A stretch of DNA of 64,000 nucleotides from a virus (lineage: Duplodnaviria > Caudoviricetes): positions 96,001 through 160,000 of IMG/VR virus record IMGVR_UViG_3300048672_000970. One strand, 5' to 3'. Of the stretch, positions 1-64,000 are shown piece after piece. The notes under the pieces were generated by a model. That model ran no database searches and was not told the origin of the DNA. It saw only the letters and a program-made list of their open reading frames with translations. Within the stretch, counting starts at the first letter, position 1. The number at the start of each line of letters is the position of its first letter. A program made the position numbers and the translations under genes.

Positions 1-146
1 AAATTCGTGTAATGGCGAAGGATTGGGATGAATCGACTTTAAGACGGATTAAACATCTGGCGTTTAGCGGCGGGATGTCAAGTACGCCGAACTACTCCTA
101 TCCAGAGCATGTTGTAGACCTGCTGACTCGTGAAAAGTTGATTTAA
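1..146 (+). CDS. partial hypothetical protein (5' end outside window)
   Basis: Frame 3 open from the window start to TAA at 144-146 (...IRVMAKDWDES...REKLI*); not in ORF track. Confidence 0.5.
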   Translation, partial: IRVMAKDWDESTLRRIKHLAFSGGMSSTPNYSYPEHVVDLLTREKLI

Positions 147-150
147 CCCC

Positions 151-179
151 TTGTGTTTCCCTCGATAGTCTTTTACAAT
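151..179 (+). promoter_or_regulatory. sigma70-like early promoter
   Basis: TTGTGT-N17-TACAAT upstream of ORF 214. Confidence 0.45.
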
Positions 180-213
180 AACGTCCATCAACAACTTTGC
201 GAGGAACCGAATC

Positions 214-525
214 ATGATTACTGCACATCTGGCCGACTACCTGCACAATGAGGTGGACGTTTGTAAGCTGACCACAGCAAAGCTGGCCGCCAATATTGAC
301 CATTTCCTATCAGCGGATGTTGATGGGACGGTTGAACTGATGGACAATCTGCTGTCTTCGTTTGAGAACCGGGTACGAAACAATATCGACAAGGTATGGT
401 CTTTCTGCCATGAACAGGGGTATCATCTTTCAACCGTCAACATCTTTTCTGAAGATGGTATTGCGAAGGTAATGCTAGTTTGGAATGATGAATGGATTGA
501 ACAGTTCAATCTGTCCGATTTTTGA
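214..525 (+). CDS. hypothetical protein
   Basis: ORF with GAGG RBS; no recognisable motif. Confidence 0.7.
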   Translation: MITAHLADYLHNEVDVCKLTTAKLAANIDHFLSADVDGTVELMDNLLSSFENRVRNNIDKVWSFCHEQGYHLSTVNIFSEDGIAKVMLVWNDEWIEQFNLSDF

Positions 526-531
526 GTAATG

Positions 532-540
532 TGTTATACT
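532..540 (+). promoter_or_regulatory. extended -10 early promoter
   Basis: TGTTATACT upstream of AGGAG RBS and ORF 571. Confidence 0.5.
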
Positions 541-570
541 CCTACAACAAAAATTACATAGGAGTATAAC

Positions 571-837
571 ATGTGGAAAGTAGCAGAATTGACTGAGGTT
601 TCAAAGGGCATTTTTTCAAAGCATTTTTATGGTGGGCAAGTATTTTGCAGAGAGTATGAATACATGCCAGGAAGGAAGAAAGTTTTGATTACGCCGAGAA
701 TTGCTGAAACCTCAGTGAAAGTGCTTTCAGCCGTATTAGCCAAAAACTTTTACAACATCGTCGGAGATACAACGCCTGAACAGCAGGAGAAACTGATTGC
801 ATTAGAGCAAGTGTTCGTTAATAGCGGTCGATTATAA
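571..837 (+). CDS. hypothetical protein
   Basis: AGGAG RBS, clean ORF. Confidence 0.75.
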   Translation: MWKVAELTEVSKGIFSKHFYGGQVFCREYEYMPGRKKVLITPRIAETSVKVLSAVLAKNFYNIVGDTTPEQQEKLIALEQVFVNSGRL

Positions 838-850
838 GGAGAATAGAGAC

Positions 851-1093
851 ATGCACCATCTTGAGTTTCATCTAAAAAGTGCCATTGATAAAGTGGTCGT
901 CATTTTGTGGGTTATAGCCATGATGGTGTGTGTTTTAGACTTATTGGTTTTTAAATTCGTCCCCGGATTAGCGGCCATCGTGTTAATGGTCAACGGAATT
1001 TCCGGTAGTTCTTGGTGTTTTATCAAGAAGTACCTCTATGATAAAGAAGAAACGCAGACAGAAAAAACACCAACTGACCGCAACGGTCTTTGA
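851..1093 (+). CDS. hypothetical membrane protein
   Basis: AGGAG RBS; two hydrophobic segments. Confidence 0.7.
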   Translation: MHHLEFHLKSAIDKVVVILWVIAMMVCVLDLLVFKFVPGLAAIVLMVNGISGSSWCFIKKYLYDKEETQTEKTPTDRNGL

Positions 1094-1364
1094 TAAGAAA
1101 GGCAATGTGTTGAGCATTGCCGGCAATAGTTTTTCCAAAACCCATCCTGAACAGAAACGATTAGCGTATCGGTGTGGCTTACACCATAAAATTTTCCTCC
1201 ACGCGGAAATCGCGGCGCTTATCAAAGTAAGAAATGGAACACCGTACAAGATAAAAGTTGAACGGTATGATAATTGTGGCAATCCGGTGTTAGCAAAACC
1301 GTGCCCAATTTGCGAGCTGGCTATCAAAGAAGCCGGCATTAAATTCGTTGAATACACCATGTAA
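1038..1364 (+). CDS. cytidine/dCMP deaminase-like zinc-binding protein
   Basis: HAE motif (LHAEIAAL) and PCxxC motif (KPCPIC). Confidence 0.8.
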   Translation: MIKKKRRQKKHQLTATVFDKKGNVLSIAGNSFSKTHPEQKRLAYRCGLHHKIFLHAEIAALIKVRNGTPYKIKVERYDNCGNPVLAKPCPICELAIKEAGIKFVEYTM

Positions 1365-1369
1365 GGAAA

Positions 1370-1774
1370 ATGATGAATCTCATTCAAACCCTGAAAATTG
1401 AACTGTTCACCCATCGACGTGCTAATAACGTCGTTGCCCGGAACCTGCTAACCACCCTGATTGGTGAAGCTGAAATGGTCGGCAAGAACGCCGGTAATCG
1501 AGAAACGACAGACGCAGAAGTAATCGCCATTGTTAAAAAGTTCATTGACAAGAATCGTGAATTTGCACAACTGGCGGGTGATTCTGACGTGCTGAAAGAA
1601 GAACTGGACATCCTGCAAAAGATTATGCCACCGCAACTGAGTTATAACGAATTGGTTGCCATCTTCCAAGAACTGAACGCGATGAATCTTGGCGAGGCGA
1701 TGAAATGGCTCAAACAAAATTATCCCGGCCGCTATGACGGCAAAGAGGCCAAGAAGGCTTTTGAGGCACAATGA
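1370..1774 (+). CDS. GatB/YqeY domain protein
   Basis: LLTTLIGE...TDAEVIAIVKKFI...EELDIL..MPPQLS pattern typical of the YqeY family. Confidence 0.75.
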   Translation: MMNLIQTLKIELFTHRRANNVVARNLLTTLIGEAEMVGKNAGNRETTDAEVIAIVKKFIDKNREFAQLAGDSDVLKEELDILQKIMPPQLSYNELVAIFQELNAMNLGEAMKWLKQNYPGRYDGKEAKKAFEAQ

Positions 1775-2367
1775 TGCGTTCAGTAGTCATCAACCTATTC
1801 GCCGGCCCTGGAGCTGGTAAATCAACCACTGCGGCTCGTTTGTTTTCATCCCTGAAGCTGCTGGGTAAGAATGCTGAACTGGTGCAGGAATTTGCCAAAG
1901 GGGCTGTGTGGGAAAAGCGAAGTCAAAAGCTGTTTGCTTGCCAACCGTATATCACAGGTAAACAAATTTGGCAACAGGCTCGGCTAGCCGATGAAGTGGA
2001 ATTCATGGTATCCGATTCGCCGATTCTGCTAGGGCTGGCTTATATTTCTGACGATGAACCCTCCGAGTATAAATCAGCTTTCCAGACGGTTTTGCTTCAC
2101 GAGTTCAATCGCCATACCAACATCAATTTCTTCATCAAGCGGGCCAAAGCTTATAACCCGAAAGGACGGAATCAAACTGAGCAGGAAGCGATTGAGAAGG
2201 ATAATGAAGTGAAAGCATTCCTGAATTCTCTTAACATTCCGTTCATTGAAATTTCGGGCGATGCTTCGGCGGACATGCAAATTATCGACCACCTTATTTT
2301 GAAGGGCGTTATCAATGAAGTAAATAATGGAAACACCCTCCATTATGAAACTTCGCCAAATTATTGA
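1771..2367 (+). CDS. NadR-like AAA/P-loop kinase
   Basis: INLFAGPGAGKST Walker A; SDSPILL; RNQTEQEA. Confidence 0.75.
   Translation: MMRSVVINLFAGPGAGKSTTAARLFSSLKLLGKNAELVQEFAKGAVWEKRSQKLFACQPYITGKQIWQQARLADEVEFMVSDSPILLGLAYISDDEPSEYKSAFQTVLLHEFNRHTNINFFIKRAKAYNPKGRNQTEQEAIEKDNEVKAFLNSLNIPFIEISGDASADMQIIDHLILKGVINEVNNGNTLHYETSPNY
2321..2326 (+). promoter_or_regulatory. late promoter motif TAAATA
   Basis: TAAATA 19 nt upstream of the MKLRQIIE start; another at 3162-3167 before the paralog. Confidence 0.5.
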
Positions 2368-3196
2368 GTCACCTATTCCTGACGCCGACCCCCTGAATGA
2401 TTTCTATCATCATTCAGGGAGTTTTTCATTTCGTGAAAACATCGGCCGTTTCAAGAAACGATTTCCGATTATTGGGCAAGGGTCATCGAGAGTAGTTTTC
2501 TCCGCACCAATCGATATCAGTTGGTTGAAAGCAAATGATATAGAGAAGGTTGGTAACAAACAAACCGGCATTAAAACCGCCATCAAACTAGCTAAAAATG
2601 CTAAAGGCTTATTTCAGAACGCGGAAGAACTGCGTATCTATGAAATAGCAAAACACATGGGTAAAGAAAGGTTCCTATGCCCTATCATCGATTGGGCTGG
2701 TAATCCAGCTTATAAGAATGATATCGTTTATACCATTTCCAGTGGGCATGATTTTGAAGCGAAGAATGGTTCTAGAAAAGCTCCATTCTGGCTCCAAATG
2801 CCGCAGGTGGTATCTCCATCTGTATCCACCTTCGATAAGTTTTTCAGCAAGCAATTTGGTTTTGTGCCAGAGTTTAGTTTGACTGAATATAATTACATGT
2901 CATCCGATGAGGCTCATGCTGAAATGGCGGCGGATGTATATGCACAGGCGTGCGACCAGTTTTCTAGCACGAAAGAGCAAGAGGATGAATTTGCCGATTT
3001 CCTTTCGTTAGCTAACGCAGTATTTGGTACAGGAATCGTAGACATGAACAACCCCGCTAATTGGGGCATTTTAGATGGGAAGCTGGTCATCATCGATTTC
3101 GGATATTCGGAAGACGTGCAGGATACTTATTCCGGGCATGTCAACATGGAAACTGCCGTTGTAAATAACGAAATAGTTATAAGTATTGAAGAATGA
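2345..3196 (+). CDS. atypical Ser/Thr protein kinase-like protein (paralog 1)
   Basis: GQGSSRVVF Gly loop, AIKLAK lysine, NAEE, DMNNPANWG, IIDFG; start moved from 2327 to MKLRQIIE at 2345. Confidence 0.7.
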   Translation: MKLRQIIESPIPDADPLNDFYHHSGSFSFRENIGRFKKRFPIIGQGSSRVVFSAPIDISWLKANDIEKVGNKQTGIKTAIKLAKNAKGLFQNAEELRIYEIAKHMGKERFLCPIIDWAGNPAYKNDIVYTISSGHDFEAKNGSRKAPFWLQMPQVVSPSVSTFDKFFSKQFGFVPEFSLTEYNYMSSDEAHAEMAADVYAQACDQFSSTKEQEDEFADFLSLANAVFGTGIVDMNNPANWGILDGKLVIIDFGYSEDVQDTYSGHVNMETAVVNNEIVISIEE

Positions 3197-3999
3197 AACT
3201 GCGCGCATTGTTAGAAACTCCCATTGATGATGGGGCAGAAATGCACACGACTAAATCTTGGTTTTCATCTCACACCAAGATGGATTTCAAGAAGACCACT
3301 AAATCATTTTCAAAAACCTACCAAGTATTAGGAAAGGGGTCATCAAGAATTGCTTTCTCAGCCCCTATGAATATTGATGTATTCAAAGCCGATGATTTAA
3401 CGAACGTTAGTCAAAAAGATGGCAAAGCTGATACAGTCATCAAACTGGCATTCAATGAAAAAGGATTGGCTCAAAACATTGAAGAACTGAAACTATGGCA
3501 TCTGGCGAAACAACTTGGGCATGAGACGTTACTTTGCCCTATCATTGATTGGGCCGGTAATCCAGCGTATAAGAATGATACGAAGTACGTTATCGACGGG
3601 CAAAACTTTGCGGCGAAGAACGGAGATAAGAAAGCCCCTTTTTGGATTCAGTTGGCGGCGGTAAAACAGTTAACGTCCGACGCACAATTGTCCAAACTTT
3701 TTGAAGATGAGTTTGGGTTTTCAATCGAAGAACTTCGCTTACTAGCTCTGCACGCTAAACAAACTGGTAAAAAGAATTATACCAAGTCGAATGCCAGCGA
3801 GTTTTTACGGATGTGCGATTCACTCAAAATGTCGGCGGGTGATTTATTCGCGTATGAAAATTGGGGATTGCTGAAAGGTAATTTAGTTATTATCGACTAC
3901 GGTCTAACAGATGCCAATGAACACTTGTACGATTCGGAGGCGGGAGATGTTAAAATCTATTCCTCCGTTGAAAACGGAGAAGTCACTATAAGGATTTGA
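3193..3999 (+). CDS. atypical Ser/Thr protein kinase-like protein (paralog 2)
   Basis: GKGSSRIAF, VIKLAF, NIEE, ENWG, IIDYG; shares LCPIIDWAGNPAYKND with paralog 1. Confidence 0.7.
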   Translation: MKLRALLETPIDDGAEMHTTKSWFSSHTKMDFKKTTKSFSKTYQVLGKGSSRIAFSAPMNIDVFKADDLTNVSQKDGKADTVIKLAFNEKGLAQNIEELKLWHLAKQLGHETLLCPIIDWAGNPAYKNDTKYVIDGQNFAAKNGDKKAPFWIQLAAVKQLTSDAQLSKLFEDEFGFSIEELRLLALHAKQTGKKNYTKSNASEFLRMCDSLKMSAGDLFAYENWGLLKGNLVIIDYGLTDANEHLYDSEAGDVKIYSSVENGEVTIRI

Positions 4000-4002
4000 A
4001 AG

Positions 4003-4797
4003 ATGCGTACAATTATTGCTGGGTCGAGAACAGTTACTAACTATGGGGCGTTAACTCACGCCCTCCGATATGTTGATTGGGAAATCACTGAAGTGGTGTC
4101 AGGTACTGCAAATGGCGCGGACAAACTCGGCGAGCAATATGTGTATCAGCGGGATTTGATGTGTAAGAAATTTCCGGCCGATTGGGATAGGTATGGAAAA
4201 CGCGCGGGGATGATGAGAAATCAGAAGATGGCTGGATACGCAAACGCTTTAATCGCGCTCTGGGACATGAAATCAGCCGGGCCAGCTAACATGATAGGTC
4301 TGGCCGAAGAAATGGGCCTGAAGGTCGTTATCATGCCTTGCATCCTTGGATTTCAGGATGAATTCAGATGGTTGAGTAATTTTGCACCATGCGGTATCGA
4401 AATGGATGGCGACCGTTATCCATCAGTTGAACATGCCTATCAAGCTGCTAAAATGCCGGCAGGGTATCACCGTGAGCAAATTAAATTTCGGTCTGCAGGC
4501 GCTGCTAAAAAATATGTGCAGCAACCATCGGTGTGCCGATTACTTGACCCAGAATGGCATTCATATAAAATAGATATCATGCTCGATTGCTTGATGCAAA
4601 AATATACGGATGGTATCTATTATGAATTACTTCTAGCTACAGAAAATTATTACATCGAGGAAACTAACGCCTGGAAAGACACGTTCTGGGGAGTTTATAA
4701 CGGCCGAGGGAAAAATGTGTTGGGTGAAATGATCATGGCAATCCGGGATGAGCTTGCAGCCATGCAGTCGGATGTGCTACAATGCAGTCATTGCTAA
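4003..4797 (+). CDS. SLOG (YspA/DUF2493-like) - NADAR (YbiA-like) fusion protein
   Basis: N-half IIAGSR...VVSGTANGADKLGE...FPADW..YGKRAG..RNQKM; C-half WLSNF...YPSVEHAYQAAK...EETNAWKDTFWG..NGRGKNVLGEMIMAIR. Confidence 0.85.
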   Translation: MRTIIAGSRTVTNYGALTHALRYVDWEITEVVSGTANGADKLGEQYVYQRDLMCKKFPADWDRYGKRAGMMRNQKMAGYANALIALWDMKSAGPANMIGLAEEMGLKVVIMPCILGFQDEFRWLSNFAPCGIEMDGDRYPSVEHAYQAAKMPAGYHREQIKFRSAGAAKKYVQQPSVCRLLDPEWHSYKIDIMLDCLMQKYTDGIYYELLLATENYYIEETNAWKDTFWGVYNGRGKNVLGEMIMAIRDELAAMQSDVLQCSHC

Positions 4798-4813
4798 CTT
4801 CTAGAGGATCAAC

Positions 4814-5362
4814 ATGGCTACGTCTTTTTTCATTTCCGACCTGCACTTTGGTCACGAAAACGCCATTCGGACATTTATGCGGGAAGACGGAACGAAGCTT
4901 CGCAATTTTTCGTCAGTTGAAGAAATGAACGAATTCATCATTGACCGCATTAACTCAGTTGTCAAGCCGAATGACCATCTTAACATCGTTGGTGATTTGG
5001 CAATGAGCAAAAAGTATATCTACCTCGCTGGCCGTCTGAACGGACATAAGCGGCTGGTGCTTGGCAATCATGACATTTTTAACATGGAGCTGTACGCACC
5101 ATATTTTGAAAAGATTGTGGGTTATCGTCAGTTTGACAAAGACATCATTGTCAGTCATATCCCCGTCCATCCGAGTCAACTTGAACAACGGTTCAAGTTC
5201 AACATTCATGGACATCTGCATGATAAAAATGTGCGGCATGCTAATCTTTTTACCGATGTCCGTTATTTCAATGTCTCTTGTGATAACGACCTTATGCAGT
5301 ATGTCCCTAAGAGTCTGGAAGAACTGAAAGAGATTGCATACAATAGGGGGATTGACCTGTGA
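4814..5362 (+). CDS. calcineurin-like metallophosphoesterase
   Basis: SDLHFGH, VGDL, LGNHD, SHIP, IHGHLH motifs. Confidence 0.9.
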   Translation: MATSFFISDLHFGHENAIRTFMREDGTKLRNFSSVEEMNEFIIDRINSVVKPNDHLNIVGDLAMSKKYIYLAGRLNGHKRLVLGNHDIFNMELYAPYFEKIVGYRQFDKDIIVSHIPVHPSQLEQRFKFNIHGHLHDKNVRHANLFTDVRYFNVSCDNDLMQYVPKSLEELKEIAYNRGIDL

Positions 5363-5694
5363 ATTTCACGATTGCTAAAATTTGTTTAGTTATTGGCCTG
5401 TTAGGTATTGCCTATGTTAATGGCAAAAAGTTTGGCATTGCCGAACAGGCGATGGTTACTCATCGAGTGCAAGCCGAATATGATGCTTACCGACTTGAAC
5501 AAGAGTCGGCGATGAATGAACTACAAGCCAAAGCAAATGAGCAAGTAGCAATTGCAGACATGGCTAGTATCAAAAAGTCGGCGACCATTACTAAAATCGT
5601 TACGCAATTTGTTGACCGGCCGCCCGAACCTACGGAATGCTTTTTGTCTTCGCCGGCCATCAAAACCCTTAACGAATTGATTGCCATTCCATGA
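5359..5694 (+). CDS. putative inner-membrane spanin (Rz-like)
   Basis: N-terminal TM helix plus coiled coil; overlaps a downstream lipoprotein gene. Confidence 0.65.
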   Translation: MNFTIAKICLVIGLLGIAYVNGKKFGIAEQAMVTHRVQAEYDAYRLEQESAMNELQAKANEQVAIADMASIKKSATITKIVTQFVDRPPEPTECFLSSPAIKTLNELIAIP

Positions 5695-5951
5695 AATACA
5701 TATTAGCTGTTTTACTTTCCATTTTAGCGGGATGTGCATCACCAGTAAAAGCACCCGTGCAAGTAGTTTTACCCGTTAAGAAACTATCGATAAATCCTGA
5801 ACTGACTAAACCTTGTGTGCCATATACCACACCATTACAGCACGGCACTGAAGCAGAGTTGGTCATTTGGGTTGGAAATCTGGTAAAATCCTATTCTGAT
5901 TGTGCTATCATGCATGAAGCACTTGTAACTACATTAAAGGAGTATCAATGA
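5691..5951 (+). CDS. putative outer-membrane spanin lipoprotein (Rz1-like)
   Basis: Signal peptide with lipobox LAGC, Pro-rich body, 4-bp overlap with the i-spanin. Confidence 0.7.
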   Translation: MKYILAVLLSILAGCASPVKAPVQVVLPVKKLSINPELTKPCVPYTTPLQHGTEAELVIWVGNLVKSYSDCAIMHEALVTTLKEYQ

Positions 5952-6211
5952 GCGAAAATGAACAAGTAAAGCGGTCGCGTGGTCGTCCACGCAAGATTCG
6001 TCCAGAAGACGCCAATGCGGCGAAGATAGATGCATTTAACGTCTTTTGCGAACAGCTTCACTTCGCTTATGATTTTGGGCAAGACACTAAACCGTTCTTT
6101 GTTCGGTTAGTCAACTATGCGAAAGAGGTGTCAGATACTGGTAAAGAATCTGAACAAGATTATCAATCGCGGCTTGATGCCGCATTCAAGAAATTCATTG
6201 GAGATTTTTAA
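5948..6211 (+). CDS. hypothetical protein with AT-hook-like motif
   Basis: KRSRGRPRK near the N-terminus. Confidence 0.6.
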   Translation: MSENEQVKRSRGRPRKIRPEDANAAKIDAFNVFCEQLHFAYDFGQDTKPFFVRLVNYAKEVSDTGKESEQDYQSRLDAAFKKFIGDF

Positions 6212-6447
6212 TGACTGCGTATAACGACATTACTGGTGATGCAATTCAATCGAAGCTGGCTACTGAAGCTTATGTTTCAAATCATGCATCCATTTTTACT
6301 CAGAAGCGTGAGCAATGGTTTTACCATTCGTCGAATGGTAAGGTTCCGTGTGAAGTGATTGGTCGAACTGGTGCTGATTTTATTATCAAGGTGGGCGAAG
6401 AATCTGTTACTGTGCCGTTCAGTCTTTTATCAAAGGAACGACTATGA
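6211..6447 (+). CDS. hypothetical protein
   Basis: GGAG RBS, coupled ORF. Confidence 0.7.
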   Translation: MTAYNDITGDAIQSKLATEAYVSNHASIFTQKREQWFYHSSNGKVPCEVIGRTGADFIIKVGEESVTVPFSLLSKERL

Positions 6448-7322
6448 TTCATACTCTAGAGCAAAATCATAACGGGCGAGATTTCGTGGTTGGAGATTTG
6501 CATGGCAATTATGACATGTTCATGGCTGGCCTTGATTTCTTAAAATTTGACCCGGCGAATGATCGGGTCATTTCGGTGGGTGATGTAATCGATCGTGGCC
6601 CGAAGTCGATGGAGTGCCTGCAATTGAATTTCCAGCCGTGGTTCCGCCAAATCAAAGGTAATCATGAGCATCTGATGATGCAAGCTGTCAAGCATGAAGG
6701 GCATCGTGATTTGTTCTTTTATAACGGCGGTGAATGGGCGATGGAATATCTGGGCGAGATTTATCGGAATGAAGTTTATCTAGATGAATCTGCCGACCTG
6801 CTCGCTTTAACGGCCATCCTAGAGTCTGCACCAGATGTTATTCGTATGAAGGTAAATGGCGAATGGAAATACATCGTTCATGCGGAATTGCCGTATTATC
6901 GACCAATCACCGCATATTCTGATACAGCCGAATATCAGACTAAATGGACGGATGAGTTGATGGCGTCAGAATGCATTAACGATATTTTGATGACTAAAGA
7001 TTCTTCTGGGTCATTACCGATTACTTGGGATAGAAACATTTGGCGGCAAATTGCTTGGACTGAACTAACACCCGTTCGTCTAAACGGTTTGCGTGCCGTT
7101 TTTGATGAATACATTGCCCCGCATATTGGTGAGCAGTTTGGCACGGTAATTTCTGGTCATACCATTCTACGAGAGCCTGTCAGATTACCTCATCATGTAA
7201 ATATCGACACTGGTGCATTTATGCCGTCTGGAAATCTAACGTTCCTTGAACTAGGAACAGACCGTGTTTTCAGTGTGGACAAACAGAACAATGTGCGAGA
7301 AACCGTTTTTAGGGAAGCATGA
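6444..7322 (+). CDS. Ser/Thr protein phosphatase (lambda NinI/PphA-like)
   Basis: VGDLHG, VGDVIDRGP, KGNHE, SGHT, NIDTGA. Confidence 0.9.
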   Translation: MIHTLEQNHNGRDFVVGDLHGNYDMFMAGLDFLKFDPANDRVISVGDVIDRGPKSMECLQLNFQPWFRQIKGNHEHLMMQAVKHEGHRDLFFYNGGEWAMEYLGEIYRNEVYLDESADLLALTAILESAPDVIRMKVNGEWKYIVHAELPYYRPITAYSDTAEYQTKWTDELMASECINDILMTKDSSGSLPITWDRNIWRQIAWTELTPVRLNGLRAVFDEYIAPHIGEQFGTVISGHTILREPVRLPHHVNIDTGAFMPSGNLTFLELGTDRVFSVDKQNNVRETVFREA

Positions 7323-7549
7323 TTACTGAACTTGAATTTAGTGATTGCCAATGGGACATCATTGAAGCATACGCTGCAGATGAAATTGATGAGCTGGGTG
7401 TAGACCCTGACGAATACAAACGGCTAATCAAATTTGTCAATGAAACTTACCCCGGCCATATAATCGTGTCGGCAGACCTTGATTTAGAAATTGGAGTATG
7501 GAGAATAGAGCATGAAAAAGCGAACAAAGAAAATCGAGAAGCCGGGTAA
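7319..7549 (+). CDS. hypothetical acidic protein
   Basis: Translationally coupled ORF. Confidence 0.65.
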   Translation: MITELEFSDCQWDIIEAYAADEIDELGVDPDEYKRLIKFVNETYPGHIIVSADLDLEIGVWRIEHEKANKENREAG

Positions 7550-7599
7550 AAATCATGCGGCAGCTCGGGTAGTGAACGACATTCTTCGGGCAAAGAAAG

Positions 7600-8031
7600 G
7601 TGGTAAAATGGCGGACAAGCGGAAGGAGCCAAACGATGCTTTCTTTCATTGAAGAATTGCAAAACGAATGCACAACCGTTTTATCCAATGCGCTTCTTAA
7701 CAAAGAAGTGTTTGCTTTTGGCGTGGATGGATATGGGAAATATGGCAAGTCATCAAGTGCTTTTTATTTCACAATCTCCAATGTCAATGTTTCCATCGAT
7801 GCGGATAATGACGATGATTTGCCGCCAGCGGTGCTAACAATCGTTCTGGATAACTATTCTTGTTTAACGTGTGGTGATATTTGCACTGACCAAAATTTTC
7901 AGCATGCGCTAAATAATTTACTTTCATCAGCCAAGATTAAAACGGATTGTTGGTCTTGGATGCCGATTGGACAGCAAGGCGGGAACTATGTTCAGCTTTG
8001 GCTAGATGTTCGGAAACTGATGAATCTGTGA
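7600..8031 (+). CDS. hypothetical protein
   Basis: ORF; true start may be ATG 7636 (AAGGAG RBS). Confidence 0.65.
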   Translation: MVKWRTSGRSQTMLSFIEELQNECTTVLSNALLNKEVFAFGVDGYGKYGKSSSAFYFTISNVNVSIDADNDDDLPPAVLTIVLDNYSCLTCGDICTDQNFQHALNNLLSSAKIKTDCWSWMPIGQQGGNYVQLWLDVRKLMNL

Positions 8032-8103
8032 GGGGATTCCCTCAAAACCGGGTTGCCGAAAGGAACCCAAATTTCAACCTAACTTGCTTTTAAGGAGTTT
8101 TAC
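8030..8103 (+). promoter_or_regulatory. ROSE-like RNA thermometer 5' UTR
   Basis: Three hairpins (8030-8043, 8050-8068, 8081-8099); the last, AACUUGCU-UUUA-AGGAGUU, pairs UUGCU with the AGGA SD and leaves a bulged G; lies upstream of a small heat-shock gene. Confidence 0.7.
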
Positions 8104-8508
8104 ATGTCTGATTTCCAAGCTATTGTTTCTAGTATTTTCAACGAATTTGACCGCGCCAGTGGTCATTCATTCCCTCCGACTAATTGCTATCGGCAGGAAA
8201 ACGGTTTTCTGATTGAGCTGGCTGTAGCTGGCTATCCGAAGGCCGGATTGAAGGTTGTGCATGACAAAGCACGCGAGACGCTTACCGTCTCCTACACCAC
8301 CCCAGAAGGGCTTGAAAAGGCCGAGAAGGGTGAACTGCAGCGCGGCTCATCTATCGCTCAACGCGAGTTCGTTCGGCGCTGGTCAACTGCCGCAGAGTAT
8401 GACCGTTATGACCTTGAAGATACCTCCCTTGTTGATGGTATTCTTTCAATGAAGCTGGTCAAGCGGCCGGAAAACCCGGAGCAAAAGCGCACGGTAACGT
8501 TCGATTAA
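8104..8508 (+). CDS. small heat shock protein Hsp20 (IbpA-like)
   Basis: FPPTN...IELAVAGY...IAQREFVRRW...LVDGIL alpha-crystallin pattern. Confidence 0.85.
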   Translation: MSDFQAIVSSIFNEFDRASGHSFPPTNCYRQENGFLIELAVAGYPKAGLKVVHDKARETLTVSYTTPEGLEKAEKGELQRGSSIAQREFVRRWSTAAEYDRYDLEDTSLVDGILSMKLVKRPENPEQKRTVTFD

Positions 8509-8510
8509 CA

Positions 8511-8530
8511 AAAGGGGCTTCGGCCCCTTT
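8511..8530 (+). terminator. intrinsic terminator
   Basis: AAAGGGGC-TTCG-GCCCCTTT. Confidence 0.8.
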
Positions 8531-8543
8531 AGCATTTACTATC

Positions 8544-8753
8544 ATGAGTTATTCAATCAAAGACATCGCTAAAGATTTTCTGCGTGGTAAATTACCAGTT
8601 ATCACCCAAGAAGAAATTGCCGTAGAACGCATGAAAGTCTGTAACGACTGTTCGTACAAAACTAAATTATCGAATCAATGTTCGCTGTGCCATTGCTTTC
8701 TCGACCTGAAAACAAAACTTGTTCAATCATCTTGCCCGATTGACAAGTGGTAA
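8544..8753 (+). CDS. small Cys-rich zinc-binding protein (DUF6171-like)
   Basis: R..VCNDC...CSLCHCFL..KTKL..SSCP.DKW. Confidence 0.65.
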   Translation: MSYSIKDIAKDFLRGKLPVITQEEIAVERMKVCNDCSYKTKLSNQCSLCHCFLDLKTKLVQSSCPIDKW

Positions 8754-8781
8754 ATAATGGCTAACAAGTAAAATACTCCAT

Positions 8782-9585
8782 ATGGGTTCATTCAAAAACT
8801 TTCTTACCGAGTATGATTTCTCGGGTAACTTTGCCAACGATATTCGACATGCACATTTTCCGGGGGTGCATGCCATTGAGCGGGCTGTAATGTCATCAGG
8901 ATATTCAACTAACATTCCGAGCATGATTAATTTGATTGCTCAGAAATTGTTGTCACCCCATGTTTCGTTAGAATCTTTTGAAGGGCTAGAACGAACGAAT
9001 GACGCGACCAAAACTGCCTTTCTTAATGCGTTAAAGAAAATCTCGGATAACCTTGAGAAGTTCAAAAGTAAAACTTATTTGCAGAGTTTGAAAAAAGACC
9101 CTGAATTAAATGGAATCGTGGCGGATGTCTCCCATCGGCAAAAGATTTCAAAGGACTTTACACAGGCTGAAAAACGAGCATGTGAAAAATTTGGTTCTAC
9201 TTCCAATCCGCAGCAGCGCGAGCTGTACATCAAATTAATGCGTGGCACTGCTCCAGATGCAGTGGGCGAAGCTTTCAAAAATTCCATTAAAGTGAAAGTT
9301 GATTCAATTGGTGATTCAGATGGTCTGCCACGAGAAGACAATCTCGTGAAATATATTCGTGTGGCTTATATCAGGTTTTCTATTTTACACACACGGGCAA
9401 CTGCACTAATCGCCGAAATGGCTGATTTGATGGGGATGGTTGATGCGTCAGATACCGTCAATTATGACGCCAGTACCGACCCGGATGCTAACACCAATAA
9501 CACCCCTCAAACAAATCAACCGGCTCAAGCGACTGCAGCAGCGTCTGTAGCACCTTCACCGGCACCAGCACAAACTAAACCATAA
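8782..9585 (+). CDS. hypothetical late/virion protein
   Basis: TAAATA at 8751; N-terminus MGSFKNFLTE; low-complexity C-tail. Confidence 0.7.
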   Translation: MGSFKNFLTEYDFSGNFANDIRHAHFPGVHAIERAVMSSGYSTNIPSMINLIAQKLLSPHVSLESFEGLERTNDATKTAFLNALKKISDNLEKFKSKTYLQSLKKDPELNGIVADVSHRQKISKDFTQAEKRACEKFGSTSNPQQRELYIKLMRGTAPDAVGEAFKNSIKVKVDSIGDSDGLPREDNLVKYIRVAYIRFSILHTRATALIAEMADLMGMVDASDTVNYDASTDPDANTNNTPQTNQPAQATAAASVAPSPAPAQTKP

Positions 9586-9589
9586 AAAC

Positions 9590-9615
9590 AAAAGCCGGGC
9601 TTTGCCCGGCTTTTT
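9590..9615. terminator. bidirectional intrinsic terminator
   Basis: AAAGCCGGGC-TTT-GCCCGGCTTT between convergent genes. Confidence 0.85.
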
Positions 9616-9854
9616 TATTCAGAGAGTTGGTGTTTTACGACCAGTTGATAGAAATCTTCTACAGTCTCGATGAGTAACAGAGCTTGCTTCAAATCTGCCG
9701 CAGCTTTAGTTTGAACATAATGAGTTGATGCGATGCCAACTTTCTTCAGTAAGTTAGTTAACACATTTTGCTGGGCCGGTGATAATTGTAATTCAGCGCG
9801 AACTGCAGCTTTTCGCATGTCAAGAGAAGTGGTCATATGCTTAGAATCAGTCAT
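9615..9854 (-). CDS. hypothetical late protein
   Basis: ORF with TAAATA on the minus strand at 9879-9884. Confidence 0.65.
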   Translation of the reverse strand: MTDSKHMTTSLDMRKAAVRAELQLSPAQQNVLTNLLKKVGIASTHYVQTKAAADLKQALLLIETVEDFYQLVVKHQLSE

Positions 9855-9878
9855 GTGCGAGTAAGGGTTATCAACCAG

Positions 9879-9899
9879 TATTTACAGGGCGCGTAAATA
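9879..9899. promoter_or_regulatory. back-to-back divergent late promoters
   Basis: TATTTA (9879-84) and TAAATA (9894-99). Confidence 0.55.
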
Positions 9900-9949
9900 C
9901 ATGTAACCAAATTTATCTCAAATTATTTTGTCTTTAGGGAAAGAAGTTC

Positions 9950-10327
9950 ATGGCAGATACATTAGAAACCAGAGTTGCGCTATTGGAGCAAAAAACTGCT
10001 TTTATTGAAGAACAGATGGATACCTCGTATAAAACGGTCAGCAAGTTAGGGGATCGGGTTGAGGTACATATCCAAGATGGACTTAATAAAGACGCCCAGA
10101 TGCAAATTGACCTAAATCGTGTCACTGATGCCGTAACTAACTTATCGCAAGTGATGGCGACGGCCACCGATAGTCTTAAATTGATTGCTGACAGCTCGAA
10201 CAACTATCAGCAAAAAATTATGAAGTACGAAACGGTCGCAGAAACGTTAATGAAAATTGGCTCAATCGCCATGGTGCTCTGTTCGGCTGGTTGGGCGCTC
10301 TACACTTATTTCGCTGACAAGATATAA
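9950..10327 (+). CDS. coiled-coil protein with C-terminal TM helix (possible holin-like)
   Basis: Heptad-rich body, hydrophobic IGSIAMVLCSAGWALYTYF tail, late promoter. Confidence 0.55.
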   Translation: MADTLETRVALLEQKTAFIEEQMDTSYKTVSKLGDRVEVHIQDGLNKDAQMQIDLNRVTDAVTNLSQVMATATDSLKLIADSSNNYQQKIMKYETVAETLMKIGSIAMVLCSAGWALYTYFADKI

Positions 10328-10341
10328 TTTCGTCCTACACA

Positions 10342-10350
10342 TGCTACAAT
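10342..10350 (+). promoter_or_regulatory. extended -10 early promoter
   Basis: TGCTACAAT upstream of the Nudix gene. Confidence 0.45.
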
Positions 10351-10400
10351 CTCCGTGTGAGAAATCACATGCTTAACAAAATTTTGATAGGAGAAATAGC

Positions 10401-10886
10401 ATGTTTGACGAAAGTGAAAGCACATACGAAAAGCGCGCCCGCGCTGGCCTAATTCCTTATACCCGTAACGAACGTGGGGAACTGATTTATCTGTTGATGG
10501 TCGCTTCAGACCCGATGTTTGGTGGGCCGAAGCCGATGATTAGTAAAGGCAAAATTGAAGAAGGTGAAGCGCCAATGGAAACTGCGCTTAGAGAAGCACA
10601 AGAAGAACTCGGCCTTCTTGAATCAAATATCAAGGGTGATATTAAACTGGTGGCTGAAGAACAAGTTAGGCTGCGTAGCGGTACTTATTTTCTGTCGGTG
10701 TATGCAGTGGAAGTTATCAGTCGCCGAGATTTTGGCATGTGGGAAGATGAAACTGAATATACCCAATGGATGACTCTTGCTGAATTCAAAGAAAATGGAC
10801 GGAAAGACCATTACAAGTATCTGGAAATGATTGAGCATAACATCGGTTTCGGTCGGTCATTCATGAATGTGACTCAAGCTGCATAA
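10401..10886 (+). CDS. Nudix hydrolase
   Basis: Nudix box GKIEEGEAPMETALREAQEELG. Confidence 0.9.
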   Translation: MFDESESTYEKRARAGLIPYTRNERGELIYLLMVASDPMFGGPKPMISKGKIEEGEAPMETALREAQEELGLLESNIKGDIKLVAEEQVRLRSGTYFLSVYAVEVISRRDFGMWEDETEYTQWMTLAEFKENGRKDHYKYLEMIEHNIGFGRSFMNVTQAA

Positions 10887-10968
10887 GTAACAAAGTGTAA
10901 CAAGCATGGACTTTCTTCTTCCATGCTTTTACACTAACCAAGTGGTTTTTCAACGGAGAAAAATTGAA

Positions 10969-11553
10969 ATGCGAAATGTGCTCATGCTAACTGAAGATGG
11001 ATTCCCGGCCGGGTGGATTTCACCTGAACGAGCCATTTCATATCACGCCTCAGAAAAGGTGGCGTGGGAACTTGGTTCCCCAAAATTTCTGTTCCGGGGT
11101 GGAGAACAAAATGGCCGGCAATCTGTATTGAAAACTGCCGCTGTAATTGCAGTCAAGGGTGCACCTGGGCCATACAAACGATATGCCCCTACCACCATTT
11201 TTTCCAACAAGCAATTGTTCGCCAGAGATAACTGGACATGCTGCTATTGCAATGAACAATTCGCCACGTCTGAATTGACGCGGGATCATGTCATCCCAAC
11301 GTCGAGAGGTGGACTTGATACCTGGAAAAATGTGGTGTCGGCATGTCTTCCGTGTAATCGATTCAAGGGCAATCGACTGATTCAGCGAACCGGCATGCAA
11401 ATGCATTATCAACCGTATGCACCGAGCTATGTGGAAAATTTCGTTCTAAAGGGCCGACATCTGTTCAATGAACAGGCTGAATACCTGCGGACTTTTCTTC
11501 CAGAGCAAAGTGAAGTACACTACGTCCTCGACCAAATCACTGTTGGAGATTAA
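10969..11553 (+). CDS. HNH endonuclease
   Basis: RDNWTCCYC...TRDHVIPTSRGG.DTWKNVVSACLPCNRFKG; start moved to 10969 (GGAG RBS). Confidence 0.9.
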   Translation: MRNVLMLTEDGFPAGWISPERAISYHASEKVAWELGSPKFLFRGGEQNGRQSVLKTAAVIAVKGAPGPYKRYAPTTIFSNKQLFARDNWTCCYCNEQFATSELTRDHVIPTSRGGLDTWKNVVSACLPCNRFKGNRLIQRTGMQMHYQPYAPSYVENFVLKGRHLFNEQAEYLRTFLPEQSEVHYVLDQITVGD

Positions 11554-11966
11554 TGATGCCTCTCATTCCTTCGCTTGTTTTATTCGGCTTTCTTGCCGCA
11601 TGGTTGACAGATTGGGATTTCGGCACATTCATTGCCGCATGGATTGTGTTGACTTTTGTCGAGATTTCAGTTGCGACTTTCATCGCAATGCATCGCCGGC
11701 AACCGGCGCATGAAGCATCGGATGAAGCAGACTTTTCGGACGAAGTGATTGACATGAACACGGGTGGGGTGGTAATTGGCCGGTTTAACGACCAAGACAT
11801 TTTTGAGTTCATGACCGTCAAACTTTCTTCTGGAAAGCTGTTGACATTACCGTACCATTCGTGTTTTAATTCGCCTGCGGACGTTCCTGAGAGTCTGCTC
11901 GCCAAGCAAGATTGTTCGACAGTCGTGCTTACTTCCGGAATTTGCTATCACGGAGAAGATAAATGA
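11553..11966 (+). CDS. hypothetical membrane protein
   Basis: Two N-terminal TM helices. Confidence 0.65.
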   Translation: MMPLIPSLVLFGFLAAWLTDWDFGTFIAAWIVLTFVEISVATFIAMHRRQPAHEASDEADFSDEVIDMNTGGVVIGRFNDQDIFEFMTVKLSSGKLLTLPYHSCFNSPADVPESLLAKQDCSTVVLTSGICYHGEDK

Positions 11967-12211
11967 TTGCCTCTTATTTCAACTACGAAACCATGCAGCC
12001 GCATAACATCCACGCCCATATGCCGACTCATTCGGCGTTTGATGTGGATAAGGCGCTCGACGCGGCGGTGAACGGGGCGAATGATTACATCACGTTGCTG
12101 ACGCTGCAGCGAGCCGGCTCCCTGTTTTACCAGCTTGATTGCAATAACCTGTCGGCGAAGGAAATCGCCGATTTCATCATCGGACAAGAACAACAAAATC
12201 AATTTACCTGA
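11963..12211 (+). CDS. hypothetical protein
   Basis: Coupled ORF with GGAG RBS. Confidence 0.65.
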   Translation: MIASYFNYETMQPHNIHAHMPTHSAFDVDKALDAAVNGANDYITLLTLQRAGSLFYQLDCNNLSAKEIADFIIGQEQQNQFT

Positions 12212-12219
12212 AAGGTTAT

Positions 12220-12531
12220 ATGGATGAAGTGATTTTTCAATCAATCCTTGGCGTGTGGTTTATCCTCGCGCTGCTTGACACGGTTTACACCGTCACCGAA
12301 CTGGAGTTCAATTTCTATTTGCTGAAAGATAGGTTGCAGCTTCAGACGGCAAAAGTACGTTACACGGTTTTGGCAATTTGTTCCATTGGCATTTTCGTGT
12401 CAACCATTCTTTACGTGCCTATCGTGCTTGTTAAAAGCATGATTGACCGTGAACTTTGGTACCCGGGCAAGTATTCCACCACGTATTCTGCGTACCTGAT
12501 TAGAAAACTCAGGCGCAAGTTCCACAACTGA
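12220..12531 (+). CDS. hypothetical membrane protein
   Basis: Two hydrophobic segments. Confidence 0.65.
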   Translation: MDEVIFQSILGVWFILALLDTVYTVTELEFNFYLLKDRLQLQTAKVRYTVLAICSIGIFVSTILYVPIVLVKSMIDRELWYPGKYSTTYSAYLIRKLRRKFHN

Positions 12532-12555
12532 AAAGCCGGGCAATGCCCGGCTTTT
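12531..12555. terminator. bidirectional intrinsic terminator
   Basis: AAAAGCCGGGC-AAT-GCCCGGCTTTT between convergent genes. Confidence 0.85.
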
Positions 12556-12556
12556 C

Positions 12557-13147
12557 TCATTCATACTTCTGTTTTTCTCGCATCACCTTTGCTGAATAGC
12601 GCGGATTCTTTCTTTTACCCGTCTTATAACTCGTGATACCGACGTTATACGCTTCCAGTGCAGCTTTCTCTGAGCCAAGCTGGCGATAATAATCTGCAAG
12701 CATTTGCGCACCGACTTTAATCTGATAGTCAATATCCGAGCCAATTTTCACCGCGTCCAAATCATTAACACCCGGTCGAATTTGCATCAATCCTAACGCC
12801 GGGTCGGATGCTAACTTTGATTTGGCCCGAGGGTTAAATTCTGATTCAACCCCAATCACAGCTAACAAATCTTCCGCTTTAGGAAAATCAGGTTTGGCAT
12901 GCCGTGATACCGATTTCATGATTTTGTCCACTAGACTAGGAGCGACATCATATGAATCAATGACAACTTGCTTCAAATTTTCTAACGCAGCTTTTTGCTG
13001 CTGCACCATTTTATGAACAGTATTCTGTTGCTGATGCATTTTCCCGCCATGCATCAATAATGCAGCGGCCGTCGCTACCGTCGCCACACCCGTTTTTAAC
13101 TTACCTTCCTCCAGGCGAGTTTGGTACAGTTCCTTGATGAGCTTCAT
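12557..13147 (-). CDS. lytic transglycosylase (SLT domain), probably virion-associated
   Basis: VIGVESEFNP, LGLMQI, ALEAYNVG. Confidence 0.9.
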   Translation of the reverse strand: MKLIKELYQTRLEEGKLKTGVATVATAAALLMHGGKMHQQQNTVHKMVQQQKAALENLKQVVIDSYDVAPSLVDKIMKSVSRHAKPDFPKAEDLLAVIGVESEFNPRAKSKLASDPALGLMQIRPGVNDLDAVKIGSDIDYQIKVGAQMLADYYRQLGSEKAALEAYNVGITSYKTGKRKNPRYSAKVMREKQKYE

Positions 13148-13737
13148 ACCATTTCTTTAATGGATGCCAGCTTGCGGTCATACGACCGTCCCCATACCGT
13201 CATAGACCGCGTTAAACCGGCCAAAATAACTTTAACCTGCCCGAACACTTCTTTAAGACCTTCATCCAATTTGGTGACCCGTAACGCCGGTTCCTTCTTC
13301 GCCACTTGAACAATTTTCGTGTATTTGGCGACAATTTCTTCCACTTGCGGCTGAAGGTCATCTTCAATCAGTTCTGATAACGCCCGTGCAACTGCTTCCC
13401 AATCAGTATCAGATTTGGTACTAGCCTTTTCTACATTTTTAGCTACTGATGCGGAAAATCGAGCAGTTTCAACTACTCGGGTATATACTTCGTCGGTCGC
13501 GTCAAATAACTCAGTTACTTTCACTCGCACATCGGCGTGCAACGATTTTTGTAAGGATGAAAGCCGGTCAAGTAATGTCGAAATTTTGTTATACTTGGCA
13601 AGCATTTTAGTGATGCTGGTTGCCGTAGAACCTTCGGCGGCGAGAGTAACTTTATCAATAGCACCTTTAGCTATCTTTTCAGTATATTTCGCACCAGGGA
13701 TACGCGCTTCAGAGAGTAGTTGTTGAATGAGAATCAT
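13144..13737 (-). CDS. hypothetical late protein
   Basis: Start moved to MILIQQLLSE (13737); minus-strand TAAATA at 13763-68. Confidence 0.7.
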   Translation of the reverse strand: MILIQQLLSEARIPGAKYTEKIAKGAIDKVTLAAEGSTATSITKMLAKYNKISTLLDRLSSLQKSLHADVRVKVTELFDATDEVYTRVVETARFSASVAKNVEKASTKSDTDWEAVARALSELIEDDLQPQVEEIVAKYTKIVQVAKKEPALRVTKLDEGLKEVFGQVKVILAGLTRSMTVWGRSYDRKLASIKEMV

Positions 13738-13741
13738 CTTA

Positions 13742-13768
13742 TGGTAGAATTGTTGCAAACAGTATTTA
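13742..13768. promoter_or_regulatory. overlapping divergent promoters (early for folA; late for the minus-strand operon)
   Basis: TGGTAGAAT (+, 13742-50) and TATTTA (13763-68). Confidence 0.5.
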
Positions 13769-13775
13769 TCAAAAA

Positions 13776-14300
13776 ATGCGGGAAATGATTTTAGCTATTG
13801 ATAGAAGTAACGCGATTGGCTATCATGATGGCAGATTGGCATGGCGAATCAAAGCGGACATGCAACATTTCAAACAGAACACGATGGGTAAAACAGTCGT
13901 CATGGGGCACAAGACATTTGTAAGTCTTTGTAACAAGACTGGACTTCCGGGTCGAACTAACGTAGTATTGAGTTCAAGAAATCGAGAAGAACTTCAGCTA
14001 GACCAGGCGGTTGAGTTGATTCATTCGATACGAGACATTCCTGAAAATTGCGTTATCATTGGCGGCGCTTCGTTATACGACCAAGTGCTAGATGCGAAAA
14101 TAATAGATGTAATAAATGTAACATTGATAGGAGAGTCATCGAATGCTGATGTAAAATTGACCCATCAACTAGGAACACTAGATGTGTTCCTCAAAAGTCA
14201 GGCAGAATCTGGCGTTCAATGGCAAGTGACCAATTCCGAATCAGTCAAGATGACTGATTCTCATCCAAGTTTTAAGTTTGTTAATCTTAGGCGTATTTGA
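13776..14300 (+). CDS. folA: dihydrofolate reductase
   Basis: AIG...LAWRIKADMQHFKQNT.GKTVVMGHKTF.S...LPGRTNVVLS; IIGGASLY. Confidence 0.9.
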   Translation: MREMILAIDRSNAIGYHDGRLAWRIKADMQHFKQNTMGKTVVMGHKTFVSLCNKTGLPGRTNVVLSSRNREELQLDQAVELIHSIRDIPENCVIIGGASLYDQVLDAKIIDVINVTLIGESSNADVKLTHQLGTLDVFLKSQAESGVQWQVTNSESVKMTDSHPSFKFVNLRRI

Positions 14301-14348
14301 AGCAGACGGGTACGTTCTATTTTTTATCTCTGCGTGAAAGGAAACCCA

Positions 14349-16304
14349 ATGAGTCTCCCCATGAGTATTACCGCCCTGGCCGCCCGCGTTGCGGAAAAGT
14401 ATGAAACCGTTGCGCTGTCTGTCGAGCAATGGTACGAACAAGCGGCTTCCGCGCCGGATATGTATGCTGGGGTTCATGCCCGGCTCCTGAAGGCAATTGG
14501 TGATCCAATCATCATTGACACGAAGGCAGACGCGCGGCTAAGTCGCATTTTCTCGGGTCGCAAGATCCGGGTTTATGAGCCGTTCAAGGATTTCTTCGGC
14601 ATCGAAGAAACGATTGATGAAATTATCAGCAAGCTGCGCGCTGGCGCGCAAAATCAAGAACCGGCTCGCCAAGTTCTTGACCTTGTTGGCCCGGTTGGTT
14701 CGGCAAAGTCTTCACTGGCTCGCCGTCTCGTCAGCCTAATTGAAAAGGAACCAATCTGGGTGGTAGCTACCGCGAAGGGTGACGTTAGCCCCGTTAATGA
14801 CAATCCGCTGGCGTTCCTGCGACTGCTAGGCGATGCTGAATCACTGTGCAAGGATTTTAACATTCCTGTCTCGGTCATGTCAAAGGTTTTCCCGTCGCCG
14901 TGGCTTGTTCAGCAATTCAAGGATGCTAAGTCTGACCTGACCAAGTTCCAAATTCGCAAGGTTTATCCGAGCGTGCTGGAGTCGATTGCAGTTGCTCGCA
15001 TCGAACCGGGTGATGAAAACAATCAGGATATTTCCACGATTGTTGGTAAGACTGACCTTCGCTCGCTGGAAAAGTATCCTCAAGAGCACCCGTATTCGTA
15101 CAGCTATTCGGGCGGTCTGTGCCGCGCCAACCGGGGCGTCGCTGAATTTGTCGAAATCTTCAAGGCACCGACGAAGGCTCTGCATCCCATTCTGACCGCA
15201 ACTCAGGAGTACATTTATAACGGCACTGAAAACATTGGCGCCCTTCCTTTCGATGGCCTGATTATCGCCCACCACAATTCGAGTGAATGGGACGAATTCC
15301 GCACCAATCCGAAGAATGAAGCATTCCTCGACCGACTGTGTGTTGTTCAAGTACCGTACACGCTTCGTCACGCTGAAGAAGCCGCCATCTACAAGAAGAT
15401 GATTGACCAGAGCACCACGCCAAATGTGCCGATTGCTCCGGGTACGATTGAAATGCTGGCAAAGTGGAGTGTTCTTTCTCGCCTGTCGGCTCCGGCTAAT
15501 TCGTCCATCATTGCCAAGCTGCATGTCTATAACGGCGAAAACGTCAAGGATCGTATGCCGACTGCCAAGCCGATTGGCGAATACCGAGACGCCGCCGGCC
15601 TGCATGAAGGTATGACGGGGATGTCTACCCGGTTCGCGTTCAAGGTGCTGGCAGATACGTTTGACCTTCGTCCGGAAGAAATGCAAGCGAATCCGGTTGA
15701 CCTGATGTTTGTCCTGCAAGAAGCCATTAAGAAGGATTCAACGCTGGCTGACGCTCGACGGGAAGAACTGCTCAACTTCATTGAAAGCCACCTGAAAGTT
15801 GAGTATTTCGAGCTGCTGGATAAGCAACTGCGCGAAGCGTACATGGAAAGTTTTGGCGCCTATGGGCAAAATATGTTCGACCGATACGTCAGTCTGGCCG
15901 CCGCGTGGATTGATGCTGAAGTCATTCGAGATCCTGAGACTCACATGACTCTCGACCGACAAGCCATTAACGGCAAGCTTGAAGAAATTGAAAGGCCAGC
16001 CGGTGTTATGAATGTTAGTGATTTCCGCCATAACATCGTGACCTATGTGCTCCGGTATCAGGCGCGTAATGCCGGTGCGTCACCGCGTTGGCAGGATTAT
16101 GAGAAGATCAAGACGGTCATTGAAAAGAAGCTGTTCACCGGCACGCAAAACATTCTGCCGGTCATTTCGTTCGGCACGAAGCAAGATTCTGAAATTGAAT
16201 CGAAGCATCATGCATTCGTTGACCGAATGATTGCAATGGGGTACACCAAGCACCAGATTGAAATTCTGGTTGCATGGTGGAGTGCCAATACAAAGGCAGC
16301 CTAA
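14349..16304 (+). CDS. prkA: PrkA/YeaG family AAA+ serine protein kinase
   Basis: LVGPVGSAKSS Walker A, YSYSGGLCRANRG..EFVEIFKAP, NEAFLDR, VPYTL, EGMTGMSTRFAFK; start moved to MSLPMS (14349). Confidence 0.93.
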   Translation: MSLPMSITALAARVAEKYETVALSVEQWYEQAASAPDMYAGVHARLLKAIGDPIIIDTKADARLSRIFSGRKIRVYEPFKDFFGIEETIDEIISKLRAGAQNQEPARQVLDLVGPVGSAKSSLARRLVSLIEKEPIWVVATAKGDVSPVNDNPLAFLRLLGDAESLCKDFNIPVSVMSKVFPSPWLVQQFKDAKSDLTKFQIRKVYPSVLESIAVARIEPGDENNQDISTIVGKTDLRSLEKYPQEHPYSYSYSGGLCRANRGVAEFVEIFKAPTKALHPILTATQEYIYNGTENIGALPFDGLIIAHHNSSEWDEFRTNPKNEAFLDRLCVVQVPYTLRHAEEAAIYKKMIDQSTTPNVPIAPGTIEMLAKWSVLSRLSAPANSSIIAKLHVYNGENVKDRMPTAKPIGEYRDAAGLHEGMTGMSTRFAFKVLADTFDLRPEEMQANPVDLMFVLQEAIKKDSTLADARREELLNFIESHLKVEYFELLDKQLREAYMESFGAYGQNMFDRYVSLAAAWIDAEVIRDPETHMTLDRQAINGKLEEIERPAGVMNVSDFRHNIVTYVLRYQARNAGASPRWQDYEKIKTVIEKKLFTGTQNILPVISFGTKQDSEIESKHHAFVDRMIAMGYTKHQIEILVAWWSANTKAA

Positions 16305-16307
16305 ATC

Positions 16308-16329
16308 AAAGGGGCTTCAGCCCCTTTTT
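16308..16329 (+). terminator. intrinsic terminator after prkA
   Basis: AAAGGGGC-TTCA-GCCCCTTTTT. Confidence 0.8.
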
Positions 16330-16345
16330 CTTTACAGGAAAAGTT

Positions 16346-17695
16346 ATGAATAAAATGTCTGCATATGTCATCGGAGCCGGCGTGATTGGCATTAACACCG
16401 CTCACCGACTCGCTGCCGATGGTTTTAACGTTACTGTTTTCGATTCGGAACATGATGTCGCCCTTGACACTTCTTATAGAAATGGCGGCCAGCTTTCTGT
16501 CGGCCATTGTGTTCCGTGGAGTAATCCATCTGCGCCTGCTAAAGTCCTTAAGTGGCTCTTTCAAAAAGATGCACCCCTCCTTTTCACGCCACGTTTTTCT
16601 GTTAAGCAACTGAAATGGATTGCCAATTTCTTCCGGCAATGTACTCGGTCTAATACCGATTTCAATACCGAATCCCTTATCAATCTTGGCATGCTGTCAC
16701 GAGATGCGATGCAAAATCTTCAAGCGGCATATCCTGAAGTTCTAGCTAATGAAAAATTTAGCAAACTGGACAACGGTATTATCCATTTCTATCGCAATGA
16801 AAAAGAATACAATGATGCGGTTAGGGATGTTATCTTCATGAATGGATGTGACCTTGAACGAAAACTGATTTCCAGAGAGAAAGTTTTTGAACTTGAGCCT
16901 AGTTTGCAAATGAATGAAAACATTATCGGCGGCACATATACTCCTGGTGATGCGTCGTGCGATGTCCATCAGTTCACAAAAGCTATTGCATCCATTACCG
17001 AGTTTCCAAATTCCGGTGGGTCAATCAGATATAAACTCCGGCATTACGTTCGTGAGCTGGTCTGTGATGAAGATAGTGGTCGAATTGTTTCTTTAACCGT
17101 GTATGACGAAGACAACGATGGTATCGTTCATTTTGCCGATAATCCGGATGTCGTTGTAGTTGCAGCGGCCAATTCGACATATGATTTGGTTAAGCCGTTA
17201 GGTATCAATCTGACCATGTATCCGGCCAAGGGGTATTCAGCTACTATCAAACTTCACCCTGATGAACTTGATAAAGCCCCTTACGTCAGTTTGACCGATG
17301 ATGAAAACAAACTAGTGTTTTCTCGTCTAGGCGATACTTTGCGAGTTGCGGGCACAGCCCATCTGACAGACGAGCCGACATGGATGTTGGACATGGTTCG
17401 GTGCAATTCTCTGATTGAAAAAACTAGAAGCATCTTTGACATTCGAGCCGATGAGTATGAATTCTGGTCGGGTGCTAGACCGCTAACACCTAGTAACAGA
17501 CCTTACATCTGTTCAACTGACTATGAAAATCTGTTTCTGAACACCGGGCATGGGTCACTTGGCCTTACAATGTCAGCAGGTTCAGCAGAATTACTTTCTT
17601 ACATTATTGCCAATAGCCTTTACGGCGTAAGTATGCTACAGTGTGATGAAATGGATGCTATGGTGAAAGCTTTCTCCCTGGACATCGCCCATTGA
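16346..17695 (+). CDS. dadA: D-amino acid dehydrogenase (FAD-dependent, DadA-like)
   Basis: VIGAGVIG FAD motif, TSYRNGGQLSV, PWSNPSAP.K.LKWL, YPAKGYS, RVAGTA, WSGARPLTP, NTGHGSLGLTMSAGS; start moved to 16346 (AGGA RBS). Confidence 0.9.
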   Translation: MNKMSAYVIGAGVIGINTAHRLAADGFNVTVFDSEHDVALDTSYRNGGQLSVGHCVPWSNPSAPAKVLKWLFQKDAPLLFTPRFSVKQLKWIANFFRQCTRSNTDFNTESLINLGMLSRDAMQNLQAAYPEVLANEKFSKLDNGIIHFYRNEKEYNDAVRDVIFMNGCDLERKLISREKVFELEPSLQMNENIIGGTYTPGDASCDVHQFTKAIASITEFPNSGGSIRYKLRHYVRELVCDEDSGRIVSLTVYDEDNDGIVHFADNPDVVVVAAANSTYDLVKPLGINLTMYPAKGYSATIKLHPDELDKAPYVSLTDDENKLVFSRLGDTLRVAGTAHLTDEPTWMLDMVRCNSLIEKTRSIFDIRADEYEFWSGARPLTPSNRPYICSTDYENLFLNTGHGSLGLTMSAGSAELLSYIIANSLYGVSMLQCDEMDAMVKAFSLDIAH

Positions 17696-17701
17696 ACCGA
17701 C

Positions 17702-17718
17702 GACCCGCTTCGCGGGTC
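17702..17718 (+). terminator. GC-rich hairpin between dadA and yeaH
   Basis: GACCCGC-TTC-GCGGGTC with only a weak U-tract. Confidence 0.45.
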
Positions 17719-17739
17719 TATTACACGAAAGGAATTGAA

Positions 17740-19056
17740 ATGAGTGTGCAACCTTCGCAACCTTCGCTAATTTTCATCGACCGAACCAAGACTGGTCGCG
17801 GTAGTTCGGCCGCCAATCGAGACAAGTATCTGAAGCGCATTAAGGCATCAGTAAAGGCTGCGCGAAATATTGCCCTCGGCGGGCTGACATCTGACACGAA
17901 GCAAACGGTCAATCCGATCACCGTCGCCCGGCAAAAGCTTAATGAACCGTCTTTCCATTATGACCATTCAACGGGCGTCATTACGAACGTTTTGATTGGC
18001 AACCAAATTTTTGAACGAGGTGATGAAATTCCCATGAAGAATTCGTCGGAAGGGCAAGGGGACGGTTCGGGAAATGGTGCTGGCAATGGTGGCAATGGCG
18101 AAGATGATTTCATCGTGCATGTCACGAAAGATGAATTTCTCAATATCTTCTTTGAAGATTGTGAGCTGCCGAACATGCAGCATAACTCAAAGAAGCAATT
18201 GAAGCTGCCAACCTTCCACAAAGCCGGGTATCGAACGTCCGGCAGTCCGGCCACTCTGTCTGTTATCAAGAGCTTCAAAAACTCTCTCGGACGCAGAATT
18301 GCCATCAAGGGGTCTTTCCAGTCGCGGATTGATGAACTGACCGAACAAGATAACGTCCTTGCCGAACTGATTCAAAGCCAGGATATTGAACTTGAACGAG
18401 CTTGTATCAAGGAAGAAATTACTGAACTGACTTCCCGAAAAGGCAAAGTCATGTTTTTTGACGACATGGATTTGCGGTATCGGAAAATGGAGCAAGAGAC
18501 GAAACGAACGGCTGATGCTATTTTCGTGATGATCATGGACGTTTCCGGGTCGATGGATCAGGAACGCAAAACGATGGCACGCAAGTTTTTCAGTCTGCAA
18601 TACGCTTTCCTGAAGCGACATTATCCTGACACTCAACTGGTCTTCATTGCTCATACTGAAACTGCTGAAGAAATGGATGAGGATGAATTTTTCTCCACTC
18701 GCATTTCTGGTGGCACGGTCGTTTCCCCTGCATACGAACTGGCTCTGGAAATCATTCAGGAACGATTTGATGCAAATGTTTCAAATATCTACTTGTCACA
18801 AGCGAGTGATGGTGATAACATGGAGTCTGACAATGCGAATCTAATTCCGGCTCTGGAACAGTCGGGACTTCTGAGCAAGATTCGGCACATGAGTTACATT
18901 CAAACGTGCCCGAAATCTCAATGGCATTATTCGCATGGGATGTGGGACGTACTGCAAAGTATCGCCCACACCCATCCGGAAAAGTTTGGTATGCAGCAAA
19001 TCACATCTGATGCAGAAGTGTTCGACGCATTCAAGGCAATTTATCACAAGCAATGA
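17740..19056 (+). CDS. yeaH: YeaH/YhbH (DUF444) vWA-domain protein
   Basis: IFIDR, EFLNIFFEDCELPN, SFKNSLGRRIA, DDMDLRY, MDVSGSM (MIDAS), SGGTVVSPA, QASDGDN; start moved to 17740. Confidence 0.92.
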   Translation: MSVQPSQPSLIFIDRTKTGRGSSAANRDKYLKRIKASVKAARNIALGGLTSDTKQTVNPITVARQKLNEPSFHYDHSTGVITNVLIGNQIFERGDEIPMKNSSEGQGDGSGNGAGNGGNGEDDFIVHVTKDEFLNIFFEDCELPNMQHNSKKQLKLPTFHKAGYRTSGSPATLSVIKSFKNSLGRRIAIKGSFQSRIDELTEQDNVLAELIQSQDIELERACIKEEITELTSRKGKVMFFDDMDLRYRKMEQETKRTADAIFVMIMDVSGSMDQERKTMARKFFSLQYAFLKRHYPDTQLVFIAHTETAEEMDEDEFFSTRISGGTVVSPAYELALEIIQERFDANVSNIYLSQASDGDNMESDNANLIPALEQSGLLSKIRHMSYIQTCPKSQWHYSHGMWDVLQSIAHTHPEKFGMQQITSDAEVFDAFKAIYHKQ

Positions 19057-20576
19057 AAGGATTGATGATGGAGCAAATTACTAGCAAGACCGTCTGGTCT
19101 GAACAGCTCATTCGAGCTGTTTGGGAAGAAATTAAAATCGTTGCAGAAGAAGAACTGGAAATTAGTTTTCCGGAGCATCTGTACCCATTTCAAATCGAGA
19201 TGATTACGGCTGATTCAATGATTAATGCCTATGCGAGTATTGGCATGCCCATCATGTACTCACACTGGAGTTTTGGTAAGGAATATATGCGCAATAAGCA
19301 CGCATATGACAACGGGCAGTCGGGGCTAGCTCTAGAGCTGATCACAAACGATTCCCCGTGTTCCACAATGCTGATGGAAGATAACGCCATGTACCAACAG
19401 GCGATGGTCATTGCGCATTGTGTCGGTCATAACAGCTTTTTCAAGTGCAATGATTATTTCGTCCAATGGACTAACGCCGGTTCCATCATTGATTACCTAG
19501 CGTTTGCCAAGCGGTACATCACGCAATGTGAACTGCGGTACGGTGAAGAAGAAGTTGAACGGGTACTTGATGCCGCGCATTCTCTAGCTCAACATGGTGT
19601 TGACAAGCATCCCCGCAAGTCGGCCCGAAAGATGACTGAATCTCAGTACCTGCAAATGCTTGTTGAAAAAGAAGAACGTGAGATGCAGGAATCGGACTAT
19701 ATCCTGAACCGGACGAAGCTGAAATCATCTGACAAGGATGAACCGAGTCCAGATTGGATGGATGAAACTTATGACCCGCTCGTCGGGGAAGAAAACCTGC
19801 TTTATTACATCATGAAGCGGGCGCCCAACATGCCGACCTGGAAACGTGAAATTCTGCGTATCGTCTGGAAGATTAACCAATATTTCTATATTCAGGGGCA
19901 GACGAAGATTAGCAATGAAGGGTGGGCCAGTTTCTGCCACTATTTCATCATGACTCGACTTGAAGAAAAGGGCGTTATTAGCAGTGATGCGTTCCTCGCT
20001 TTCCTGCGCGACCATTCGGGTGTTATTTTCCAACCGACGTTTGACAAGCAGTATTATTCCGGCGTGAATCCTTACGCAGTGGGTTTTGCCATCTATCAAG
20101 ACATCAAGCGGATTTGCGAAAATCCAACTAATGAAGATAAGAAATTTATGCCGCATCTCATTGGGCAGAAATGGCAAGATGCTGTTACGCGGGCCGCTTT
20201 TGAATATCGTGATGACAGTTTCATCATGCAATTCATGTCTCCGAAAGTGGCGCGGGATTTGGCGCTGTTTTCAGTAGAAATTAGTACCAAGCAAAATGTC
20301 CTTGGGCAGAAAAAGCAAACTGCTCTGGTAACGGACGTCGCCGATTTGGACGGGTTTCGCAACCTGCGCAATATGATGGCTGAGAATACTCAACGGATTG
20401 AGCACGTGCCTGAAATCAGGGTTAGTGGTGCTGATTTTGAGGGCGATCGAACGCTGGTGCTGCACTATCATCCGTACAAAAATCGAGAACTGGACGTTGA
20501 AGATACGCAAGCAGTCATTTCGTACATTGATGAACTGTGGGGATATCCGGTTGAACTTTACACGGTGACGGGTTAA
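19053..20576 (+). CDS. spoVR: SpoVR/YcgB family protein
   Basis: YASIGMPIMYSHWSFGK, LALELITN, AHCVGHNSFFK, YFYIQGQTKISNEGWASFCH, NPYAVGF, YRDDSFIMQFMSPK. Confidence 0.93.
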   Translation: MKGLMMEQITSKTVWSEQLIRAVWEEIKIVAEEELEISFPEHLYPFQIEMITADSMINAYASIGMPIMYSHWSFGKEYMRNKHAYDNGQSGLALELITNDSPCSTMLMEDNAMYQQAMVIAHCVGHNSFFKCNDYFVQWTNAGSIIDYLAFAKRYITQCELRYGEEEVERVLDAAHSLAQHGVDKHPRKSARKMTESQYLQMLVEKEEREMQESDYILNRTKLKSSDKDEPSPDWMDETYDPLVGEENLLYYIMKRAPNMPTWKREILRIVWKINQYFYIQGQTKISNEGWASFCHYFIMTRLEEKGVISSDAFLAFLRDHSGVIFQPTFDKQYYSGVNPYAVGFAIYQDIKRICENPTNEDKKFMPHLIGQKWQDAVTRAAFEYRDDSFIMQFMSPKVARDLALFSVEISTKQNVLGQKKQTALVTDVADLDGFRNLRNMMAENTQRIEHVPEIRVSGADFEGDRTLVLHYHPYKNRELDVEDTQAVISYIDELWGYPVELYTVTG

Positions 20577-20577
20577 A

Positions 20578-20808
20578 ATGAGCAAGCATGATCTGATGAA
20601 CGCCTGTTTGAGCATGATGGGCGTCTCTCATGTGTCAATGCTTGCACCCTGTTTTAATTTGGCGAGCGACTTTATCAAAACACGCGTAGATGCGGATAAT
20701 TTGGTCGAGGCGCTTTCCAAGATGCAGGAACGTGATCTACAATCTGTCTTCCAACTTCTCACTTTGAAAGGTAATCATGAACAAGTTTTTTCAATCCCTC
20801 AACTATAA
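20578..20808 (+). CDS. hypothetical protein
   Basis: Coupled ORF. Confidence 0.6.
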   Translation: MSKHDLMNACLSMMGVSHVSMLAPCFNLASDFIKTRVDADNLVEALSKMQERDLQSVFQLLTLKGNHEQVFSIPQL

Positions 20809-21160
20809 ACTGTTTGCGATGGCTGTCGCAGTTGGCACAATGATGTATTTCCTGCAAGATGCCGGGAAAGCCATTCAGCTTTGGGCCTGTGTATATTTTG
20901 CCGTAGCCTGCATGTTCATGATGGAACTGCTTATGTTTCAATACACCAATAACACCCTTGGCCTGAAAACCATGCTTGATAAACTTCCAAAGTTGAATTT
21001 CTGGGGAACCACTCGCACTACTGGTGATTTGGCATGGCTGGTCGTCTCGGCCGTTATTCTTCTTTCTCCAATTGGTACAGTTTTCGTCCTGTTCCCGATT
21101 GCCATCGTGTGTGCAGTAACCGGGCAAAGTGCAGAAGAACTTATCGGATTCATCAAGTGA
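20777..21160 (+). CDS. hypothetical multi-pass membrane protein
   Basis: Three to four hydrophobic segments; AAGG RBS. Confidence 0.65.
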   Translation: MNKFFQSLNYKLFAMAVAVGTMMYFLQDAGKAIQLWACVYFAVACMFMMELLMFQYTNNTLGLKTMLDKLPKLNFWGTTRTTGDLAWLVVSAVILLSPIGTVFVLFPIAIVCAVTGQSAEELIGFIK

Positions 21161-21190
21161 AAAAGCCGGGCATTGCCCGGCTTTTCTTTT
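21161..21190 (+). terminator. intrinsic terminator
   Basis: AAAAGCCGGGC-ATT-GCCCGGCTTTTCTTTT. Confidence 0.85.
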
Positions 21191-21227
21191 TCCTGATTGG
21201 AGTAAATAGATGAAACCAACATACATA

Positions 21228-21560
21228 ATGGCTAAATTCAAAGATTTTCTTGCGTCGGTGAATGCCGATTTGAAGAAGTACAAAGTCATCCCGGTCAATA
21301 AATCAGCATTCAAGCCGGCTGCTCCACTCGACCAGTTTTCGTCAGATTCTGAAATCGAGCATCGAATCAAAGAGGTGAAAAAACAAATTGCTGCGCTGGA
21401 ACGAGCACATACTGATTTCCATAATTTAGTGTCACCAACCCCTGAGCAAGCTAAAAAGTATCGCAAGACCATTGAACACTGGCCCGCCCTCAACTTTGAA
21501 TTAGAGCGCCTAGAAGCCGATTTGCATGGTAAGGTGCCAGACACCATCAAGAAGGGTTGA
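21228..21560 (+). CDS. hypothetical late protein
   Basis: TAAATA at 21203-08 favours the start MAKFKDFLAS at 21228 over 21210. Confidence 0.6.
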   Translation: MAKFKDFLASVNADLKKYKVIPVNKSAFKPAAPLDQFSSDSEIEHRIKEVKKQIAALERAHTDFHNLVSPTPEQAKKYRKTIEHWPALNFELERLEADLHGKVPDTIKKG

Positions 21561-21569
21561 AAAGCGCGT

Positions 21570-22106
21570 ATGGGCCGTTTTAGAGCGTTTCTGATTGAGG
21601 CTAATGAGTTGACTTTCAGTGATGAAACCACCGGATATCATCATGGGCAAACTGATGCTCGCCTGCACATTGCTGTTAATGGTGAAGCAGTTGGGTATAT
21701 CGACTATGTTATCTATGAGGACAAAATTCATATCTCAATGATTGAGATTTCTGCCTCAGCTAAACGTAAGGGGTATGCGACGGCCGCATTAAAGCATCTT
21801 CAAAAAAATAATCCTGATACTGAGATTGATTTTGGCATGCTAACCTCTGATGGGTCAGCTTTACATCAATCATTGTCATTTGTTAAAGTCCCTAACAAAC
21901 TTTATGCTGAAGACTTTGAAAAGTTAGACCAGATGAAACTTGACCGGGAACGGTTGACCCAGCAGCAAAAGGTATTATCTAAAAAAGATGATAAGTATTG
22001 GGAGCTTGAAAACGAGATTGATGACCTAGCGTATGAAATCGAGAAAGAAGAAACTTATTTCTCAATTCGCAAAATCAAACCGTATAAAACATTAATTAAG
22101 GTGTAA
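21570..22106 (+). CDS. GNAT-family acetyltransferase-like protein
   Basis: AVGYIDY...IHISMIEISASAKRKGYATAALKHL (motif A R/K-x-x-G-x-A). Confidence 0.7.
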   Translation: MGRFRAFLIEANELTFSDETTGYHHGQTDARLHIAVNGEAVGYIDYVIYEDKIHISMIEISASAKRKGYATAALKHLQKNNPDTEIDFGMLTSDGSALHQSLSFVKVPNKLYAEDFEKLDQMKLDRERLTQQQKVLSKKDDKYWELENEIDDLAYEIEKEETYFSIRKIKPYKTLIKV

Positions 22107-22107
22107 C

Positions 22108-22971
22108 ATGTCATTCAAGCAATTTCTATTCGAGGGCGGAAAAGCTACTGCCAAATTTCATACTAAGCGGGCGACAAAACCAGATATTGAGGCAGCAATC
22201 GAGTTTGTTTCTTCGACGTTAGGTATTGACAAGCAATCTATCATTGATAATTTGGTTGGCTCAACGGTGTTAACTTATAACGGAGATAGGGAAGATTCCG
22301 GCGACATTGATATCGTCTTTGAGTCTGAGCATAAAGATGAGTATGTCAAAAAGATGTCTGAAGCCACTAACGAACCCTGTGTTATCGCTAACGTCACTTA
22401 CTCATTCCCTGTACCAGTTTCAGATACCAAAATGGTTCAAGTGGATTTTACTTTCTCTGACAATATCGAATGGGCAAAATTTTCTTATCACGCGGACAAG
22501 AACTCGAAATACAAATCTGGCGTAAGGAACGAGTTTTTACATTCAGTCGTCAAATACACGCCGAAAGATGGGGAAGATTTGAAGGTCAAGGATGAGAATG
22601 GCAACCTTATCGTGAAAGCTGCCAGAAGTTTCAGGCTTGATAAAGGATTTGAGCGAGTGTTCAAAATTGCACCTGAGAGAAAAGATGGGAAAGGACGTGT
22701 CAAATCCATGCAATCAGTGGAACCGGATGCCATTGATGCCGAGCTGAAAAAACTAGACAAAGAAGGGTCTTACAGTAAAGACGCCGATTTGATTACAGAC
22801 CCGGATAAATTTGCGAGTATGCTTTTTGGCGAAGGTGTTAAAGCAAAAGACATCATGACGGCAGAGCAAGTTATTGCGTTGATTAAAAAACGCCCGGATG
22901 CTGTCAAAGTATTCGCTGATGCTAAAAAAGGATTGGAGAAACGGAAACTAGAAATTCCGGAAGGGATATAA
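22108..22971 (+). CDS. Pol-beta-superfamily nucleotidyltransferase-like protein
   Basis: VGST...SGDIDIVF...VQVDF (GS, DxD and third Asp). Confidence 0.6.
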   Translation: MSFKQFLFEGGKATAKFHTKRATKPDIEAAIEFVSSTLGIDKQSIIDNLVGSTVLTYNGDREDSGDIDIVFESEHKDEYVKKMSEATNEPCVIANVTYSFPVPVSDTKMVQVDFTFSDNIEWAKFSYHADKNSKYKSGVRNEFLHSVVKYTPKDGEDLKVKDENGNLIVKAARSFRLDKGFERVFKIAPERKDGKGRVKSMQSVEPDAIDAELKKLDKEGSYSKDADLITDPDKFASMLFGEGVKAKDIMTAEQVIALIKKRPDAVKVFADAKKGLEKRKLEIPEGI

Positions 22972-22996
22972 AAAGAGGGCCAATGGCCCTCTTTTT
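22971..22996. terminator. bidirectional intrinsic terminator
   Basis: AAAAGAGGGC-CAATG-GCCCTCTTTT between convergent genes. Confidence 0.85.
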
Positions 22997-25019
22997 AGTT
23001 TGGAGCACCCCACTCCAAGTAGCAGAATCCGGGCTTGCCCGGTGATGATAATTGCGCACCAACTTGCGAGTATCCTCCCATGCCCATGTTATTTTGAGTA
23101 TAAGTACCAGTAACATCTGTTCCAGTACCAGGGAAAATTAACGTGGTGGTTGAAGGGAAATACCAGTTATAACGAATGGTCGTCGTCGGAATTGAATAGC
23201 CCGGCACGCCATACGCCAAACCGGGATTCTGAGTGCTCATGGCTAATGATGCCAGTTGCGTACATCCTAGCATCACATAGTCAAAGCCATTGGTGCCAGC
23301 CGCGCCGGCCGTATTACCAAATCCACCAATTGCGCCACCAAGACCTGCGCCACCACCGCCACCACCTGCGCCACCGCCGTTATCCGGGCCATTTGGCACT
23401 GAGTTGCCATACACATCATCCGTGAAAAAGCCAAACGTATTGACAGAAAACCCTTCAGTTGCGCGGCGGAAAGCAGTAGTCCCGTTTCCGATTGAAGTTG
23501 AAAAATCTTGACTCAATCCTCTCAATGATTCATTACCCGGATGGTAATATCCACCATCACCACCTGCACCACCTGCACCGCCACCGCCACCTGCTAACGC
23601 AATGACAGAAAACTTGACTGATGCGACGTTAGTCGATTCAATATCTTCAATCTCCATGATGTAAGAGGCGCCGCCGCCTCCGCCGCCTGAGGCCGATGTA
23701 CCAAAAAATCCTGAAGTGCCACCCGCAGCCCCTTTTCCAACCGCTGAAATAGCCCCAATTCCTTGAGGGTAATTATCCCGAGTAGTCCATACGATAGTGC
23801 CACTGGCATTTTTGATGACAATAGCAAACATACAAGGATTGAACGATGGATATGGTGAATTGGCATTCTCAACAAACACATTCAGGCCAATTAACATATA
23901 TTTGCCATCACCACCCGATGAATGTTTTGTGGAAGGTAGGACAGAAAAATCTAACGACTGGTCAATAACTGTACTGTGTAAATTTGCCGTTCCAAGCATA
24001 CCTGTACTGCTTCCCGTAATAGGGTCGAACAGTTGAAATTTCATAATGTCATCCGCTTCATATGAAATGGTATAACCTGTCAATTCAGCATCGGCCGTGT
24101 ATGGAACATAAAAAACGAATCGATGGTTGAATTGCGAAAGTCCGTTCGTGATAATGTCTTTCACCATTCCATTTTCAGTGGTGGACAAGATATTGCTATC
24201 CCAATGATTTGCGTTAACAATCACTGGCCGCGTCATGTATGGATTCTCGCGCCGCTTATAACTCACTGCATATGTTTTCAGAAACGTTGAATAAGGCGCC
24301 ATACTATTCGCTTCTGGGTAATTCAGAATGATATCATCCACCGGGAAAATTTCTCCGGAATTTCCACCCATTCCACCTTCCACCCATGTCCCACCAAGCC
24401 CGCTAAATCCGGGCGTACCTGCCACCATCACATATCGACGCCACCGGGTAGCCGATGCAGAAATATCAAGTTTGCCAGTGACAAAATTGCCGGCGCCGCC
24501 GACCGCTCCTTCTGCCACATCTGACAACGTGCCGCCGCCCCCAGCTCCTACTAACATGAATGACAGTTCTTTCACACCGGGCGGCACATCAACCACTCTA
24601 ACAAATCCTGCATCATATCCTCGATAGGGATAATGACTGTTTACCTCCTGTGTTACTGACCCACCGACATAATGCTTAACTCGGGCGTCATTCAAATAAG
24701 ACATTCGCATCTGATTAGAAGCAACCGGCACATTTGAATAAGTAGAAACGCCCGGTAATTTTGAAATAGTGGAATTGATAAGGTAATCATTCTTGTTAAA
24801 GAAACCGGGCGAAGCCATGTGCATAAATGAGTTATACACATTTGAATAAGTACCCAACTCTGACGATGCGGAATATTTGGAAGGATTGGCTGCATAGAAA
24901 ATAGTAGGGCCGCCAGCATTAGTTTGCCAACTTGTCCGGTAATAATGTTTTGCTGACCCACTTGCACTGGTTGAATAATTTGCCCCTAATCGGGCAACAT
25001 CATTTTTCATACTAGGCAT
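22995..25019 (-). CDS. glycine-rich tail fibre/receptor-binding protein
   Basis: FMLVGAGGGG and several Gly-rich tracts, C-terminal PGKPGFCYLEW; downstream of the fibre gene. Confidence 0.7.
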   Translation of the reverse strand: MPSMKNDVARLGANYSTSASGSAKHYYRTSWQTNAGGPTIFYAANPSKYSASSELGTYSNVYNSFMHMASPGFFNKNDYLINSTISKLPGVSTYSNVPVASNQMRMSYLNDARVKHYVGGSVTQEVNSHYPYRGYDAGFVRVVDVPPGVKELSFMLVGAGGGGTLSDVAEGAVGGAGNFVTGKLDISASATRWRRYVMVAGTPGFSGLGGTWVEGGMGGNSGEIFPVDDIILNYPEANSMAPYSTFLKTYAVSYKRRENPYMTRPVIVNANHWDSNILSTTENGMVKDIITNGLSQFNHRFVFYVPYTADAELTGYTISYEADDIMKFQLFDPITGSSTGMLGTANLHSTVIDQSLDFSVLPSTKHSSGGDGKYMLIGLNVFVENANSPYPSFNPCMFAIVIKNASGTIVWTTRDNYPQGIGAISAVGKGAAGGTSGFFGTSASGGGGGGASYIMEIEDIESTNVASVKFSVIALAGGGGGAGGAGGDGGYYHPGNESLRGLSQDFSTSIGNGTTAFRRATEGFSVNTFGFFTDDVYGNSVPNGPDNGGGAGGGGGGAGLGGAIGGFGNTAGAAGTNGFDYVMLGCTQLASLAMSTQNPGLAYGVPGYSIPTTTIRYNWYFPSTTTLIFPGTGTDVTGTYTQNNMGMGGYSQVGAQLSSPGKPGFCYLEWGAPN

Positions 25020-25021
25020 GA

Positions 25022-26416
25022 TTATTCACCCATCTTCTTTTTCAGCTCTTGCACTTGGGCCGACAATTCTTTAACAGCTTCTACCAGTAACGAAGTTAAC
25101 CGTTCATACCTGACTGTAATATAGTCCGGATTGAAAGCAGTTGGAGCAACCATATCTGGCGCGACCATCTGCACATCTTGTGCAATCAATCCATGCTCAT
25201 GAGTCCTACTCGGTTTATAACCTGCAGACTGACAAACTTCCACATCCCAATCATATTCAACACCTGTCAGCGAAGAAACTTTATCTAACGCATTTTCAAT
25301 CCGTTTGATATTCTTTTTCAGACGAACATCTGAAGCGCCAAAAATAACATCACCGGCCGCAGATACATCACCCCCTGAATAGATATTTCCGCCAACTGCC
25401 ATGCCGCCTGTCAGGATAACTGCCCCGGTACTGGTACTTGTTGAGTTAGTCGCATTGGACGAAATAAGTACACCCGTCATTGTGTCACCCGCTTTTTGAA
25501 CATATCCGGCCAGTGAGGAACTGTTAACAGTGGCAGTTAACGTCACATCAGATGACCCATTGAACGCGACACTTCCCGCCAAATCTCCAGCAAGGGTAAT
25601 TGTTCTGGCAGTCTGTAACTTAACTGCATCGGTGGCAAGAGTTGCCGTTCCGGCATTTCCCGAAATTGAAATTCCATACGAACCGGACAACCGAGCAGCA
25701 GGAACTACACCGGACGTTAAATTATCTGCATTCTGATAGAAACTGGCTAATTGGCCGTTTAGTTGAGATGCTGACCCGGAAATACTGATTGAGTAAGTTC
25801 CGGCCAGTCTACCCGATGGAACTGTACCAGCATTCAGATTGCCAGCATTTTGATAGAAGGCGCCATGTTGTCCATCCAGTAAATCAGCATCAAGTCCAGA
25901 AGCAGCACCGTCATTAGCGGAATGCCATACTTGATTAGACCTGAATGTCAGGCCCGTATCAGAGGATGCATCGATAACTAATCCATTGGTGAGAGTGCCC
26001 CCATTCCCAACCCATGAATTGCCCTGTCCAATCGACACAATACCATTCTGTCCCGAGATTATAGCAGGTTTGTTCAAACCTCCTGAATCTTTGTTACCAA
26101 TCAGTAACCGTTGTTCACCCGTCGCGGCAGTCAGTGAAAGCAAATTTGGCACAGAAAGCGGGCCGGTCATTGTGTCACCCGCGATAGCAACATAAACGCC
26201 TACTAAATCTGCCGGCGATAAACCAACGCGTTGCCATGCTTGACCCACTTGTGAACCGGGCGTGGATGGAAGTAAATCCTGCACGAACCCATATAGATAC
26301 AGGCCAGTAGGTTGAGAGTCAGAGATAGTTTTGTAATACAGCGCGCCATCGTAGCTGTCTGCATTGTTCGGGAGAGTGTCCCCATAAGCGGCGGCCGAGC
26401 CTGAAAGAGTCTTCAT
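25022..26416 (-). CDS. tail fibre protein with C-terminal intramolecular chaperone (peptidase S74)
   Basis: GLDADLLDGQHG, TARTITLAGDLAGSVAFNGS, ASDVRLKKNI...HGLIAQDV...VRYERLTSLLVEAVKEL. Confidence 0.9.
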   Translation of the reverse strand: MKTLSGSAAAYGDTLPNNADSYDGALYYKTISDSQPTGLYLYGFVQDLLPSTPGSQVGQAWQRVGLSPADLVGVYVAIAGDTMTGPLSVPNLLSLTAATGEQRLLIGNKDSGGLNKPAIISGQNGIVSIGQGNSWVGNGGTLTNGLVIDASSDTGLTFRSNQVWHSANDGAASGLDADLLDGQHGAFYQNAGNLNAGTVPSGRLAGTYSISISGSASQLNGQLASFYQNADNLTSGVVPAARLSGSYGISISGNAGTATLATDAVKLQTARTITLAGDLAGSVAFNGSSDVTLTATVNSSSLAGYVQKAGDTMTGVLISSNATNSTSTSTGAVILTGGMAVGGNIYSGGDVSAAGDVIFGASDVRLKKNIKRIENALDKVSSLTGVEYDWDVEVCQSAGYKPSRTHEHGLIAQDVQMVAPDMVAPTAFNPDYITVRYERLTSLLVEAVKELSAQVQELKKKMGE

Positions 26417-26440
26417 TGTGGCTTTTTCCTTGTTTGCCTT

Positions 26441-26446
26441 TATTTA
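26441..26446 (-). promoter_or_regulatory. late promoter TAAATA for the tail-fibre operon
   Basis: TATTTA on + strand, 25 nt upstream of the minus-strand start. Confidence 0.55.
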
Positions 26447-26506
26447 GGATGACGGCTGAAGCCAGTTGGACTGTGTCTGGTGGCGACGGTGTTCGGATGC
26501 TGAAAC

Positions 26507-27340
26507 CAAACGGGCTAAAACGCGCTAGGAGCGATTTGTTGGTGGAAGGTAGGCATGGGTAGCTTGACGGATGAAATCGGCTCTATGACCCGTTTAAGTG
26601 CCTTCGCGGCCCATGCTCTTATTTGTCACCTATAGGAGTTTATTGAATGAATGGAAAAGCCGGTAGGTCAGTCGGTTGGTTCCGTTCAGAGAAAGGCTGG
26701 TAGCCGGTTTGTGTGATTGGTTAGCTCAAGCGAGTTAGCTACATGTTGGTTTAACGGCTGTTAGCGCGTTCGTTGACCTGTTGGCTACCTGGGTAGTCTG
26801 TTGAGAGAAAACGGCGCTAATGCCCGTTAAACGCATTCTGGTAGCATGTTCTTATTTGTCACCTATAGGTATTTCTCAAATGAGTGGAGAGAGCTTGGTG
26901 GGTGGCTTAGGTTGATTAGCTCTCAGAAAAGCTCGGTCAAGCAGTGGCGTGAGTCGGCTTGCAGCCGGTAGGCTCAAGGTGCGAAAGAACTGCTTGACTG
27001 CTGAAGCCCTAACGGGCTGAGGTTATGTGTACAGATAGGTTAACAAACGGATGTCTAGTATCTGATAGATGAGCCTATAGAGCGATTAGGTAGAGAGGTA
27101 GCTACCCTGGTAGCCTAACGGATGAAAACGGCTCTAAAGCCCGTTAAGGCTCATTACGAGTCAATTCCTTATTTGTCACCTATAGGAGTTAGTCGAAGAA
27201 ATGAGAGGAAGGGTGGTTGGTTAGGTTGGTTCAGAGAAAAGTTAGCCGGAGTGATCAGGGCTGGCTTGACTGCTTGTTAGAGCAGCAAACAGCGAATGAC
27301 TACCCCGGCTACTGAAAAGCCCTTTAGGGCTTAAGGTTAG
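26507..27340. repeat. non-coding repeat array A (3 full units plus a terminal module)
   Basis: Core CTTATTTGTCACCTATAGG at 26618, 26851, 27168, each preceded by an imperfect inverted repeat and followed by a G/T-rich tract; homologous to 57550-58645. Confidence 0.9.
26934..27025 (+). ncRNA. putative structured RNA module, type 1 (unknown family)
   Basis: 12-bp closing stem 26934-45/26989-27000 that covaries with the copy at 58552-58618; followed by CTGAAGCCC-TAAC-GGGCTGAGG. Confidence 0.5.
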
Positions 27341-27343
27341 GTG

Positions 27344-28813
27344 TTAATAGCCTCTAAGTTCGATTCTGTCATGTTCGTCAAGGAAACGCATGAACACCAC
27401 ATTTTGAAGAAGTTCATAGTTGGTGATGTCTAACTCAGTATTTTGGTATTCATCCATAGTTTCTTTAACCTTTTTTCGGATGGCAGTCGGTTCTGCTAAA
27501 AACTTTTTAACTTGGGTTAAACGATGTTCGTTGAATTGATTTGTCCAAGTGATGACATCTCGCGGAAGATAATCGGCAATGTCAATTGAGTATTCATCAA
27601 ATTCTTCGTCGTTTTCTATAGCGGCATCACGCGCCGCATCAACATCTTGTTCATACCTCTTATACCCGTCGTTGTATTCTTCCACCTGTGCATTTACATA
27701 TGGCTGCAGGTCACGGTCGAAATATTCAGCACCATGCTTTTTCATATCTTCATCAGATACAACCAATATGTGATTAACTAAATCTGGTGAAGTTCGTACA
27801 TACTCGCGCACGATATCCATATGGGGATACTTCTGTTCAAACTCAAGTGCCCATAAAATCTGTCCATTAAACTCATTCTGTGGTTCGTCAATCATGGCTA
27901 GTTGTTCACCATCTTGTTGAATGACAGCCAAATCAGCCAAATCAGATTTTTGAAGCACGATGATGTTCTTTGCTGGGTTTGCGTTATCGATGAAAAACCA
28001 GTGTCGTGAATAATCATTCCAGAAAGATTTTGTTTCAGCGGCGGCTAAAGAAGCATTGGCGAACGCTGACAGAAGTTTTGAATCTCCATCAAGTTTGAAA
28101 TGTTCTTTGATGATGCGTTGCATGATGGCAGGGGTGTTATAATGGGTGTCATAGACAGTCACGCCATGTTCAGCATGTGGTCGTTCAGCCAATACAGCTT
28201 TGTGTTTTGATTTCTGAATGGCATTGATGATAAATGTCATCATGTTTTTTACTGCGCCAACCGTAGGATTCATTTTCCCCCAGATGAATCGACGGAATGA
28301 AAACGCCCCCTTAACAATACCATTTTCCGATTGCTCGACCCGTTCGGTAATGTCTCGATTGGCTTGGTTGTACCGTTGCATAAATTCGGTGGCAAGGTCA
28401 TCAATCGCGTCTTCAAGTTCGTCAGAATCCACGTCTACATCTTCTTCAACTGTCGTGACGATTTTTTCCCATTTGAAACGGAATGATTGGCGGTCAAATC
28501 TATTCAGAAAATAAGTGAAATGTGGATCAAGTGCCGGGTCGGTTGCACGATTATAGTTGGTGAATTGCATGGCCAGCGCGGAAAAGTTATGTGTACCGCT
28601 GCTATTATCCGCCGTGATATTAACGTAAGGTGTGACGATTGCCCCAATCAACCCTTGGGCATATTTCTCTTTCCCATATACTCCTGGCATAAAATAAACG
28701 TTCTCTTTTCGATGTTTGGAAAACTGCTTGTAATAATCTGAATAATCAGTTCCCCAATATGATTCACGTAACACAGGGTCGGTGAATGCTTCCAAAATAT
28801 GCTTTAGCTTCAT
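27344..28813 (-). CDS. hypothetical late protein (acidic C-terminal region)
   Basis: Long ORF; start moved to MKLKHILEA (28813); minus-strand TAAATA at 28833-38. Confidence 0.75.
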   Translation of the reverse strand: MKLKHILEAFTDPVLRESYWGTDYSDYYKQFSKHRKENVYFMPGVYGKEKYAQGLIGAIVTPYVNITADNSSGTHNFSALAMQFTNYNRATDPALDPHFTYFLNRFDRQSFRFKWEKIVTTVEEDVDVDSDELEDAIDDLATEFMQRYNQANRDITERVEQSENGIVKGAFSFRRFIWGKMNPTVGAVKNMMTFIINAIQKSKHKAVLAERPHAEHGVTVYDTHYNTPAIMQRIIKEHFKLDGDSKLLSAFANASLAAAETKSFWNDYSRHWFFIDNANPAKNIIVLQKSDLADLAVIQQDGEQLAMIDEPQNEFNGQILWALEFEQKYPHMDIVREYVRTSPDLVNHILVVSDEDMKKHGAEYFDRDLQPYVNAQVEEYNDGYKRYEQDVDAARDAAIENDEEFDEYSIDIADYLPRDVITWTNQFNEHRLTQVKKFLAEPTAIRKKVKETMDEYQNTELDITNYELLQNVVFMRFLDEHDRIELRGY

Positions 28814-28832
28814 AGGTCTATTCATTTAGAAG

Positions 28833-28848
28833 TATTTATCAATAAATA
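28833..28848. promoter_or_regulatory. back-to-back divergent late promoters
   Basis: TATTTA-TCAA-TAAATA. Confidence 0.6.
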
Positions 28849-28866
28849 ACTCAAAATGACAATGGT

Positions 28867-29679
28867 ATGCAACTTCTTCAAGAACTCATCGGTATCAAGA
28901 AATATTCCGGGATGACCATCATCAATGCTATCAAGCAAATTGTGCAACGAACACCAGCCGGAATCAAAACTTTCAGCGGGTCATTTGGTATCACTTTGGT
29001 TGCAGATGCATTACCGTATGTGTACAAAGTTTGGTTAGCTGACGCGGCGTATGAAAAATATATTGAACTGGTGTTAGCTCACCAAGATAACCCATTTTTC
29101 CCAAAAGTGATTGGAGATGTAGTTGAGTTGAAAAACATCTTTGCTGAAGGAAAACCACCTATTCCAACTATCAAAGTAATTCGATTGGAAAAGCTGAAAC
29201 ATGGAAATTTGTCAGAATTGAAAAATGAGGCGTTAGCCAGTGTCATTCGAGCTGGATTCGTATCGCTGGAACGTGATACCAATAAAGACCGTGTGAAAGA
29301 AAAAGTAATTCAGCGTATCAAGGAATTAGAAATTGCCTATAACGGATTCAAGACTGATTCTAAAACTGGCGCCAATCTGGCTTATATACAAAAAGCTAAT
29401 GGTAATCCGACACGCACGTTTGTCGCTTCAAATGAAGTGATGAAAGGTCGCAGTAAAGCGGCGGCGTATCTGGCTATTTCAAAAATGGATGTTGATAAGC
29501 TGGTTGACACCATTATTCAAATCCATGAAGCCTGTACTGCTCTGAACAAAATCGACCCGGAATATGATGTCTATGCGGACATGCACGAAGGCAACATCAT
29601 GTTCCGGGCGAATGGTGAATTAGTTATCACCGACCCGATGACATCTAGTAAAGGTACATACCCATTGACTCTGTTTTAA
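28867..29679 (+). CDS. Ser/Thr protein kinase-like protein (T7 gp0.7-type fold)
   Basis: SGSFG, VYKVW, DMHEGNIM catalytic loop, LVITDP. Confidence 0.75.
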   Translation: MQLLQELIGIKKYSGMTIINAIKQIVQRTPAGIKTFSGSFGITLVADALPYVYKVWLADAAYEKYIELVLAHQDNPFFPKVIGDVVELKNIFAEGKPPIPTIKVIRLEKLKHGNLSELKNEALASVIRAGFVSLERDTNKDRVKEKVIQRIKELEIAYNGFKTDSKTGANLAYIQKANGNPTRTFVASNEVMKGRSKAAAYLAISKMDVDKLVDTIIQIHEACTALNKIDPEYDVYADMHEGNIMFRANGELVITDPMTSSKGTYPLTLF

Positions 29680-29700
29680 CAATTGGTTACAAAGACGGTG

Positions 29701-29729
29701 TTGACAGTCGATGAATGCTTTGATAAAGT
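29701..29729 (+). promoter_or_regulatory. sigma70 early promoter
   Basis: TTGACA-N17-TAAAGT with TG extension. Confidence 0.65.
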
Positions 29730-29761
29730 TCATCCATCAACAACTGCTCTAGGAGCTTTCC

Positions 29762-30139
29762 ATGGACTCATCCAACTTTTTCAATTCTACCACCACCATT
29801 TCCAATTTCAAGCCGCATGAACTGGTGGCGCATATTTATGCTCGTTTGGAAAAAGAAAAAACTCACCCCGGAACGAGTGGGATGGTTATCGACCATGATT
29901 TCAAAATGGTTGTCATCGACCGCATTGTCATGGCTGCAGCAAGTGAATTTAACGGGCACGAAAACCTGCTTCGCAATCCGCAATTTGAGACAGTATCGGC
30001 TGCTTTGAAAGTGAGGAACTGGCGAGTTCAATCTATCCAGCATCAACTAATTGTCACTGAACCGAATGACTATTCGGTTTCTTCCAATCCGCCGAAACTG
30101 CATGGTTTCACGGTGGCTATGCAAGCAATTAACGGATGA
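29762..30139 (+). CDS. hypothetical protein
   Basis: AGGAG RBS. Confidence 0.7.
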   Translation: MDSSNFFNSTTTISNFKPHELVAHIYARLEKEKTHPGTSGMVIDHDFKMVVIDRIVMAAASEFNGHENLLRNPQFETVSAALKVRNWRVQSIQHQLIVTEPNDYSVSSNPPKLHGFTVAMQAING

Positions 30140-30191
30140 AACAGAATTAACCAATCTTAACATCCGTCATGTCTTAAGCCCCATGTAAGAA

Positions 30192-30233
30192 TATCAGATT
30201 TTGCATATGTCAATAAATATGTGGAATCTGATA
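30192..30233 (+). promoter_or_regulatory. 17-bp RNA hairpin with an overlapping late promoter
   Basis: TATCAGATTTTGCATAT / ATATGTGGAATCTGATA (3 G-U pairs); TAAATA at 30214-19. Confidence 0.55.
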
Positions 30234-30249
30234 GGACAGGGTTTTTGAC

Positions 30250-30699
30250 ATGGTGTATGACGCAACGACCGTCATGACGGACTTCGTTTGGCCTAAAGCG
30301 CCGGAATCAGTGATCATTCCTGTATCACAAGTGATTCCGGCTGATTCCATTTCCATTTTAGATAAGCCGGTCACGCCGGTTTTAGATGTGACGCAATTTT
30401 CTGCAGCTCATATTCCGATTGTGGTATCAACTATCACTCAGCAAGTAAATGACTTTATCGAACTGGCTAATTTGAAACTGAAGGAATTGAGTGGGAAAGT
30501 ATCTACCATTCGATTGAATCAAGAAGGCATCATTTCTGGTTATGTCCAATTTTCACTTGCATTTTCTTACATGCAGGACGTGACTATTCATCAGTGTAGA
30601 CAAGAAATCCTGAAAGGAGGGTGGAAAGATGCGTCAATCGTCATATCCTCTTTTCAAGATCCCTTGTACCTGTATTCAGTAATCTTAAGTTTGCCTTAA
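30250..30699 (+). CDS. hypothetical late protein
   Basis: ORF downstream of TAAATA. Confidence 0.7.
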   Translation: MVYDATTVMTDFVWPKAPESVIIPVSQVIPADSISILDKPVTPVLDVTQFSAAHIPIVVSTITQQVNDFIELANLKLKELSGKVSTIRLNQEGIISGYVQFSLAFSYMQDVTIHQCRQEILKGGWKDASIVISSFQDPLYLYSVILSLP

Positions 30700-30722
30700 G
30701 CGAGAAAATTTATAAATAAGGC

Positions 30723-30911
30723 TTGGGAGGGAATGAACCGATGGAAAAGTTATCAATTTTAGCCGCCATCATGATTACTGTGCTGAATTTTAACGCATCA
30801 TTGGAGCGAGACAAATACACTGGTCGGTTTTCTGATTTAATCACGTTGGTAGTTTTTCTTACGACCGTGGTATGTTTGTTCGTGCTAGTCTTTTCATTCT
30901 GGAAGGTTTGA
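30723..30911 (+). CDS. small two-TM membrane protein
   Basis: Two hydrophobic helices; TATAAATA at 30711-18; true start probably downstream (MEKLS). Confidence 0.55.
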   Translation: MGGNEPMEKLSILAAIMITVLNFNASLERDKYTGRFSDLITLVVFLTTVVCLFVLVFSFWKV

Positions 30912-30914
30912 CCG

Positions 30915-31139
30915 ATGTTACCGTTCATCACGTTCATTTCAATTTCCAATCCTCCGCAATATTTTCGGCAATACTTTGAAAATCTGTTCATTGATGATTA
31001 CGAACAACTGTTTCATGGATTCTCGGTGGCAGTATCTGATGATATCGCCGGGACGATAAAATCGTTGTGCAATGAACACGGCATTGTTTGCACCTCGCAT
31101 TCATGTGATAGAATAGACAATTCTCCCATCAACTCTTAA
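30915..31139 (+). CDS. hypothetical protein
   Basis: ORF. Confidence 0.5.
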   Translation: MLPFITFISISNPPQYFRQYFENLFIDDYEQLFHGFSVAVSDDIAGTIKSLCNEHGIVCTSHSCDRIDNSPINS

Positions 31140-31148
31140 AAGGAAATT

Positions 31149-33248
31149 ATGACAAAACAAAATCTGACAGCTCTTTTTGCAGCAGTCCTGGCCCTATCTG
31201 CTCCGGCAGCTAACGCCGCTCTGAACATTCCAACCAATGTGCAAGTTGTGCCAGATTCAACTTCGGCCGTTATTTCTTTCGTGGATACTTCCACGACTGA
31301 AACTGGTTTTGATATTCGTGCTTGTTTCGTGGGTAACTGCGCGGCGACTAGCCCATACTGGAAGTCCCTGGGTACTGTTAACACTGCCGATTCTGCTGGA
31401 ACTGGCGGTGTGGTATCGTTTACTGCTTCGGGCCTGACTCCGCAGATGACTTACAACCTCCGTGTGCGCGCCATTAAAACCACTTCAACAGGTACTGTTT
31501 CTGTTGGTACTGGTTCAGTGAATACTGTGTTCACTACTCTGGCGGGCACTGCTACCCCAGCTCCGGTGCCGACGAATAATCCGGTTGTTATCACTCAATC
31601 GTCGGTGATGACAGTTGTGGATGCGTCTGGTGGTAATAACGGTTGCCCGGCTCCCACACCGGCTCCCACACCGGCTCCCACACCGGCTCCCACACCGGCT
31701 CCCACACCGGCTCCCACACCGGCTCCCACACCGGCTCCCACACCGGCTCCCACACCGGCTCCCACACCGGCTCCCGCAACTGCGAGTTCCTGCGTTGCGG
31801 GCACAGGAGTCGATTACACGGTTGGTACTGGTCAAAAGTATGCCACCCTCGATCTAGTACCGTGGGAAACTCTGAAGGCCGGTGATACCGTTCGTATTTT
31901 CTATTCGGCAACACCTTATACTGGCAAGTTCCTTATTTCAGGTTCAGGTACTGCTACTACGCCAATTCGGGTTTGTGGCGTGAAGGGTGTTAACGGAGAG
32001 CGGCCCATTATTTCCGGGGATGGTGCAACTACTCGTCCTCAACTGCTGACTCTGTACGGTAACTCAGCATATACCCAAGACATTTTTCAAACTCGTGGTA
32101 TCGTGACCATTAAGCAAAACCATTCAGCGCCTGATTATTGGACAGCTTATCCGCAATACATTCAAATCGACGGCCTGAATATCACTAAGTCACATCCGCA
32201 ATATTCATTTACGGATGCAGGCGGTGTTAAAAAGGCTTACATTGATTTTGGGGCGGCTATTTGGGTAGAACGTGGTAAATTCATCACCATCACTGATAAC
32301 GAAATTTCAGATGCTCAACAAGGCATTTACACGAAGGCTACTGACGATGGTACTTTTGCGGTAACGTCCGATATCACCATCTCAAATAATTATTTCTGGG
32401 GTCATGGTATTGTTAATGACGTTCACATGCATGCAACTTATACCGAAAGTCAACGGATTCTGCTAGAAGGTAATCATTACGGTATGATGCGTACTGGTGC
32501 ACTTGGCAATTCCATCAAAGACCGTTCAGCCGGCCTGACCGTCCGTTACAATTTCATTGAAGATGGCGCACATGCTATTGACCTTGTGGAAGCGGAAGAT
32601 TTCCCGAATACGGCTCGTGCTGATGCCAGCTATCGTTCCACTTACGTGTATGGCAACATTATCACGAAGCGCGGCTCTACTGGTTCGACCATCCATTATG
32701 GCGGCGACCATTATGGTTCAACGCCGGGTGCTGCTTGGGGTGAAGACCTGTTCCGAAAGGGCAATCTTTATTTCTACAATAACACCGTTTCAATGTATGG
32801 CACTAGTGATGCATGGATTTTCCAAACAGCCACTACTGATGAACATGTTAATGCATGGAATAACGTCATTTACTTCGCGCCAACACTCGTGAACAAGAAT
32901 CTGCGCATGGATACTGGTGGCATTGGCACTTCATGGACTTCTGGTGGTATCAACGACCTTTACACCAATTTCATTTCTACTGGTTGGCAAGATTCTGACC
33001 AATATCATGCGGTGAATGGTACGCTCAATATGATTGGCCCGATTGTCACTTCGACCACGATGCCTTTCAATCCGACCACTTATTCGCCAACTGTCGGTTC
33101 ACCAATTGTCAATGTCGGGTCTAGCACGCCGCGTCAGGTTCCGGCACAGGTTCCACCTGTTGACAAGCAGTATGACGTAACGACTGGTAAGGTCATCCCT
33201 CGCCCGGTTAACGGCGGTTCTATCGACCTTGGCGCGGTAGAGCAATAA
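31149..33248 (+). CDS. secreted protein: signal peptide, fibronectin-III-like domain, Pro/Thr linker, right-handed beta-helix (pectin-lyase-like)
   Basis: [23 protein letters not shown] signal; [17 protein letters not shown]3 motif; (PAPT)10; repeated ITxNxI/VxGN strands; C-terminal DLGAVE. Confidence 0.8.
31647..31778 (+). repeat. 12-bp tandem repeat CCGGCTCCCACA x10 plus 1 imperfect copy (encodes PAPT linker)
   Basis: Read directly from the sequence. Confidence 0.95.
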
Positions 33249-33279
33249 AAAAGGGGCCAAGTGCCCCTTTTTCTTTTTT
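33249..33279 (+). terminator. intrinsic terminator
   Basis: AAAAGGGGC-CAAGT-GCCCCTTTTTCTTTTTT. Confidence 0.85.
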
Positions 33280-33325
33280 GATGGTAGACTAACTACCGGG
33301 TTGTTCTAGTTGAAAGGAGAAATCT

Positions 33326-33547
33326 ATGTTTACTGGTCTGATTAACGAAGTTCCATACATTACTGATGAATCAAAACGCAAGGTTGAAATCGAACTATTT
33401 CACGCCGTCCATCCAGTATCGTATGGATTGGCCGAAATAATTTCGCCCGTCATGGAAGAAAATCATCCGTATAACTGGACGCAAGAACATCATTCTGGTG
33501 TGCCATGTATCGTAAAAATCGTGGAGGTATCTGAATATGACATTTGA
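33326..33547 (+). CDS. hypothetical protein
   Basis: AAGGAG RBS; TGGTAGACT extended -10 at 33282-90. Confidence 0.65.
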   Translation: MFTGLINEVPYITDESKRKVEIELFHAVHPVSYGLAEIISPVMEENHPYNWTQEHHSGVPCIVKIVEVSEYDI

Positions 33548-33833
33548 ACCAATTGTTTCTTTTGAAGTAGATGATTCACTCAATGTAGTCGTCACTTGTC
33601 CGTCTACTGGTTCTGATTCCGTTCATCCATTTTCGGTCACAGACATTTTCAAACAGGAAATTAACGCACGGTTGATTCCTTGCCTTGACGGTCAGTTTAA
33701 GCTGTATGAAGAAGATAAACAAGAACTGCTCGAATTGCTGAATCAGCTTGAAGGTCAGATTTTAGATATGAAAACTCTTTTACATGAATACCAATTCACC
33801 ATCTCAAAAACAACGCCACTCAATCCCGGATAA
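33537..33833 (+). CDS. hypothetical protein
   Basis: GGAGG RBS. Confidence 0.65.
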   Translation: MTFEPIVSFEVDDSLNVVVTCPSTGSDSVHPFSVTDIFKQEINARLIPCLDGQFKLYEEDKQELLELLNQLEGQILDMKTLLHEYQFTISKTTPLNPG

Positions 33834-33858
33834 ATAACTAGACGTTCTTTTGATATCA

Positions 33859-34005
33859 ATGAAACTTCTGGTACAATTGATTTTAGCAATGATGCTAATT
33901 TCTTGTGGGGGTGGCGACACTGAGTTACCACCTCCTGAACAACAAACGGATGTGTCATGGGAGCCATTACCATTAGACATGTCGAAATATGATTCCACCC
34001 TTTAA
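33859..34005 (+). CDS. small lipoprotein (48 aa, not in ORF track)
   Basis: MKLLVQLILAMMLISC-GGGDTELPPPEQ..., lipobox LISC; TAAATA at 33831-36. Confidence 0.6.
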   Translation: MKLLVQLILAMMLISCGGGDTELPPPEQQTDVSWEPLPLDMSKYDSTL

Positions 34006-34020
34006 CCTATAGGATTTTTA

Positions 34021-34620
34021 ATGAAGAAACTTCTCGCATCACTTTTCATGACCCTGGCCGCATTTTCAGTCAGCGCGCAAACCACTGAATTTGTCACGAA
34101 TGGTGATATTGAAACTTTTACCACCGTTACTGGCGGTTCACCCATTTCAACTAAGACCGTGCCGGTTGGTTGGACTAGCATGAATTATCCGTTCCGCGCT
34201 CAATGTGTTGGCGTGTATGGCGACAGTGCAACTCCGACCAATCACTATCTGGCACTGGTCGATCAAATGCCCCCTAACTCCGTTGCCGGCCGGGCTAATT
34301 GCCCCGTAGTGAAGGCGTGGACTCATCCAGCTATCACCCTACCTGCTGGCACTTACACGCTCTCATACGACGTTGTAGGCTTCCGTAACACCAATTCAAC
34401 TACTGGCACTGGTGTTGCCGTTGAACTGAGTGGCGCGACTAACATCCAACTGCTCGTTCCTTGGAATAAGCTGGCTAACTGCACTTACTCAGTGAAATTC
34501 AACATGGCACAGGCTGGTTCTGTTAACCTGCGTGCACTGCTGGTTAACGGTTCGTCCAATCCGAGTTCCGCCGCGAACTATGTCTATCTGGACAATATCA
34601 GTATTAAGCCGGCTCTGTAA
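34021..34620 (+). CDS. secreted beta-sandwich protein, carbohydrate-binding-module-like
   Basis: Signal MKKLLASLFMTLAAFSVSA; FVTNGDIE...LPAGTYTLSY...YLDNISIK. Confidence 0.6.
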   Translation: MKKLLASLFMTLAAFSVSAQTTEFVTNGDIETFTTVTGGSPISTKTVPVGWTSMNYPFRAQCVGVYGDSATPTNHYLALVDQMPPNSVAGRANCPVVKAWTHPAITLPAGTYTLSYDVVGFRNTNSTTGTGVAVELSGATNIQLLVPWNKLANCTYSVKFNMAQAGSVNLRALLVNGSSNPSSAANYVYLDNISIKPAL

Positions 34621-34635
34621 TACGAGTCACAAATG

Positions 34636-34660
34636 AAAAAGGAGCCAAAAGGCTCCTTTT
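34636..34660. terminator. bidirectional intrinsic terminator
   Basis: AAAAAGGAGCC-AAAA-GGCTCCTTTT. Confidence 0.85.
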
Positions 34661-34664
34661 CTTT

Positions 34665-35273
34665 TTAGCTGACCGAAATAGTCAAACTGTACACGATGGT
34701 AAATTCTCGATTGCCCGTATGTTCAATTGGAGAAAATACGTAATGGGTTAGAAGCATTTCATCGGTTTGATTCAGTAAATCAACTCCAGAGCCTTGCGTA
34801 AACAATCCTAGTTCATCGAAGAAAAAGGAAGATTGCGGATTGGTTGTGCCACCAGCGGGAATGGTGTCAGTAGATGCATTGATAGCTTCAGTCGCGTCAA
34901 CCACGCAAGTAATGACCACTCGGGTGTTATTCGTGTTAGGAATATTGGTATAAGTCACTGAGTTGCCAATACCAACTGAAGAAGAACTGTCATCAACTAC
35001 TTCTGCATAGGTTGGATTATAAAGGTCTGCATCCAATGCACTGACATTAGGCGCCCGGAAAACAATTTGCTGAGTGGCATCAATGTACGTACCTTGATTG
35101 CCAAGTTTCAGTTTGAATACTTGCCCGTTAGCTGCATTACTCAGACCACGTGCGAGTGCCGTTGCCATATTTCGCGGATGGACAGCATTCTTGCCTTCAG
35201 AGATTAATGCACCAGTTTGGTTATCATAAATCTTGATATTGGTTTGATAAGAAACGTTGAAAGTTTGTTCCAT
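34665..35273 (-). CDS. putative baseplate/tail structural protein
   Basis: FFFDELGLF...LLTHYVFSPIEHT..R.FTIVYSLTI pattern; in the tail gene cluster. Confidence 0.55.
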   Translation of the reverse strand: MEQTFNVSYQTNIKIYDNQTGALISEGKNAVHPRNMATALARGLSNAANGQVFKLKLGNQGTYIDATQQIVFRAPNVSALDADLYNPTYAEVVDDSSSSVGIGNSVTYTNIPNTNNTRVVITCVVDATEAINASTDTIPAGGTTNPQSSFFFDELGLFTQGSGVDLLNQTDEMLLTHYVFSPIEHTGNREFTIVYSLTISVS

Positions 35274-35288
35274 AGGATTCTTTTTTGT

Positions 35289-35759
35289 TTATTTACGCTT
35301 AGGGGTTCGGGCTTTAGTCTTTTTAGGAGCGCCCTGAAAGAAGATTGATTTCTCAGTAAGCACTTGAAACTGTAATCCGTTCGCGTTACAAAATTTTTCT
35401 GCTGCTTGCCATTTAGCTTGATTGACGACATACGTTTTAACAGCTAGTTCAGTTTGTTTCCTGGGCGGTAAAGTTTCGTGATGAGGTTTGATTTCAATTA
35501 ACATCTTTTGAATAGCGCCTGCACGGTCTTTATAGACGACCAACAAATCGGGAAAGTATTGGTGAACTTGTCCATCAACGGGAGACATGTACGGAATGGA
35601 AAATAACTCACTGCCCCATTTTAGAATAGATGGTTCATTGTCGAAAGCTGAGAATACTCTCAACTCGTATGAACTACGAAAGATGATTCTGTTAACGTTC
35701 CCTAGATACTTTTCAGGATTTTTCGGTTTGAAAAATCCTTGCACAAATCCTTTTGCCAT
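35289..35759 (-). CDS. head completion nuclease (T4 gp4-like, TnsA fold)
   Basis: GFFKPKNPEKY.G...IIFRSSYE...KWGSE...YFPD...IEIKP...NQAKWQAA. Confidence 0.88.
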   Translation of the reverse strand: MAKGFVQGFFKPKNPEKYLGNVNRIIFRSSYELRVFSAFDNEPSILKWGSELFSIPYMSPVDGQVHQYFPDLLVVYKDRAGAIQKMLIEIKPHHETLPPRKQTELAVKTYVVNQAKWQAAEKFCNANGLQFQVLTEKSIFFQGAPKKTKARTPKRK

Positions 35760-36965
35760 TTATTTCCCCAATGCTCGAAGTGCATTCATTCCGGCTGTTG
35801 TCGCCATATCAACGGCTTGTCCGGCCAAATTAGAACCGACGTTTCCTAGCGATTTTGAAACAAGCCCGGCCACTTGCTGTCCACCTGGGATACTTTTCAA
35901 AACTTTGTTCAGTTGGTCAGATGTCACTTTTTGAACTACTCGACTGGCTGCACCAGTTATCAAATTAGTTAATGGAGATGAAGTAGAACCAAATGAACTG
36001 GAAGGCACTGAAATATCACCTGGGGCACCAGTTCCTGCACGGATGTTAGAAAAATTCCGCTCAGGAGTATTCATTTGGGTAATAGGCTCTAATCGCAAGA
36101 AATCATAATCGAACGACATATTAACTTCGGCCGGAGCAGATTCATCATGCCCTAATGAATTCATTCCGATGGAAGTAATTTTTGGATTGATGAAAGTAAA
36201 CGAGTTCATGCTAACGGCTTTTGAAAGATCCCCTGCTACCGGATTGACCATGAACTGATTGATTCTGATAAAATCAATCAGGCCACCCGTATCAGTATTT
36301 GTGAAACTTGAAGTTGATAGCGGGCCGATGCCAGCAGTAACCCCTTCGCCAAAAGTCATGCCGTTAGCTCGCTGATACGCTTTGCGCACTTCAGCGAAAC
36401 TTAAAAGGTCGTTAACACCTGTGCCAGACTTTGCCCGCATCACCGGAATATGTGTTAGTAACATCGCTCTGAGAAACATCATCACCTTTTGCCCAACATC
36501 ATCATGGAATTTGAGATTGACGGGCTGGTGAGTTATCTTCTTCAAAATTTTGGTGCGGAAGTTATACATGTTTACCTCTTGATATTCAAAATCAAATTGT
36601 GGCCTGTCGATACTTTGTACCATGAACATAAATTCGTTATTTGGGCTTTTGCTTTTAACGGATCTGAACGGGTCAAATTGTAAAGCACCGGAAGCTTTCG
36701 GGTCTTTCAGAACGATTTCAACTGAAAACAGAAACTTGAGTGCCGGCCGGTATTCAGTGTTATACGCCATCGCATAACTCGACGCATAGAAGTTCTGGTC
36801 GTTACTGATATCAGTAGTCGCAGATGAAATACCGCCTCCTGGCAATAGAGTTTCACCCCCACCTAAAAAGTCCCCTACGGCCGCGCCAAAAGCTTTAGCC
36901 GCTTGTTTTTCCAAATTAACGCCAGCGCCCCCTAAAACACCGGAAATTTCACTTTTGTATCCCAT
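35760..36965 (-). CDS. tail tube initiator/baseplate protein (gp48/gp54-like, tube fold)
   Basis: IDRPQFDFEYQEVNMYN...PVNLKFHDD...MSFDYD tube-like pattern; TAAATA at 36987-92; next to the tube gene. Confidence 0.6.
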   Translation of the reverse strand: MGYKSEISGVLGGAGVNLEKQAAKAFGAAVGDFLGGGETLLPGGGISSATTDISNDQNFYASSYAMAYNTEYRPALKFLFSVEIVLKDPKASGALQFDPFRSVKSKSPNNEFMFMVQSIDRPQFDFEYQEVNMYNFRTKILKKITHQPVNLKFHDDVGQKVMMFLRAMLLTHIPVMRAKSGTGVNDLLSFAEVRKAYQRANGMTFGEGVTAGIGPLSTSSFTNTDTGGLIDFIRINQFMVNPVAGDLSKAVSMNSFTFINPKITSIGMNSLGHDESAPAEVNMSFDYDFLRLEPITQMNTPERNFSNIRAGTGAPGDISVPSSSFGSTSSPLTNLITGAASRVVQKVTSDQLNKVLKSIPGGQQVAGLVSKSLGNVGSNLAGQAVDMATTAGMNALRALGK

Positions 36966-37002
36966 TCGATACTTTCATTAAAACAGTATTTACTTCCCAA
37001 AG

Positions 37003-37026
37003 AAAAAGCCACCCGAAGGTGGCTTT
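37003..37026 (-). terminator. intrinsic terminator after the tail tube gene
   Basis: AAAAAGCCACC-CGAA-GGTGGCTTT. Confidence 0.8.
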
Positions 37027-37045
37027 CATTTAGACTGAATCTAAA

Positions 37046-37642
37046 TTAGAGAGAGACACCACCACCCAACGACCCACCATACGAATCGGCGGATGCGATG
37101 GAATACGCATGGTCAATCGAAATCGTCAGATCCATGTTGATTGCGTCAGCAGAAGCGTACTCAAGGGTGTTGAACCGCGCGTTTTTAATCCAGCAGCCTT
37201 CATAAGCCCACGTTTCAAGAACGTTCTCGTCACCATCAAGCATTTCAACCTTCATGCCGAATTTATAATCTGAACCAGTGGCGGCAGTAGCCATCCAGCG
37301 GCCGTCAAGATTAACACCCACCAGACGCTGTTGAGTATCAAGCTGATTCTTAATCACAGTGGAAGCAAGACTACCAATGTCGTCTTCAACAATCATGTTG
37401 ACATCAGAGAAATCATGGTCGGTCATGATTTTCGCCACTGAGTTATACCGACGCTGCGTGAACGAATTGTAAGTTAAATCAGGGCGGTCAACTTGAATCG
37501 CATTCATCGACACATCCCGACTATTTGAGCCAGGAACTAGACGGCCAAGACCGATGAAAAGCACTCTATATTTATTCTTGTGCTTCGGATGCATGATGCC
37601 TGAGCCAACGCCAGGGATACCAATATTAGAAATGTTTGCCAT
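37046..37642 (-). CDS. tail tube protein (T4 gp19-like)
   Basis: HPKHKNKYRVLF...VDRP...EMLDG...ETWAYEGCWI...LEYASAD...LTISIDHA. Confidence 0.8.
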   Translation of the reverse strand: MANISNIGIPGVGSGIMHPKHKNKYRVLFIGLGRLVPGSNSRDVSMNAIQVDRPDLTYNSFTQRRYNSVAKIMTDHDFSDVNMIVEDDIGSLASTVIKNQLDTQQRLVGVNLDGRWMATAATGSDYKFGMKVEMLDGDENVLETWAYEGCWIKNARFNTLEYASADAINMDLTISIDHAYSIASADSYGGSLGGGVSL

Positions 37643-37800
37643 ATCCTACATTACCTATTTCTCATTATTTAGAGAAGTGATGCGGGAATTTTCTTTTCTG
37701 TTTCACCAAGCTAAATAATCATGAGTTAACAACTCTGCAGGTTATTTTATAAAACGTTCACCGTTCCCCTGCTGCCACTTTTTATAGAAGGAGAAATAAA

Positions 37801-38244
37801 ATGGCTATTGAAACTATTGAAAAGCGTCCCGTTCCCGGCCTGAAGCACGTTTACCTGATTGATTGGTATGACACTGGCATCTTCAAGGAATTTGCTATCG
37901 TGAAGGAAGATGAAGATGGTACGCTGCGCGGCATTGACATTGACCAGATGCATCAGATTGATAAAGTCCGTCTGAAGAAGGTTATCACCAGCGTGCACGC
38001 GGACAAGTATCCGCTGTGGCAACTGATGGATCAAGTACGTCTACCGAACGGCATGAACATGCTTGACTTTTTCCACATCAACCACGTCAAGGTCAAGCGG
38101 CCGAAGGGCGCAGTTGTCTCCGGTTCCCTGTCAGGTATTTCTACCTCACTGGCAGATCCGCTGCTCGGCGCGAACTTTACGGACATTTCACACGCTTCGG
38201 CGCAAAATGCGAACGAAACGCCATCGAAGGGTGGACTGTGGTAA
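37801..38244 (+). CDS. hypothetical late protein
   Basis: AAGGAG RBS, strong codon bias, TAAATA at 37712-17. Confidence 0.75.
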   Translation: MAIETIEKRPVPGLKHVYLIDWYDTGIFKEFAIVKEDEDGTLRGIDIDQMHQIDKVRLKKVITSVHADKYPLWQLMDQVRLPNGMNMLDFFHINHVKVKRPKGAVVSGSLSGISTSLADPLLGANFTDISHASAQNANETPSKGGLW

Positions 38245-38252
38245 TGCCCACG

Positions 38253-38261
38253 TGATATAAT
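38253..38261 (+). promoter_or_regulatory. extended -10 promoter upstream of the SLT-primase-helicase cluster
   Basis: TGATATAAT; hairpin AAAATCGGC-CTCGT-GCCGATTTT at 38278-38302. Confidence 0.5.
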
Positions 38262-38322
38262 CACACCCCCGCAACGGAAAAATCGGCCTCGTGCCGATTT
38301 TTCATTTTTACAGGACTGAAAA

Positions 38323-38856
38323 ATGAAAAAGGCGATAATCTTTTGCGCAATTCTTTGCTGCGCTGAGTTAGCAATCCCGAAAACGTATGACCACGCACCC
38401 ACGTCATATGTTCAAAAACAGGCGGTGCTAAATTACGCGCATCAAGTGGCGAAACGAGATGGTCATCATCCTAACTTAGTTAAAGGAATCATCCTGCAAG
38501 AATCTGATGCGGGTCAAGACCCTAAGATGAATTCCCATCCTGCATATTTCGGCGTGGGTCAAATTAAAATCGTGGCCGCGAAAGATGTGTTAGAAACTTA
38601 CCCGTCTATTCAGCGGAAATATAACATCACTTCCAATTTGGTGTTGAAAGACAAACTGAAGCATGACGCTAAGTTTAACGTCGATGTCGTCTCCAAGTAC
38701 CTCGAAATTTTGCAAGACAGGTACAAGCTGCGCGGCATTCGCCTCGTTGAAGGCTATAATAAAGGGCCGAATGCTGTCAAGCACGTGCAGCAGTTCCCTT
38801 ATGCGAGGGCCATTCAACGAAAACTAGCCGAAAATGGAACAACTATACCTTGGTGA
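38323..38856 (+). CDS. lytic transglycosylase with N-terminal signal peptide
   Basis: GIILQESDAG, GVGQIK, NVDVVSKYL, GYNKG; hydrophobic N-terminus. Confidence 0.75.
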   Translation: MKKAIIFCAILCCAELAIPKTYDHAPTSYVQKQAVLNYAHQVAKRDGHHPNLVKGIILQESDAGQDPKMNSHPAYFGVGQIKIVAAKDVLETYPSIQRKYNITSNLVLKDKLKHDAKFNVDVVSKYLEILQDRYKLRGIRLVEGYNKGPNAVKHVQQFPYARAIQRKLAENGTTIPW

Positions 38857-39805
38857 TTTAATAAGACAACGTATCCAAATGGGAAACCCGACTGCAAAGG
38901 GTTTCCATCCTGTCATTTGTCAAGTATGTAACGACCATTCCCCTCGGGCTGGATTCATCATTCAGCCGGAGTCGGTCGGGTATAACTGCTTCAACTGTAA
39001 GGCAGTATTCAAGTATCAGGAGTTATCTGGTCAACTGTCCAAATCGTGTAAATCCATCTTGCACGATTTTGGTTTCTCTTATCAAGAGCTTGATAATTTT
39101 TCTAACGCCCTTTGGTTTCACAATAAAGGGGAACGGTATGAAGAAATAACTACGCTCGAATCTTTGAAACAAGTTAAGTTGGATACGCCGGAAATTTCAT
39201 TGCCGAGCAAATGTATTCAACTATCAAGGCAGGATAAGTTAGCTAACCCATTTATCACCTATCTCGAAAACAGAAAAATCGATTGGCAGAAACTGCGATG
39301 TTTGTATTCACTGGACGAGAAATTTGCCAATCGAATCGTTATCCCGGTGTACAGGAATAACAAAGTGATTTATTGGCAAGCGAGAACGATTGGAGCTGAA
39401 AAGCCCAAGTATAAGATGGCCTATGCGTCGAGAGAAGCTGTCCTCTGGGGATATAACAATTTCTTCAACGATAACAAAGTGTTGTTTCTAACTGAAGGAA
39501 TTTTTAATGCCAGTCATGTAAATGGCGTGGCATTACTCAGTTCCACCATCAGTCCCGCCCAAAAAGAGATTTTGACGAAGGTGAAAAAAGACAAAGTGGT
39601 CATCGTGGACAGGGATGAAAATGGCGTATCATTAGCTTCTCAGGCGTTGGCTTACGGGTGGAAAGTGGCGTTACTGCCAAATGGGGCAAATGACGTTAAT
39701 CACTCAGTAACGAAATTTGGCATCGTTCACACCGTTCATTATTTGATGACTCATATCATGGCACCAAGTATGCAAACCGAAATGGAACTGAAATTTTATG
39801 TGTAA
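38834..39805 (+). CDS. DNA primase (T4 gp61-like)
   Basis: CQVCND...YNCFNC Zn finger; RIVIPVY...YWQARTI...KY; TEGIFNA; DRDENG TOPRIM. Confidence 0.9.
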   Translation: MEQLYLGDLIRQRIQMGNPTAKGFHPVICQVCNDHSPRAGFIIQPESVGYNCFNCKAVFKYQELSGQLSKSCKSILHDFGFSYQELDNFSNALWFHNKGERYEEITTLESLKQVKLDTPEISLPSKCIQLSRQDKLANPFITYLENRKIDWQKLRCLYSLDEKFANRIVIPVYRNNKVIYWQARTIGAEKPKYKMAYASREAVLWGYNNFFNDNKVLFLTEGIFNASHVNGVALLSSTISPAQKEILTKVKKDKVVIVDRDENGVSLASQALAYGWKVALLPNGANDVNHSVTKFGIVHTVHYLMTHIMAPSMQTEMELKFYV

Positions 39806-39813
39806 GGAGAACT

Positions 39814-41148
39814 ATGGTAGAAGACCTACTATCAGAAGAAAACCAGCTAATGTACATTGAGGCCATTGCCTCCAATCCAACAATTTTCACGAAAGTTAAC
39901 CCTATTCTGAAAGCAGAGTATTTTGCGGCAGTACATCAACCTGTCGTCAATTTCCTGATGTCTTATTATGCAGAGTATCGCAAACTTCCCCATAACTCAT
40001 TTATCAAACTGTCCACTGGACAGCAGTTAACTCCGTTTGAGTATTCAAAAGAAGATAGTCAATTTCTAGTTGATACCATTGAAGAATTTTGCAAGTTCAC
40101 GGCTGTTAAACAGCATGTCCTCAATTCAGCTAAACTGATTCAAGAAGGTAAACTTGATTTACTGGTTCAGAATCTGACGAAGGCAGTATCTATCAAAGTT
40201 GATGCAGATGTCGGCATCGAGTATTTTGAAGGTGTTGCTGAACGACTTACTCATACTGAAGAATCATCTGTCACCATTCCTACTCTTTGGAAAGATGTTG
40301 ATTCACTGTGCGATGGTATTGGGCGAAAACAACTGATTCTATTCCTCGCCCCATCTGGCGGCGGCAAGTCGGTTGGCATGATTAACTTAGCGTTCAATCT
40401 TCTTAAACAAGGTTTGAACGGTATCTATGTTTCTCTGGAAATGGACGATTTGCTTGTTGCCAATCGTCTAGATTCCATCATCACCCGCATGAAGAAACAG
40501 AATCTGTTCGCCGACAAGCAATTGGTCGAAGATAAAGTTTTATCGTTCAAGAGTGAAGGTAGTGGTAAATTCTTCATCAAGCGGATGCGAGAAAATACGA
40601 CAACTGCCAATGATGTCCATGCGTATGCTCAACGAATTTCAGAATCCCGTGGTATCAAAATTGATTTCATTGTCGTGGATTACTTGGATATCATGTGTCC
40701 AAATTCTCGGCAAAACTCTGATAATCTGTTCATCAAAGAAAAACAAATTGCTGAAGAAGTTCGGGCAATTGGTTTCGACCTAGATTGCATCATGATTTCA
40801 GCGGCGCAGCTTGGTCGAGCTTCGCACGAAATTATTGCTGATAACAAATCATTGGGACAGCAGCACATTCAGGGCGGTATCAGTAAAATTAACACCAGTG
40901 ACTTAGCAATCGCGCTAGTCAAACGTGAAGAAGCTGGCGAATACCAGATAGAATTTCTCAAGTCTCGCAACTCAAGTGCAGTCGGCAAGAAGACGGTCTT
41001 AGCATGGCACAGTGACTGCCTGCTGATGACGGACATTGATGCGAAAGTACAAATTTTTACACAATCGGTGCTTGAGAAAAAGCTGACAACCTATGCTAAA
41101 ATTCCCGGCGCAAGTTCATCAACTTCAATCGATTCTTTGTTCAACTAA
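39814..41148 (+). CDS. replicative DNA helicase (T4 gp41/DnaB-like)
   Basis: APSGGGKS Walker A, VSLEM, FIVVDYLDIM, SAAQLGR, KSRNS. Confidence 0.92.
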   Translation: MVEDLLSEENQLMYIEAIASNPTIFTKVNPILKAEYFAAVHQPVVNFLMSYYAEYRKLPHNSFIKLSTGQQLTPFEYSKEDSQFLVDTIEEFCKFTAVKQHVLNSAKLIQEGKLDLLVQNLTKAVSIKVDADVGIEYFEGVAERLTHTEESSVTIPTLWKDVDSLCDGIGRKQLILFLAPSGGGKSVGMINLAFNLLKQGLNGIYVSLEMDDLLVANRLDSIITRMKKQNLFADKQLVEDKVLSFKSEGSGKFFIKRMRENTTTANDVHAYAQRISESRGIKIDFIVVDYLDIMCPNSRQNSDNLFIKEKQIAEEVRAIGFDLDCIMISAAQLGRASHEIIADNKSLGQQHIQGGISKINTSDLAIALVKREEAGEYQIEFLKSRNSSAVGKKTVLAWHSDCLLMTDIDAKVQIFTQSVLEKKLTTYAKIPGASSSTSIDSLFN

Positions 41149-41164
41149 CACCCGAAAGGCACAC

Positions 41165-41848
41165 ATGACGCATATCATTTCAGACGAAGCTCGGCAAGCG
41201 ATGACCGACGTTATCAACACCATTGGGGCGCAGCAAATGGTTCTATTTCTTTCCTCGGCCGGCGGTGGTAAGACCACTGGACTGATTAATCTGTCCTCCA
41301 AATTCATGCAAAAGGGAATGAACGGCCTTTTCATTTCGTTTGAAGAAGATGCTGCATCTGTAGCGAATCGCTTCACTACCAGCGGGGATGAGAACTTCAT
41401 TGCTGAATCAATGATTACCGTACAGGTGCAAAACGGTAGCAAGATTTGTGTTAAGCATCTGCCTCTCGAAGAAGCTTCCACTGAAACCATTAAACAGCAT
41501 GCAGTTGATATTACTACAGCAACTGGTGTTAAATTTGATTTCATCGCAGTGGATTCACTGGACATGATTCGGCCCAATGTATCTTATACGAGTGATACTT
41601 ATACCTCGGCTACGGCTCGCATTGCTAAGGAGATGTGCGCAATCGGTTTTGAACTAGATTGCCGCATCCTTACTGCAAAAACTACATCCCGGAATGCGCC
41701 ACTTGGTCGCACGTTCTCGGAAATCGGCGCAGCAGACGTAGTAATGAAAATTGAAAATACCCGTGATGGGGTATGCTCCATGCATCTACTTAAGTGCCGT
41801 TCGGCCACGCCGTTGCGTGATAACATCCTGCTGCTCGATAATCAATAA
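41165..41848 (+). CDS. truncated DnaB-like helicase paralog (ATPase domain only)
   Basis: SAGGGKTT, ISFEE, FIAVDSLDMIRPN, AIGFELDC, LKCRS; start moved to 41165. Confidence 0.8.
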   Translation: MTHIISDEARQAMTDVINTIGAQQMVLFLSSAGGGKTTGLINLSSKFMQKGMNGLFISFEEDAASVANRFTTSGDENFIAESMITVQVQNGSKICVKHLPLEEASTETIKQHAVDITTATGVKFDFIAVDSLDMIRPNVSYTSDTYTSATARIAKEMCAIGFELDCRILTAKTTSRNAPLGRTFSEIGAADVVMKIENTRDGVCSMHLLKCRSATPLRDNILLLDNQ

Positions 41849-41875
41849 CTCTAACACACCAACTAAAAGGAAACT

Positions 41876-42316
41876 ATGACTCAAACCCTCAAGCTCAAAA
41901 AGATTTACCCGGACGTTATTGAACCAAAGTATGCCACTGCCGGCTCCAACTGCTTTGACATCCATGCATATATCAAAGAGCCAGTAATTATTCAGCCGGG
42001 TCAATCTGTCATGATTGAATCTGGCCTCGCAATGGGTATCCCGCCCAATTATGTAGTCCTCATTTTCAGCCGGTCTGGACATGGGCACAAGCATCGTATC
42101 CGCCTGTCAAATACAACCGGCGTCATTGACTCTGATTATGTCAATCAAGTTTATATCCCGGTATGCAATGATTCTGCAGACACGGCCTACACTATCAGAC
42201 CGGGTGATCGAATTGCGCAGGCGATGCTGATTTACGCCCCTCAAGCCAGTTTTGAATGGGTGGAGCAACTGGAAGTGACTACTCGTGCCGGTGGATTTGG
42301 GTCAACTGGTAAATAA
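41876..42316 (+). CDS. dut: dUTP diphosphatase
   Basis: FSRSG, GVIDSDY, RIAQA, RAGGFGSTG. Confidence 0.95.
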   Translation: MTQTLKLKKIYPDVIEPKYATAGSNCFDIHAYIKEPVIIQPGQSVMIESGLAMGIPPNYVVLIFSRSGHGHKHRIRLSNTTGVIDSDYVNQVYIPVCNDSADTAYTIRPGDRIAQAMLIYAPQASFEWVEQLEVTTRAGGFGSTGK

Positions 42317-42334
42317 CGGAAACCTGCATAATTC

Positions 42335-42685
42335 ATGCTCCTTGATAAAATCATTTCCGACCAGCCAACCGAAGTTTTAGAAGAAAGCTCGAACCAAATG
42401 TCAATTAGTTCGCTGTGCAAAATCGGCATCAATATGAGTGATGCTGATTTCTGGCTCACCCGTAAAGGGTCTGAAAAAGTGGTTGGCAAACCTGTAAAGG
42501 AATTTAACGCGGAGAACATTGGTATCAAAGTGACTGCCACTGACAAAATCTATCCGGATTATTTGTTCTATGTGTTCATGCATTTGCACACGACCGGCTA
42601 TTGGCAAGCTAACTCACGTGGCACGCTCGCTCTTAAAAATATTTCGGTGTCAGATGTGAAAGCACTGTCTTTCGGGTTACAATAA
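42335..42685 (+). CDS. hypothetical late protein, weakly HsdS TRD-like
   Basis: IYPDYLFYVF...RGTLALKNISVSDVK; TAAATA at 42310-15. Confidence 0.5.
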   Translation: MLLDKIISDQPTEVLEESSNQMSISSLCKIGINMSDADFWLTRKGSEKVVGKPVKEFNAENIGIKVTATDKIYPDYLFYVFMHLHTTGYWQANSRGTLALKNISVSDVKALSFGLQ

Positions 42686-42744
42686 CATTTGTTAGGCTTT
42701 CCCCGCTTGCCTGTAAAAGCGGGACTCATTAGGAGAAAAACACA

Positions 42745-42984
42745 ATGAATGAAACTTTCACTTTTGAAGGTGTTGAATACACTGTCAGCCAATTTTCACA
42801 AGATGTTCAAAATTCCATCGCGCTCATGAAGCTGATTCAGCAAGATCGGGCGAAGGCGGAAGTTGAACTGGTCAAGTGTAATGGTGCGCTTGAAACCCTC
42901 AATCAACGGGTTTCCGGTATGGTTAAAACCGAACTTGAGGCGAAGAAGACTCCGAAGGTTGAAGCGGAAGTGGTCGGCGAGTAA
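42745..42984 (+). CDS. small coiled-coil hypothetical protein
   Basis: AGGAG RBS; TFEGVEY.VSQFS pattern. Confidence 0.7.
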   Translation: MNETFTFEGVEYTVSQFSQDVQNSIALMKLIQQDRAKAEVELVKCNGALETLNQRVSGMVKTELEAKKTPKVEAEVVGE

Positions 42985-43017
42985 AGTAAGGGGAGTTAAA
43001 ACTCCCCTTAAAACATT

Positions 43018-44412
43018 ATGGACAATAACCTTTTCATTCCAAAAACCATTCGAGTTGGGTTTCAAAAGCGCGATGATACATTTACCGGAAAACTGGCGTA
43101 TGTGATTTATTTTGATGCTCAAGGAAATCTGCGTCAAGAAAAGTCGTGGCATCAGCGGCGTGACCGAGAAATTAATTTCATCGATTTTGAAAACACACCA
43201 AAGCCCAATTTCGTTTTGAACAAGGGTGTTCATCGGCAAGGATATTTTGGCTCAGGAAGAAATGTCATTCGAGTGTATGACCAGAGAGATTTCGAGTTTG
43301 AAATCACTGTCGATAATTTGCTAGGTATCCTAATGCATTCAGACGTTTCTAAACGAGACATCATGGAAGAATGCGTTTATGCTTGGAGTGGCAAAAATCT
43401 TGTTCTGTTACCAGTTAATTCGGTTGAGTATCAAAATTCAGTGAAGCATACTGAAAAACAGGCAGTTAAAATGTCCACGAAGGATTTTGTCAAGGGTTAT
43501 ACGTACATCAAAAAGAAAAGTGAGCAACACTGTGTCTATCTAGGATATTACCATTTTTACGAACCTCAACCCGACTACGTGTATGGAAAAGACGGGAAGC
43601 AATATTTTACGGCTTATGGATGGCAAAAAGAAAAGGGCAAGAAGCATGTTTTCGCTATTCAACTTCCGGAAACATCCAGCATCCGATTTGAGTACCTTTC
43701 GCCTGCACAACTAGGGGGCGTAGTTGATGCAAACGTCCATGACGAATATGCTTCAATCCTTGATGAGTTTCTAACCAGTTTCAGTGGTGCGCAAGTTGCC
43801 AAGTATGAGGTGTTCATGCCTGATAACGAAACGATTAAGAAGAAACTAGAAGGTAAAATCCGACTGCATATCCAGCAAATGAGAAGCAACCATGGCGGAA
43901 ACATTACAGGTTACCTCAACAATGGTAGCTATGTGAGGTATTTTTTCAGCGAGCACAATGGGATGGAGATTGTGTATGGTAGATTTGACGAGAATAATCA
44001 GGAAGGGTTGATTCCGGTACGAAGCGAATATTCAGACCTGTTTTATAATTACGGCACATACTTTGTAAAAGAGGGTTCGGCCGGAGATTTCCTGACCCGA
44101 ATTGCTGAAGGGCAACCGTGGAGTCTTGATGAGATTGAATTGTCATTTATCCATTCGCGGAGTATGAACCGTGACCAGGCGAAAATCATCCAAGAGTTTT
44201 TGAACAAGCGCGGTCGTAACATTTCGGTGATTGATAAACAATATGAAAAATATGGTTCGGTCAAATATAATGTCCTTACCAACACCGACGGTTCAGAGAA
44301 CATTACTTTCTCTTATACTGAAATGCTAGATTTGCTTAGAGAGCAGAACGTTGGCCGGGGTCTTCGGGCCTATTTTGAAGGGTGTGAAACCCCTGTAACT
44401 TTGAAGGAATAA
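43018..44412 (+). CDS. hypothetical protein
   Basis: Long ORF, no motif recognised. Confidence 0.8.
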   Translation: MDNNLFIPKTIRVGFQKRDDTFTGKLAYVIYFDAQGNLRQEKSWHQRRDREINFIDFENTPKPNFVLNKGVHRQGYFGSGRNVIRVYDQRDFEFEITVDNLLGILMHSDVSKRDIMEECVYAWSGKNLVLLPVNSVEYQNSVKHTEKQAVKMSTKDFVKGYTYIKKKSEQHCVYLGYYHFYEPQPDYVYGKDGKQYFTAYGWQKEKGKKHVFAIQLPETSSIRFEYLSPAQLGGVVDANVHDEYASILDEFLTSFSGAQVAKYEVFMPDNETIKKKLEGKIRLHIQQMRSNHGGNITGYLNNGSYVRYFFSEHNGMEIVYGRFDENNQEGLIPVRSEYSDLFYNYGTYFVKEGSAGDFLTRIAEGQPWSLDEIELSFIHSRSMNRDQAKIIQEFLNKRGRNISVIDKQYEKYGSVKYNVLTNTDGSENITFSYTEMLDLLREQNVGRGLRAYFEGCETPVTLKE

Positions 44413-44415
44413 CAA

Positions 44416-44820
44416 ATGGAATTTAAGATTACCCTTGAAATGACAGGAGAGCAATTGCGTGAACATGCACTTCAAACCATCTTTGCGGAACAGATGGAAA
44501 AGAATACTCCCTGTGATGGAATTTATCCAACATCGTTTTCAGAGTTCAAATCGAATTTTGATGCGATGATTGACATACTCAATCCGAGTAAAGCTAAATC
44601 AATTGAAGAAATTCAGTCGCTGTATAACGGGAAAGTTAAGCAATGGGCCGAGCATAAAGGAGCAACCCTGCTTTTCTACATGCTGACAACCAATGAACCT
44701 AAAGCCATTTCAACCAGTGTTTATAAGATTTGGTCTGACGAAATCACCCGTGAAACTTTCAAAGATAAAATGTTCACCGAAATGGCATCTGAAATCATGC
44801 CACGCTTTGTAAAGGAATAA
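44416..44820 (+). CDS. hypothetical protein
   Basis: AAGGA RBS. Confidence 0.75.
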   Translation: MEFKITLEMTGEQLREHALQTIFAEQMEKNTPCDGIYPTSFSEFKSNFDAMIDILNPSKAKSIEEIQSLYNGKVKQWAEHKGATLLFYMLTTNEPKAISTSVYKIWSDEITRETFKDKMFTEMASEIMPRFVKE

Positions 44821-44823
44821 AAC

Positions 44824-45270
44824 ATGACTGATACCATTGACTCGAAAATTGGTACGTTGCTTGAAGAACTTCGCAAGCGTCAACAAGACGTTAAACAGGC
44901 TGAGAGGGAATCACAGCAGAAATGGCAAACCAATTGCTCGTTTACGGGAATTTTCCCCAAGCCGCGCCCGATCAATCTTCAAACGGCTACCCCTGAAGGG
45001 CTTAAAGCGGTCGTGCGGGAACTCATCGTTATCCGAAACGCCGAACTAGAATCCTCAGCTATTCTTGAGCAGCCGGCCGATTATTCAGTGGATGGCTATT
45101 CGATTGATGCTTGGCTGGCTGATTGTAAGAAGCGTGCAGCTATTCAGAACCTGCGAGAAAAACAGAACAAGCTGGAACAACTGCAAACTCGGCTAGACGC
45201 CATTGTGTCACCTGAACAAAAACGACAGATGGAACTGGATGCCATCTCGAAAGAGTTTGATGGAATGTAA
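44824..45270 (+). CDS. hypothetical coiled-coil protein
   Basis: AAGGA RBS. Confidence 0.75.
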   Translation: MTDTIDSKIGTLLEELRKRQQDVKQAERESQQKWQTNCSFTGIFPKPRPINLQTATPEGLKAVVRELIVIRNAELESSAILEQPADYSVDGYSIDAWLADCKKRAAIQNLREKQNKLEQLQTRLDAIVSPEQKRQMELDAISKEFDGM

Positions 45271-45295
45271 AAGAGGGGGCAATGGCCCCTCTTTT
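45269..45295. terminator. bidirectional intrinsic terminator
   Basis: AAAGAGGGG-GCAATGG-CCCCTCTTT between convergent genes. Confidence 0.8.
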
Positions 45296-46040
45296 ATTGT
45301 GGGTGAATGACCCAGCAATCGGCCACTAACGAACTTGCCGAATCAATTCCATCGAACCATTGGTAATCCATTTGGAAATCGCCGTTCAGTCCCCAATCCT
45401 TACCCCATGAATTACGCACCCAGATAATTTGCTTGGTATCATCGTAACCTACAGCCACGACAGCATGGCCGCCAATAATCGAATCTAATGCAGTAGGAAA
45501 TCTAACATAGCCAGTATTTGCCACTTCAGCAGATTCAAAATAATCAGGTACTGAGAATCCAAAAATAACTGGCAAACCGGCTGCTAACGCAATTTTGAAT
45601 TGAGTTAAACTGGTGACACGTTCATACGATTTGATTTTAGCTTGAATGGCTAAAGCCTTCTTGTAAGCAGATTTAGTCGGCTTCGTCTTGAATTTCTTGA
45701 TGATGTACGGCCAATTAATTTCCTCACAAACACCATAGGTTTGAAATCCTTTAATGACATCTCGCAGTTCTGCCCCGGCATCTTGGCGAGTAGTTCCTTC
45801 AAAAATTCTCGCATTGTAATAAGCCATCAGCCGGGAAAGTGGATTAGACTTCGTAACAATTTCTAAAGCGGTGGTAGATGAATTGCCTGTACAAGAACCA
45901 AGTTGACCTTGGTCTTCTACCGGATTGTTCCCGTCAAAGGGAGGCACGATGGATGGTAAAACTGCAGGTGCTTGGAGGCTGAAAGCGTAGTCTCGGTGGT
46001 CGGGTGTGCTGGCTTTCCATGTGTAACGAACGGTCATCAA
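45294..46040 (-). CDS. papain-family (C1A) cysteine peptidase
   Basis: DQGQLGSCTGNS, GGHAVVAVGY, RNSWG catalytic motifs; minus-strand TAAATA at 46057-62. Confidence 0.92.
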   Translation of the reverse strand: MMTVRYTWKASTPDHRDYAFSLQAPAVLPSIVPPFDGNNPVEDQGQLGSCTGNSSTTALEIVTKSNPLSRLMAYYNARIFEGTTRQDAGAELRDVIKGFQTYGVCEEINWPYIIKKFKTKPTKSAYKKALAIQAKIKSYERVTSLTQFKIALAAGLPVIFGFSVPDYFESAEVANTGYVRFPTALDSIIGGHAVVAVGYDDTKQIIWVRNSWGKDWGLNGDFQMDYQWFDGIDSASSLVADCWVIHPQ

Positions 46041-46181
46041 ATTTTTCCTTTTCTTTTATTTAAGGGAGTTTAAGATGTGGTGAATGGAATGGGTGCAATT
46101 TGTTAAGGTGTAACAGAATGCAACGGCTCTTGACCACTTTGATGAATCAGATAGAATAGCGTCATCAACAAGGAGAACACG

Positions 46182-46400
46182 ATGACTGCAGAAATTTTCG
46201 ACCCGAAGCGTTACGTTGTTATCGGTTTTAATGCCACCCGGCGTCAAGTGAATTCCGGCCGAGTGCTGCCGGTCGAGAGGGCAGCTACGGAAAACATTCA
46301 ATCGGCAACCCTGTACGTGAAGCAGTTTCAGAAGGATCACAAATTTGTTATCCTCGTTGATAACCAAACCGGCGACCGTCAATATTTCCAAGGAGAGTGA
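46182..46400 (+). CDS. hypothetical protein
   Basis: AGGAG RBS. Confidence 0.65.
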   Translation: MTAEIFDPKRYVVIGFNATRRQVNSGRVLPVERAATENIQSATLYVKQFQKDHKFVILVDNQTGDRQYFQGE

Positions 46401-46403
46401 ATC

Positions 46404-46574
46404 ATGCGACCGAACCTGAAGGCTTTCATCATTACTCGCAACGGACGTTGCGGCATCGTCACCAACCATGACCGACTGGACATGAATGGTTTCATTGTCG
46501 ATATCGTTGACTTCGTGGCGCCGGACGGAAAGGTCTGGTGGACGAGTCTGGAACAAATTGAATTTGCGTCTTGA
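46404..46574 (+). CDS. hypothetical protein (56 aa, not in ORF track)
   Basis: MRPNLKAFIITRNGRCG...; AGGAG RBS. Confidence 0.55.
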   Translation: MRPNLKAFIITRNGRCGIVTNHDRLDMNGFIVDIVDFVAPDGKVWWTSLEQIEFAS

Positions 46575-46637
46575 CTCATTAAAGAAATGCCGCCCCATAA
46601 CGCGGCATTTTGCTAGAAACTTACTTAAGGATGAATT

Positions 46638-46817
46638 ATGATTGATGAAAATGTTGAAGATGCTTTTGTAGAGGCATTTCTAATTGAGCACATTGCTAGC
46701 CGAGGTGAAGAAATCAATCAAGAGTGTTTTGACAAAGCTATTGCTGCATGTAAAAGTAATGTGGCTGATGCATGTATTCTTTATGATATTTTTAAACTTG
46801 CAAAGGAAAAATCGTGA
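46638..46817 (+). CDS. hypothetical protein (59 aa, not in ORF track)
   Basis: MIDENVEDAF...; AAGGA RBS, overlaps the next start. Confidence 0.55.
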   Translation: MIDENVEDAFVEAFLIEHIASRGEEINQECFDKAIAACKSNVADACILYDIFKLAKEKS

Positions 46818-47320
46818 AAGTGTTTATTGGGGAATACCCAACGTACATTACGCCATTCACCATCGCTGAATGGATTCTCTTTTGGAAGCATCCTGACCAC
46901 GATGCGGTATTTGAACTCGGGCTGAAGCTTTGCGGTTCTGATGAAAATCGCTCATGGCTGGCCCGACTTTGTAACTGGTATAACAACCGCCAGCAGCGGA
47001 AAATCAAGGTTAGTGTTGACCGCTCGGATTCTTATTCCGCATATCACACCCTGGCGCTCATTATTGCGCCCACGCTTATTCGACTGAAACAGGATAAATT
47101 CGGAAGCCCAGTCACTGATGATGCCGATGCTCCCGAAAATCTCGCTGGTGAAGAACTGATGCACGAGCGGTGGAATTGGATTCTTGACGAAATGATTTGG
47201 GCGTTCACGCAAATTGCAGAACAAGCTGACCCAGAACTTGATGAAATTGAAGCATGGGATGCTCGTGTCAAAAACGGGCAACGTCTATTTGGTAAGTATT
47301 ACCAAAACCTTTGGTGGTAA
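46814..47320 (+). CDS. hypothetical phage protein
   Basis: Clean ORF; WNWILDEMIWAF...GQRLFGKYYQNLWW. Confidence 0.75.
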   Translation: MKVFIGEYPTYITPFTIAEWILFWKHPDHDAVFELGLKLCGSDENRSWLARLCNWYNNRQQRKIKVSVDRSDSYSAYHTLALIIAPTLIRLKQDKFGSPVTDDADAPENLAGEELMHERWNWILDEMIWAFTQIAEQADPELDEIEAWDARVKNGQRLFGKYYQNLWW

Positions 47321-47572
47321 ATGAAAGGAAGAAAAATGAATGAAAATAACCCGATGACCAACTATCTCCGGTTCAAGTCGCAAATTGTCAAGCGACTCGC
47401 CGCCGAATGTGGGCTGCATGTTGATGAACATAACTTGGAAGTGGCTGTTAAGGAACTGGAATTCCTGCTAGACCAACTAGATGACGAACTCTACCATATG
47501 GAGCTGGATGTTTACGAACTCTACCATATGGAGCTGGATGTTGAGCTGGACGCTAGAGCAAACGTCCGTTAA
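47321..47572 (+). CDS. hypothetical protein with an internal 10-aa duplication
   Basis: ELYHMELDV repeated. Confidence 0.6.
   Translation: MKGRKMNENNPMTNYLRFKSQIVKRLAAECGLHVDEHNLEVAVKELEFLLDQLDDELYHMELDVYELYHMELDVELDARANVR
47484..47542 (+). repeat. 29-bp direct repeat with 30-bp period
   Basis: ACGAACTCTACCATATGGAGCTGGATGTT at 47484 and 47514. Confidence 0.95.
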
Positions 47573-47578
47573 CACATT

Positions 47579-47644
47579 TTTACACTCCTGATACACGGCT
47601 CACTTGATGAGCCTAATAAATACAAGATGAATCAGGAGTGTAAA
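47579..47644 (+). promoter_or_regulatory. RBS-sequestering hairpin with a late promoter in the loop
   Basis: Perfect 14-bp IR TTTACACTCCTGAT / ATCAGGAGTGTAAA covering the SD and the A of ATG; TAAATA at 47617-22. Confidence 0.7.
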
Positions 47645-48075
47645 TGAAGCGTTTGATTGCAGGTCTAGCCATTTTTTGCGGGACAGTGTTCGCCACTGTC
47701 CCTATTGTCATTAAACCCGCTGGAGGGCCGATGCAGCCCTCTGACGTGGTTGTTTCTGCGATGCTCAATCGAACACTGGATTACCGGGTGTGTGGCGAGC
47801 CTACGAGAGACAAATTCGGAAACATCCTTCGCAGCCAAGCGGTCTTGAATGCTTTCAAACGAATTCATCCGTGTCCTATTACTGGATTGAGCACGGGTGC
47901 TTGTCCTGGCTGGCAAATCAATCATACCATTCCGTTAGCAAAGGGTGGATGTGATGCAGTCTACAATTTAGACTGGATGCCTGAACAAATCAAAACATGC
48001 ACCGACCCGTGGTGTCGAGATAGGTGGGAACGACTTTATAACGGAGATCCGCACGGTGTCATCAAATTTCAGTGA
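47644..48075 (+). CDS. HNH-like protein with N-terminal signal peptide
   Basis: RSQAVLNAFKRIHPCP.TG...GACPGWQINHTIPLAKGGCD...NLDW. Confidence 0.7.
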   Translation: MKRLIAGLAIFCGTVFATVPIVIKPAGGPMQPSDVVVSAMLNRTLDYRVCGEPTRDKFGNILRSQAVLNAFKRIHPCPITGLSTGACPGWQINHTIPLAKGGCDAVYNLDWMPEQIKTCTDPWCRDRWERLYNGDPHGVIKFQ

Positions 48076-48118
48076 ATACTGTGGTAGAATTGCTCCATCA
48101 TAACTTTTTGGAGTTCTA

Positions 48119-48328
48119 ATGTACTCAAACGATTTTGAAGACCTAATCGAACATGCTTATTGGGTATTTGATGCCCGACGAAATGGATATCCACCCTATA
48201 AAAATGATACGGCTTATTCTGAACGAGATGATTTCAAAATGGCTTTACGAGAAGCTTTGTCGAAGTTGATGGGTCACCCCGGTGATGATGACCCATCTGT
48301 GAAACAATCATCACCATCCACTAACTGA
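48119..48328 (+). CDS. hypothetical protein
   Basis: GGAG RBS; TGGTAGAAT at 48082-90. Confidence 0.65.
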   Translation: MYSNDFEDLIEHAYWVFDARRNGYPPYKNDTAYSERDDFKMALREALSKLMGHPGDDDPSVKQSSPSTN

Positions 48329-48339
48329 AAAGGTAAAAT

Positions 48340-48636
48340 ATGCTTTTTGAAACTCAACTTGCGGCTATTAATAGCGCTCCTATTTTCATGCTCAAATTTT
48401 ATGTGATGCATCCATATGAACCGCAAACAATTGCTTTGCAAAGCCCCACTGTAACTTCTGACGAGCTATATCAATACATTGATGTTCTCAAATCTAAATT
48501 TGAAACCGTTAATGATTCAGTGCGAATTCCAATTCTGAAGGTGAAGCCCGAAATGGATGAGAACTGGCCGAAAATGTTCGATTTTTTCCAGACCTTTGAG
48601 CCACTGGTAGACCCTAAGACGGTGGAAGGGCTATAA
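48340..48636 (+). CDS. hypothetical protein
   Basis: AAGG RBS. Confidence 0.65.
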   Translation: MLFETQLAAINSAPIFMLKFYVMHPYEPQTIALQSPTVTSDELYQYIDVLKSKFETVNDSVRIPILKVKPEMDENWPKMFDFFQTFEPLVDPKTVEGL

Positions 48637-48643
48637 TAAAGTA

Positions 48644-48664
48644 AAAGCGGGCTTGGCCCGCTTT
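48644..48664 (+). terminator. intrinsic terminator
   Basis: AAAGCGGGC-TTG-GCCCGCTTT. Confidence 0.7.
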
Positions 48665-48682
48665 ACGCTTTGAAAGCAGAAC

Positions 48683-49306
48683 ATGAAATACCCTCGCACA
48701 TTTCACCACCCTGAAAGTCCAGGGGTTTCGTCGGATGATAAAGTCATCAAAACCCTGGATGCGTTCATTGGGCAGCAAATTATCATTTCTCTGAAATACG
48801 ATGGCGAAAACACCACTGGTACTAACTCCGTTTGTCATGCTCGCAGTCTAGATTCGGCCAACCATCCATCACGTAATTGGGTTAAGAACTTTCATGGTTC
48901 ATTCAAGCACCTGATTCCTGATGGGTGGCGTATTTGTGGAGAGAACCTTTATGCGACTCATTCCATTCATTACCAAGACCTTGAATCCTATTTCTTTGGG
49001 TTTTCTGTTTGGGATGATAGGAATGTTGCACTAGATTGGGACTCTACACTTTTATGGTTTGAGGAATTTGGTATCACCCCGGTGAAAGAACTTTACCGAG
49101 GCGAGTATAATGATGCAGTGATTACGAACCTCATCAAAAACTTTGACACTAAGCTACATGAAGGTTTTGTCTGTCGAGTTATTGGGGAAATCCCATATGA
49201 GGACTTTAACAAATTGGTCTTCAAGTGGGTCAGGCCAAATCATGTGCAAACGGAAACTCACTGGATGCATTCTGAAATGAAAGTTAACAAACTGAAAGGA
49301 ATATGA
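48683..49306 (+). CDS. RNA ligase family protein
   Basis: KYPRTFH, KYDGENT (KxDG), GENL, EGFVCR, FKWVR. Confidence 0.85.
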   Translation: MKYPRTFHHPESPGVSSDDKVIKTLDAFIGQQIIISLKYDGENTTGTNSVCHARSLDSANHPSRNWVKNFHGSFKHLIPDGWRICGENLYATHSIHYQDLESYFFGFSVWDDRNVALDWDSTLLWFEEFGITPVKELYRGEYNDAVITNLIKNFDTKLHEGFVCRVIGEIPYEDFNKLVFKWVRPNHVQTETHWMHSEMKVNKLKGI

Positions 49307-50322
49307 TGGAACCAGCCAAGTATATCGAACGGGTGGCCGCGACACAATTTTTAACATCATTGTTTAAGTTTATTGCGACGAACAAAAACGCAAAAACGGA
49401 TAAACAGATTGCTGCTGAAACCGCAGTTGATATTAATTTCGTCCAGGCTTTTTTAGAATGTGTTGCTGCCACCGACTATCTGTTACCTGAGTATTCGCCG
49501 TCAGGTAGATTCAAAAGTGTCAAATTTAACATATGGTCTAAAGGTATTTGTTATCTCGGGGCACGGCAAATCATAGTCATGGGAAAAGAGACGTACAGGG
49601 TTCACCCACGTGAGATGATTTATGATTATGAAGGAAAACGGCTCGCCAGTGAACTTCCGGATGTGGCTCGACGTAATGAAGTATTTCTTATCGAATATAC
49701 ATTTACACAAGAAAATTTCATCGATATTTTCACCAAAGAAATGGGGCTGATATTCCCTAACGTTCCTGAAGAAAATGGTTCGATAATTGACGATTTCCGT
49801 GATTACCCATTGGTGAAGGCCGAGTTGAATAAAGTTGAATCACAAATCGAAACACTGAAAAAAGAACTGGAAGATGAGATTAGAGTAAATGTAGAAAACG
49901 AAGAATGGTTTAAGAGAGAAACTAAACTCGCCGAAACTGGTAAACGAACAAAAACTCATTTTGAACTTGTCCAGAATGGGACAAAGAAAGTGGTCACACC
50001 ATATACATCAAAATATTGGTTTGATGATGAGCCATCAACAAGTTATGATGTGACATATGTACCCGATTACAGACGGGAAGCACGGCAAATTCCAGACTTC
50101 CCAACCAAACGCGAACCCATTTTCAAGTGCCAACGCTCGCACCCTAATAAAATCAGCGGTTTGGAGTGTTATGCTAAAGAGCTGCGAGAAAAACGAATGA
50201 TGCATGAACAGCGACTGGTGCAGGATGCTGAATTGAAAACTCAGCTTGAACTGCTGGAAAAACAGAAAATGCAGCTTGATACCAAAATTACCAATTTGAA
50301 ATTGAAACTAAAGGGAAACTAA
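49303..50322 (+). CDS. hypothetical protein with C-terminal coiled coil
   Basis: Long coupled ORF. Confidence 0.75.
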   Translation: MMEPAKYIERVAATQFLTSLFKFIATNKNAKTDKQIAAETAVDINFVQAFLECVAATDYLLPEYSPSGRFKSVKFNIWSKGICYLGARQIIVMGKETYRVHPREMIYDYEGKRLASELPDVARRNEVFLIEYTFTQENFIDIFTKEMGLIFPNVPEENGSIIDDFRDYPLVKAELNKVESQIETLKKELEDEIRVNVENEEWFKRETKLAETGKRTKTHFELVQNGTKKVVTPYTSKYWFDDEPSTSYDVTYVPDYRREARQIPDFPTKREPIFKCQRSHPNKISGLECYAKELREKRMMHEQRLVQDAELKTQLELLEKQKMQLDTKITNLKLKLKGN

Positions 50323-50323
50323 A

Positions 50324-50668
50324 ATGGAATTTGAAGTGCGTGTAAAAACTAAACCGACAGAGTTTAACAGTAATGAACTAGCGGGGCATCCTATTGCAAT
50401 TGACAACCCATCCCTTGAACTAGATTTTCCGTGTGACGAACATAACCGTATTTCCAAGAAACTACTTCAGGATTGGGTTGATGCCCGAACTAAGGGTTTC
50501 ATTAAAAGCATTGAACATGGCAAAGCAGTGATAAAGATTACTGATGAAAAATTTGCTGAAGTGTTTTCACAACTTAGATACTTTCATGGCGAAAATGTAA
50601 TGTCACTAACGGTGCAGCATTTTCATTTTGAGGGTGAAGACCCGTTGACCGTTTGTTTTCTTTTCTGA
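50324..50668 (+). CDS. hypothetical protein
   Basis: ORF. Confidence 0.7.
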   Translation: MEFEVRVKTKPTEFNSNELAGHPIAIDNPSLELDFPCDEHNRISKKLLQDWVDARTKGFIKSIEHGKAVIKITDEKFAEVFSQLRYFHGENVMSLTVQHFHFEGEDPLTVCFLF

Positions 50669-50792
50669 AAGGATAAAAATGGATGTCTACTATAGTGTAA
50701 AAGTTATTTGGCGATAGGCACCTGACATGAATTTTTGGCAACTGTTACACTTTTGTTAACACACATGACCCGCCATGTGTTAAAATTCACCC

Positions 50793-50984
50793 ATGAACAA
50801 ACATCTCAAGATTGAACGCCGTATCCGTGAACACACTGACCACTATGGGAAAGCCGGAGAAGTGGAGTGGTTCGTTGTGGACTTAAGTGTCCCTGATTGT
50901 CCGCAGGTCGTTGATGTGTTCAGAAAACGATATCTTGCAAAAGAGCTGATTGACTATCTCAACCGGAGCCTTCCATGCACTTGA
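50793..50984 (+). CDS. hypothetical protein
   Basis: ORF; TGTTAAAAT at 50778-86. Confidence 0.6.
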   Translation: MNKHLKIERRIREHTDHYGKAGEVEWFVVDLSVPDCPQVVDVFRKRYLAKELIDYLNRSLPCT

Positions 50985-51241
50985 ACCTTCAAACCTTTAT
51001 TGACGAATACGGTCTTCCCAATCTGCGAGTGCAGTATTGGGAGAAGTACGTTCAGCGGGGCTACTTCAATGAGAAGGTTCCGGTTCAATTCTTCACCGAA
51101 GGTGGGTCGGCATCTGAACTGCGCATGTTCAATTCCACGGCCATTCCGAGTATTCAGGCAGATATCGATGCTGCCATCGCTCGCATCGTGGTGGTTTCGG
51201 GAGTTGGTGAGGAAATCTGGTTTACTGTTCTGAAAGGGTGA
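50975..51241 (+). CDS. hypothetical protein
   Basis: GGAG RBS. Confidence 0.65.
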   Translation: MHLNLQTFIDEYGLPNLRVQYWEKYVQRGYFNEKVPVQFFTEGGSASELRMFNSTAIPSIQADIDAAIARIVVVSGVGEEIWFTVLKG

Positions 51242-51244
51242 AAA

Positions 51245-52063
51245 ATGAAATTCCAATTTGATTATGATGAAATTTTTGCGTTGAACGCGGGGCTACTGAA
51301 ACTACCGCAAAATCCTGTCAGTGAAAAGCTGCTCAATACACATCCGTTTGTCAAGCAGTTCTATCAGCAAATTCTTGGCAGCAAAAACCCTCAATTGATG
51401 CTTGATCGGCTCGAATCGGCTTACGCACTGTTTGAACCCAGGCAAGAAGAAATCTTGGCAAAAATCAATGCGGTTGATTTTCGACAAGTGCTAGATGATA
51501 TTCTTTCCATGCCGTGTCAGCTAGATGTTGACATCATCGAAGAATGCATCACCAGGGAAATCAAAAAAGGGAAAATTGAACGGGTGCTGGTTGATTATCA
51601 GCAGTTGATGTTTGCCATCTATTACGGATACTCCATTAATTACAATGGAGACGTTTTGGGAAATGCGTATGAGCGAGCGAACATTAACCTTGATACCATC
51701 GTCAGTGAAATTTTTGGCATTTCGGCAGATGAATTTTACCTGCAGTCACGGCGCGTGGGTGTTTATAACTATCTTCGCCAATTCATTCTTGAGTTCGTCA
51801 AACAGCATAAACAATCAGCATTCTTCGATGATTACATTAACGACGAACTTGAAGTAAGTTATGATGGCGGTGCGTCATTGTTGCTTATCACTACGTTAGA
51901 AGAACTGGATTACGAATCTCCAGACGATGTAATTGAATGTCTTGGCATTGGTAATGCTATCTGCTTGGCTCTGTCCTTGGCAGTTGCTAAAGAACTGAAA
52001 CAGCATCCTGATTTTCAACATGCGGAAGAAGTAAAGTTTCTTCTTTGTAACCAGAGGGTATGA
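51245..52063 (+). CDS. hypothetical protein
   Basis: Long ORF. Confidence 0.75.
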   Translation: MKFQFDYDEIFALNAGLLKLPQNPVSEKLLNTHPFVKQFYQQILGSKNPQLMLDRLESAYALFEPRQEEILAKINAVDFRQVLDDILSMPCQLDVDIIEECITREIKKGKIERVLVDYQQLMFAIYYGYSINYNGDVLGNAYERANINLDTIVSEIFGISADEFYLQSRRVGVYNYLRQFILEFVKQHKQSAFFDDYINDELEVSYDGGASLLLITTLEELDYESPDDVIECLGIGNAICLALSLAVAKELKQHPDFQHAEEVKFLLCNQRV

Positions 52064-52284
52064 TGTCCAATCAAGCTTGCGAAAATTGTAAATCGAACAC
52101 CGTCCGTTATTGTGACGGGTTTGTCTACCGAAACTGGTCTGGGAAGTATGCTGGTGACCCGGCGTTACTTCCTAACCCTCCTGATAAAGTAGCTTTCTGG
52201 ACTTACAGTGAATGTAAGAAGAATGCTAAAGGGCTGAAATTTATTAACCTGCACGACAAATGCCAAGGATTTGAGAAAGCTTGA
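52060..52284 (+). CDS. small Cys-containing hypothetical protein
   Basis: CENC...C...C...C. Confidence 0.6.
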   Translation: MMSNQACENCKSNTVRYCDGFVYRNWSGKYAGDPALLPNPPDKVAFWTYSECKKNAKGLKFINLHDKCQGFEKA

Positions 52285-52720
52285 TTACACTTCCAATATC
52301 CGTGGTAGAATTGGTATCATCCAAAGGAGTATCCAAATGACATTAGAAATCCATTTCGGGCAACAAACATATATCCCATCAGCAAAACCCTGTAAAAATT
52401 TCTCGGCCGACAGTGGCAAACATTTGACGTTCAGCCAGTTCAAAAAGGCTTTTAATCCTGGAACAATAAATGTTGTAACATTTGAAAATATTCCGCCAAT
52501 GGCGGCTGATGAGTATCGCCGTTATTATGAAAATTCAGTTTACAGCGTCCGGCTCCACCTAAATGAACGCTACTTGTCATACATCATCCGGAACAACGGT
52601 AAAGACCAAATGAATTTTGCATGGGAATCATCGATTACAGCAGAGTTCTATGATAGGTTTGATTTCATTGATATGGAAAATCACATACCTAGATTTAGTG
52701 AAGCGCGGCGTGAAAAGTGA
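52271..52720 (+). CDS. hypothetical protein
   Basis: ORF; true start probably 52337 (AAGGAG RBS, MTLEIHF). Confidence 0.65.
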   Translation: MRKLDYTSNIRGRIGIIQRSIQMTLEIHFGQQTYIPSAKPCKNFSADSGKHLTFSQFKKAFNPGTINVVTFENIPPMAADEYRRYYENSVYSVRLHLNERYLSYIIRNNGKDQMNFAWESSITAEFYDRFDFIDMENHIPRFSEARREK

Positions 52721-52980
52721 CTGACTGCTTCTTTTCACAGAAACAAACTGCACACCTTCATGATGGGAATTGCTCGCTTTCTCGTTCTGAGCATGCTAGA
52801 TTTTTCCCAAATGTCAATTATAATGAAGCTTATCAACGAGCCAAATCGTTAGTGGGATGCCAATTGCTTTACGCAATGATTGATGGCGTCTTAGTAAAAA
52901 TTGTCTCATCTTCGGTAGACTCTGTTCTCAAGGGTTTACATTTTCAAACCATGCGCGGCGATGTACCCCGAATTTACTAA
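52717..52980 (+). CDS. hypothetical protein
   Basis: GTG start, coupled. Confidence 0.55.
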   Translation: MTDCFFSQKQTAHLHDGNCSLSRSEHARFFPNVNYNEAYQRAKSLVGCQLLYAMIDGVLVKIVSSSVDSVLKGLHFQTMRGDVPRIY

Positions 52981-52992
52981 AGGAAACTAAAC

Positions 52993-53199
52993 ATGGAATT
53001 TTCACCAAACCTCAAAATCGTTCAAATGCGCGGGCCGGTAGACGTTATTACTGTAAACGGTAAAGACCATGCAATTGCCGCTATGGCCTACCCATACAGT
53101 TCTTTTAAGGAAATGGAACCTGAGATTGAAACGTTCTATCTGTGGCAAAACCTACCTGAACGAGAATTGGTTCGGGGTTACATTGTGAAGAAAACGTAA
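52993..53199 (+). CDS. hypothetical protein
   Basis: AAGGA RBS. Confidence 0.65.
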   Translation: MEFSPNLKIVQMRGPVDVITVNGKDHAIAAMAYPYSSFKEMEPEIETFYLWQNLPERELVRGYIVKKT

Positions 53200-53258
53200 A
53201 TTCTATTCCCCATTCTCTCAAAATGAACGGCGGTAAATAATCAAAACGAAAGACATTC

Positions 53259-53885
53259 ATGAGACTTTCATCAATCATTCCCCTTTACGAAATGCCGCAA
53301 ATCGTTGGAGATGTTGATTGGTTTTTGAGCACGGACGAATCCAATGAAAAGCATGCGTTAGGATTAATGAAGAATGCCGATATTGAATTTTTGGAAGACT
53401 ATAACCAATTAAAATTATACCGTCTTAGGAACCAGTTCTTTGCCGTCAATCGAGCCGGCGACCGCATGGCGTACTGGATTAACACCGTTCACAAATATCA
53501 GTCAATGATTAAAGAAACCTGTGTTACTCAAGTTGCCCTTTGGCGAGATTCTGATAACCCACATGCAAAAGATTTGCCGGCGCATGTGTTTTTCAACTAC
53601 CTTCTACCAGAAAATCATAACATCATGATTGATGGGCAACAGACCACCGATGGTAAACGGTTCTGGGTCAATCGGATTGCCGATGCATTTGATAAAGGGT
53701 TACACGTCTATTATGCGAACGTGATGGCACCGAGAGAGTTGATTAAATTAGTGGATAAAGACGATTTCATGAAAAACGCCAAGTCTATTCCAATCTGGGG
53801 AGACAACTATCATTTTCGAGATAAGAAAATCATCATCAGTGACCATTTACTAACGCCCAAACCAGACGTTAAATTTGAAGACTGA
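53259..53885 (+). CDS. hypothetical late protein
   Basis: TAAATA at 53234-39; MRLSSIIPLYE leader. Confidence 0.7.
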   Translation: MRLSSIIPLYEMPQIVGDVDWFLSTDESNEKHALGLMKNADIEFLEDYNQLKLYRLRNQFFAVNRAGDRMAYWINTVHKYQSMIKETCVTQVALWRDSDNPHAKDLPAHVFFNYLLPENHNIMIDGQQTTDGKRFWVNRIADAFDKGLHVYYANVMAPRELIKLVDKDDFMKNAKSIPIWGDNYHFRDKKIIISDHLLTPKPDVKFED

Positions 53886-53887
53886 CC

Positions 53888-53915
53888 AAAGCTCCTTCGG
53901 GAGCTTTTTCTTTTT
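53888..53915 (+). terminator. intrinsic terminator
   Basis: AAAGCTCC-TTCG-GGAGCTTTTTCTTTTT. Confidence 0.85.
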
Positions 53916-53952
53916 GTCCGGTAAATAACTCCATACTCAATAATTTTCCTAC

Positions 53953-56121
53953 ATGTCAATCAAGCACATTGAAGATTTACCGATTACTGACCTAATCCAT
54001 GTTCTAGAAAACATGAAGGATTATGACATCCGTGAAAAGATGGATGGGGCTAACTTAGGATTCGGTATCGATGATTCTAAAAAACTATTCACCAGTCGTG
54101 AGCTGAAAAACAGTCGAGCGAACCGAATTTACAAGGCGACCGACTGGCCGAATACCAATGCTTCCACTCAATTTCAAGCTGCCCATCTAGCCCTTGAACA
54201 GCAATTACCTATCATTCAAGCGGTTTTAGAACCGAACGACCTCATTCAAATCGAGGTGATGTTTTCTAATCAGCCAAATACTGTCAACTATAACAAAGAT
54301 GATAACTCATATATCGTCCTTATCAATACTCTCTTACCTGAAAAAGTTTCTGAGCTGGTTTCAAAACTGAAAACAACTGAGAGTAAAGTGGAGGTATTGG
54401 TTCCAGCATCCTCGGACGGTAAAACCATCACATCCTCTAAAGAAACTTTCACGTTCAAATTCATCGAACCAGTCAAGATTGATAACGGAAAAATCCCTCA
54501 ATCGGTAGTTCAAAAAACTGTAAAGGACTTGAAAGAATTTTTGTCCAAAACAACCGACTCCATTTCTAACGAAACGATTCTGTGCACGCCACTCAACAAA
54601 ATTGATGCTGCCCAGCGAGAGAAAGTGAAACAGATACGCGCTCAAGTTCAGAAGGAAGTTGATGACTCTATCATCCTGCCGTTCAAGAAAGAGCTGTTAG
54701 AGCAATTCATCCATAAGTTACCTTCCGAATTATCAAATGACCAGTTCGGCATTGAAGGGGTGGTTTTAACTAATGGAGATTCAGTTGTCAAAATTGTTGA
54801 CAAGGACTTGTTCACGAAGCGAAACGAATTCAATCAATCGTTCAGAAAGCAGATTTCATCTACTATCAAATCCACTGACCCGAATGCTGAGTTAGAACTG
54901 AAAGGTGGCCTGATTGGTGATTTGAAACTGAAAATGGCTGATTTACTCGGTAACATTGAGTGGGCGCATATATCAAAAGTTGCTGCTGCTATTGAAGATG
55001 TGAAAGGCGAGACGACTGTCAACACTATCAAAAACTTTGCCGAAGAACTAGCTAAACACAATCCTGATTATCAGGGGGTGAGAATCAAAATGTTATCTCT
55101 CATCAAAGCCACTAAAGAAGCTTTGGAAAAGTCATTAGAAGAATTTTCCGGGCAAGAGCATCAGCTCGATGAGTACAAGATGACGGACACGGTGAAGGGT
55201 AGAACGTTGTTAAGCTATGCAGAAGCCGTTAATCGGCTCTCAGAGCTGTACAAACAGGTCGATGCCAGTCACACCTACCAAGACTTCGTAAAAATCCAAT
55301 ACGGGCCGATTGTGAGCCTTCTGCACGGTGTTGAACCTGTTGAAGAAATGAAGGGTTCCAATCAGACGTTAAGTTGGTTCAATCACAAATCCGCTTTTTA
55401 TGTCGTGTCAAGTTATTTGTCCACCTGCCTCATTTCCTGGCTCATCTTCGAGATGAAAGATGGAAATGGATTAGCGATTCTGGACGACAGGCGTTTTCTC
55501 GGTCTGAAGAAATTTAACAGATTGATGTCTCCGTTAAATTTTGCAGGGTATGTTACCACTCAGTATAAAAACAAAGATGTATTCTCGGTGATTGGTAAAG
55601 ATACTGCCAATGATTTGAACAAGATTTTCAAGCGCATTCCGAAACAGTATGTTACTGATTTCCATTTTGATTTTTCTAATCAGATGCGAACGAAAATCAA
55701 GTGGAAGCAGCACGAAACTTACCTGAAAAAGATAATGAAGTTTTCCCATCTCAATCTGGATAGAATTGAAAACTTATTCGAGAGGGTGAAAACGTATAAC
55801 GAACTGTCGGCCGATGAGCAGAAAAAATGTCTACATGATTTGATTTTCTATTCAGCGCAATTTATAAATAAGAGCATTCTGTATAGAAAACTGTTACGAA
55901 TGGAAGGGACTCAGATGAAAAAAGAGGTAGTAGAGGAAAATTTCTCGCTTAAGAAGTTACTCGAAGACGAAGGTGCTGCTAATTCAGTGACAAGCACGAT
56001 GGCAACTTCTGCTGATGTAGCGAAGATTGAACAACCCATCTTCAAAGATGGCAAGAAGATTGTTCGCCGGAGACGAAATCCATCCCTGAAGTTTTACCAA
56101 TTCAAAAAGGACACTAAATGA
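53953..56121 (+). CDS. late protein with ligase-like nucleotidyltransferase domain
   Basis: KHIEDL, REKMDG (KxDG), IEGVVL, VVKIVDK; TAAATA at 53922-27. Confidence 0.6.
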   Translation: MSIKHIEDLPITDLIHVLENMKDYDIREKMDGANLGFGIDDSKKLFTSRELKNSRANRIYKATDWPNTNASTQFQAAHLALEQQLPIIQAVLEPNDLIQIEVMFSNQPNTVNYNKDDNSYIVLINTLLPEKVSELVSKLKTTESKVEVLVPASSDGKTITSSKETFTFKFIEPVKIDNGKIPQSVVQKTVKDLKEFLSKTTDSISNETILCTPLNKIDAAQREKVKQIRAQVQKEVDDSIILPFKKELLEQFIHKLPSELSNDQFGIEGVVLTNGDSVVKIVDKDLFTKRNEFNQSFRKQISSTIKSTDPNAELELKGGLIGDLKLKMADLLGNIEWAHISKVAAAIEDVKGETTVNTIKNFAEELAKHNPDYQGVRIKMLSLIKATKEALEKSLEEFSGQEHQLDEYKMTDTVKGRTLLSYAEAVNRLSELYKQVDASHTYQDFVKIQYGPIVSLLHGVEPVEEMKGSNQTLSWFNHKSAFYVVSSYLSTCLISWLIFEMKDGNGLAILDDRRFLGLKKFNRLMSPLNFAGYVTTQYKNKDVFSVIGKDTANDLNKIFKRIPKQYVTDFHFDFSNQMRTKIKWKQHETYLKKIMKFSHLNLDRIENLFERVKTYNELSADEQKKCLHDLIFYSAQFINKSILYRKLLRMEGTQMKKEVVEENFSLKKLLEDEGAANSVTSTMATSADVAKIEQPIFKDGKKIVRRRRNPSLKFYQFKKDTK

Positions 56122-64000: not shown

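Follow-up and report, generated by a model that had tools for sequence, protein, structure and literature searches.

Three protein families, the AAA+ ATPase PrkA/YeaG (SpdA), the vWA protein YeaH/YhbH and the SpoVR/YcgB protein, are encoded side by side in bacteria such as Escherichia coli, Shewanella, Pseudomonas and Bacillus subtilis, as yeaG(spdA)-yeaH-ycgB or prkA-yhbH-spoVR. In six bacteria each of the genes yeaG, yeaH and ycgB shows cofitness with the other two, and their phenotypes bear on amino-acid use (10.1101/072470). In E. coli, YeaG is needed for the starvation-induced bulk degradation of cytoplasmic proteins, a largely non-specific process that supplies amino acids and, in its extended phase, runs on the catabolism of amino acids (PMC13684143). 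Similarly, PrkA of B. subtilis hydrolyses casein in a manner dependent on ATP and on its Walker A motif, of which the lysine K108 is required for ATP binding and function, and no kinase activity was found (PMC9512850).

Here we examine a copy of this module that is carried by an uncultured freshwater giant phage. Its source is an IMG/VR virus record of 200,363 bp, of which bases 96001-160000 were analysed (a stretch of 64,000 nucleotides, hereafter the window, to which all positions refer). The module lies at 110-116 kb of this virus contig, with genes for dihydrofolate reductase (DHFR) and tail proteins on either side, and its surroundings in the window include genes for a tail fibre, a tail tube, a DnaB-type helicase, an HNH endonuclease and an SLT transglycosylase. 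Genes for a T4-type tail fibre, RNA ligase 1, thymidylate synthase and PhoH are present; a gp23-type major capsid gene (PF07068) was not found in the 200-kb record, which amounts to ~56% of the genome by CheckV estimate. A preliminary description of the locus had reported full-length prkA, yeaH and spoVR in one co-oriented cluster, and all three are indeed present with strong Pfam matches, complete and phage-borne. The picture of a plain three-gene module, however, overlooked a 449-residue dadA-like FAD oxidoreductase between prkA and yeaH, so that the cluster comprises four co-oriented genes, prkA, dadA-like, yeaH/DUF444 and spoVR (14349-20576, plus strand). The DHFR gene (13776..14300, plus strand; PF00186, 7.2e-29) ends 48 nt before the prkA start and is probably the first member of the rightward transcription unit of the module, the genes upstream of it being on the minus strand. 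At the other end, spoVR is followed on the plus strand by two small ORFs (20578..21160) of 76 aa and 127 aa, the latter with hydrophobic sequence, for which the profile search returned no family match, and then by a strong terminator-like hairpin (21161..21195; 11 pairs, 7 of them G-C, then a T-run) that probably ends the unit.

The prkA/yeaG gene (14349..16304, plus strand) encodes an AAA+ ATPase whose C-terminal domain is entirely helical (PF08298, 3.6e-122, 408 bits; PF06798, 3.9e-55, 188 bits). Its frame is open from a GTG at 14334, and an AAGGAA ribosome-binding site precedes the ATG at 14349, which is the likely start. Against NCBIfam NF011999 the protein scores 805 bits, above the equivalog cut-off of 576. 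The Walker A motif had been described as intact, and it reads GPVGSAKS, with both invariant residues, the lysine K125 and S126, kept; its S-A variant is shared with the PrkA of the Ralstonia jumbo phage RsoM2USA and with 17-24 other homologues. Elsewhere the protein is unusually diverged. Near-invariant positions of the family are retained at 157/195 in the window, as against 172-189 of ~192 in control sequences, and the 38/195 that are altered include charged ones (E110P, E130R, K133V, D252H, D254Y, D408M), while in an IQ-TREE phylogeny its terminal branch measures 2.2 against a median of 0.29. On account of this divergence in sequence, the activity of the phage PrkA may have shifted. An AF2 model (pLDDT 82) matches AAA+ folds only, with residues ~390-650 helical, and this combination of AAA+ and helical C-terminal domain contains neither a Lon-type peptidase nor a kinase-like beta-rich domain. 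For the MoxR family, the profile search gave just a sub-threshold AAA_5 match.

Between prkA and the dadA-like gene lies a hairpin with a U-tract of the intrinsic terminator or attenuator type (16308..16335, plus strand; 8 pairs, 5 of them G-C, then a T-run), with a predicted RNA folding energy of -13.4 kcal/mol (z = -2.2). The equivalent site in two related environmental contigs, L167 and L168, also holds a U-tract hairpin, with a different stem sequence in L168. Such an element would probably let PrkA be made in larger amounts than the products of the dadA-like gene, yeaH and spoVR.

The inserted gene (16347..17695, plus strand) encodes a FAD-dependent protein of the amino-acid dehydrogenase type (PF01266, 1.5e-44, 153 bits), in which a GAGVIG dinucleotide-binding motif is seen. 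Its frame is open from 16274, and an AGGAAA site lies ahead of the likely start, ATG 16347. The protein stays below the curated cut-offs for DadA (345 vs 383 bits for the subfamily model NF001933, and 287 vs 494 bits for the equivalog model NF009074), matches PF01266, and is 42-44% identical to its best bacterial relatives, which are named DadA; we therefore call it DadA-like and regard its substrate as putative. Two environmental relatives at the matching operon position are 86% and 66% identical to it. The gene was found in 0/40 other triad-bearing phage records checked, and is thus specific to this phage lineage and not essential to the use of the module in phages. The link between the two gene types is nevertheless recurrent. 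In E. coli, ycgB divergently adjoins dadA-dadX, so that there too a SpoVR-family gene neighbours a D-amino-acid dehydrogenase, and in some Enterobacterales, such as Brenneria and Serratia, dadA sits between yeaH and ycgB. The bacterial dadA of the E. coli arrangement is, however, divergent and separately regulated, whereas the phage gene is co-directional inside the operon, and the phage protein is only ~30% identical to enterobacterial DadA.

The third gene, yeaH/DUF444 (17737..19056, plus strand), covers positions 1-418 of the 418 of profile PF04285 (1.1e-114, 384 bits), and scores 377 bits against the NCBIfam equivalog NF003707, under its cut-off of 396. Its frame is open from a TTG at 17692, and the ATG at 17737 agrees with the gene call in L167. 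The MIDAS of this vWA protein, earlier noted as DVSGS, is complete: DVSGS, the threonine of GGT and SDGD all fall in columns that are invariant among 44 sequences including that of the window. The start of spoVR/ycgB (19053..20576, plus strand) overlaps the yeaH stop by ATGA. SpoVR consists of a core, modelled with a zincin-like fold, and a SpoVR_C domain after it (PF04293, 2.3e-119, 399 bits; PF24755, 2.4e-16, 60 bits) and reaches 541 bits against NCBIfam NF008737, under the equivalog cut-off of 679. No invariant His, Glu, Asn or Arg column has changed, while the His motif, AHCVGHN, is one residue shorter than the usual AHAxxGHN of 42 other aligned sequences; the short form also occurs in L167.

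The modelled SpoVR core (pLDDT 78.6, pTM 0.80) is a candidate for a zincin-like fold, a statement about fold and not about peptidase membership. The top 50 rows of a wide VIA search with it were all MA-clan metallopeptidases, their non-peptidase fold relatives or DUF885, with Z values between 6.0 and 12.5 across ~170-214 aligned residues, a Z of 12.5 being within the range that unrelated helical models reach by chance. Foldseek with the same model gave no match in the PDB at E <= 0.001, and hhalign against DUF885 gave no significant relation (probability 0.3%, E = 0.19). In the model the His motif sits, as in zincins, in a helix after a small beta-sheet. The two His are separated by three residues in the window (four as a rule), an invariant NEG follows ~160 residues downstream, and the catalytic glutamate of the zincin HExxH is absent, the residue after the first His being Ala (Cys in the window) and never Glu. 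YeaH and SpoVR are moreover predicted to bind each other: their modelled complex has an ipSAE of 0.77, compared with 0.00 for the best of three controls, a mark that is reached by 58/80 solved complexes and by 2/110 mismatched pairs. Contact agreement between runs was at least 84%, partner pLDDT was at least 79, and neither the YeaH nor the SpoVR family has a relative in the PDB.

Whether the triad occurs in related jumbo phages had been left open by the preliminary description, and the survey proposed there shows that it does, widely. It is common in phages yet unstudied there, the genes being listed singly in papers. Lacking dadA, it occurs in RsoM2USA (gp30-gp29-gp28, MG752970), in the 634-kb uncultured phage LR745206 and in Thermus phage MN1, and the triad was further found in 157 IMG/VR contigs. 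The T4-type gp23 capsid gene is present in 18/41 triad-bearing phage records (39 IMG/VR contigs, RsoM2USA and the contig of the window; the 18 are RsoM2USA and 17 others) and in 0/14 control bacteria. In LR745206, MN1, the phiYS40 group and many of the IMG/VR contigs all three families are clustered as in the window, although in the Thermus phages the order is permuted to yeaH-spoVR-prkA. For PrkA the closest relative is RsoM2USA, whose protein is 53% identical to that of the window and shares with it, besides the Walker A variant, the derived residues at 252 and 254; AAA_28, NadR/NUDIX-like and HNH endonuclease genes likewise lie near the RsoM2USA triad, and by estimate the two genomes are of similar size. 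It differs in having no dadA-like gene and in keeping the usual AHAxxGHN in SpoVR. Its record annotates the triad genes as 'hypothetical', and the accompanying paper enters PrkA and SpoVR apart from each other, under different functional classes, and leaves YeaH unmentioned (PMC8504454).

Compared with the bacterial module, the window thus holds the same three families in the order of most bacterial operons, with the Walker A lysine, the MIDAS and the SpoVR His/Glu set kept and PrkA above its equivalog cut-off. The phage YeaH and SpoVR, by contrast, fall under theirs, each of the three proteins has diverged much further than other copies, and the module is encoded by a lytic-type giant phage and comes with a dadA-like gene, a U-tract hairpin after prkA and a shortened SpoVR His motif. 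We consider the chances about even that the locus is a functional, phage-owned four-gene operon through which the cytoplasmic proteins of the host are converted to amino acids and energy, to be spent on phage production. The phage would supply, in nutrient-poor freshwater hosts and independently of host RpoS control, its own starvation-proteolysis machine of the YeaG/SpdA type. PrkA would be its ATP-driven AAA+ motor and YeaH a vWA/MIDAS adaptor, whose conserved N-terminal arm would clamp SpoVR and leave the vWA domain free; SpoVR, taken as a zincin-type subunit that carries an invariant cluster of His and Glu, would be the candidate hydrolytic component. The DadA-like flavoenzyme could then oxidatively deaminate released amino acids to keto acids, ammonium and respiratory electrons, its input being alanine by way of a host racemase, or D-amino acids; DadA enzymes use D-amino acids and proteolysis yields L-amino acids, so the racemase step must be assumed. 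We infer the proteolytic role by analogy from the E. coli and B. subtilis proteins, to which identity is at most ~50%, and the parts ascribed to SpoVR and to the DadA-like enzyme, as well as the benefit to the phage, are putative in the same way. Of the earlier proposal that the phage rewires host starvation or dormancy, the starvation part fits YeaG/SpdA proteolysis (PMC13684143) and the PrkA protease (PMC9512850), while its sporulation framing goes back to the older kinase annotation. The phosphoproteomics suggested along with it starts from the same annotation; in B. subtilis, PrkA behaves like a protease that depends on ATP and not like a kinase (PMC9512850).

Alternatively, the module might be a specific regulator of host state rather than a bulk recycler, degrading or remodelling a few key regulators (stress sigma or hibernation factors) and thereby allowing phage production to go on in a cell that is starved or dormant, or supporting long-term carriage in non-growing cells. 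The cellular genes do belong to RpoS- and NtrC-controlled stress regulons with mutant phenotypes that vary by species, starvation-induced proteolysis in E. coli turns off RpoS and YeaG themselves (PMC13684143), and B. subtilis PrkA affects a developmental programme (PMC9512850). We nonetheless think this rather unlikely: YeaG-dependent degradation in E. coli is reported to be pervasive and largely non-specific (PMC13684143), and an inserted catabolic enzyme suits nutrient recycling better than signalling.

A bolder form of the recycling reading, which we judge improbable, is that PrkA, YeaH and SpoVR form a previously unrecognised three-part ATP-dependent metalloprotease in which PrkA would be the motor, YeaH would hold SpoVR by its N-terminal arm and the zincin-fold SpoVR would do the cutting, with which phages would digest the host proteome and to which DadA would be linked here. 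FtsH and Lon, ATP-dependent proteases in which an AAA+ motor is joined to a peptidase, offer a comparison: the PrkA AAA+ fold matches FtsH, LonB/LonC and ClpC, the partner SpoVR is modelled with a zincin-like fold, and bulk proteolysis in cells depends genetically on the module. The motor and the candidate peptidase are, however, two proteins here, predicted to be bridged by a vWA protein, and SpoVR does not have the HExxH glutamate. If this metalloprotease reading were true, many phages would deploy their own copy of such a machine, and the present lineage would have wired an amino-acid dehydrogenase to it, from host protein to energy. New leads from the locus as a whole are the predicted YeaH-SpoVR binding, the zincin-like fold of SpoVR and the conserved U-tract hairpin between prkA and the downstream genes.

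That same missing glutamate would suit another function, in which SpoVR is a non-catalytic scaffold and the AAA+/vWA pair a MoxR-like chaperone or remodeller of large assemblies of the phage itself, such as the virion or the replication factory. As in the MoxR-vWA pairs RavA-ViaA and CbbQ-CbbO, an AAA+ ATPase gene adjoins a vWA/MIDAS gene, and tail genes lie 2.4-4.4 kb downstream. PrkA is, however, outside the MoxR family, a third conserved partner (SpoVR) is present, and the contact predicted here is YeaH-SpoVR, the pair modelled, rather than AAA+ with vWA. The nearby tail genes are on the opposite strand and the TATAAATA late-promoter motif was not found near the module, which lies outside any structural block, among genes of nucleotide and NAD metabolism (DHFR, NUDIX, and in relatives thymidylate synthase and PhoH); residues conserved in virion-less cellular homologues are also kept in the phage proteins. 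A chaperone role thus appears very unlikely to us. Hardly more credible, and in our view somewhat less so, is a peptidoglycan-turnover or envelope module, with the DadA-like enzyme and SpoVR acting on cell-wall D-amino acids. D-amino acids are what DadA enzymes use, the B. subtilis spoVR name denotes a spore-cortex (peptidoglycan) defect, and the SLT transglycosylase gene lies 1.2 kb upstream, but on the opposite strand; no signal peptide or membrane segment was evident by eye in the four translations, and YeaG-dependent loss in E. coli concerns overwhelmingly cytoplasmic proteins (PMC13684143).

That the operon belongs to the phage is indicated by its position, its tetranucleotide usage, the PrkA phylogeny and the derived residues shared with RsoM2USA. 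The four-gene order is repeated in the two independent environmental contigs, at 79% (L167) and ~70% (L168) nucleotide identity, the DadA-like proteins of L168 and the window being 66% identical. Against L167, the closer one, dN/dS is 0.10 for prkA, 0.09 for dadA and 0.13 for yeaH, so that these three genes are under purifying selection (the spoVR comparison is saturated). Phylogeny against host homologues, as proposed earlier, placed the window PrkA nearest to phage copies: it is sister to RsoM2USA (97/85), the two falling within a group of four phage and provirus contigs (100/99). Mean identity to the sampled copies is 48/34/43% for the window PrkA/YeaH/SpoVR, compared with 66-68/45/54-55% for viral copies against bacterial copies or each other. 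The preliminary description had named a host contig chimera as a possible refutation, and this reading is already largely refuted by the independent assemblies that repeat the gene order and by the grouping of PrkA with phage copies. An assembly chimera with host DNA, or recent functionless cargo, is in fact extremely improbable, for although no other 2 kb of the contig is as rich in G+C as prkA (0.516 vs a genome mean of 0.441) and some IMG/VR and GenBank 'phage' records that contain these genes are prophage flanks (e.g. Enterobacter phage LAU1, with yeaG from base 1), the module is tightly flanked on both sides by phage genes and sampled bacterial PrkA is at most 52% identical (the best 80 among at least 599 matches, one genome per species, 185,579 species). 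In addition, contigs assembled in three other studies, at 95-99% identity, span the module together with its flanks and run across the dadA/yeaH and yeaH/spoVR joints. The tetranucleotide usage of the module is at most 1 sd from that of the rest of the genome.

Four long open reading frames with tight or overlapping joints occupy the plus strand between 14.3 and 20.6 kb of the window. The first is a full-length prkA/yeaG (14349-16304), the frame of which is open from a GTG at 14334, with a likely start at the ATG at 14349 downstream of an AAGGAA; its product comprises PF08298 and PF06798, with an NF011999 score of 805 bits (cut-off 576). It is followed by a gene for an FAD-dependent oxidoreductase of D-amino-acid dehydrogenase type (dadA-like, 16347-17695; likely true start ATG 16347, with an AGGAAA site ahead), which matches PF01266 at 1.5e-44, has an intact GxGxxG and reaches 345 bits on NF001933, under the cut-off of 383. 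The third and fourth frames are yeaH/DUF444 (17737-19056; 384 bits) and spoVR with its C-terminal domain (19053-20576; 399 and 60 bits), which overlap in an ATGA. The preliminary description, which had reported a complete co-oriented PrkA/YeaG-YeaH-SpoVR stress module at 14349-20576, was right about these three full-length genes (the triad) and overlooked the dadA-like one. Downstream of spoVR lie two small plus-strand frames of 76 aa and 127 aa (hydrophobic; 20578-21160), for which neither a family match nor a counterpart in the Ralstonia jumbo phage RsoM2USA (MG752970) was found, and then a strong terminator-like hairpin (21161-21185, plus strand), which probably closes the transcription unit. 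A plus-strand DHFR gene (13776-14300) upstream of prkA probably opens the unit, because all genes further upstream are on the opposite strand.

Directly 3' of the prkA stop codon, a hairpin of eight pairs and a following T-run are found at 16308-16335 (plus strand). The same position carries a hairpin and U-tract in two environmental contigs with the four-gene order, L167 and L168. Since this position is kept in three lineages with a different stem sequence in L168, the comparison points to a putative conserved terminator or attenuator, or to an mRNA-end structure. In run X2, the match of one contig is limited to the 33-nt hairpin (16310-16342), with sequence unlike the window to either side, which means that the hairpin sequence exists elsewhere too, in the same genome or another organism. 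Counts of sigma-70-like promoters (17 matches vs 14.2 expected; no promoter is claimed) and of terminator-like structures (12 matches vs 8.7) did not rise above the level expected from shuffling, and the T4 late motif TATAAATA is absent from the vicinity of the operon.

The module is real, selected and phage-owned. The source record is rated ~56% complete by CheckV, so that its 200,363 bp imply a genome of roughly 350 kb. Within the window the operon is surrounded by phage genes (tail fibre, tail tube, DnaB-type helicase, NinI-like phosphatase, HNH endonuclease, NUDIX, SLT and DHFR), and the rest of the contig contributes PhoH, thymidylate synthase, T4-type RNA ligase 1, ClpP and DNA ligase genes. 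Composition gives little sign of a foreign origin: tetranucleotide usage of the module correlates with that of the remaining genome at 0.856 (mean of other 6.2-kb windows 0.917, sd 0.062), although in G+C content prkA exceeds every other stretch of the contig (0.516 vs 0.441). An assembly chimera with host DNA, a possibility named in the preliminary description, is opposed by independent assemblies of the four genes. L167, from an SRA run, repeats their order at 79% nucleotide identity to the window (amino-acid identity: PrkA 86, DadA 85-86, YeaH 73, SpoVR 83%), as does L168, a JGI metagenome contig (DadA 66%, PrkA end 62%, YeaH start 52%). Furthermore, contigs 95-99% identical to the window from freshwater and aquatic metagenomes of three other studies span the module and its flanks, some of them bridging the dadA/yeaH and yeaH/spoVR joints; these are low-depth contigs, in which depth, transcript ends and uncovered parts are uninformative. 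Among bacteria (one genome per species, 185,579 species), no PrkA exceeds 52% identity in the best 80 of at least 599 matching stretches, which likewise speaks against a chimera. We rejected recent capture from a host on these identity values and on the PrkA tree described below. In the comparison of the window with L167, dN/dS amounts to 0.10 in prkA, 0.09 in dadA and 0.13 in yeaH (dS of spoVR is saturated and yields no value), so that selection keeps these three genes in the lineage.

The triad is common in phages, as the survey proposed in the preliminary description revealed. RsoM2USA carries it as gp30, gp29 and gp28, each annotated 'hypothetical' in GenBank, the uncultured 634-kb phage LR745206 has it contiguously, and the 77-kb thermophage MN1 of Thermus (LC754405) possesses a permuted version, DUF444/yeaH-spoVR-prkA, which is completed by the 'hypothetical' MN1_220, a DUF444/YeaH homologue (1.5e-58). 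PrkA-like genes also occur across the Thermus phages phiYS40, TMA, phiLo and Lalka. In IMG/VR, 157 contigs contain a relative, and yeaH and spoVR lie directly downstream in nearly all of the 80 loci fetched, none of which has dadA. A T4-type gp23 capsid protein is encoded in 18 of the 41 fully searched triad-bearing records (including records of 243, 322, 344, 363 and 415 kb) and in 0 of 14 control bacteria, and 45 of the loci have additional genes in common with the genome of the window, e.g. PhoH, thymidylate synthase, HNH, AAA_28, RNA ligase and ClpP. A few 'viral' records are prophage flanks within host clades; for example, yeaG of Enterobacter phage LAU1 begins at base 1. No GenBank phage matched the 6.2-kb module in a megablast search. 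Four records of 44-49 kb rated 100% complete (L027, L044, L060 and L073) bear the triad without a gp23-type capsid gene and form their own PrkA clade; thus the module is also present in an unrelated group of ~45-kb phages.

We inferred an unrooted tree of 37 PrkA representatives with IQ-TREE, in which the sampled bacteria are Pseudomonadota and from which neither a donor nor a direction of transfer is claimed. Compared with host homologues, window PrkA groups with a phage copy, that of RsoM2USA (support 97/85); both belong to a four-member set (100/99) with L030, a record with a gp23 capsid gene, and L004, classed as a provirus in IMG/VR. The sampled Pseudomonadota sequences are nested among phage lineages. 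Derived states common to window and RsoM2USA PrkA back their pairing, namely GPVGSAKS as the Walker A motif and altered residues at positions 252 and 254. The window lineage is extremely divergent: its PrkA has a terminal branch of 2.2 substitutions per site (median 0.29) and alterations at 38 of 195 near-invariant positions, and the identity of its PrkA, YeaH and SpoVR to their families is 10-20 points below that of other phage copies.

Closest to the DadA-like protein are its counterparts in the two environmental operons (86% and 66%), followed at 44% by a protein of a 195-kb T4-like phage contig from JGI (L169:10001-11299). There the gene stands between those for topoisomerase II and dNMP kinase, beside RNA ligase 1 and with no prkA in the 21 kb seen, which shows that DadA-like genes of phages occur outside the triad as well. 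Bacterial DadA proteins follow at 42-44% identity. All these relatives came from the protein database, the IMG/VR scan having returned no close ones. As the gene is absent from the 40 other triad-bearing phage records, its insertion is a lineage-specific innovation. The pairing of dadA with the module is nevertheless not unique to this phage, given the enterobacterial neighbourhoods: in E. coli K-12, ycgB (SpoVR family) divergently adjoins dadA-dadX, and in Brenneria and Serratia loci dadA stands between yeaH and ycgB. The dadA-bearing variant ties the module directly to amino-acid catabolism, a tie made independently in the ycgB-dadAX neighbourhood.

The multimer modelling suggested in the preliminary description was run on the YeaH and SpoVR pair, with an alignment supplied for each, and predicted an interface with an ipSAE of 0.77 (runs 0.76, 0.77 and 0.78; best of three controls 0.00), passing a mark that 58 of 80 solved complexes attain, against 2 of 110 mismatched pairs. 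The runs have at least 84% of contacts in common, with a partner pLDDT of at least 79, and place the conserved N-terminal arm of YeaH against multiple regions of SpoVR, its C-terminal domain among them, leaving the vWA domain free. On the YeaH side, residues 8-34 and 66-100 (counted from the ATG at 17737) take part in the predicted contact, and on the SpoVR side residues 472-491 and further ones. Because neither family has a relative in the PDB, this pass is not a recall of a solved complex, and the model supports binding of YeaH to SpoVR. The SpoVR model itself (pLDDT 78.6, pTM 0.80) matched nothing in the PDB at E <= 0.001 with Foldseek. In an exhaustive VIA search, all 50 matches listed were clan-MA metallopeptidases, non-peptidase relatives of that fold or DUF885, with Z of 11.6-12.5 for DUF885, ~10 for M1 aminopeptidases and 8-9.5 for M32, M3, thermolysin and LasB, values that helical proteins can reach. 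The invariant His-x4-His motif of the family (AHAxxGHN), with an invariant NEG downstream, is modelled in a helix after a small sheet, a zincin-like placement. Only the window and L167 shorten this motif by one residue to AHC[VI]GHN, a zincin-like x3 spacing; that of RsoM2USA is unshortened. The absence of a Glu after the first His counts against a true peptidase, as does the hhalign comparison of SpoVR with the DUF885 profile, which gave no significant match. A relaxed Pfam scan yielded no peptidase family for SpoVR or YeaH. The zincin-like fold of SpoVR is a lead from modelling.

The PrkA model (pLDDT 82) matches AAA+ folds only (clamp loader, CbbX, ClpC, FtsH and LonB/LonC); its last 260 residues are helical, and no kinase-like or Lon-peptidase-like beta-rich domain was seen. 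For this reason the hydrolytic site of the system may lie outside PrkA. A sequence search of the PDB returned a single PrkA homologue (9xip, 9xiq, 9xir), for which no paper was found.

Pseudomonadota do not form endospores. As the nearest sampled cellular homologues all belong to this group, we rejected the sporulation reading that has been used for viral spoVR (PMC8940887). With moderate confidence, and by analogy with cellular systems, we propose that the module would serve protein recycling during infection. PrkA of B. subtilis binds and hydrolyses ATP via its Walker A lysine and shows ATP-dependent degradation of casein and no kinase activity (PMC9512850). In E. coli, starvation sets off a largely non-specific degradation of cytoplasmic proteins that requires YeaG, renamed SpdA; new synthesis draws its amino acids and energy from this degradation, the extended phase of which runs on amino-acid catabolism (PMC13684143). 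A phage in an oligotrophic lake would meet the same shortage as starved E. coli, a machine of its own would free it from host RpoS control, and a built-in amino-acid dehydrogenase would fit the fuelling step of proteolysis. Strong selection maintains a copy in each of many unrelated phages, which argues for an activity that is self-sufficient and useful during infection. The recycling of host DNA for nucleotides by phages offers a parallel. Ser/Thr phosphorylation inhibits B. subtilis PrkA (PMC9512850), but window PrkA lacks the phosphosite residue and has Val and Lys at the matching positions. A NinI-like Ser/Thr phosphatase is encoded at 6444-7322 (plus strand), 7 kb upstream of prkA.

YeaG/YeaH/YcgB are among the most conserved and poorly understood bacterial stress systems, and their link to starvation-induced bulk proteolysis in E. 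coli is only recent. In phages, the paper on RsoM2USA assigns PrkA to signal transduction and SpoVR to replication and repair and leaves YeaH unmentioned (PMC8504454), a marine virome study found spoVR to be the most abundant viral 'sporulation' gene, and a broad jumbo-phage review mentions none of the three. Our literature search found no paper treating the phage-borne triad as a unit. The system had been seen in phages before and not studied there; the present locus is a novel form of it and contributes the conserved four-gene arrangement with dadA, the hairpin kept downstream of prkA, extreme lineage divergence, an altered SpoVR His motif and a tested predicted YeaH-SpoVR interface. This interface and the zincin-like fold are concrete, mutable targets for the function of the whole family, and RsoM2USA, as a culturable relative on Ralstonia, makes the phage role directly testable.

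Some neighbouring genes recur as well. An HNH endonuclease (10906-11553, plus strand) belongs to one family (29-41% identical) found within 10 kb of the triad in the window, RsoM2USA (L002) and 13 IMG/VR loci (L004, L005, L008, L028, L031, L038-L041, L053, L056, L071 and L078); this could represent a homing element with a part in transferring the region between phages, or just a multi-copy gene. An AAA_28-type ATPase (1771-2367, plus strand) is 38% identical to one in RsoM2USA (L002:7304-7939), where it lies directly upstream of prkA, whereas the distance in the window is 12 kb. Together with a NadR-like adenylyltransferase-NUDIX gene common to both phages, this suggests a possible conserved metabolic neighbourhood. 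Finally, a fusion of YAcAr (SLOG) and NADAR domains at 4003-4797 (plus strand) suggests, from its domains, a chemistry linked to NAD/ADP-ribose.
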